Below, piece by piece: positions 1-35,167 of a stretch of 35,167 nucleotides of DNA; within the stretch, counting starts at the first letter, position 1, and the number at the start of each line of letters is the position of its first letter. The notes under the pieces are model-generated. The model saw nothing but the letters and a program-made list of their open reading frames with translations. It was not told where the DNA came from and ran no database searches. Source of the DNA: a virus. Taxonomy: Duplodnaviria; Caudoviricetes. Position numbers and translations under genes: made by a program. Where the stretch lies: positions 1 through 35,167 of IMG/VR virus record IMGVR_UViG_3300017589_000285. One strand, given 5' to 3'.

Positions 1-297
1 AGCGACGAGCATTCCTTTTTTCGCAAAAGGATTATTCCCACTGATTATTTGTGCGATATACTCTTTTGCTAATTTACGTGCTGCCGACAACGATATCTGT
101 TCAGTTGAAGCAAATGTTTTGGAGAATTTCTTGCCACTTCTTGGTATGTGAATGCGTATCATATATGACTTACGGCCACCAGAATTTACGCATAATAAAA
201 GGCCCGGGAGTTTCGTGTCGTTGTAATACTCGTAATGTTTTCCTTTTGAAACAGTAACAGTTTTTACTAGCTCAGGTGTTAGTTCAACTGTTGGCAT
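1..297 (-). CDS. int: Tyrosine integrase, N-terminal arm-DNA-binding domain (partial, runs off the left edge)
   Basis: Hand translation from ATG 297 (AGGAGA RBS): MPTVELTPELVKTV...YYNDTKLPGLLLCVNSGGRKSYMIR...ISLSAARKLAKEYIAQIISGNNP. Matches the DxxxPGLxLxVxxxGxKS...SLxxAR...GxNP pattern of arm-binding integrases; adjacent to a tRNA-fragment att core. Confidence 0.85.
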   Translation of the reverse strand, partial: MPTVELTPELVKTVTVSKGKHYEYYNDTKLPGLLLCVNSGGRKSYMIRIHIPRSGKKFSKTFASTEQISLSAARKLAKEYIAQIISGNNPFAKKGMLVA

Positions 298-320
298 TAA
301 GCATTCTCCTTATGATAAAA

Positions 321-339
321 ATTCTACATCTATTCTACA
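321..339. repeat. Direct repeat ATTCTACA x2, candidate integrase arm-type sites
   Basis: Copies at 321-328 and 332-339, 11-bp period, between int and the att core. Confidence 0.5.
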
Positions 340-486
340 CTAAAAAATTATAACATCTTTCGTCTTATTGCACTAATTTTCATAAGATTTAACAGCCATA
401 GACTACGTATGCAACTAGTTTTATTGATGTTTCAACAGAGCCAGTCAAGGTCCTTGCTATCACGTCATTTAGATCGTTTTAACAAT

Positions 487-532
487 CATGGTAAGGATGG
501 GGTCTCCGGTCCGAGTCCGGAAGGCGGCTCCA
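487..532 (+). other. att core: 3' half of tRNA-Thr(GGT), not an intact tRNA
   Basis: CATGGTAAGGATGGGGTCTCCGGTCCGAGTCCGGAAGGCGGCTCCA = anticodon loop (GGT), variable region, T-arm TCCGG/CCGGA, acceptor 3' strand and CCA. No D-arm or 5' acceptor strand upstream. Confidence 0.85.
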
Positions 533-541
533 TGATATCAC

Positions 542-579
542 AAGCTCCGCAGGCATTCGCCCGCGGAGCTTTTTATTTT
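542..579 (+). terminator. Intrinsic terminator after the tRNA fragment
   Basis: Stem AAGCTCCGC/GCGGAGCTT followed by TTTATTTT. Confidence 0.8.
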
Positions 580-600
580 CTGTCTTTCACCTGTCTTTCA
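580..600. repeat. Direct repeat CTGTCTTTCA x2, candidate arm-type sites
   Basis: Copies at 580-589 and 591-600, 11-bp period. Confidence 0.55.
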
Positions 601-621
601 TTCAGATAGATAAAAGCCACC

Positions 622-870
622 CTATAACCGTGGGAACATAGCGCAGATAAATAAAACACAAAATAATATCCCGGCAAACAGAAACCAATAATCCAACATT
701 TTTTTATTCCTCATTCTGGCGATGCGTGAGAAAACATATCCATAAGGTCGTCCTCTAAATAGCAGCTCGTTGTCGAGGCAATTCAAACACTGTCTCAAAT
801 CTTCGTTTGCCGTAATTAGGTATTTTATTTTCCTGATAAGTTCTTTCTGTTCATCACTCAGATCAGGCAC
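622..870 (-). CDS. Small protein with C-terminal transmembrane helix (lysis-module accessory)
   Basis: AGGAGG RBS before GTG; hydrophobic C-terminus YWFLFAGILFCVLFICAMF. Confidence 0.65.
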   Translation of the reverse strand: MPDLSDEQKELIRKIKYLITANEDLRQCLNCLDNELLFRGRPYGYVFSRIARMRNKKMLDYWFLFAGILFCVLFICAMFPRL

Positions 871-884
871 AACCTCGCCTCCTA

Positions 885-1361
885 TTAAAATTTAACAAGG
901 CTATAGGTTATTCCGAAACCTACAACGGCCTGCCCTGTGTGATCGACTCCGGCACATACACCGATGCCCCAGCGTTTGCGTTTTTCGGTTGAAAACTTTT
1001 TATCTAGTGCAGTATTTTCACTATATAGGTTTTTGACTTGTGTTTGCCATTCGGATCGCTCTGCAAGGCGGTTTGTGTTAAGGTCTTCGATAGCAGCAAT
1101 AAGTTTGTCAATCTGCATATCCTTTAACTCTGCGATCTCTCGTAAGGCTAATATCTCCGCTGATTGAGTATCTATAAGCTCTAAAGTATCTCTCCCGTCC
1201 TTGACGGGGACAATATACGCGGGCTCAGTTAGTTGCGTCCCCGGAAACGATATTTTGATTGTGCCTAGATTCTCTGTATTCGCCGATGCGGGTATTCCAG
1301 GCAGCAGCAACATCATCATTATTAAGATCAGCGACAGCTTTCGCAGCTTTATTCTTCGCAT
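885..1361 (-). CDS. Secreted coiled-coil protein with C-terminal beta-hairpin; outer spanin-like candidate
   Basis: AGGAGGTG RBS, signal peptide ending ASA, heptad-rich middle, C-terminus WGIGVCAG...VGFGITYSLVKF; overlaps the upstream gene like Rz/Rz1. Confidence 0.6.
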   Translation of the reverse strand: MRRIKLRKLSLILIMMMLLLPGIPASANTENLGTIKISFPGTQLTEPAYIVPVKDGRDTLELIDTQSAEILALREIAELKDMQIDKLIAAIEDLNTNRLAERSEWQTQVKNLYSENTALDKKFSTEKRKRWGIGVCAGVDHTGQAVVGFGITYSLVKF

Positions 1362-1611
1362 GACGGACCACCTCCTCTTCTTTGGAGCGTTGAAGATTTA
1401 TATCTTGAATAAGATCTTTTATCCTCGCTGCGGAAATGTCGGCAGATATCGCTGCAACCGGAAATGGCGGCATATATTCAGGCTTTGTCTTATGATGCGT
1501 TATATAAAATACTGCACCAGCGACGATCGACAGTATAAGGACCAATAAGATAGACAAAGTCCCTTTATTCTCGCGGATCCAGCTCTTGACTTCCATTACC
1601 GTTATTTCCAT
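1225..1611 (-). CDS. Inner-membrane spanin (Rz-like) candidate
   Basis: Single N-terminal TM (TLSILLVLILSIVAGAVFYI) followed by a helical region; lies after the holin. Start is likely 1611 or 1596 rather than 1683. Confidence 0.6.
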   Translation of the reverse strand: MEITVMEVKSWIRENKGTLSILLVLILSIVAGAVFYITHHKTKPEYMPPFPVAAISADISAARIKDLIQDINLQRSKEEEVVRHAKNKAAKAVADLNNDDVAAAWNTRIGEYRESRHNQNIVSGDATN

Positions 1612-2020
1612 GATCAGGATCATCTCCCTGGGGGTTATTTGTGTTGTTCTGTTGCTGTCCAAATATATCGTTGCCGTATCCACCGTAGTAACCGCCTTGT
1701 CCGTATCGTTGCCATAATATTTTGTCTATTATGTTATCTGCCCATTTTTTACCCCTAGAAAGCCCTACAAACAAAACAAACATAGCGCAGATATGATTTC
1801 CTCCGCTAAGCCAGAGCGCGCCCAATACAAGGGTCATACCGTAGATCAAATCACTTACCAGTCCAACAATGAGTTTAGCCAGGTTGAATGGTTCTTTTTT
1901 CCAATGCCGCTCGAGATATCCGCACAGCGATATGATGAGCGAGGCCATCATGTACGGCACGTAAAGAATTAGTATTTTTTGTAAGGAGTCGCATGCATTA
2001 TTCCACTCGCTCTGGCTCAT
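1565..2020 (-). CDS. Holin-like membrane protein
   Basis: About three hydrophobic segments and a hydrophilic tail; directly after the endolysins. Confidence 0.65.
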   Translation of the reverse strand: MSQSEWNNACDSLQKILILYVPYMMASLIISLCGYLERHWKKEPFNLAKLIVGLVSDLIYGMTLVLGALWLSGGNHICAMFVLFVGLSRGKKWADNIIDKILWQRYGQGGYYGGYGNDIFGQQQNNTNNPQGDDPDHGNNGNGSQELDPRE

Positions 2021-2034
2021 CCATCATTTCCCCC

Positions 2035-2628
2035 TCACTGTATAGCCCTGCACCAATTCTGTATGCCTCTGCCAAGCGCTGCGGCTATATCTGGATAGTT
2101 GTTAGGATTCCCGAGCCATTTCTCTTCTGCCGGATTGCTCAAAAACGCCAACTCAAAAAGAGCTTTTGGTAAGCTTTTTGGTGCTGACTTTAGAACTAGC
2201 AGCTCCATTTCTTTGTCCAGATCTCCGTCGCGGAGGTCTGCACGTAGCCTCATATTATGAAATGAGGATCGATAGCTTTTTAATAGCTCTTCTGCCAGGA
2301 GATCAGAAGCGTCTTGTCCCGGCAACGTGAAGCACTCATAGCCACTGACTCTTGAGTCAGCTACTGAATTACCGTGAAGAGACAACATACAATTAGCCTG
2401 CAGGCGTTCGGCCATAGCTCCGCGGGTTCTTAAATCAGCAGCGCGGTCAGATTTTATAACACATAGATCTGTATTACGCGTCAAATAAACGGTGTCGCCG
2501 TGCGCTTCGAGCCAACTTTTAAGAACAAATGCGACACGCAGAACAACTATTCGTTCTTCTATCCCTAATATGCGCCCCTTCGCCCCTGTGTGGGGGATAC
2601 CATGCCCTGGATCGAGAAGGATCTTCAT
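2035..2628 (-). CDS. N-acetylmuramoyl-L-alanine amidase (Amidase_3 endolysin)
   Basis: ILLDPGHG, E, LTR, LSLHGNS and ELAFLSNPAE motifs. Confidence 0.92.
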   Translation of the reverse strand: MKILLDPGHGIPHTGAKGRILGIEERIVVLRVAFVLKSWLEAHGDTVYLTRNTDLCVIKSDRAADLRTRGAMAERLQANCMLSLHGNSVADSRVSGYECFTLPGQDASDLLAEELLKSYRSSFHNMRLRADLRDGDLDKEMELLVLKSAPKSLPKALFELAFLSNPAEEKWLGNPNNYPDIAAALGRGIQNWCRAIQ

Positions 2629-3227
2629 TTGATAATCACCGCCTCAATGATTTTTATCTGCCATGGTTCCAAATAGCCTTTTTTACGTGCGTAGTTGAGA
2701 GAAGTTCTCAATTGCCCGGTATAAAGTAGCGTTTTTTCAAGTTCTACTGCTTTTTTCGCTAATTTCTCGAAATACTTGTGGTCGGTCGCCCAATTTCCTA
2801 ATCTTCCACGATAAAACCCTGCGAAATAGCCCCAGACGTTGTCAATACGACTTAAAGGATAGTCAGCACCTATCTTTTTTGCATAATCGCTTAAAAAGGC
2901 TTGTGGTGTGGCATATTTTCGGAAATATGAGACTTTTTGAAAATAGACGCCGTTTTTGGATTCAGGGCTGGACATTTCGACAAAAGGGTTGTTTTTTCGC
3001 CATGACAGAGGGGCTTTTATCCCTGCGCCGTTATTTGCCACTCGCCATAAAGGGCTTGTCCAATGTCCAGTTTCCAGTGCGCTCTGGGCCGTGGCGGCGA
3101 ACGCATTTATTTCTCTTTGCTTTTGAGCTAGCTCGTAAAAAGTTTTAATCTCCATAGCCTGAGCATTTGAGCATAAAAAAAGAGCGGTCAAAAAAGCGAC
3201 CGCCCCTACGATTGGTTTGCTTTTCAT
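2625..3227 (-). CDS. GH73 glucosaminidase-family peptidoglycan hydrolase with signal peptide
   Basis: AQSALETG, NNxxGIKA, FRKY and WATDxxY motifs; signal peptide MKSKPIVGAVAFLTALFLCSNAQA if started at 3227. Confidence 0.85.
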   Translation of the reverse strand: MKSKPIVGAVAFLTALFLCSNAQAMEIKTFYELAQKQREINAFAATAQSALETGHWTSPLWRVANNGAGIKAPLSWRKNNPFVEMSSPESKNGVYFQKVSYFRKYATPQAFLSDYAKKIGADYPLSRIDNVWGYFAGFYRGRLGNWATDHKYFEKLAKKAVELEKTLLYTGQLRTSLNYARKKGYLEPWQIKIIEAVIIK

Positions 3228-3244
3228 TTTGCTACCTACATCTT

Positions 3245-3760
3245 CTAGGATGTTTCTTTTACGTCTAGCTCGTTCCACACGATAGCTTCTACTTGTTCCT
3301 TTGTTGTTGCCTCTCTCACCGCAACCTCTAATCTCTGCTGATACCCCAGAAGTGATGTCATAGCCTGTTCAGCTTCTACTACGTTTGCTATAATCTTTTT
3401 AGCGAGGTCGGTTGGAGTGAACTTAGTTGAAGAACCTTTCGCACGTTCCAAAGCAATAGCTGTGACATAGGCTGAATCCTCAGTTGACCGCCCTGCAAGA
3501 ATATCCTTAGCCCCAAGCTTCTGACGTTCAAAGGAAGCTATCTCACCCAGCGTATATCCTTCTTGCATCTGATTAAACAACTCATTAGATATGCCCTGTA
3601 TCTCTGCTGTCTTAGCCTCTTTAAGTTCATCTAGCGTGATTTCATCGGGAACGTCAATAACAGGTGGATGTAATTCACTCCACTCTTGTAATGTAAAATA
3701 GCCATCTGGCTGAACTTTCCAAACTTCAGCGTTGCCTGTTGGACTATAAAAATTAGGCAT
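3245..3760 (-). CDS. Tail fibre assembly/chaperone-like protein
   Basis: Follows the fibre gene; TLDELKEAKTAEI and ATTKEQVEAIVW motifs typical of this class. Confidence 0.6.
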   Translation of the reverse strand: MPNFYSPTGNAEVWKVQPDGYFTLQEWSELHPPVIDVPDEITLDELKEAKTAEIQGISNELFNQMQEGYTLGEIASFERQKLGAKDILAGRSTEDSAYVTAIALERAKGSSTKFTPTDLAKKIIANVVEAEQAMTSLLGYQQRLEVAVREATTKEQVEAIVWNELDVKETS

Positions 3761-3772
3761 AATTATCCCTCC

Positions 3773-4675
3773 TTAATACCAAATTATACAAAGACCCGGT
3801 GCCCCGGAGCCTCCATCATAGGTGTTATCTCCACCCAGTCCACCTGCTCCGATTGTTACTGTATAGGTATCGCCACCAACAACAGGCACAGCTACGGCAT
3901 AAAGACATCCTCCGCCTGTGGCTTGCCCTAGATTCCCAGAGGAATTTACGCTTACGCCGTCATATACAGTATTGACCGTCTGGTAAGAACCGCCACCACT
4001 ATGCCCATGTCCAGTGGCGGAAGTGGCAACTTTAGTTCCAGAGCTGCCCTTTGCTCCAGGAAGACCGACCATAAAACTACTTTTAAGTATCGGAAATACA
4101 GTTGAGCTTGTAATGGTTGCTGCGGCAGACACGGTGGTTTTTCCACCTAAGCCACCGGCTGAAGTTAATAGTGTGCCGAAAGAGCTATCTCCGCCATTTT
4201 GCCCTGATGTCAGTGAAGTTGAACCATTAGTACCCTGTCCGCCACCGCCACCTCCTATAAGTAGCACCTTTATATGTGTAGTCCCTTCCTGGCAAGTCCA
4301 TGAACCAGAAGAGGTGAATACAACCTGACCGTGAGCCGTCCTTGTATCAACCAGTGTTCCTGTTCCTGTGTAGGCAATCACTACCGTTTTACCCGCATCG
4401 GCAGCGTTGAAAAGTATTGTTCCTGTGTTCCAGCTGTCGTCGTCATCCGCACCTGTGCTGTAGTCCGGCCAGAATTCGCCGGATGCAGGGGCAGCGCTGA
4501 CTTCATTTCCTGCCGCACCGGCAATAGTTAGGCTGATAGATGATGGAGTTTCTTTCATTGGCACTTCGTTAAGCCTGATTATGTAAGGCGAAGCGCTCGG
4601 AATGACGTGCGTTTCTCCTGTTATAGCAACCGCCGTGCTGATGTTATCGAATGGATTATATCTATAATCGTTCAC
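3773..4675 (-). CDS. Tail fibre / receptor-binding protein with glycine-rich domain
   Basis: VFTSSGSWT...IKVLLIGGGGGG...YTVTIGAGG...GAPGLCIIWY glycine-rich domain; position after the tail tip gene. Confidence 0.75.
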   Translation of the reverse strand: MNDYRYNPFDNISTAVAITGETHVIPSASPYIIRLNEVPMKETPSSISLTIAGAAGNEVSAAPASGEFWPDYSTGADDDDSWNTGTILFNAADAGKTVVIAYTGTGTLVDTRTAHGQVVFTSSGSWTCQEGTTHIKVLLIGGGGGGQGTNGSTSLTSGQNGGDSSFGTLLTSAGGLGGKTTVSAAATITSSTVFPILKSSFMVGLPGAKGSSGTKVATSATGHGHSGGGSYQTVNTVYDGVSVNSSGNLGQATGGGCLYAVAVPVVGGDTYTVTIGAGGLGGDNTYDGGSGAPGLCIIWY

Positions 4676-4686
4676 ATCTTTGCCCC

Positions 4687-5895
4687 CTATCCTGTAGCTA
4701 ACTGTGTGTTGTTTCCACGCTGTAACAACTCTACGTTTTTTGCATCGCGCGTCATTTTAAGAATAATTTGATCAATTCCTTTGACATATTCGCCAAGCTC
4801 CATGGTCATGGTTATGCCTTCGCCGGACGCCTTGTATTTGACTTTTTGTATCGGGTAGTCGTAATACGTTGTGCCGTCAAAAGTTGTAATGCGGGCTATG
4901 CCTTCTGCCTTAATTTTTCGCCGGATAATCTCAGGCTTTATTTTGTCGATCTTCGCCGTGCGTTTCGGTGTTTTAGCCTTGTCAAGTTCGTTGTCGCCCC
5001 ACCGCGTGGCGTCTGTCTCTGAATAGGCGGATGGGATGCTAAGCACGGCGGCTCGTTTACCGTATGCGGCAATACTGGTTGCGTCTGAGCATTCGTACAT
5101 TATGTTAGAGCCGCCTGCGTCAAGTTCTCCGCCCTGGACATAAATATAATTAATTACGGTAGAAATATCCTCTTCCGGGATAAACTTCTCAACATGATGT
5201 CCGACCCAAAAGCGGCTATTCTCGTTTATGTCTGCAATTATTTCCTTAAAATAAACGTCACGGTATTCATCGACGCCATAAATAAAGTTCACCGCGAATT
5301 CAGATAATTGTTTAAGCGCGTCTTTCGCCGCAGAATAATCAAACGCCAGTGAAGACGCTGTGTAGCCGGTTGAATAGATTTTACTGGAGTTGTAACGAGC
5401 TCCGGTGTTCGGCTCAATGTTGGTTGTTACTATGTTTCGGACTATCTGAGATATTTCCGTGGTGGTATAAGCCCTGTTGACAATTACTCTTTCAAGTTGT
5501 CCGAAATAGCCGTACCCGGTGTATTCCCATATTGTTTCTGTTGTCCCGGCAACCGGGCGTGTCTGGACATATCCGCTGTACCACGGCTGAGGATCTCCGA
5601 ATAGCCGAATATCAATCCGCTGGTTGTAGGCGATTGTGATGCCGTGGTTTTCTTTAAGTTTCAAATTAAACTGTGCGCAGCCGTTCTGATTCAGCTCAAA
5701 TTCAGCGGAGATAAGTGGGGATTCCGCCATGTCAGAGACTATTGATTCTGTGCGAATACCTTCCGCATCGTAAAAGTCAATTGCGACATGCCCCGGAATA
5801 TAGGGATAATCAACAACTACTCCGCCGACATGTTGAATTGGGGAGGCAAAACGATGCCTCCCAAAACGCTTTTTACCGAATATAAAATTCGCCAT
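4687..5895 (-). CDS. Tail tip / baseplate hub (Tal-like) protein
   Basis: About 400 aa, directly after Dit; TGATG overlap suggests a start at 5895. Confidence 0.65.
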   Translation of the reverse strand: MANFIFGKKRFGRHRFASPIQHVGGVVVDYPYIPGHVAIDFYDAEGIRTESIVSDMAESPLISAEFELNQNGCAQFNLKLKENHGITIAYNQRIDIRLFGDPQPWYSGYVQTRPVAGTTETIWEYTGYGYFGQLERVIVNRAYTTTEISQIVRNIVTTNIEPNTGARYNSSKIYSTGYTASSLAFDYSAAKDALKQLSEFAVNFIYGVDEYRDVYFKEIIADINENSRFWVGHHVEKFIPEEDISTVINYIYVQGGELDAGGSNIMYECSDATSIAAYGKRAAVLSIPSAYSETDATRWGDNELDKAKTPKRTAKIDKIKPEIIRRKIKAEGIARITTFDGTTYYDYPIQKVKYKASGEGITMTMELGEYVKGIDQIILKMTRDAKNVELLQRGNNTQLATG

Positions 5896-6644
5896 CAGAT
5901 CCACCGCGCAGTGTATGTGATTTCAATCGTTGCGGCGGGCACTCCTTCATATTCAAAAACGTTCGCTCCCGATTCAAGGCTGTGGAATGTTCCGCTGAAG
6001 GCATTTAACGTGTTTGCGCCATCCCGTTCGACTGTCGCCGTCGCATTGTCTATCACAAGCACTGTGCCGGCTATTAACTGCGGATCTTGATATAAACATA
6101 GCCTCGTGTTCGTATTGTTGGTAATTTGTACAGACGGGACCGCATCAGATGCCGATATTTTAATCACCGGCGGAACATCAACATTGCCAATATTGATAAC
6201 GGTAAAAGTATGCGGCGATTCCGAAATTGTCACCGTGAAAACTTCTGCCGTTGTGCTGTAGAAAAAAGGATCATTGCATTTAAACTCAGCGGTAACAAAA
6301 CATTTTCTGTTCGCAAAACCCGTTATATATTCCTCCTTGAAGCTGTACAGCGAGGAAAGGTTAATGTATCGGGTCAGCGTGACGTATAGCTTCTGATCCC
6401 TACGGTAGAGTCTTTTTTTAAGCGCATCCATAGCAGTAAAATAAGCAGTCTGAGTGTCCTCATCAATATATATTGTCAGCGATATTGTCCTGCTGTCGAT
6501 CTTGCCGTCCCCCGTGTCAATGGATCCGTGCTGGCATGCCCTGTCAGATTCTTTACGGCGCACCGTGAAAGGCACGCCGTCTATCCAGGCATCATCCGGT
6601 AAAGTCCAGTCATCAGATCCTTTAACGATTCTTAAACTTTCCAT
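5895..6644 (-). CDS. Distal tail protein (Dit)
   Basis: After the tape measure; FKCNDPFFY and NIGNVDVPPVIKI motifs. Confidence 0.8.
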   Translation of the reverse strand: MESLRIVKGSDDWTLPDDAWIDGVPFTVRRKESDRACQHGSIDTGDGKIDSRTISLTIYIDEDTQTAYFTAMDALKKRLYRRDQKLYVTLTRYINLSSLYSFKEEYITGFANRKCFVTAEFKCNDPFFYSTTAEVFTVTISESPHTFTVINIGNVDVPPVIKISASDAVPSVQITNNTNTRLCLYQDPQLIAGTVLVIDNATATVERDGANTLNAFSGTFHSLESGANVFEYEGVPAATIEITYTARWI

Positions 6645-6655
6645 TCAGACACCTC

Positions 6656-9412
6656 CTATACACCCATCAAAGCGAACCGGGTATTGTCAAAAAACTGACT
6701 GAATATGCGATCTTCATCCGAAGCGCTGTTTATGTCACCGTATACGTTGACTGTAGCGCCGCTTTTTTCTCCGGCTCCGCTTATACCTTGAGCTATGCCT
6801 TTGAATACCTTGTCGGAGAGAGGCAGAACAACCTCTTTGTTTCTACCTTCGCCAATCATAGCCAACGTGGGACCTGTGGCTATTCCGCCATCTGCCAATT
6901 TGGGGATACTGTTCCCTGCATCATGCCAGTCATTTTTACCCCCTGAACTACCGCTTAAACCTGATAATGCCGCTGTTAGAGCATGTACCGTTGCGATTCC
7001 TGCCGCCGCTGGAATCGCATTTGCCCCGAAAGAGGCAAGTGACACGTTAGCAGCCGCTGCCGCCCATGCTTGCGCAACTTTTGCACCTGCCTTGATACTA
7101 AGTGCGGTCTGAACAGCCAATGCGGATTCTCCTATGGCTGTTTCAAGCAGTAACCCAGCGATTTTTTTCGCGAAATAATCTGCCACAACTTTAAGAATTG
7201 ACTTTCCCAGACTTTTAAAAGCATCTTGAACAGACGAGACTCCAGTTAAAATATCAGAAATAGCTGACGTAAGACCTCCTAGCCCCGTTTTATATATGTC
7301 TGCAACTAACTGGGCTGTTGTTGCGTGTGCCGCTAAGTATGCCTCCTGCCATGTTTCCATTAAGCTCTTTTGTGCTTCATAATCAATTAGCCTAATTGCG
7401 TTTTCTTCTGTTAAAGCTTCCTGAAGTAGAGTTATAGATCCTTGGTTATAAGCGTTGTCAATGTCGGATTGAACGTCTTTAGCTTGACTATAATAATTAA
7501 GCATATCGTTCTGTAGCTGTTTCCTTTTCTCAATCGATGCCTGCTCTTTTTCAACGGCAAAATCAAGCATGTCCTCTGTCGTTATTTTGTACTGGATGCC
7601 CATAGCGTTTAGAGAATCAAGAATGTTTTTCTTCTGAGCATCCGTAGCGCTCGTATAGCGGGCGGAAATGTCGTCAAAATAGTCAAATATCCCTTTGACT
7701 TGATCGAGAGCACCCGTGTCCATCGAGAACAGATCCGCCGCAGAGCCTTTGAGTCCTCCGAGCGTCAAGTCTTTCTGCATACTCGCCCAACCGTCGGATA
7801 TTGTTTTAAATGTATCCTGGCGGTCTTTTGCCTCGTCATGGAGTATCTGCCTGCGTTTTTCGGAATATGTTTCATTAAGACGTGTTATATCTCTTTGATA
7901 ATTCTCGTTTACGGACTTTGATTCATTGAGAGTCGTTACCTCATCACGGAACCATTTATCCAGGACATCCATCTGAGTTTTAGTTAAGCGAATCCACTCA
8001 TCTTCGATACGATCAGAAGCAGCTTTGGCTTTTTCAACGAGTCTTTCATATTCTTGCTGCTGTTTTTTAGCCGCTGCTTCTGCGGCTTTTGCCGCTTTCG
8101 CTTTTGCTTTTGCTCCGTCATCATCGATTTTCCCGGAATCCTTCAGCGTCTCTGCAAGAATATCCTTAAGAGATTTAACGCTCTTAGTTGTTTTTATAAT
8201 TTCTTTATTTGTTTCTGCAACCTCGGTTTTCATTCCAAGAAATGCCTTAATTGCAGATATTTTATCCCCGACCCACGATGCCATAGCGCCTATTTTTTCA
8301 CAGATAGCCACTATAAGGTCTTTCGCCCAGGTAAAAATATTAACGATCCCTGTCCAAAGAGTATCGAAGAAAAACCCCATGCCGAGCCAGTTTTCATAGA
8401 TAGCGACAGCAACAAAACTAATAACAGCAGCGCTTGCCAATAGAGGCCATGTGGCTGCTATAACAGCTTCTCCAAGCATAAGAAAGGCCGGAACCGCAAT
8501 CCCGATTACAGCACCGCTAATACCTACAATCGCAGCTTTAACGCTTTCAGGTACCATTTGCTCGAATGCTTCTTTAATTCCTGATTGTTTTGCAACGGCG
8601 GCAAACTCGCCCATCCAATCTGCTGCGTTCTTAAATTTCGTTTTGAGATCAAACGCTTCGGTGATATTACTGCCAAGTGTTCGCATTATTGAACTCACTG
8701 AATCCTTCATGTTACTGAAACTTTGCGGTATTTCTCCGGCCACCTTATCCATCATGCCGCCGAAGCGATCTTCAAGTCCGGTTAATATTGCCGTGATGCC
8801 TTCTTTGGCGCTTATTGCTCCCTTTTTAGATAATTCCATAGCTTTAGCAGTTGTGATGTTCATTTTTGAAGCCAAAATATCCCATACTGGGAGTCCTGTT
8901 TCTGCCAACTGGCGCATTTCTTCGGCTGTAAGCTTGCCCTTGGCGTTCATCTGGCCTATTGCCAGCGTGACCCTGTCTATACCTTCCTGTCCTAATCCGA
9001 CCGCCATTGAAGCATCGCCCAGTACAGTTAAAACAGGAATGACAGCATCTACGCCGAACCCATAAGCTTGCATCTTTTTCGATGCTTCGGTAAGTCCGGC
9101 AAACTCAAACGGAGTTGTCGCTCCAAATTTCTCCAGTGCATCTAGGTGTTCCTGTGCCTTTTGAACTGATCCTGTTAATGTTTCAAACGCACGTTTCGTC
9201 ATGTCCATTTTGGCGCTCATAACAACAGAGGCCGTTACAATGCCCGCCATTCCAATAGCAATATATTTAAGGCTATTGGCTGCCTTTTCAGAAAGTTTCA
9301 TTGCTTCAGTGCCGAATGTCTCTTTTATCTGGCGCTTCGCCGCATTGAGTTCTTTTCTTAATCCGCTGGAATTAGCAGATATTTTTACTAACAGATCCGC
9401 AACTGTAGCCAT
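6656..9412 (-). CDS. Tape measure protein
   Basis: 918 aa, Ala-rich helical; TPFE...AIGQMNAKGKLTAEEMRQL domain and LADGGIATGPTLAMIGE C-terminal motif. Confidence 0.95.
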   Translation of the reverse strand: MATVADLLVKISANSSGLRKELNAAKRQIKETFGTEAMKLSEKAANSLKYIAIGMAGIVTASVVMSAKMDMTKRAFETLTGSVQKAQEHLDALEKFGATTPFEFAGLTEASKKMQAYGFGVDAVIPVLTVLGDASMAVGLGQEGIDRVTLAIGQMNAKGKLTAEEMRQLAETGLPVWDILASKMNITTAKAMELSKKGAISAKEGITAILTGLEDRFGGMMDKVAGEIPQSFSNMKDSVSSIMRTLGSNITEAFDLKTKFKNAADWMGEFAAVAKQSGIKEAFEQMVPESVKAAIVGISGAVIGIAVPAFLMLGEAVIAATWPLLASAAVISFVAVAIYENWLGMGFFFDTLWTGIVNIFTWAKDLIVAICEKIGAMASWVGDKISAIKAFLGMKTEVAETNKEIIKTTKSVKSLKDILAETLKDSGKIDDDGAKAKAKAAKAAEAAAKKQQQEYERLVEKAKAASDRIEDEWIRLTKTQMDVLDKWFRDEVTTLNESKSVNENYQRDITRLNETYSEKRRQILHDEAKDRQDTFKTISDGWASMQKDLTLGGLKGSAADLFSMDTGALDQVKGIFDYFDDISARYTSATDAQKKNILDSLNAMGIQYKITTEDMLDFAVEKEQASIEKRKQLQNDMLNYYSQAKDVQSDIDNAYNQGSITLLQEALTEENAIRLIDYEAQKSLMETWQEAYLAAHATTAQLVADIYKTGLGGLTSAISDILTGVSSVQDAFKSLGKSILKVVADYFAKKIAGLLLETAIGESALAVQTALSIKAGAKVAQAWAAAAANVSLASFGANAIPAAAGIATVHALTAALSGLSGSSGGKNDWHDAGNSIPKLADGGIATGPTLAMIGEGRNKEVVLPLSDKVFKGIAQGISGAGEKSGATVNVYGDINSASDEDRIFSQFFDNTRFALMGV

Positions 9413-9448
9413 TTAACCACCTCATTTCAAATAGAAAACAGGACAGAG

Positions 9449-9799
9449 TCATCCTCCGTCCTGTAAGTTAAAAATCTGCCTTAGGTATTCTTTTTCTTGT
9501 TGTTTTTCTTCTTTTTTATTTTGTAACGGTGACAATAAGTCTTTCATGGTAACAGCCTTTTTCATTGTTCCCTGTGAATTTATAAGCGGTGTGACAAAAT
9601 AACTGATAATAGCGTTCCTCTCGTCCATTCTCCACTTGTAGCCATCTAATATTTTATAGAATTCGTGCGGCTGTAACCGGTTAAACTCCCACGGGCGCAA
9701 GTTTAGAGGTCCATAAGCAAGCGTTTCTGCCCAATCCACCCAGTCTGAGATGCTTACAGTTCGTCCAGTACGCTCTCCGTCATCTGGGTGTTCGGTACG
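9449..9799 (-). CDS. Tail assembly chaperone, frameshift (gpT-like) part
   Basis: LRPWEFNRLQPHEF motif; this frame is open back to the slippery site A_AAA_AAC at 9805-9799. Confidence 0.8.
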   Translation of the reverse strand, partial: RTEHPDDGERTGRTVSISDWVDWAETLAYGPLNLRPWEFNRLQPHEFYKILDGYKWRMDERNAIISYFVTPLINSQGTMKKAVTMKDLLSPLQNKKEEKQQEKEYLRQIFNLQDGG

Positions 9800-10131
9800 T
9801 TTTTTATTTCGTCCTCTTCTTCCTCAACTTTTCCAAAGATACCGCTAAGTACGATTGCTTCAATGATTGGCAGTGCAACTTTTTCTATGGAGCCGCCGCC
9901 GTCAAAGTAATCAGTCAGCTTATTGGCGAAAAACTGCGGAGAACCTTTTGCATAATGGTGTTTGAGCCCTACTGTTAAGCCATTCAAGCAGAAGTTAATT
10001 CCGGCTTCGCTATTAGCTACTATTTTAGGTATCGGCTCGCCCAACGCTTTTTCAAGCATTGCAAGCCTGACGATGTCAAAATAGATATACTGATTCGGTG
10101 CAAATAATTCAAAGGGCACTGACTTTATCAT
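9754..10131 (-). CDS. Tail assembly chaperone (gpG-like)
   Basis: Between the major tail and tape measure genes; slippery heptamer near its 3' end. Confidence 0.8.
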   Translation of the reverse strand: MIKSVPFELFAPNQYIYFDIVRLAMLEKALGEPIPKIVANSEAGINFCLNGLTVGLKHHYAKGSPQFFANKLTDYFDGGGSIEKVALPIIEAIVLSGIFGKVEEEEDEIKNVPNTQMTESVLDEL

Positions 10132-10150
10132 TTAATTAACTCCCTTCATA

Positions 10151-10176
10151 AATAAAAAGGGGAGCCGAAGCTCCCC
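10151..10176 (-). terminator. Terminator after the major tail gene
   Basis: Minus strand GGGGAGC-TTCG-GCTCCCC followed by TTTTT. Confidence 0.85.
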
Positions 10177-10185
10177 GCTTAATCG

Positions 10186-10890
10186 TTACGCTCCTATGTT
10201 AATGGTAGCGCCTAGAACCGCTCCGTCGCCGGTTGTTATAGCCAACGAATGAGCGCCTATTGTTGCTGCGCCGATTATCGTTGATTTGATGGTAAATACT
10301 CCGGCAGCATACGTGTAACCTGATGTAATCGTTACAGATGTACCGTCTAAGGTAACACTGGTCACTGTTGTTGTAGTCGGTGTGATTGCAAAAACAACAT
10401 CGACAGGTGATCCTTTACTACCTGCAGCAGAAAGCGGACTTAGTCCCGGAGCACGATCAGACAATGCACCGTTGCCCTCGATGGTCCCGGACAGAGAAGC
10501 TTCTCCGTCGTGTGGTGTGGACAGTGAGAACGATGTTAGAGATCCCCAGCCTGACTGTACTGTGCCGTCAGGGTATTTCAGGCGCACATTAACTTCAACT
10601 CCGTCATTGAATGCCTTTTCCAGATAGGGAAGTGCCGCGTCACTTAAAAGCACAAGAGCATCAAGGTCTATGCTCCAACCTCTTAGTCCTGCCTTATTAG
10701 ATTTCCAGCCCCCACTTGTCTTGTGAGAGACATCGATGCTGTCGGCTTCCCTCGAGAGGTCAGCTGAACGCTGTCCGCCTATCAATGTCCATGTAGGAGA
10801 CGCCGCCGACCCTGTATTAAGGTCCAAAAGATAATCTTTACCAACCGAAGCAGAACTTGTGCTCGGATTTACAGGTAATGTAATTCCCAT
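10186..10890 (-). CDS. Major tail protein (TP901-1-like) with C-terminal Ig-like domain
   Basis: IGGQRSADLSREADSIDVSHK...GW...GLRGWSIDLD motif; Thr/Val-rich beta C-terminal domain. Confidence 0.9.
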   Translation of the reverse strand: MGITLPVNPSTSSASVGKDYLLDLNTGSAASPTWTLIGGQRSADLSREADSIDVSHKTSGGWKSNKAGLRGWSIDLDALVLLSDAALPYLEKAFNDGVEVNVRLKYPDGTVQSGWGSLTSFSLSTPHDGEASLSGTIEGNGALSDRAPGLSPLSAAGSKGSPVDVVFAITPTTTTVTSVTLDGTSVTITSGYTYAAGVFTIKSTIIGAATIGAHSLAITTGDGAVLGATINIGA

Positions 10891-10893
10891 AAT

Positions 10894-11295
10894 TTAACCT
10901 CCTATGTACTGAATTTTTGCGGTAAAAGTGAGCACCGCATGATAACTAACTTCTTCTTCTTCAAAAATCTCACAAAAATCAACATCCTGTTCCAGAGCGC
11001 AAAAACCAAGAGATGCGACATCGAGCGGCCATGCTGTGATAACAGCGGCCACGTCGTTACAGACTTCTTCGATTTCCTTTTTACTGGTATCCATACTCCA
11101 GATATGAAGCTGAAGAGATATATTCGATATGTCGACGTTTTTGGCTCCGCCTGGTTTGCTGGTAAATGGGCCAAATGAGATACATGGAAATTCTCCCTCA
11201 TCCGGGACGGTGTCATATACTTTTGTCGTCTGCTTCTTAGACAGAATGTCGTAAACTCCTTTATGGGTCGCCTGAAAGGGAATGTGCCGAATCAT
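10894..11295 (-). CDS. Tail terminator / completion protein (DUF3168-like)
   Basis: VYDTVPD..FPCISFG and LHIWS motifs; synteny. Confidence 0.8.
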   Translation of the reverse strand: MIRHIPFQATHKGVYDILSKKQTTKVYDTVPDEGEFPCISFGPFTSKPGGAKNVDISNISLQLHIWSMDTSKKEIEEVCNDVAAVITAWPLDVASLGFCALEQDVDFCEIFEEEEVSYHAVLTFTAKIQYIGG

Positions 11296-11732
11296 TTATG
11301 CTTCACCGCCTCTGCCAGCCTTTTTATAAAGGTGGGCCTTTCCTGTTCAAACGCTGGACGGACAAATGGACGCCCTGTGCGCTTCGGGATTTCAGCAAAT
11401 TTTGTAAAAAACTTTCCTTCGCCAAACAGCAGTGCCTTTTTCTTTTTAGGTTTTACTGTGTGAGCATCCGTACCCAGTTCTATCAAATGTGCATGTGGGG
11501 CTTTTGCTCCAAAATAACCAATACACCCTATTTTTTTAAATGAACTAAAAATAGATTTTTTTAATCCACCACTCTTAACCGGAACTTTTTCACGGGCGAG
11601 TCGGGCCATCTCTTGGACTGTCTTTTCTACTGCTGCTTCGATCCTAAGGCGCGACCTTCCGTCATAAGCCGAAATCGAATCCAAAGCTTCTTTAAGTTCT
11701 TTGTTTGCCGGAGTTATTTCGAGTTTAAACAA
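11292..11732 (-). CDS. HK97 gp10-family protein
   Basis: PVKSGGLKKSI, AHLIELGT and RPFVRPAF motifs. Confidence 0.88.
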   Translation of the reverse strand: MFKLEITPANKELKEALDSISAYDGRSRLRIEAAVEKTVQEMARLAREKVPVKSGGLKKSIFSSFKKIGCIGYFGAKAPHAHLIELGTDAHTVKPKKKKALLFGEGKFFTKFAEIPKRTGRPFVRPAFEQERPTFIKRLAEAVKHK

Positions 11733-12054
11733 CCCGGCTCACCTCCTGGCATATAAGCGTCGTTGTATCATGCCCGGTGGGATAAACATGCAGCACCTTG
11801 TAAATCTTGCTTCCGTCAACCACCTGATAATTAATCTGTACGTCTTCTCTGAACCTAATGTTAATCGTATGCGTCAGAATCGAAGAAAATCCGCCCTGCT
11901 GTAAATCAACTGTGGCTTTCGGCCTCCAAAACTCCGCCCAGACAGTACAAAGATCGGTTAAAACTTGTCCCTGTGTTGTTTTGCCGCCCTGTTTATCGTC
12001 TATCATCGGAAGATAACGTATTGTTATGCGGTGATTAAGTCGACCTGGGTTCAT
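11725..12054 (-). CDS. Head closure protein (head-tail adaptor)
   Basis: MNPGRLNHRITI, TVWAE and IRFR motifs. Confidence 0.88.
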   Translation of the reverse strand: MNPGRLNHRITIRYLPMIDDKQGGKTTQGQVLTDLCTVWAEFWRPKATVDLQQGGFSSILTHTINIRFREDVQINYQVVDGSKIYKVLHVYPTGHDTTTLICQEVSRVV

Positions 12055-12380
12055 ATATAATCACCGCACCCCTCTATGTGAGTCAGAATAGAATCTACAG
12101 TGTGTTTTATACCTGTCACAATAGTTCCTGTTGCTACGATACCTCTGTTTTCGTACCAGTGGGCAATTATGAGTTTGAGGCATTGCTGATAAAGATCATC
12201 TTCTTCAAGCGCCACATAAACCTTTTCGCCTGTTTTACTTATCTCGGACAACGCCTGAGTTTTACTGACCTTCCCGGATATATATTTGTCCGCCGCCGAC
12301 ATTTGTGCGGTGATAAGGCTGTCTTCATCGGCTGTATCTACGCGGAGATATATCTTCATGTCTGCGATCTTAAGCGGCAT
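12051..12380 (-). CDS. Head-tail connector (gp6-like)
   Basis: KIYLRVD...EDSLI and IAHWYENR motifs. Confidence 0.9.
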   Translation of the reverse strand: MPLKIADMKIYLRVDTADEDSLITAQMSAADKYISGKVSKTQALSEISKTGEKVYVALEEDDLYQQCLKLIIAHWYENRGIVATGTIVTGIKHTVDSILTHIEGCGDYI

Positions 12381-12399
12381 TTGTCCACCCTCCTTTCTT

Positions 12400-12433
12400 A
12401 AAAAAAGAAGAAGGGCAAAAGCCCTTCTTCTTT
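12400..12433 (-). terminator. Terminator after the capsid/Ig-domain ORF
   Basis: 13-bp stem AAAGAAGAAGGGC/GCCCTTCTTCTTT with a T-run on the minus strand. Confidence 0.8.
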
Positions 12434-12950
12434 AATCTCCTACCGTTACCGTGCAGGTGAAATCTCCCACGCCGGTTACAAGAGTTATCACAACAGCTCC
12501 ATTTTCCTGCGCCGAGAAATATTCTTTCTTCAGCGTAACTACTCCGGACGCTACGGTATAGTCTGTACCGGATACAAGTATTGCTGTTTTGTTCTTAACA
12601 GCCATCAGGGTTGCAGTACCGGTAATCGTAACGTCTATATTAGCAGGCGCAGCTTTGCTGAAAGTCTCCGTTGCAGGTGCAGTATCTACAACTGAGATAT
12701 CTACCTCAAACTCTCCGACATTTGTAATAAGAGTAAATGTCTTATCTCCTGCTGTCAGTGTTCCAAGATAAGTTCCCTTAACGGTCAACTTATCTGTTGC
12801 ATCCGAATAGGTGTAGTTTTCAGGATTCACCGTTGAGACACCGTTTTTCAGGGCGGTCAGTGTAACTTTTGTCCCCGTTACCGTGAACACCGCGTCAGTT
12901 GGGGCACCCTTACTGACTGCGGCAAAGCCAGGGCTCACGGCTACTGGGAT
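12432..12950 (-). CDS. Two X2/Ig-like domains, probably a -1 frameshift extension of the major capsid protein
   Basis: Internal duplication (F/VSKxAPxD/N...LxAxKN...DYT...LTxKxxY); no RBS before GTG 12938; in the -1 frame of A_AAA_AAA at the end of the capsid gene. Confidence 0.78.
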   Translation of the reverse strand: MPVAVSPGFAAVSKGAPTDAVFTVTGTKVTLTALKNGVSTVNPENYTYSDATDKLTVKGTYLGTLTAGDKTFTLITNVGEFEVDISVVDTAPATETFSKAAPANIDVTITGTATLMAVKNKTAILVSGTDYTVASGVVTLKKEYFSAQENGAVVITLVTGVGDFTCTVTVGD

Positions 12951-14176
12951 TTTTTTAGGTATACAAATGGGGTTGTCGAAATAGGCTTGCCGTCAATAAT
13001 GGCATACGCCATATAATCGGTGATGCGGGTTTTAATGTGATCCTCCATGTACATCGTAACGTTCTCCTGGGCATTAATCTTATACCCTCGAGAAATATTA
13101 GCCAGGATCATTCCGTCTGTAGGTGCCGCATCTTCCTCATAAACAACCTTCCCGAACATCATCCCAACACCGCCGTTGATGGGATTTGCTATAAAGTACG
13201 GCCTCTTTGATTCATCGAGAACATTTGCAAGAGTGTTCCAGATGAAATCATTCTTCGCGAAAATTGCCGCACCGCTGGCATATCCAGACTTCATCTTGGC
13301 CATAATTCCCGTCAGCTTCGCATAATTAATTGGATCTGACGAAGGTGTCCATGTGACTACCTGTGGAGTAAGGGTTTCCGCTTCAAGCGCTGTCACTATA
13401 CCTAGTGGCTCAGATTTCCACTGATCACCTTCCCCTGCAGCTCCCTTGCCGGCGAAAATGGCAGTTGCAAGTGCATCTCCCATCTTTATGGCAAGATTAT
13501 CTCGGAGATAGACCAGAAACGCATCGATGGACATCTTCTTAAGCTTCCAGCTTACAGGAACGCACTTAGCGAGCTCCCAGCCGTCCAGTTCAATGGATCC
13601 CGTTATAACTGTTCCATCCGCCACGGGAGTATCTTCGTCGTACCATGCTGCATCTGACCCGGTTCCGTTTTCTTTAGGGTACTGAATTTTACCCTTTACA
13701 TTTGTCATGCTGATTAAAGACAAGACAGGGTGGATTTTTGACGCCTCTTTCCAGATATCTTCCACCAATGTGGCAGGTATCATGACCTGATGATCAGGGC
13801 TGGTTTGAGCAGCATTGCTGATACTCGGGTTGATTCGATCAAAAACCACCTGTTCTTCGTCATTAAGAGACTGCCCCATCATAGCCCGGGCAAAAGCGGC
13901 ACGATAAAGCTTCTCTTCATCCTGAGGTGCATCGATGCCACCTGTCTTCTTTATAACTGAACCTACCTGAACGCTCTTGTCCTCGATACTAATAACCGCT
14001 CTGTCCTTCAGCGCATTCATATCTGCACGGACCCTTACTTCTTCCTCGAAACTTGAATCGAGGACCTCAATCTTCCCGCGGATCTCTTTTGCCTGTTCCA
14101 GGTTACCTTCGTCTATAGCCTTATTGGCCACAGACATGAGCTCATCACGCTGTGCTTTATACTGTTCTTTGGTCAA
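12941..14176 (-). CDS. Major capsid protein (HK97 fold)
   Basis: N-terminal coiled-coil delta domain, AAWYDE, LDESKRPYF; follows the protease. Confidence 0.92.
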   Translation of the reverse strand: MTKEQYKAQRDELMSVANKAIDEGNLEQAKEIRGKIEVLDSSFEEEVRVRADMNALKDRAVISIEDKSVQVGSVIKKTGGIDAPQDEEKLYRAAFARAMMGQSLNDEEQVVFDRINPSISNAAQTSPDHQVMIPATLVEDIWKEASKIHPVLSLISMTNVKGKIQYPKENGTGSDAAWYDEDTPVADGTVITGSIELDGWELAKCVPVSWKLKKMSIDAFLVYLRDNLAIKMGDALATAIFAGKGAAGEGDQWKSEPLGIVTALEAETLTPQVVTWTPSSDPINYAKLTGIMAKMKSGYASGAAIFAKNDFIWNTLANVLDESKRPYFIANPINGGVGMMFGKVVYEEDAAPTDGMILANISRGYKINAQENVTMYMEDHIKTRITDYMAYAIIDGKPISTTPFVYLKKSQ

Positions 14177-14877
14177 TTTATATCGCCTTCCTTTCTCATA
14201 TTAAGCAGCTGAATACGCTCTGATTCCAAAGCTAATTCCACTGCATCCTTAACTTCCTTCGGAGCGCTGTCGATGTTGCCTTTTCCTGTTACAAATGCTG
14301 CAGGCTGAACGCTTGCATTTGTAACTTCAATGTTGAAATATCGAGATGCCTCTTCTGCCGTAAGCCATGTTTCTTTTGCAGCCATTTCCCTGATTTGATC
14401 AAGGCTGACTCCGCTTAGAAGTTTCTCTTCGTACACGGTAAGTATCCCCTCGTCACATTTTTCAAGCAGCTCTGCGTATCGGATAAATTCGTCTGAATTT
14501 CCAAATCCGAGACACCACGCCTTATGAATCATAAGAAACGTATTCTTCGGCATAACTACCTTATTACAGGACAAAGCAATAACACTGGCAGAACTGGCGG
14601 CCAGACCGTCTATATAACAAGTTGTTTGAGCATCATGCCTTCGCAGCATGTTCACGATTGCCATAGCGGCAAAAACAGAGCCGCCTGGCGAATTGATGTA
14701 AACATCAAGCTCTCTCCCTGCGGCCTCTTTAAGAAATCCTCTTATTCTTTCCGGATACTGATCTTCAACGTTCCAGGCCCCGTACCAGTCATCTACTATC
14801 TCGCCGTAGAAATATAGGGCTGCATGTCCGTTACTTAAGTTCCGAACCTTTAACAGTTTTTCCAGATTACTCTTCAC
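14173..14877 (-). CDS. ClpP-like prohead protease
   Basis: YINSPGGSV, IDGLAASSASVIA, LMIHKAW and ETWLTAEEA motifs. Confidence 0.93.
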   Translation of the reverse strand: MKSNLEKLLKVRNLSNGHAALYFYGEIVDDWYGAWNVEDQYPERIRGFLKEAAGRELDVYINSPGGSVFAAMAIVNMLRRHDAQTTCYIDGLAASSASVIALSCNKVVMPKNTFLMIHKAWCLGFGNSDEFIRYAELLEKCDEGILTVYEEKLLSGVSLDQIREMAAKETWLTAEEASRYFNIEVTNASVQPAAFVTGKGNIDSAPKEVKDAVELALESERIQLLNMRKEGDIN

Positions 14878-16052
14878 ATGTTTTCACCTCCTCCTTCCCT
14901 TACAACAGCTGTATCAAGGCGGCGTACAGGCGTATCGCCTCCCTCTATCGGTGCCATATTAAGGACCTTGCGCCACTCGTTAGGAGTCAGCGCTCCTCGG
15001 TCCACCATCTGTAAAAGATTCAGTTTCGTAGACATTGACGCATACTGAAGACTCATAGACTCAAATACGATCTTGTTGCCATGTCCACGTTCACGTAAAG
15101 AGAAGATTTTACGTGTAAACTCATTGGCCAGCTGCAGCGCAAACGGCTCAATGACCAATTCGTAATAAGAATTCCATTCATCTTCATTACATGTTGAATT
15201 AATGATCTTCTCGTTCGTATGAAAATAGTTATACAGCCGCCGGTAAACATTCTGCTGTGTCACGGCATTGGGGACATAATCGTGAGGAGTTACCTGAGTC
15301 AGTTCCGCCTTTGCGTCTGTAGCGGCAACACCCAATCCCTCTTCTGCCGTATCAAGATACGACTTAGCAAATGCCCTTGCTTTGTCCTTGAGATCCTCGG
15401 GACGAAGAGATGCGCTCCATTTCAAAAGCCATCTAATAATTGCTCCGTTTTTAACCGCATCAATTAGGCTTTTGTCGAGAGTTCCGACTACATCCATCAC
15501 CGGAGCCAAGACTTCAATGTTGCTTTCTCCGAAAATATCGTTATTGCAGAAATCATCCTTGACGTGAATTATGTCCGAATAGGCAAATGTCGCTATTGCG
15601 CCGCTCTGCAGGCAGAACCGGAGATATGCCTGCATATCGCTGTCATAAACAGCTTCGACAGATGAAGCGGCTATAGGGTATATTTGCTCGGCAAAGCCGA
15701 AGTCATCCCGGATAATAAGCGCAAAGGCATTGTTGTTGAGCTGATATTGAACTGCCAGTTTTTGCAGCAGCATCTGTCCGGATAAAAGAGGATTAGGTTC
15801 TTCCAAAAGCATTTTTATGTAACGATCCGGATTGACCACCAAATTGTCCTTTGATTCCCTTATCTGTTTGGCATCGAGCTTTCCAATTGATCTAGCAAAT
15901 GGCCTAACGCAACTTCGCACTATGTCGCTTTTAAAAAGTTGTCTATTCCAACTATAAAACCCATTCCCCCGCTCAACAATGAGTTCATGTTTCGATACCG
16001 TTTGAGTAGGCGATCTATTAAAATAATTCAAGATATTTCTGACTGCACCCAA
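14874..16052 (-). CDS. Portal protein (HK97 family)
   Basis: LLEEPNP, NNNAFA and GALTPNEWR..LNMAPIEGGD motifs; GGAGGTG RBS suggests a TTG start at 16052. Confidence 0.93.
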   Translation of the reverse strand: MGAVRNILNYFNRSPTQTVSKHELIVERGNGFYSWNRQLFKSDIVRSCVRPFARSIGKLDAKQIRESKDNLVVNPDRYIKMLLEEPNPLLSGQMLLQKLAVQYQLNNNAFALIIRDDFGFAEQIYPIAASSVEAVYDSDMQAYLRFCLQSGAIATFAYSDIIHVKDDFCNNDIFGESNIEVLAPVMDVVGTLDKSLIDAVKNGAIIRWLLKWSASLRPEDLKDKARAFAKSYLDTAEEGLGVAATDAKAELTQVTPHDYVPNAVTQQNVYRRLYNYFHTNEKIINSTCNEDEWNSYYELVIEPFALQLANEFTRKIFSLRERGHGNKIVFESMSLQYASMSTKLNLLQMVDRGALTPNEWRKVLNMAPIEGGDTPVRRLDTAVVREGGGENM

Positions 16053-16066
16053 ACAAAACACCTCCA

Positions 16067-17818
16067 TTAAATCAAATTCATATATTCTTCCCGGTGCCTT
16101 TCAAATGCCACATACGCATCCAGCAGAGAGGCCGTTCCGTCAATGCGCCGTCTCTGGCTGCCGCCTTTTACAGGCTGGATATTATCGTTTTTGTCGACCT
16201 CAACAGAAGTATTGGACAGGCACCACTTGAGAATAGGATTATTATTGTAATTTATGACCTTAGATTCTAGATCAGCACCAAGTGATTTCATCGGCGATGA
16301 TAGGGTCTTCTTTCCTTGTATTACTCCTTCCATTGCCTCGGCACCGATTAAGTCTTTCATCTCTTCTACAAAATATGTCGCTGACCAATTGTCATACCCA
16401 AAGAACGATATATATATGTCATGTTCGTCCTGCATTTCTTTAAACCATTCAACAACATGCTTGTAATGGACTTTGTTACCAGGACAGGTTCTCAAAAGCC
16501 CCATGCTTTTCCATGCGGAATAAGGTATTTTGTCATCGCGCTCTCGTGCCTCAAGAATATCCTCCGGGATCCAGTACATCTGAAGGACATATATATGAGG
16601 ATCGCCCGGTAGCATAAAAAGGACCGTTCCGCAGGTAAGGTCTATAGATGACGACAAGTCGGCGCCGCCAATACCGTATCTGGGTTTTAGAAGAGTTAAA
16701 TCAAATGTTTCTGTGTTGTTGAGCTGCTCAAATGTGAGCCATGCTTCCGATGTTGTCTCTCTGACGTTAAAATCCTTCGTTACAAGGTTCTTGACTAAAA
16801 GCGGATTTGTTTTTGCTTTTTCAACCTTACTGGTGAGTATGTCCAGGCTTTTTATTGTGCCAAGCCCGGGGTTCGCTTTCTTCCAGCAAGCCGGATTCTG
16901 CCATTCGCTGCGCTTGTCCAGTTCATATATGATTGGGAGAACACGTTCGTCATGGTATCCGCTAGAATCACCATATCCATTTATTATCTGTTCGCATTCC
17001 TCATACTTAAGATCAAAGATACCTTCACGCAGAGTTCCAGCAGTGGATACTATGATCGAAAGCGGCTGTTCTCTGGCGCTCATCCCGTCGACAATTACGT
17101 CATACAAATTTCTATCTGATATGGCATGAAGCTCGTCTATAAGCGAGCAGTGGACATTAAGCCCGTCCAGCGTGTCACTCTCAGAGGAAAGCGGTTTGAA
17201 TACTCCGTCATTTGCTTCACAGACAATTTCTGCTACCAGTGTTTTTGCTCGTTTTGAAAGCACCGGCGACTTTTTCACCATCCGTTTGCCTTCAAGCCAA
17301 ATTATCTTCGCCTGATCTCTTTTAGTTGCCGCGGAAACGACTTCCGGTCCGTTTTCACCGTCGGCCAATAACATGTAGAGCGCAATCGCGCTGCCCAGGG
17401 TGGACTTGCCATTCTTACGAGCTACTATAAGAATAAGTTCTCGATACTTGCGTGTTCCGTCTATCTTATGAACAAAGCCGAATGTGGCCGCGAGTAAAGC
17501 CTTTTCCCATAACTCCAGGACAAATGGTTCGTTGCCCATCTTGCCCTTGGAGTGCCGGCAGTATTTCTCAATAAAGGTTATCGGGTGTTGCGCTTTGTTT
17601 TCGTTGTATTCCCATTCGCTTTTCTTGTCGTCTAAGTCGCGGACAAGTTTTCGATATACCTTATAAACCTTTCGGCTTACTATCTCTCTGCCCGATCGTA
17701 TCTCTTCCCAGTATTGCCTTATGGGATTTGTTCTTCCGGTAAGCAGCTCGGCACTTTCTCTAATTAATTTTTCCTTACGCTTTTTACTCTTTCCCGTTGA
17801 CGAAGTTTTCGAACTCAT
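16067..17818 (-). CDS. terL: Terminase large subunit
   Basis: Walker A VARKNGKS, Walker B LIDELH, nuclease GADLS and RIDG motifs. Start is approximate. Confidence 0.95.
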   Translation of the reverse strand: MSSKTSSTGKSKKRKEKLIRESAELLTGRTNPIRQYWEEIRSGREIVSRKVYKVYRKLVRDLDDKKSEWEYNENKAQHPITFIEKYCRHSKGKMGNEPFVLELWEKALLAATFGFVHKIDGTRKYRELILIVARKNGKSTLGSAIALYMLLADGENGPEVVSAATKRDQAKIIWLEGKRMVKKSPVLSKRAKTLVAEIVCEANDGVFKPLSSESDTLDGLNVHCSLIDELHAISDRNLYDVIVDGMSAREQPLSIIVSTAGTLREGIFDLKYEECEQIINGYGDSSGYHDERVLPIIYELDKRSEWQNPACWKKANPGLGTIKSLDILTSKVEKAKTNPLLVKNLVTKDFNVRETTSEAWLTFEQLNNTETFDLTLLKPRYGIGGADLSSSIDLTCGTVLFMLPGDPHIYVLQMYWIPEDILEARERDDKIPYSAWKSMGLLRTCPGNKVHYKHVVEWFKEMQDEHDIYISFFGYDNWSATYFVEEMKDLIGAEAMEGVIQGKKTLSSPMKSLGADLESKVINYNNNPILKWCLSNTSVEVDKNDNIQPVKGGSQRRRIDGTASLLDAYVAFERHREEYMNLI

Positions 17819-18149
17819 CTTCCGGCTCCTTCGGCGGCTCCTTAACGACAAACTCCGTAAGCTGCTTCATTATTCCCTGGTAATTTTTATTCATAGTGTT
17901 ATAGAGCCGTGCTATGGGACGTTCTCTTTCATAAGGCTTAACATCTCTGCTTTGAGTAAACGATTCAGTAAAACCGTTTTCGTCAAGATCCGCTTCCATA
18001 TCTTCAAGCGTCACACGCATGAACGCTGCCCTTCGGATAAGTCCTTCGATGGCGGATCGTTCTTTTTTTGAAATCTCATTGTATATATTACTAACTCTTC
18101 TTATCTCTTTCTTGATTCTTTCATCTTTGCCTAAATCCTTCTTTTTCAA
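17784..18149 (-). CDS. terS: Terminase small subunit
   Basis: 121 aa helical protein directly upstream of terL with AGGAGG RBS. Confidence 0.8.
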   Translation of the reverse strand: MKKKDLGKDERIKKEIRRVSNIYNEISKKERSAIEGLIRRAAFMRVTLEDMEADLDENGFTESFTQSRDVKPYERERPIARLYNTMNKNYQGIMKQLTEFVVKEPPKEPEDEFENFVNGKE

Positions 18150-18258
18150 GTCACCGCCTCCTTTTTTTGGGTGGGGGTCATGCGCGCGGCCTGCGTGTTC
18201 CTCGTGTCTCCACGCTACGGTCTGGCTTTCCGACCCCCAGGGTGCCGAATAGGGGGGG
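18150..18258. other. Probable cos/packaging region
   Basis: GC-rich intergenic with G/C runs between HNH and terS, the usual cos location in HK97-like phages; cut site not identifiable. Confidence 0.45.
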
Positions 18259-18540
18259 CTAGACTGCTATTAATTGCCCTTTATTGTCAAATTTCACATC
18301 ATTTCTGGTAATTTCTTTGGATAAATGCTCTCTGTTATGACACTCAATACATAAGAATTGAAGGTTATCCCAGTTTAATGTAATGTTTGGGTCGGTTTCG
18401 TTCTCATCCGTGATATAGGTTTTATGATGGACAATGTAGCCTGGTCGTTTACATCTTTCACACAGATAGAAGACAGAAGCCGCGTAGCCCTCTCTACACT
18501 TAAGCCATTCTTTGCTTACGTAGAAATCTCTTCTTGCCAT
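18259..18540 (-). CDS. HNH endonuclease (terminase-associated)
   Basis: LCERC...VHH...NLQFLCIECHNREH. Confidence 0.92.
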   Translation of the reverse strand: MARRDFYVSKEWLKCREGYAASVFYLCERCKRPGYIVHHKTYITDENETDPNITLNWDNLQFLCIECHNREHLSKEITRNDVKFDNKGQLIAV

Positions 18541-18553
18541 TCTTCTTTACCTC

Positions 18554-18715
18554 ACGAACGCAACATAATTTTTTAACCTAAAAACGAACGCAACATAAAG
18601 AGCAACCGTCGCATTCGTGCGAAATTGCCCTAAACGCAGGCTATGGCGTTTCCCGGAGTCTCCCGCCCTACCCCCATATATGATGAACGCACCATAAAGG
18701 TATTTTGTTGCATTC
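18554..18715. repeat. Array of GAAYGCAACAWAA-like boxes, candidate recombinase site
   Basis: ACGAACGCAACATAA at 18554 and 18584; two 31-bp imperfect inverted pairs at 18586-18616 and 18685-18715. Confidence 0.7.
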
Positions 18716-18806
18716 GGGTGACTGGTTGAAAAGCTCGGCTGAGACGGAAGATTATCCTTCTCATGTTCTGAAATCTTCATGCAGGATTTACTAACATCAG
18801 TATTAG

Positions 18807-19409
18807 TTAAATGTTTAAGCCTCTTATGAGTTCATCTGTTTCGTCTTTTGTTATCCCAATATAAGCAAGAGTAACCTCTGGTGACGAGTGATTGAGTATA
18901 TATTGAATGCGTGTGATGTCAGTCCCGGCAGTATACAAGGCGTAACCAAAAGTCTTTCTCATCGTATGAGTCCCTATTCTGCATTTAATACCCGCCTCAC
19001 GTGCCGCATTATGAAGCGCTCTCCACGCCGCAGACCTTGTAATAGACTTGCTTCCTCTTCCCTTTCTTGAGGGAAAGAGAGGCGATTCTGTCCCTTCCGG
19101 AGAGGATAGAAGCCCTGATTTTGTTATATATTCCTTAATAGCATCTTTGGCTGCTTTATTCAGCAAAATATCGCGGTTTTTCTTTGTTTTCTTCTCAATG
19201 ATTTCTATGGAGTCAGTGACCCTGATGCGGCTTGGTATCGATGCAGGATCCAGAATGTCCTCAACTTTAAGCCTGAGTATGTCAGAGGCTCTAAGACCGG
19301 TGTTTGCCCCGAAGGTAAACATGGCCCAGTCCCTTATGTTTCGTCTCTTAAGCACATGCTTGAACCGCTCAACTTCGGTCTTTTCTCTAAGTGGCTGCAC
19401 CTTCTGCAT
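18807..19409 (-). CDS. Small tyrosine recombinase (catalytic domain only)
   Basis: Intact R-K-HxxR-H-Y set: TGLRASD, EKKTKK, THTMRKTF, LNHSS, TLAYIG. Confidence 0.92.
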   Translation of the reverse strand: MQKVQPLREKTEVERFKHVLKRRNIRDWAMFTFGANTGLRASDILRLKVEDILDPASIPSRIRVTDSIEIIEKKTKKNRDILLNKAAKDAIKEYITKSGLLSSPEGTESPLFPSRKGRGSKSITRSAAWRALHNAAREAGIKCRIGTHTMRKTFGYALYTAGTDITRIQYILNHSSPEVTLAYIGITKDETDELIRGLNI

Positions 19410-19439
19410 CTATATCACCTCGCTCCGTTTAAACCATAT

Positions 19440-19473
19440 AAAAAAGCCGCCCCCATAAAGGAACGGCCTTTTT
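19440..19473. terminator. Imperfect hairpin with A/T tracts on both sides
   Basis: AAAAAGCCG...CGGCCTTTTT upstream of the recombinase gene. Confidence 0.4.
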
Positions 19474-19563
19474 CTCACTGTTTTATTGTCAACAAGTCCA
19501 TGGTATAAGTATACATCATTCTCGTGGCGTAGATAGTACCAGAGTGCGGACATACTCATTTTT

Positions 19564-20100
19564 TTAGCTTTTCAAGTAGAATTCATCGCCCGGCATCCAA
19601 CAAAGTATAACACGGACCAGAGTACGGACTATATTGTTTTTTCGCCTTCTCAATGTCCTTGGACACACTCCATCATATTTATTCTGGAGAACTGACATCA
19701 TTCCGCCCTTGCCATCGTGTATCATTCCGCCGGGGCGAATGAAGAGCGCATATTCTTCAAGCTGCTGCCATCCGATCGGATATATTGATTTATAATGCCT
19801 CACTGCCTGGTTGATTCTTGACCAGCCGCCGACCTGCCGAACGATGTTGTATTCTGTGGCTGTTGCCATAATTATTGTTTCTGCTAATGGCGTTTTTTCG
19901 CCGCCGTCTACCCGTACTCCTAGATCTGCTGAAGGTTTGAATTTCATATCATAAATTTCGATGGATGAGGGAGGCGTGACCATCCCGAGAAGAATAGCAA
20001 CTCCGGCCTCATTCCTGGACAGGATCATATTAAAAAGATCTACAAGCCCACAGACTAAATCTTCGTATTGAAACAAAGCCGGCATCGTTTTCTCTGTCAC
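19564..20100 (-). CDS. Hypothetical protein, possible late transcription regulator
   Basis: Last early gene (the position of ArpU/RinA-type activators); basic HTH-like C-terminus VCPRTLRRRK; TATACT -10 box downstream at 19513-19508. Confidence 0.5.
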   Translation of the reverse strand: MTEKTMPALFQYEDLVCGLVDLFNMILSRNEAGVAILLGMVTPPSSIEIYDMKFKPSADLGVRVDGGEKTPLAETIIMATATEYNIVRQVGGWSRINQAVRHYKSIYPIGWQQLEEYALFIRPGGMIHDGKGGMMSVLQNKYDGVCPRTLRRRKNNIVRTLVRVILCWMPGDEFYLKS

Positions 20101-20118
20101 TTTCCCGCCTCCTGATTC

Positions 20119-20559
20119 CTATTGCCCTAACAATTCCGGATCAAAATCTTCTGCTCCCGGCGGCAGGTCTGCCTCGTCGTCAGACGGAGTATAACCATCC
20201 GCTGTTTTTGCGTCCTTCGGCAGCCAGATAACCTTTGTGAGGTTGTAGTTAAAAAGCGTTGCTGTGATCGTGCAGCCGAGGCGGCCATCTTTTGTTTGGT
20301 ACGTGTGCGGGATAGGATCCTGAACGAAGGCCTTTATTTTATCGCCCTTTTGAATGCCCTCGAAACTGAGCTTTGCGGCATAATCATTCCATGCTGTGAT
20401 CTCCCACCATGCCTGGTTCTTATTGTCATAGGTGCCGTCTTGTTTTTTTTCACTTCTGCCGCATGCCATCTTTATTTTGAAATATTTCTTACCCTTTGGG
20501 GTCTGACCTTCCTGTATGTCCGCTATATGCCCGTACAATTCGACTTTTGCCTGTCCCAT
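20119..20559 (-). CDS. ssb: Single-stranded DNA-binding protein
   Basis: OB-fold pattern (WWEITAW, KGDKI) with acidic C-terminal tail. Confidence 0.8.
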   Translation of the reverse strand: MGQAKVELYGHIADIQEGQTPKGKKYFKIKMACGRSEKKQDGTYDNKNQAWWEITAWNDYAAKLSFEGIQKGDKIKAFVQDPIPHTYQTKDGRLGCTITATLFNYNLTKVIWLPKDAKTADGYTPSDDEADLPPGAEDFDPELLGQ

Positions 20560-20570
20560 TTTTTAACCTC

Positions 20571-21440
20571 CTATACCGCTAACTTTGATTGGATGCGCAT
20601 TCCCCTGTAATCCTTGCAGCCGTTCATCCAATGCACGTGTCCGAAATCGGGATCTTTGATTCGGCTAGCAATCCGAAATCCGCTCATAGATCCCGCCATT
20701 TTTTCGAGGTTCGCAATGTCACCAGCATTTGTGGTAATGGTCATCGCCAATTTGTGCGAATAACGATAATCAATAAGGCTAAAAAGACGTTCGTTTACCC
20801 ATCCCGTGTCGTATTGGGTTCCAAGGTCGTCCAGGACAACAAAGTCGGCATTTTTAACCGATTCTTCGAGAGCTGCTGTTGTGTTGGTGTCGAAGGTCTT
20901 TTTTATTTCGTCGAGTAGCGTTATTACCGGTAGGAACAGCGCTGTTTTGCCGTGTCCGAGATATTCTTTGATCTGAGCGACGGCCAGATGCGTTTTCCCT
21001 GTGCCAGGAGGTCCTCCGAGCACAAGAGACTTATAGCTTTGTGTGCATTTTTGAGCCAACGATAATGCGATTTGGACCTTGCTGTCACAAACCAAAACAT
21101 TGAATTTTTCAAATGTACATTCGGAATATTTTGCCGGCACTCCGCAGCTTCCAACTGTTTTTTGTATTTGAGTCTGCTGGCGCTCATCGGACCCCTTCTG
21201 GCAAGGTTCGCCTGCCGTGCTATAAGACATTCCGAATTCCGATTTAACCAGAATTGGCTTCATGACATAACCTCCGGTCGGACAATTCCTTATGCCTGGA
21301 CATGATTTATGACAATTTTCTGATCTCATTGCCAGACTCAATCCACCTAACGATTTTGGTAGATCTTTAATATTTGCCTCCGGGTAATATCCCTTGATCC
21401 ATTCAAAAATTGTCATTTGTTGGTCATAATTCTGCATCAT
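20571..21440 (-). CDS. DnaC/IstB-like ATPase (helicase loader)
   Basis: GPPGTGKTHLA, VVLDDLG, IDYRY and ITTN motifs. Confidence 0.92.
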   Translation of the reverse strand: MMQNYDQQMTIFEWIKGYYPEANIKDLPKSLGGLSLAMRSENCHKSCPGIRNCPTGGYVMKPILVKSEFGMSYSTAGEPCQKGSDERQQTQIQKTVGSCGVPAKYSECTFEKFNVLVCDSKVQIALSLAQKCTQSYKSLVLGGPPGTGKTHLAVAQIKEYLGHGKTALFLPVITLLDEIKKTFDTNTTAALEESVKNADFVVLDDLGTQYDTGWVNERLFSLIDYRYSHKLAMTITTNAGDIANLEKMAGSMSGFRIASRIKDPDFGHVHWMNGCKDYRGMRIQSKLAV

Positions 21441-22284
21441 TGCCGCCCCCCTTCGTGATCCCGAATTCCGCTTCCAGTGCCGCTAGATTTGCCTCTTCCC
21501 ACGCCTTGTTCTCCGCTGTTGAGGCTGTTTCTACCTTGGGCTGTGCCCGAGCTGATTTCGTTGATTTTTGGAATTTCAGGCTGTCGAAAATATATATAAA
21601 AGTCAGTGCTGATAAAGGCTTACCCTGCTTTTTAAATCGCTCTGCTGCCTTTGTTATCTCCCGCTGGATCCGCGCCGGAACATGTATTTTATCAAGGGAC
21701 ATTATCGGTCCTAGTTCATCCGGTGATAAACCGGAGCGTCCTGTTTTTAATAACAGAAATTCAACTGTCTCTTTCATGGCCGAAGGTATTTTCTTAAGAT
21801 CTTCTTCCTCGAGGATCGGGACCTGTGTATTATCGGGAGATGGGTCCGCTCCCTCTGAAAGAGTATCTTTTAAATCTAGTTCTTTTGGTTCTAGTTCCGC
21901 CCTACCGGATTTTGAACCCTCCCTCTTCAAATATTGAACCCTCCCCCCTTCAATATTTGAACCCCCCTGTGACTGTGTGCCGACAACTGTATAAACACAG
22001 GAAGTTTGACGACCGTCATAAAAACGTTCTTCTCGTTCAATGACGCCTTTTGCAGTAAGGTTTTTAAGAGCGGTCCTTACGGTATTCTTGGAACAGCCAC
22101 TAGCGTTGGCTATAGTCCCCACAGACGGCCTTCCACTACGGTCATTTACATTCATATAAGAGCAAAGAACTGCATAGATGGCTTTGTCTGTTGTCGTCAG
22201 ATCTGGATCTCTAAGGACATCTATATCTACCTGACAATACCAAAATTTGCGCCCCTCGCGTAGAGCTTCTATTTCATCATGCAT
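21424..22284 (-). CDS. Replication initiator with N-terminal winged HTH
   Basis: DPDLTTTDKAIYAVL...PSVGTIA...SKNTVRTALKNL; internal iterons; upstream of the DnaC-like gene. Start is likely 22284. Confidence 0.85.
   Translation of the reverse strand: MHDEIEALREGRKFWYCQVDIDVLRDPDLTTTDKAIYAVLCSYMNVNDRSGRPSVGTIANASGCSKNTVRTALKNLTAKGVIEREERFYDGRQTSCVYTVVGTQSQGGSNIEGGRVQYLKREGSKSGRAELEPKELDLKDTLSEGADPSPDNTQVPILEEEDLKKIPSAMKETVEFLLLKTGRSGLSPDELGPIMSLDKIHVPARIQREITKAAERFKKQGKPLSALTFIYIFDSLKFQKSTKSARAQPKVETASTAENKAWEEANLAALEAEFGITKGGGNDAEL
21866..21967. repeat. Probable replication origin (iterons within the initiator gene)
   Basis: TTGAACCC at 21912, 21934 and 21957 with TTCAA..TTGAA dyads, next to TCTAGTTC x2 and an AT-rich patch. 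Confidence 0.7.
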
Positions 22285-22600
22285 TGTGATAAGCCTTAAC
22301 CCAATAGGAAGAAGAGGATTGTCCGTTTTCATCCAGACGCTTACTGATGGTTAAATAATTAAGATCTTCAAGAGTCTTGAGGGCTCTTTTCACTGATCGC
22401 CCCGAGCAACTGGCACGCTGTGCTATTTGTGATATTGCGGGTTGACAAGATCCTCCTGCTATAAATGCAAAAGTACAGATCGACGTATAAACACACTTTT
22501 CAATAGTAGAAAGCCGTTCATCTTTCCAAACGCTGATATCGATTGGCATCAAAAGAAACTCCCGCTCATCACGGATTTGGATAGTTTCATTAGTCATCAC
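22277..22600 (-). CDS. Stand-alone winged-HTH protein paralogous to the initiator N-terminus
   Basis: DERLSTIEKCVY...PAISQIAQRASCSGRSVKRALKTL. Confidence 0.8.
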   Translation of the reverse strand: MMTNETIQIRDEREFLLMPIDISVWKDERLSTIEKCVYTSICTFAFIAGGSCQPAISQIAQRASCSGRSVKRALKTLEDLNYLTISKRLDENGQSSSSYWVKAYHNA

Positions 22601-24198
22601 GCTACCTCCTCTTTCTGCATCTCATAATAATTAGCCCTGACTAACGCTTCTGCTACTGGCGGACATACTGAGTTGCCGCACATCCTGACCTGTGCTGTCT
22701 TTGTCATTGGCTTGCCGTTGTATATAGGGTCAATAATGTAGTCTGCCGGGAATCCCTGAGCGTTGAATAGCTCTCGCGGCTGTAGCATTCTTAACCCTAT
22801 GTCGGTTATGATGTAGTTTTCGCCGCCAATTGCCACTGTTACAAGTCCCATTCTGTCTTTGCCTGTTATGGTGTCCATCGGTTCGGTTAATGAACACCCA
22901 TCTTTTTCGTTGCCGTAGTATTTTGTGAGAAAGGCTGAAACTAATCCGGTTTTGCCGCTTCCTTCGGGCATTACCGTAAGCATTGGCTGGTTAATGTTCT
23001 GACCTACTGATGTACCGAACTGTCTTGTGAGTGAACATGCGGCCAGCGCATTGTGGTCTATCGCTGTCACTGTGGGCATCGGGTTGTTGATTGTCGCTCC
23101 AACCACGCCTCCGTAGTATTTGCTAAGAAATGACGACACAAGCGCATAGCGCGGATTACTGTCAATTACAAGCATGGGGTCTTTGAGCGATTGCCCCCTG
23201 ACTTCTTTGTCTGTCTTTTCGCCGTGATATTGAGTAAGAAAGGCTGAAACAAGCCCCAGTGCGTGTGGACTCCCAGCAGGGCGCGCGCTTTGTCCGCCCG
23301 CGGTGATAGTTGGAAGGGGCGCATTCAGTTCCTTCCCTGTAGCTCCGGTCCTAAATTTGGTTATGTGCGGCAAAACAAGACCAAAGGTATCTCTGCTTGT
23401 TTGTGTACGCAGAGGAACATTGATATCACATGCTTGTTTCCCGTTTTTAAAGCTCACGATGAATGGATCCGGGTTGTTAATAACAAACTTAATAATCCCT
23501 TTTGCGATACGCTCCATTGTGTTTTCTACAAGAGGCTTTTTGCGATCAAAAATACTTGGGCATGGAATGTCCCAATCTATACACTCTGCAGCCGTATGAA
23601 ACGGAACACCTGTACTTGGTCCATGGGTAGCTTCTGGCCAGGATATTTGCACATGGTCTGCGTTTGCAATAAGAAAAAATCTTTTACGTGAAGTGGGTGC
23701 TCCGTAGTCACAAGCTATAAGTTTTCGATACTCTACGGAATAACCGAGATCTTTTAATTGACGTATAAAAACATTAAATGTCTGTCCGGAAAGAGCTTTG
23801 ATAGGGTTTCCTTCTTGGTCTATTGGCCCCCATGTTTTAAATTCTTCAACGTTCTCAAGAATTATCGTTTTAGGCCTAACTGCCTTAGCCCACTTTACGG
23901 CGATCCACGCAAGCCCTCTAATCCTCGGTGATTTTGGGGCGCTTCCTTTTGCCTTAGAAAAGTGAGTGCAGTCGGGGCTTAACCACATTAAATCAACGGG
24001 CTGGCCGCCTGTTACGGCCATTGGGTCTACTCCCCAAATATCTTCGATGTAATGCTTTGTGCCGGGATGATTTGCCTTGTGCATTGCCATAGCTTCTGCG
24101 TTATGGTTGATAGCTATGTCGGGATCACGTCCAGTAGCCATGCGAATGCCAGTTGATGCACCGCCGCCACCTGCGAAAGAATCAATTATCAACCCCAT
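22597..24198 (-). CDS. DNA (cytosine-5) methyltransferase
   Basis: DSFAGGGG (motif I), SPDCTHFS (IV), LENV (VI), AQGFP and CGNSV (X); TAATG overlap gives start 24198. Confidence 0.93.
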   Translation of the reverse strand: MGLIIDSFAGGGGASTGIRMATGRDPDIAINHNAEAMAMHKANHPGTKHYIEDIWGVDPMAVTGGQPVDLMWLSPDCTHFSKAKGSAPKSPRIRGLAWIAVKWAKAVRPKTIILENVEEFKTWGPIDQEGNPIKALSGQTFNVFIRQLKDLGYSVEYRKLIACDYGAPTSRKRFFLIANADHVQISWPEATHGPSTGVPFHTAAECIDWDIPCPSIFDRKKPLVENTMERIAKGIIKFVINNPDPFIVSFKNGKQACDINVPLRTQTSRDTFGLVLPHITKFRTGATGKELNAPLPTITAGGQSARPAGSPHALGLVSAFLTQYHGEKTDKEVRGQSLKDPMLVIDSNPRYALVSSFLSKYYGGVVGATINNPMPTVTAIDHNALAACSLTRQFGTSVGQNINQPMLTVMPEGSGKTGLVSAFLTKYYGNEKDGCSLTEPMDTITGKDRMGLVTVAIGGENYIITDIGLRMLQPRELFNAQGFPADYIIDPIYNGKPMTKTAQVRMCGNSVCPPVAEALVRANYYEMQKEEVA

Positions 24199-24524
24199 TA
24201 CACAGCCTCCGTTTTCTTCTTTATAGGTAATTTCGGTGTGGGCATCCAATATTCAGGGTTGCCGGTGTTGTTGATGTCGCAATCCTTAAAGCTCGTAAAC
24301 AAACCGCCTTGGTCGGAATCAGAGTTATGGAAGTAGTTTCCTAGGCATATTTCGCCATCTGAATAGCCGATAAGGCAGGGCATTGATTTATATGGGCGAT
24401 TGTCGCAGCTCTTCCATGTCGCCGATTCAAGATTTTTAATTATTTTCATAGCTTCTTCAATTTCTATTTGGGTTAAGAGATCTTTATCTATTTTGATGGC
24501 GCTCATAATCCTATCGGTAGTCAT
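24198..24524 (-). CDS. Hypothetical protein (DUF551-like C-terminus)
   Basis: AGAGGAGG RBS; C-terminal YWMPTPKLP. Confidence 0.6.
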   Translation of the reverse strand: MTTDRIMSAIKIDKDLLTQIEIEEAMKIIKNLESATWKSCDNRPYKSMPCLIGYSDGEICLGNYFHNSDSDQGGLFTSFKDCDINNTGNPEYWMPTPKLPIKKKTEAV

Positions 24525-24536
24525 AATATGCCTCCT

Positions 24537-24731
24537 CTAAAATAGTTTTTGTTGATCGCTGTCAGCCTCTGACGTTACCTCAGAGTCTTTTGGTTTCCTG
24601 TTTCCGAACGGACATCCCTGTTCAGGGTCCGTGTTATCGTTCGGAGTGTAAAACGGGTGGTGGCATTTAACCCTTGGGCTTGTCCCCACCCACTCAATCT
24701 TTATAAAATACGCGCAATCGTTACATTTCAT
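24537..24731 (-). CDS. Small Cys-rich protein (64 aa)
   Basis: MKCNDCAYF...C...GCPFG...QQKLF; start overlaps the upstream stop. Confidence 0.6.
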   Translation of the reverse strand: MKCNDCAYFIKIEWVGTSPRVKCHHPFYTPNDNTDPEQGCPFGNRKPKDSEVTSEADSDQQKLF

Positions 24732-25251
24732 CTTTAGAATTCTTAAGTCTTTCAAATGAGATAACCCAGACCATGGGATTATCTTCCCAACTCCTACCTT
24801 GCTTCTTGTCGTTGAGGCTGTTCCATAGGGACTTAAATTCTTCTCTGCTCGATACTCCTTCTGAAATTGCATCTGATTCAGAAATATCCTGTCTTTGAGC
24901 TATCTCCAGTGATTTAATGTCAAGTATTATTCGTGAAGCCCATCGTGGCATAAAGATTGAAGGAGTGGTCCGATAATAGTTGTACATAGTAGGGTTATAC
25001 GCAGCAGGCGCTAAAACCTCTTTTATGTCGCCATCTGCTTCGTAGTAAACAGACCATTTTGTCGGCCTTGGTATTTTAGGAGCAACTTCTTCAGGGAAAC
25101 TTATAAAGGTCTCCTTCACCCACAACCGATCGTTTCCTATTCCGTATGGCCATCCATGTATATTCTTAATAACTCGTCTTGTTTGTGTTTTTTTACCTTC
25201 GAGGATTGCACTAACCATAGGGGCGCTGAATAAAATAGGTCTTTCTTTCAC
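24721..25251 (-). CDS. ASCH/PUA-like phage protein
   Basis: MKERPILFSAPMVSAILEGKKTQTRR, PSIFMPRWASRI and NPMVWVISF motifs. Confidence 0.75.
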   Translation of the reverse strand: MKERPILFSAPMVSAILEGKKTQTRRVIKNIHGWPYGIGNDRLWVKETFISFPEEVAPKIPRPTKWSVYYEADGDIKEVLAPAAYNPTMYNYYRTTPSIFMPRWASRIILDIKSLEIAQRQDISESDAISEGVSSREEFKSLWNSLNDKKQGRSWEDNPMVWVISFERLKNSKDEM

Positions 25252-25466
25252 TCCGAACCCTCCTTCTTCTTAGGGTATCTCCTAAGAAATTCTGCTATAC
25301 ATCTTTCGTGGAAAAAGACATTGACCAATGTTTTCTTCCCGTTTTTTATAACTTCTAAATTCTCACAGCAAATATTCTCCGTTGGCGCAAAAGATTCCAT
25401 GCAAACCCCACAGTAGCTAACACCGATAGAACCTTCTTTGAGATTGAATATAATCACTCCGCACAC
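25248..25466 (-). CDS. Small putative Zn-binding protein
   Basis: CGVC...FHERC; overlapping stop/start coupling. Confidence 0.5.
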   Translation of the reverse strand: MCGVIIFNLKEGSIGVSYCGVCMESFAPTENICCENLEVIKNGKKTLVNVFFHERCIAEFLRRYPKKKEGSE

Positions 25467-25996
25467 TCCTTAATCTGTTCCCCTATCTCGTAATTGGTGA
25501 GGCTCGTTACCCAGCCTCCTTTGATGCATTTGAACAGGTGTTTGCCTCCGGAGATCCCGATGTAAATCATTTTTTTTGTAAGACTGCTGCGTCCGTTGCC
25601 GTTTTCCCACTGACAAGAGAGGTCGTATTTTTTACCGGAGATCAAATTGACGGGTTCCAGTGGAACAGCCTGTCTTTCTTTGCGTGTTTGAATGTTGCAG
25701 CCCAAGTTTCTAAGTTGAAGGTTGACTGCTACAAATGTACGGCCTATTTTCTTGGCTATTGTTTCGTAGGTTTCTCCGTCCAAATACATTTTGGAAGCGA
25801 TCTCTTTTTCTTCATCTGACCATTTACGTTTGATTTCATATCTTGTTTTCAAATTATTGCTTTTTACGAAGTTTTGCACGGTGTAAAAAGAAACCCCTAG
25901 TGCGTTCGACATTTCCCTTAGCGTCATTTTGCAGGCATTCTTTCGTATATAAATGTCTCTAAAATCTCCCGGGTCAATTACCTTGGGGCGTGCCAT
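25454..25996 (-). CDS. HTH DNA-binding protein
   Basis: Two HTH-like motifs (TLREMSNALGVSFYTV; TYETIAKKIGRT). Confidence 0.7.
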   Translation of the reverse strand: MARPKVIDPGDFRDIYIRKNACKMTLREMSNALGVSFYTVQNFVKSNNLKTRYEIKRKWSDEEKEIASKMYLDGETYETIAKKIGRTFVAVNLQLRNLGCNIQTRKERQAVPLEPVNLISGKKYDLSCQWENGNGRSSLTKKMIYIGISGGKHLFKCIKGGWVTSLTNYEIGEQIKECAE

Positions 25997-26303
25997 TTAT
26001 AGAAATCTTTCGGGGATCTATCTTTCTTCCCTCGGCAACATCGATATACCAGGCTGTGTATTGGGCTATCTTTTGAGCCTCTTTTACAGGGTTATCTTTA
26101 AGTCCGCACCTGAGGGCGTATTTGATAATATTGCCTAGGAGAAAGCCCTTTAACTGCTCTGTGGTGAAGAGTTTCTGCATGATTTCAATGGATTGTTCGG
26201 AGAGCCTTTGATAGTGATTCGCATCCGCTGCGTATCCTGTAGACATATCGTGGCCAGAGATTGATTTTTTTGTAATAAAAGTTACATCATTCGGGTTGCT
26301 CAT
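25974..26303 (-). CDS. DUF3310-like protein
   Basis: HY...GFLLGNIIKYALRCGLK. Confidence 0.78.
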   Translation of the reverse strand: MSNPNDVTFITKKSISGHDMSTGYAADANHYQRLSEQSIEIMQKLFTTEQLKGFLLGNIIKYALRCGLKDNPVKEAQKIAQYTAWYIDVAEGRKIDPRKISINGTPQGN

Positions 26304-26359
26304 TTTTGGTTATCTCCTCTCTATCTAATAAAGGTGTCTCTGTTTTCGATTAATACAAA

Positions 26360-26557
26360 TTAATTGGATTCCCACGGCTTCCATCTTGGACACCAGCAGC
26401 CATCGTGCGGACCATAATGTCTTGTCTCAACGCTGGGGCGTTCTTCGCTGAAATTAAAACATTCGACAACATGAACCTTTCCTTCATGACTCCACGTTTT
26501 TTTGATGAGGAAGCGGCAGTTGTAACAGAAACTTGGGGCCTCTACCTTAACCGGCAT
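26360..26557 (-). CDS. Small Cys-rich protein
   Basis: GGGAGG RBS; CYNCRF...C...CWCPRW. Confidence 0.6.
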   Translation of the reverse strand: MPVKVEAPSFCYNCRFLIKKTWSHEGKVHVVECFNFSEERPSVETRHYGPHDGCWCPRWKPWESN

Positions 26558-26717
26558 ATTTTTCAGCCTCCCTAAATGCAAAATTCATGCAGTTTTCCGA
26601 GTCGTCGCCCTTCCAGTGGAACCGGCCATCAATAAAACATTTACGTAAGTTCGAGCTGTAAAATCCATCCTTTAAGTCAAAATTGATGCAATCCATGCAC
26701 TTCACTTCGTCCTTCAT
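26547..26717 (-). CDS. Small Cys-rich protein (56 aa, not in the ORF track)
   Basis: AAGGGTG RBS; MKDEVKCMDCINFDLKDGFYSSNLRKCFIDGRFHWKGDDSENCMNFAFREAEKYAG. Confidence 0.65.
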   Translation of the reverse strand: MKDEVKCMDCINFDLKDGFYSSNLRKCFIDGRFHWKGDDSENCMNFAFREAEKYAG

Positions 26718-26777
26718 CGATGTCACCCTTATCTGATATACTTTTATGAGTAGTTTTTGCCTGTAAATGCGGGCGGG

Positions 26778-26816
26778 CCGGGTAAGGCCGTGAACCTTAC
26801 CCGGTTTCTTTGTTTT
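26778..26816 (+). terminator. Plus-strand hairpin and T-tract inside the minus-strand early operon
   Basis: CCGGGTAAGG/CCTTACCCGG 10-bp stem followed by TTTCTTTGTTTT. Confidence 0.6.
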
Positions 26817-27552
26817 ACTTGCTGTATCCTGTTACCAGCAGCCAATCAGTCAATTCTTTTTCCAGTGTGGTAAATTCATAATCTTTTGCAGATTCAAGAT
26901 ACCTAAGCCATTTGGGACAGGAGAGTTTAAGAAGGGGACCTTCTCCCTCTTCTTTGGGCTTCTGAACCTCGACTTCAATTTCCATTGCCTGCGGCCACTC
27001 GGAATCCTTAAAGACCTCGATAGTGGCCATGATAGTTTGAGGAATACGGACGGTTCCTTCGGCATCTTTGACTTTAAAGCTGAAAACGTAGTTACTGCGA
27101 TCGTCATAGGTGAAATCACCGGTTACTGTGCTGACGTATTTGAAATTACGAACGGCATATATAATTTCTTCCATGTTCTCTATTTCGTTTTCATCCCGGC
27201 GTTTGAGAAAATCGATCAGCTGTTTGATGTTGAAAACTTGTTCGCCCTTGAGAATCGCTCCCCATTCTTCGCATTTCGTGGATAGAATAAAATCCAGCAA
27301 AATAGTGTCCTGTGTGCGATCTTTTACCGTATCGTCCAGGATGGCAAAGAAACCCTTACTGTTTGCAAAAATAACAGCATTTTCTTTGCTGCCCTTGCTT
27401 TTAACGAGCGTTGCAAAGGCTTTTGTAGAAAGAGCTGCATATTTAAACCCTTGATAGTCGTATGGATCAAGAGCTACCGCAGCGGCTCCCTCACGTAGAG
27501 TTAAAGTGTCACCACTTGGAATTATTTTCAGATCTTTAATTTCCATAATCAT
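26815..27552 (-). CDS. Conserved phage protein (YfdQ/DUF2303-like by size and context)
   Basis: 245 aa, AGGAGG RBS; paired with the upstream ~110-aa gene. Confidence 0.55.
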   Translation of the reverse strand: MIMEIKDLKIIPSGDTLTLREGAAAVALDPYDYQGFKYAALSTKAFATLVKSKGSKENAVIFANSKGFFAILDDTVKDRTQDTILLDFILSTKCEEWGAILKGEQVFNIKQLIDFLKRRDENEIENMEEIIYAVRNFKYVSTVTGDFTYDDRSNYVFSFKVKDAEGTVRIPQTIMATIEVFKDSEWPQAMEIEVEVQKPKEEGEGPLLKLSCPKWLRYLESAKDYEFTTLEKELTDWLLVTGYSK

Positions 27553-27564
27553 TCCTCCTAATTT

Positions 27565-27891
27565 TTAGGCTTTTTCTTCAGCCGGGAAAAGCGATTTACT
27601 ACGCGGCATTGCTGTTTTGCCGAGATCGAGAGGATCTGCGGAAAGATTCCCGACGAGATCCCTTGCGCAGAGCAGTGCTTTGCTTTCTGAGGCAAATGAC
27701 GGCTTGACCTTGCTGACCATTTTGATATGTGTGTCTGAGTCCTGGCAAAGCTTGAACGTGAGAGTGACTGTGATGCTCGCCGATTGGCTATCGTCCTTAA
27801 GACTGTTGACTACTGCGGGGATAAGCTTTTCGACTTGGTGATTGAGATCTTCCATACTCTTAAGGTTGAGCATTTCTCTTTCTGCATACAT
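27565..27891 (-). CDS. Conserved phage protein (partner of the downstream gene)
   Basis: AAGGAGG RBS gives start 27891; ITVTLTFK motif. Confidence 0.6.
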   Translation of the reverse strand: MYAEREMLNLKSMEDLNHQVEKLIPAVVNSLKDDSQSASITVTLTFKLCQDSDTHIKMVSKVKPSFASESKALLCARDLVGNLSADPLDLGKTAMPRSKSLFPAEEKA

Positions 27892-27957
27892 TTTTATTCC
27901 TCCTTCTGATATAATAGTGAGCATCAGAGCTTCACTATTTTGTTTTCCCTTGCCCTC

Positions 27958-28107
27958 TCATTCGCAGTGAGAGGGTTCTTTTTTGTCATACTTCTCATGG
28001 ATTTTTACTGCTTCTTCATACGTTAAAGTTTCTCGTCTTTTCTGTATTCCAGGATATTTAGCACACAGATCGGCATCACAAACTAACGCAATTAACAAGC
28101 TTCCCAT
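27958..28107 (-). CDS. Hypothetical protein (49 aa)
   Basis: GGAGGTG RBS before ATG 28107. Confidence 0.55.
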   Translation of the reverse strand: MGSLLIALVCDADLCAKYPGIQKRRETLTYEEAVKIHEKYDKKEPSHCE

Positions 28108-28120
28108 CTTTTTCACCTCC

Positions 28121-28393
28121 CTATTCTGCGCAATATGTTTTCTGAAATAAATCATCCGGCATGACATCGATGAGGTTTCTCATCGGTTCGTCGAAAATAA
28201 GCCAATCTCCCCTGTGTGGATTTTTGAGACCGCGGCGTGCACAGCAAAGATATTTACCGCCTTGGTAGTCGAAAGCATGACAAAAATCATTTTTGAATTT
28301 TCCGTACAGCTCGTTGTCCATCTTTGGACCTTCGTACTGCACTGCCATAATTATTTTCTTTGTGCGCTGAAACCTCTGTAATTCGATACTCAT
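28121..28393 (-). CDS. Hypothetical phage protein
   Basis: GGAGG RBS; AVQY...GDWLI...LFQKTY pattern common in phage early genes. Confidence 0.65.
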   Translation of the reverse strand: MSIELQRFQRTKKIIMAVQYEGPKMDNELYGKFKNDFCHAFDYQGGKYLCCARRGLKNPHRGDWLIFDEPMRNLIDVMPDDLFQKTYCAE

Positions 28394-28427
28394 TCATCAA
28401 ACCTCCACTATCCAGATCCATAAAAAC

Positions 28428-28604
28428 TCAGCCATGAAAATGATCAGCGCGAACTGAATCTCGTTCATATTCTTGTCTCCGTGCCGGGATTACTACCATT
28501 TCCCGGTAAAATCCTGCGATTAAAAACAGGACCGCGACCAGTCCCCAGGTACCCATGTCTCCGTAAAAACTCTGCATAAAGGCGCTGCGTGCAAATTCTT
28601 CCAT
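28428..28604 (-). CDS. Small single-TM protein (58 aa, not in the track)
   Basis: GGGAGG RBS, TGATG coupling; WGLVAVLFLIAGFY. Confidence 0.55.
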   Translation of the reverse strand: MEEFARSAFMQSFYGDMGTWGLVAVLFLIAGFYREMVVIPARRQEYERDSVRADHFHG

Positions 28605-28732
28605 CACTCGATCCTCCCGTTCTTGTATTGCTTAAAATGTTTGCGGTCGCGCTTGACCTTCCATTCCGCCATGTAAACCATCAAAATCAGGGCGATTACT
28701 ACAAAGAGGGCATAGACTACGCATTCCATCAT
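28604..28732 (-). CDS. Small single-TM protein (42 aa, not in the track)
   Basis: ATGA overlap with xis; MMECVVYALFVVIALILMVYMAEWKVKR... Confidence 0.55.
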   Translation of the reverse strand: MMECVVYALFVVIALILMVYMAEWKVKRDRKHFKQYKNGRIE

Positions 28733-29115
28733 ATTTCCCCTCGTTTTCTATTGAATCTCCTGACGAGCGGAGAGGATGAAGACCTTCTTCCTGAAACCCT
28801 CTGTTCCTGCTTCCAATGGTCGAGGTCTACCTGGGAATAAACGACCTTGCTTCCCTGCTTCCGGTAATCCGGTCCTTTTGTTGTTGAGTCCTTCATCCTG
28901 CATTTATTTAGAAATGCAACTGACATCCCGGTATATGCCGCGGCTTCTTCAACGTTCATATTTTCAGGGTCTACGTCCTCCGGCAGCTTCCTTGCTTGGA
29001 CAGCTGCACCTGATTCAACAGCCCTGAGAATGATGTCAATCTTCTGTTCTAAAAAAGAGATCCTTTCATATTCTTCCTTCGGCATCATTACAAAACTCCC
29101 CGAAAATGGCTGCAT
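28729..29115 (-). CDS. Excisionase-like (HTH_17/AlpA-type) protein
   Basis: MNVEEAAAYTGMS...GPDYRKQGSKVVY...DLDHW. Confidence 0.8.
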   Translation of the reverse strand: MQPFSGSFVMMPKEEYERISFLEQKIDIILRAVESGAAVQARKLPEDVDPENMNVEEAAAYTGMSVAFLNKCRMKDSTTKGPDYRKQGSKVVYSQVDLDHWKQEQRVSGRRSSSSPLVRRFNRKRGEI

Positions 29116-29147
29116 CTTTATTCCTCCTTTCTTGCTGATGTAACTTT

Positions 29148-29927
29148 TTAAGCTACTAAAGCCAGCTTCCTCTTAAGAAAATAATTGACGAAATAGACTT
29201 GTCCCTTGCCTGTTACTTTCACTGTGCGAGAGATCAGGGTGGAACCATCTGGTTTTGTTATAGTCGTTTCCTTGACTCTGAATATTCCTAGTTCCATAGA
29301 CCTTTGTGTGGGCATATTGCGGGATATTCCATACTTCATCAGGTATCCTTCGTTGCGCAGGAAATCAAACAGCCTCTTTTGCCCTATGTCGATTCCGTTC
29401 TGATGAAGAATCTTGGCCAGATCGCCTACTAATATGTCTGTTTGGCTTGTTGAAACTGCGTCGGCAAACAAAACCTTCGGGGCATCCTGTTGGACCTTCT
29501 CTGCAAGATCTGCTGCAAGTCTGAGAGCTTCAGGAAGCGTCCTGGGGATGATGAACTCGGGATTTAAAAGGGGCTCGGCTCTTTCTGGGGTCAGGTAGAC
29601 ACCATGTTTACGGATAGAAGGAAGGACTTCTTTGAATACCCAGTTTTCGAATCTGACAGCATCCGGAAGTTTTGAGTTACAGACGAGCCTGTAAACATCT
29701 GATTCTGTAATAAAAGACATTTCCTGTAAGCCTCCCGCAGTAGGGATGTTCCGTTTTAGAACACCCTTACAATGGTCCCAGATAGCCTTGTGCGGGACGG
29801 CGTAACCAAGCGCTTCGGCAACATCTCTTCCACAAAAAAGAATGGTCTCGGTGCCGAAAATTGTATCTGTAAAGGTGCGAATATTCCCAAATTTTGGATT
29901 GTTAAATATCTGTATCTCGTTGTTCAT
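29148..29927 (-). CDS. Antirepressor (Bro-N + KilA-C/ANT)
   Basis: FCGRDVAEALGY, WVFKEVLPSIRKHG, PKVLFADAV and VTGKGQVYF motifs. Confidence 0.93.
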   Translation of the reverse strand: MNNEIQIFNNPKFGNIRTFTDTIFGTETILFCGRDVAEALGYAVPHKAIWDHCKGVLKRNIPTAGGLQEMSFITESDVYRLVCNSKLPDAVRFENWVFKEVLPSIRKHGVYLTPERAEPLLNPEFIIPRTLPEALRLAADLAEKVQQDAPKVLFADAVSTSQTDILVGDLAKILHQNGIDIGQKRLFDFLRNEGYLMKYGISRNMPTQRSMELGIFRVKETTITKPDGSTLISRTVKVTGKGQVYFVNYFLKRKLALVA

Positions 29928-29948
29928 TTATGTAACCTCCTTTCTTAC

Positions 29949-29957
29949 TGATATAAT
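29949..29957 (+). promoter_or_regulatory. Extended -10 promoter for the proline-rich peptide
   Basis: Perfect TGATATAAT upstream of the RBS and ORF at 30052. Confidence 0.6.
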
Positions 29958-29968
29958 CTTTTCAGCAT

Positions 29969-30006
29969 AAAAAAATACCCGGCACCATGACAGTCGGATA
30001 CCGGGC
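29969..30006 (-). terminator. Intrinsic terminator upstream of the antirepressor
   Basis: Minus strand GCCCGGTATC-10 nt-GGTGCCGGGT followed by ATTTTTTT (stem includes G-U pairs). Confidence 0.7.
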
Positions 30007-30051
30007 AAAATGTTCTATATGATCTAAATGAAAAGAGGTGAGTTGGAACTT

Positions 30052-30183
30052 ATGTCAGAAAACAGGGACCTACCTTTGCGGCATATAAGAGGAAATCCGG
30101 AAATTCAGCAGCCGAACATACCAAGACCACCGCAGGAAATAACTCCGGCTCCAGAACCACCAAAGGGAAAAGCTGAAAAGTAG
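30052..30183 (+). CDS. Proline-rich micropeptide (43 aa, not in the track)
   Basis: AAGAGGTGA RBS; MSENRDLPLRHIRGNPEIQQPNIPRPPQEITPAPEPPKGKAEK. Confidence 0.6.
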   Translation: MSENRDLPLRHIRGNPEIQQPNIPRPPQEITPAPEPPKGKAEK

Positions 30184-30200
30184 TTTAGTAAAACAAGAAT

Positions 30201-30842
30201 TTAGAACTTTTGAAGCGCTTTTTTCTCGACATCGGCAACCTCCATCACGAGGCCGCTGTCGAGATTTATTATCTTTGTCCATGAACTCATGACATTCCAC
30301 ATATCTCCAATATTTTCTCGTGTGAGATGCGGAAATTGATCGAGAAGAACCTCGTTATATTTTTCGTTGTAAGACATTAAAATCCCTATCTGACATATAT
30401 CCGGATTTTCAATGCGATAAACAATAGCCAACTGAACTCTAACTGCTTCTCCTTTTCCCGCTTTTTTATTGAAATAGAGAGAAAACAGATATCGAATCAT
30501 TCTTGAATCTGGCGTATCTTTTGGAAGCCCTTTAAACTTGCTGTGCCACCCAGCAGGCATGTATTCAATCTCACCCAAGGTTCTCCTTATTATTCCTGCT
30601 ATACAGCCCAGTAAAATAGCGATAACACCTGATATTGCAAGCTGAGAAAACAGATTATTGCCCCATGTTATGGCAACGGCATATCCGGGAATACCAAAAA
30701 GTGCTGCCTTAACAATTTCCATACTCTCTTTTTCTTCTTTGCCTCCATCGAAAATAAATGGCTTAAAAAAGAAAAGAGCCAAGAAACCCGGAAGGATCAG
30801 GATGATGAATTGAACAAAATCAAGTGTAGGCATTTTAGTCAC
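30201..30842 (-). CDS. Membrane protein (DUF6338-like architecture)
   Basis: ILILPGFLA N-terminal TM, two more hydrophobic segments, beta-rich soluble C-domain; start may be ATG 30833. Confidence 0.65.
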   Translation of the reverse strand: MTKMPTLDFVQFIILILPGFLALFFFKPFIFDGGKEEKESMEIVKAALFGIPGYAVAITWGNNLFSQLAISGVIAILLGCIAGIIRRTLGEIEYMPAGWHSKFKGLPKDTPDSRMIRYLFSLYFNKKAGKGEAVRVQLAIVYRIENPDICQIGILMSYNEKYNEVLLDQFPHLTRENIGDMWNVMSSWTKIINLDSGLVMEVADVEKKALQKF

Positions 30843-30899
30843 TCTCCCGCCTAATTATAACTTATGCCCGGTATTCGATTGTCATAGTGCGTGAAACTT

Positions 30900-31178
30900 C
30901 TAACCCCTTAAATCCACCGTTTCTAATAACTTCTGGCAACTTCTGACGCTGGCTTTAACTCTTTCTATCCACTCTCTGGTCGTAACTTCGTCGGCTCTTC
31001 CGTCGGCGCAATCTCTAACGATTAGTGCTATTTCGTGAGGTTCGTCGGCCAGGTCGTTTGCTAAGCGAACCGACTCCATAACATCTACAGCCCTGAGCAG
31101 AAAATCTTTAAGGTCATAACTTAAGCCGGCTTCTTCTCCCCCTGCGGGGCTACCGACCCGGCAGGGGTTGTAATAGGG
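30900..31178 (-). CDS. ORF in the -1 frame of cro (frameshift extension, or 59-aa protein from ATG 31079)
   Basis: Frame open 31232-30900; ...LSYDLKDFLLRAVDVMESVRLANDLADEPHEIALIVRDCADGRADEVTTREWIERVKASVRSCQKLLETVDLRG. Confidence 0.65.
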   Translation of the reverse strand, partial: PYYNPCRVGSPAGGEEAGLSYDLKDFLLRAVDVMESVRLANDLADEPHEIALIVRDCADGRADEVTTREWIERVKASVRSCQKLLETVDLRG

Positions 31179-31387
31179 TTTCGTTCTTGTAAAATTTTGT
31201 AAAGCTCTCCCCTTTCGAGACGGAAAACATCCTCAAGCGCTGCAATGTTGTTTGCATCCGTAGGAGGATATTTACCGCTCTCCCAGTCATACACAGTAGA
31301 ACGTGAGACACCTGTTTTTTCTGCAAGTTCAATTTGAGTGAATCCAATTTTTTTTCTTAATTCTCGTAATTTTTCACTGTAAACCAT
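31121..31387 (-). CDS. cro: Cro-like XRE HTH regulator
   Basis: GGAGGTG RBS; LRELRKKIGFTQIELAEKTGVSRSTVYDWESG; divergent from cI. Confidence 0.88.
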   Translation of the reverse strand: MVYSEKLRELRKKIGFTQIELAEKTGVSRSTVYDWESGKYPPTDANNIAALEDVFRLERGELYKILQERNPITTPAGSVAPQGEKKPA

Positions 31388-31513
31388 GACTTCACCTCCG
31401 TTTTTCATGTTCTACTATGAATTATATCCAACTTCCGCTATATGTCAAGTGTACAATGATTTTTTTTCATGGTTGGCTTGTGTTGATTTATTGGTTTGTA
31501 ATGTGTACAGTGA
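31374..31513. promoter_or_regulatory. Candidate operators GTKTACARTGA x3
   Basis: 31374-31384 (minus), 31449-31459 and 31503-31513. Confidence 0.5.
31421..31448 (-). promoter_or_regulatory. Early lytic promoter
   Basis: TTGACA-16 bp-TATAAT on the minus strand. Confidence 0.85.
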
Positions 31514-31535
31514 ACTATGAGTAGGAGGTGAGCTA

Positions 31536-32288
31536 ATGCGAAACGGGGCAACGTTGCGTTTGTTACGAAAAAAGATGAAGCTAACCCAAGAGGAGCTGTC
31601 TGCAATTGTCGGTGTCTCAAGGGGCGCCATTTACGATTGGGAAAGAGATGCTTATTCACCCGAAGGGGACAACCTTATAAATCTAGCAAAAGCACTGGAC
31701 GTTTCAGTAGCTTACTTAATAGGTGAAACTGACGACCCTTCTCCCGCCGATCGGACGGCCGTCTCCGTATGTGATGTAAATTCTGATCGGAAAAAGAAAA
31801 ATGATATTAAAGAGCCTGTGCACGCTACACAACTGGATGATGTTATATTTGTTCCAATTGTTAGCAATAAAGTTGTTACTGCATGCTGCGGAAACGGATC
31901 TGCATATGCCGACGACGTCGCATGGGAATATGAAGGTCAATTTCCTGTTCCGGCAAATCTTCTGATTGGTTATACATGGCAGGGTTGCAGTTACAAGATT
32001 ATGGAAGCCGAAGGTTCAAGCATGGAGCCTTACATATATGATCGGGACAAGATCTTATTTGTTGAAGACTCTAATGTTGGTGTTGGAGATATTGTTGTTG
32101 TTTCAATTGATAATCGTCTATTCATTAAGGGAATCATAAAAATAAATGAAAAAGAATTATGCTTAAGATCATATAATTGGCAAATTTCGCCAGATAAGAC
32201 TGTCAACTTAGAAGGAGATACCGAAGTTTGTGTTATAGGTAAGGTGCTTAAAGTTGTTTCATCAAGAGACATTCCAAAGATGATTTAG
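31536..32288 (+). CDS. cI: CI-like repressor (XRE HTH + S24 peptidase)
   Basis: N-terminal HTH; catalytic Ser in GSSMEP and Lys in FIKG; C-terminal VIGKV. Confidence 0.93.
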   Translation: MRNGATLRLLRKKMKLTQEELSAIVGVSRGAIYDWERDAYSPEGDNLINLAKALDVSVAYLIGETDDPSPADRTAVSVCDVNSDRKKKNDIKEPVHATQLDDVIFVPIVSNKVVTACCGNGSAYADDVAWEYEGQFPVPANLLIGYTWQGCSYKIMEAEGSSMEPYIYDRDKILFVEDSNVGVGDIVVVSIDNRLFIKGIIKINEKELCLRSYNWQISPDKTVNLEGDTEVCVIGKVLKVVSSRDIPKMI

Positions 32289-32335
32289 CCCCTGTCTTGC
32301 GGGGGCATTATTATATCTATAGAGGAGGTTTCAAT

Positions 32336-33013
32336 ATGGCTTTATTAAAATGTCCGGAATGTAATAAAAAAATATCTGAAACTGCTGCTTCTTGTCCAAA
32401 ATGCGGGAAGGTTTTTGGAAATAACGAACTTCTTGAAATTAAGAATAAAAGAAAAAAAATAAATAAAAGAATAGGGATAATATTTACAATCCTTATGCTT
32501 ATAATGCTTCCGCTTATAATAAATAGCGGAAATAAAAAGCCAGATACTGTAATAGTAAAACAATACGTAGGGATGGGAATAACTCCAGATGAATTTAGCC
32601 ATCGTTATAACAAGGCTGTTGATAAATATAAAGCCGGCAAAAATTTTAAAATTCAAAAAATAACCAAAGAGGACGACCATGTTGATTTTTTATTAAACAG
32701 CCATTCTATTGCAAGGGCATATATTACTCCAGGCAAGAAAACCATCAATGATATTGATTTTTTAACAAACACCAGTCGTTCCGTAAAAGGAAGTTCCTCT
32801 GAATGTATTATTCTTTTTATAGGTGCATGTGCTCCATCACTAACTGCAATAGAAGCCCAAGTTCATACTGCTGAGCTTATGCAGGTAGTTTTTGAAAACA
32901 ATCAAGCAACGGATAAACCAAACATAAAGAAAATAAATGGGTTAGTTTTCTCTTCTGTAAACAAACCTTCTGAATCCGAAATTAAAATTTATGTTAAAAA
33001 TGAGGCCGATTAA
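32336..33013 (+). CDS. Zinc-ribbon membrane protein
   Basis: GAGGAGG RBS; MALLKCPEC...CPKCG, one TM, then a soluble domain. Confidence 0.8.
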   Translation: MALLKCPECNKKISETAASCPKCGKVFGNNELLEIKNKRKKINKRIGIIFTILMLIMLPLIINSGNKKPDTVIVKQYVGMGITPDEFSHRYNKAVDKYKAGKNFKIQKITKEDDHVDFLLNSHSIARAYITPGKKTINDIDFLTNTSRSVKGSSSECIILFIGACAPSLTAIEAQVHTAELMQVVFENNQATDKPNIKKINGLVFSSVNKPSESEIKIYVKNEAD

Positions 33014-33035
33014 TCATATAATCTTGAAAATTTTT

Positions 33036-33242
33036 GATATCGCTCTGGTCTGCTACAAAGACAGCCTCGGCCTTAAGAAGCTCCAGCGAATGCAGGACGG
33101 AAGCATAAATCTAATGGCAGCTGACGGAACCATAATAACAGTCCCGGAAGAAGATGCCCACGTTCCAGACCTGTTCGCAGTATGGGGCAAGGCAATGACC
33201 TACACCTATAAGGAATCCGGAAGAATAAAACACGGCCTTTAG
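33036..33242 (+). pseudogene. Relic 3' fragment of another CI-like S24 domain
   Basis: DIALVCYKDSLGLKKL...INLMAAD...VWGKAM aligns by eye with the CI C-terminus; no HTH, catalytic Ser or RBS; followed by the same hairpin as cI. Confidence 0.6.
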
Positions 33243-33267
33243 CCCCTGCATTTGCAGGGGTATTTTT
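33242..33267 (+). terminator. Hairpin/terminator, second copy of the post-cI element (first copy 32288-32312)
   Basis: GCCCCTGC-ATTT-GCAGGGGT followed by ATTTTT. Confidence 0.6.
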
Positions 33268-33286
33268 ATATGGAGGAGGGATAATC

Positions 33287-33988
33287 TTGGTTAATGTTAA
33301 TCAAAATTCGGATGAGTATATTATCACTGATTATCATTTGAACTCTTACCCGGGGTATTTGGCTGTTTTAATATTTCTGATTTGTTTTTGGTTTATTGGT
33401 TTCATGTGGTCTTTTATTCTTGGTATTATGTCCGGAGTGCTATTGAGACTGAAATTGACTTCTGAGCAGAAAAAACAAAAAAAAAGATTAAATAAAATAC
33501 AAGATATGAATGCTATTAATGATGAAGATGTATATGAAGGAGATGTCGGAGGAGAGGACGAAGATGAGGAGGCCTTTGATGTTATGACCGAGAATTTCAA
33601 ATCTACATACGATGAAGTAAGTCGCAAGCGCAGAGCTATGGATAAAAACTATACGCCCTTGACTCTCGATAAAAGAAAAAAAATCGGAACATTTCAGGGG
33701 TCTTCGGGGGAGATATATAAAACAACCCCTGATTCATGTACCTGTATGGATTTCGCAAGGAACGATGGCGCTAAATGTAAACATATATATCGTCTTGAAC
33801 ATGAACTGGGAATATATGACCTATTAGTAACAACCCCTAAAGAAAGTAGGAAGGATGCTAATGTTAGAAGAGAAGCCGGGACCTTGTTAGGCGACATATC
33901 ACGTTATTGGGAATTTATTTCACTTGAAGATCTTAAAAAGTTGATGAATGAAATTGAGCTCCTTAAATTACAACAAGGTAAACAATAA
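33287..33988 (+). CDS. Membrane-anchored SWIM zinc-finger protein
   Basis: GGAGGAGG RBS, N-terminal hydrophobic stretch, CTCMDF...CKHI. Confidence 0.8.
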   Translation: MVNVNQNSDEYIITDYHLNSYPGYLAVLIFLICFWFIGFMWSFILGIMSGVLLRLKLTSEQKKQKKRLNKIQDMNAINDEDVYEGDVGGEDEDEEAFDVMTENFKSTYDEVSRKRRAMDKNYTPLTLDKRKKIGTFQGSSGEIYKTTPDSCTCMDFARNDGAKCKHIYRLEHELGIYDLLVTTPKESRKDANVRREAGTLLGDISRYWEFISLEDLKKLMNEIELLKLQQGKQ

Positions 33989-34063
33989 CCCTGGTAGTGG
34001 CTTATACACGAGTATTTAGTACAATTTTGAAATGGAAACAATTAGTATAAATAATGAGAACAC

Positions 34064-34105
34064 AAAAAGGAGCTGTGTGAAATACTAAGACTCCACACAG
34101 CTCCT
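34064..34105 (-). terminator. Terminator of the right-hand minus-strand operon
   Basis: 12-bp stem AGGAGCTGTGTG/CACACAGCTCCT with a T-run on the minus strand. Confidence 0.75.
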
Positions 34106-34122
34106 GATGTTGCGATAATTAT

Positions 34123-34215
34123 CTATTTAGTATCATCCTTCTTGTCCTTATTTTCGTCCTCTACAACAGGATCGTTTTCGTGCATATCAAAATCAGTGAG
34201 AATATCCATTCCCAT
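34123..34215 (-). CDS. Acidic micropeptide (30 aa, not in the track)
   Basis: AGGAGGTG RBS; MGMDILTDFDMHENDPVVEDENKDKKDDTK. Confidence 0.65.
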   Translation of the reverse strand: MGMDILTDFDMHENDPVVEDENKDKKDDTK

Positions 34216-34237
34216 GTAACACACCTCCTATGTAATA

Positions 34238-35167
34238 TCAGTATGGTCTAACAAGCTCTTGTGTCTTCTTATTCGCATCTTCAAACACCGCTTTTTCCTT
34301 AATTAAGTTCGCTCGCGCTCGATCGTCCCATTTTCTAAAAAGCAAAATAACATTTGTAAAATATTTTTCGCTATTAGATATATTATTCACAGAAATATTT
34401 CTATATAACACAGACACTAACTCTATATAAGTCTGGTGGAGCGACTGATAGACAAACTTCTCATCAGCTGTACAAGACACCCCATTGGTATCTGCGCTGA
34501 CAAAATGCATCGCAAAATATTCAAGGTCGTTCAACACTCTTTGAATAAGCGTTGCAACTTTTTTCTCTGCCAGTTTAGCGAAGAAAGGATCTTCTTCTTT
34601 GATTTTTTCTTCATCTACAAAAAACTTTAATTCTTTTACAATATTACAAAAGTCTTCTGTTCCCATCAGCTTGGCAATCGCAGCTTCATCATTATCGGGA
34701 AACAATGTATTCTTCTCACTGACATCAAAGTGGAGCATTTTATCAGTGGGCCTTATGACTTTCGCATAAAGGCCAGACGCTTTGTAGACACGAGAAATAA
34801 GACTTGCACCAACAATAATACGATCTTTGTAGAACCCTGCAAGATTTATGGCTTTCTGACGCCTTGCACTCTGGATTTCTTCTATTTGTAAATTAATGCG
34901 TTCTCTCTCTTTTTTCTGTGTTTCTATAAACTGCCTGGCAGATAAAAGGTATTGGCATATTGCAAGCACAAACGTTAATATCAGAAAGAATCCAACTAGC
35001 ACCTGTGATACGTAGTACGCCCTTCCAAGAATATTTATCCTTGAAAATGGGAGGCACAGAACAAGCGCAAAATAGACGATGAAAAGAACTATTGCAATCC
35101 ATACAACATAATCCAAGATGGATTTTGACTGGGACACGTCATTGGTTGGTTGATTGTTATCGTCCAT
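34238..35167 (-). CDS. Two-TM membrane protein with DUF4760-like helical domain (start at the window edge)
   Basis: Two TMs, coiled coil, then LNDLEYFAM...ADE...YFTNVILLFRKW. Confidence 0.65.
   Translation of the reverse strand: MDDNNQPTNDVSQSKSILDYVVWIAIVLFIVYFALVLCLPFSRINILGRAYYVSQVLVGFFLILTFVLAICQYLLSARQFIETQKKERERINLQIEEIQSARRQKAINLAGFYKDRIIVGASLISRVYKASGLYAKVIRPTDKMLHFDVSEKNTLFPDNDEAAIAKLMGTEDFCNIVKELKFFVDEEKIKEEDPFFAKLAEKKVATLIQRVLNDLEYFAMHFVSADTNGVSCTADEKFVYQSLHQTYIELVSVLYRNISVNNISNSEKYFTNVILLFRKWDDRARANLIKEKAVFEDANKKTQELVRPY

Follow-up and report, generated by a model that had tools for sequence, protein, structure and literature searches.

In phages, programmed -1 frameshifts are known mostly from structural genes. 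Those of the tail chaperones G/GT and of capsid or tail proteins with Ig domains resemble the locus described here in that the shift fixes how much of a short protein is made relative to its C-terminally extended form, but the genes concerned are structural and do not encode regulators. IS3-family OrfA/OrfAB and IS1 InsA/InsAB' are likewise short and long products obtained by means of a -1 heptamer and a stem; in IS3, OrfA is an HTH protein and OrfAB the long fusion, both made from one gene of a mobile element. However, the motif in IS3 and IS1 is mostly of the A_AAA_AAG type and the extension is a transposase, whereas the gene analysed here would encode a phage switch regulator, with A_AAC_CCU as motif and a predicted helical domain of 70 aa as extension. 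A -1 frameshift in a phage cro, that of the Lactobacillus phage A2, was reportedly described by Escobedo in 2014. According to Atkins 2016 (PMC5009743), the A2 product is 12 aa shorter, and the event was seen in E. coli and is apparently irrelevant in the native host; no conserved domain is added. The first-pass annotation had suggested that recoding inside a lysis-lysogeny switch would be new; this has to be qualified, since A2 cro is reported to undergo -1 frameshifting, although the shift gives a shortened protein and is described for E. coli alone.

The frameshift across msi172-msi171 of ICEMlSymR7A, from which FseA originates, also yields a regulator of a mobile element's switch. It occurs in 4-13% of translations, and fused as well as split forms exist in nature (Ramsay and Ronson, 2015, PMC4755241; FseA is also treated in Atkins 2016, PMC5009743). 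In contrast to the present locus, FseA requires a +1 shift on UUUC and involves different domains, and the shift adds the DNA-binding part, whereas in the cro-position gene the HTH would be part of both products. In the passages covered, Antonov 2013 (PMC3711429) contains no cluster of HTH regulators. The Streptomyces UUA paper (PMC10732093) proposes that bypassing within a terminase gene acts as a sensor for lysis versus lysogeny; the literature covered also included the PRFect paper (PMC10885494). A literature search, with most subscription papers outside its range, returned no description of the heptamer-domain family presented below.

The window, i.e., the whole stretch of 35,167 nucleotides analysed here, is a 35-kb virus record with a lambdoid switch, in which a gene for a CI-like repressor of 250 aa with HTH_3 and peptidase S24 domains (31536..32288, plus strand) is divergent from a small Xre/HTH_3 gene (31121..31387, minus strand). 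The latter is the first gene of its operon, starts at ATG 31387 behind a GGAGG-type ribosome binding site and encodes in its zero frame an 88-aa short form with an HTH_3 domain (E 6e-14); an alternative upstream ATG at 31408 gives a 95-aa version. A pR-like sigma-70 promoter in front of this cro-position gene (TTGACA-16-TATAAT; 31421..31448, minus strand) agrees with the consensus at 12 of 12 positions and is a match to consensus only. Cro, CII and pR are used here as names by analogy of position, and by this same analogy the product of the cro-position gene may be regarded as a Cro-like early repressor. Two imperfect 17-nt repeats between cI and cro (31443-31459 and 31497-31513), one of which overlaps the -35 box, are candidates for operators. 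From the source names of relatives, which point to Synergistota hosts, we infer that the host of the window is a member of the Synergistota as well.

Directly after the HTH, the cro-position gene reads CGA AAC CCT. The in-register slippery heptamer A_AAC_CCU (31175..31181, minus strand), which encodes Asn-Pro, is followed by a 7-nt spacer (31168..31174, minus strand) and by a predicted stimulatory hairpin of 29 nt (31139..31167, minus strand) with 7+4 bp, the stem CCCCTGC...GCAGGGG and about -22 kcal/mol. All coordinates, frames and sizes given for these elements in the first-pass annotation, including the register of the heptamer, the spacer length and the GC hairpin, were recovered on recomputation; the 88-aa zero-frame product and the 162-aa fusion correspond to 9.9 kDa and 18.4 kDa, and after the slip the -1 frame stays open for 91 codons plus a stop, to position 30900. 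Taken alone, the features of the window lie within chance expectation and could be due to chance: AAACCCT occurs 7 times in the 35 kb and the 81-nt fold at the locus has a z of -0.5. The 42-nt segment after the heptamer reaches z = -3.0, the top value of 68 windows across the gene, and the other six AAACCCT sites are without such a hairpin (-2.5 to -8.2 versus -22.2 kcal/mol at the cro site). It is because of conservation across relatives that the signal goes far beyond chance. The independent contig X1, which covers 30700-31449, differs by 25 substitutions, two of them in the variable spacer, and has the heptamer and the stem unchanged; as it contains no gap, the frame change is no assembly error.

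HTH-based scans of viral, metagenome and genome collections, after removal of duplicates or near-duplicates (L001, L014, L017, L099, L109-L111, L128, L131, L133, L148, L150, and L166-L169), retained 18 loci with Asn-Pro codons at this position, 16 of them with the full heptamer. The split layout is present in 15 loci, and all of these read xxA-AAC-CCT, while the residue preceding Asn-Pro varies (R, S, A, V, Q, or G); the lack of heptamer conservation that the first-pass annotation named as counter-evidence is not seen. Among 23 other columns with a conserved residue (Trp aside), just one, a Tyr, has an invariant codon in these 15 loci. Asn-Pro is found in 62 of 71 family proteins, and the preceding residue always has a codon that can end in A. 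L122 and L126 have A_AAT_CCT, weak hairpins and a -1 frame of only 24 codons; in both, the heptamer has decayed and the extension is gone. L153 (589-1056) keeps AAACCCT inside an in-frame fusion of the HTH with a different helical tail, where a -1 shift would truncate the protein, i.e., the reverse logic. Eight further HTH-found loci lack Asn-Pro; in three of them (L154, L156, and L162) the HTH is joined in frame to the domain that the -1 frame otherwise encodes, and five (L155 and L157-L160) are HTH-only. Because of these HTH-only loci and the nine of 71 proteins without Asn-Pro, the long form seems to be dispensable in some elements.

Relatives were also collected through the added domain, with the domain-only profile A6 (18 rows), which begins well after the heptamer and thus excludes it. 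Of 268 Synergistota genomes, 37 gave matches, 58 in all, and the domain-found set, made up of 30 returned loci and 26 fetched regions with hits of at least 15 bits, comprises 57 distinct hits. An in-register AAACCCT lies upstream within the open frame in 39 of the 57, with about 0.006 expected per locus; three of these 39 loci (L178, L181, and one of the L183 copies) had contributed to the alignment from which A6 was built, and locus counts overstate independence because many loci are kin. The zero-frame ORF has a Pfam HTH match in 37 of the 39, a divergent HTH gene lies upstream in 34 (three of the other five have less than 330 bases upstream), and in none of the 39 is the -1 frame interrupted between heptamer and domain, so that the stops named as counter-evidence in the first-pass annotation are absent from these relatives. 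The HTHs of these loci are 15-53% identical to that of the window, with a median pairwise identity of 26%. The 18 hits without an in-register AAACCCT consist of nine clear and one probable in-frame fusions of HTH and domain, two split loci and six copies without an adjacent HTH. Both split loci keep C_CCU (L197, TGC CCT TTT; L216, GAC CCT), and the first A plus AAC are invariant in 39 of the 41 split domain-found loci. L197 also forms a C_CCU_UUU heptamer in register. Among the 57 hits, no adjacent HTH stands in the frame that would need a +1 shift.

The natural fusions comprise 12 proteins of 150-171 aa, in all of which the domain follows an HTH_3; P0129 is another. On the domain tree (50 rows, 76 columns), which is weakly resolved, midpoint-rooted and gives no direction of change, the fused label requires three changes, at least two of them forced by well-supported branches, so that conversion between the split and the fused state has happened more than once. 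Units of HTH, heptamer and domain occur in tandem at G031:C1:1083000-1088300 (L152, L161, L183, and L217), in L187 and in L225, and in L183 two identical domains stand in different layouts, one of them split from its HTH and the other joined in frame to a different HTH. The viral contig L082 (1500-1810) has an HTH, AAACCCT, a hairpin and a -1 frame of 102 codons, which has diverged beyond what the domain profile can score; the family is probably wider than found here.

Conservation of the hairpin, for which the first-pass annotation had proposed a check, holds for most loci and not for all. Compared with the other windows of its locus, the 42-nt segment after the heptamer folds most strongly in 14 of 15 HTH-found split loci and in 29 of 39 domain-found loci, but not in the other 10; only 22 of the 39 reach a z below -2, and L149/L181 and L185 have no good hairpin. 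The spacing to the stem is 4-7 nt, and distant loci form it from unrelated stem sequences. In 11 close loci the lower part of the stem hardly varies; just 1 of 11 pairs shows a two-sided compensatory change, and covariation among these loci is weak. A role of the hairpin as a terminator on either strand was rejected, as a U-run after the stem or an A-run before it is absent in 39 of 39 loci.

The heptamer is in register and conserved beyond the needs of the protein, a stable structure follows within the 4-10 nt that Sharma 2014 (PMC4066793) gives as a rule for stems 3' of the heptamer, the -1 frame is open, selected and without a start of its own, and fused homologues exist. These features make it very probable that the conserved A_AAC_CCU and the hairpin program a -1 ribosomal frameshift in the cro-position gene. 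The ribosome would pause at the hairpin while AAC (Asn) occupies the P site and CCU (Pro) the A site, tRNA-Asn and tRNA-Pro would slip in tandem and re-pair on AAA and CCC, and reading would continue as ...RNP-YYNPCR. Most ribosomes would thus make the 88-aa HTH-only regulator and a minority the 162-aa form with the predicted three-helix domain. According to Sharma 2014 (PMC4066793), a strong stimulator allows 61 of 64 heptamers to pass in E. coli, CCN codons are less prone to shift than AAN or UUN, and the efficient motifs listed do not include A_AAC_CCU; C_CC.U is among six shift-prone tetramers, and A_AA.C_CC.A stays below threshold, a difference which the invariant U of the heptamer fits. 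Given this weak motif class in E. coli, the long form is expected to be minor, and the efficiency of the frameshift is probably low, at a guess under 10%.

The extension (30900..31174, minus strand) consists of a linker of about 18 codons and a domain of some 70 aa (at about 31121-30903, minus strand), for which three helices and a D-x(2-3)-DG turn are predicted. The helical appearance noted earlier is borne out by AlphaFold2, which predicts helices at 4-23, 28-39, and 46-68 of the domain (pLDDT 92). No match was found in Pfam, PHROG or the PDB. With a likelihood only slightly short of even, the added domain might be a module for self-association or partner binding, and in the long form the shared DNA-binding head could then bind more tightly or activate; the frameshift would thereby determine in what proportion the lysis-lysogeny switch receives two regulators of equal operator specificity.

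We prefer this role over that of a CII-type activator of a repressor-establishment promoter, by which one gene would take over the roles of Cro and CII and which we regard as rather doubtful. The 186 CII/Phage_CP76 proteins (PF06892) resemble the long form in their size of about 160-170 aa, N-terminal HTH, helical C-terminal part and location in the early lytic operon, and a structure of CII has been solved (6VLI); unlike the long form, 186 CII is encoded by a separate gene after apl and involves no recoding. The cro-position gene is the first of a pR-like operon, and no other CII-like gene was seen among the scanned neighbours. The likeness to the C-terminus of 186 CII, which had been seen by eye, remains a weak lead: in a comparison with ten 186-type CII proteins, hhalign aligns the DG turn and the last helix with the C-terminal part of CII at scores of 18-20, while 60 column shuffles, which are a weak control where proteins are helical, do not exceed 11.7. 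However, E is about 0.01 with a probability of just 3-4%, the match is not significant, among the families listed for the members, up to an E of 1, PF06892 does not appear, and CII sequences score below 1 bit against the domain profile. Moreover, the common HTH would direct both forms to the same operators, unlike Cro and CII, and no pE-like promoter was identified.

That the extension is instead a small gene of its own, coupled to cro and starting at ATG 31079 or at a non-canonical codon, with the heptamer and hairpin either incidental or controlling its initiation, is highly improbable. The internal ATG (31077..31079, minus strand) is the start of a caller-used 59-aa ORF, gene callers annotate proteins of 52-63 aa from this Met (P0003 and P0125-P0128), and it is retained among the closest relatives. 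However, Met 31079 sits inside predicted helix 1, and the ATG, the first ATG/GTG/TTG in the -1 frame of the window, is not conserved: contigs from the X1 and X3 runs, the former near-identical, have ATA at this codon. The weak ribosome binding site previously noted there turned out to lack any Shine-Dalgarno-like word. Among the 39 domain-found loci, 22 have no early enough ATG/GTG/TTG and only three a Shine-Dalgarno-like word, and in L149/L181 the extension of 86 codons contains no start codon whatever. The codons 5' of ATG 31079 are under coding selection, a point that the first-pass annotation had proposed to check: in nine close loci, 11 of 16 substitutions in the 10 codons before this ATG, all of them beyond the cro stop, fall on third positions, with nine synonymous versus six non-synonymous variants. 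Fusions of HTH and domain exist, and the frame relation is always -1. Initiation at 31079 only, which had been held against frameshifting, cannot account for the family.

There is equally little reason to expect transcriptional slippage, or single-tRNA slippage on C_CCU instead of tandem slippage on the heptamer. L197 and L216 retain just C_CCU, and C_CC.U tetramers shift in E. coli given a strong stimulator (Sharma 2014, PMC4066793). Yet the longest homopolymer run is 3, the direction is always -1, the spacing of 4-7 nt to the stem suits a ribosome and not a polymerase, and the invariance of the first A and AAC in nearly all split loci argues for re-pairing in the P site; besides, single-tRNA slippage is a variant of the main explanation with an identical junction. 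Least probable of all is that the heptamer and hairpin form an RNA or DNA control site (terminator, antitermination, processing, or recombination) or an Asn-Pro linker in front of a domain that is a decaying remnant of fused ancestors, for although HTH heads are swapped exactly here, as at a recombination junction, and six orphan domain copies exist, the stems lack the U- and A-runs in 39 loci, a motif needed only in the protein would leave three synonymous positions unfixed, and the domain is under coding selection behind a frame open to the heptamer in all 39.

The unit of heptamer, hairpin and domain behaves as a portable cassette that is kept while the HTH head swaps between immunity types. 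In L170, L171 and L173 a cassette close to that of the window stands behind unrelated HTHs, which shows head exchange at the site. Right after the stop of the extension lies a conserved 24-bp motif (30866..30889, minus strand), with a second, inverted copy at about 29983-30006 (plus strand); the two inward-facing copies bracket convergent genes at 30028-30183 (plus strand) and 30201-30842 (minus strand). The motif also precedes variable genes in L006-L008, L127, L130, L170, L171, L173, L186, L187, L193, L197, L215 (three times), and L218-L220, and is a candidate for an accessory-gene promoter or leader, a recombination site for cassettes or a target of the long form. The early region further contains, on the minus strand, a Bro-N/ANT antirepressor gene (29148-29927), an HTH_17 excisionase-like gene (28729-29115) and, by eye, a probable cytosine methyltransferase gene (22597-24249); a 200-aa ORF (18807-19409, minus strand) between replication and packaging genes resembles, by eye, a short tyrosine recombinase.

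The locus would be part of a conserved recoding family at the centre of the lysis-lysogeny switch, with at least 39 loci from prophages of one phylum, the Synergistota, and an unusual slippery motif that is used almost invariantly, and it defines a protein domain without a Pfam or PHROG family. In databases such loci are misannotated as a short HTH protein and a truncated orphan of 52-63 aa. Split, fused, decayed and variant alleles provide a natural panel for studying a frameshift-set ratio in a bistable switch. That, from the one gene, a frameshift dependent on proline tRNA determines how much lytic repressor is made relative to a CII-like activator of lysogeny is unlikely, a little more so than the CII-type role as such; if true, the translation state of the host, with the charging or modification of tRNA-Pro and the ribosome load, would feed directly into the lysis-lysogeny decision.
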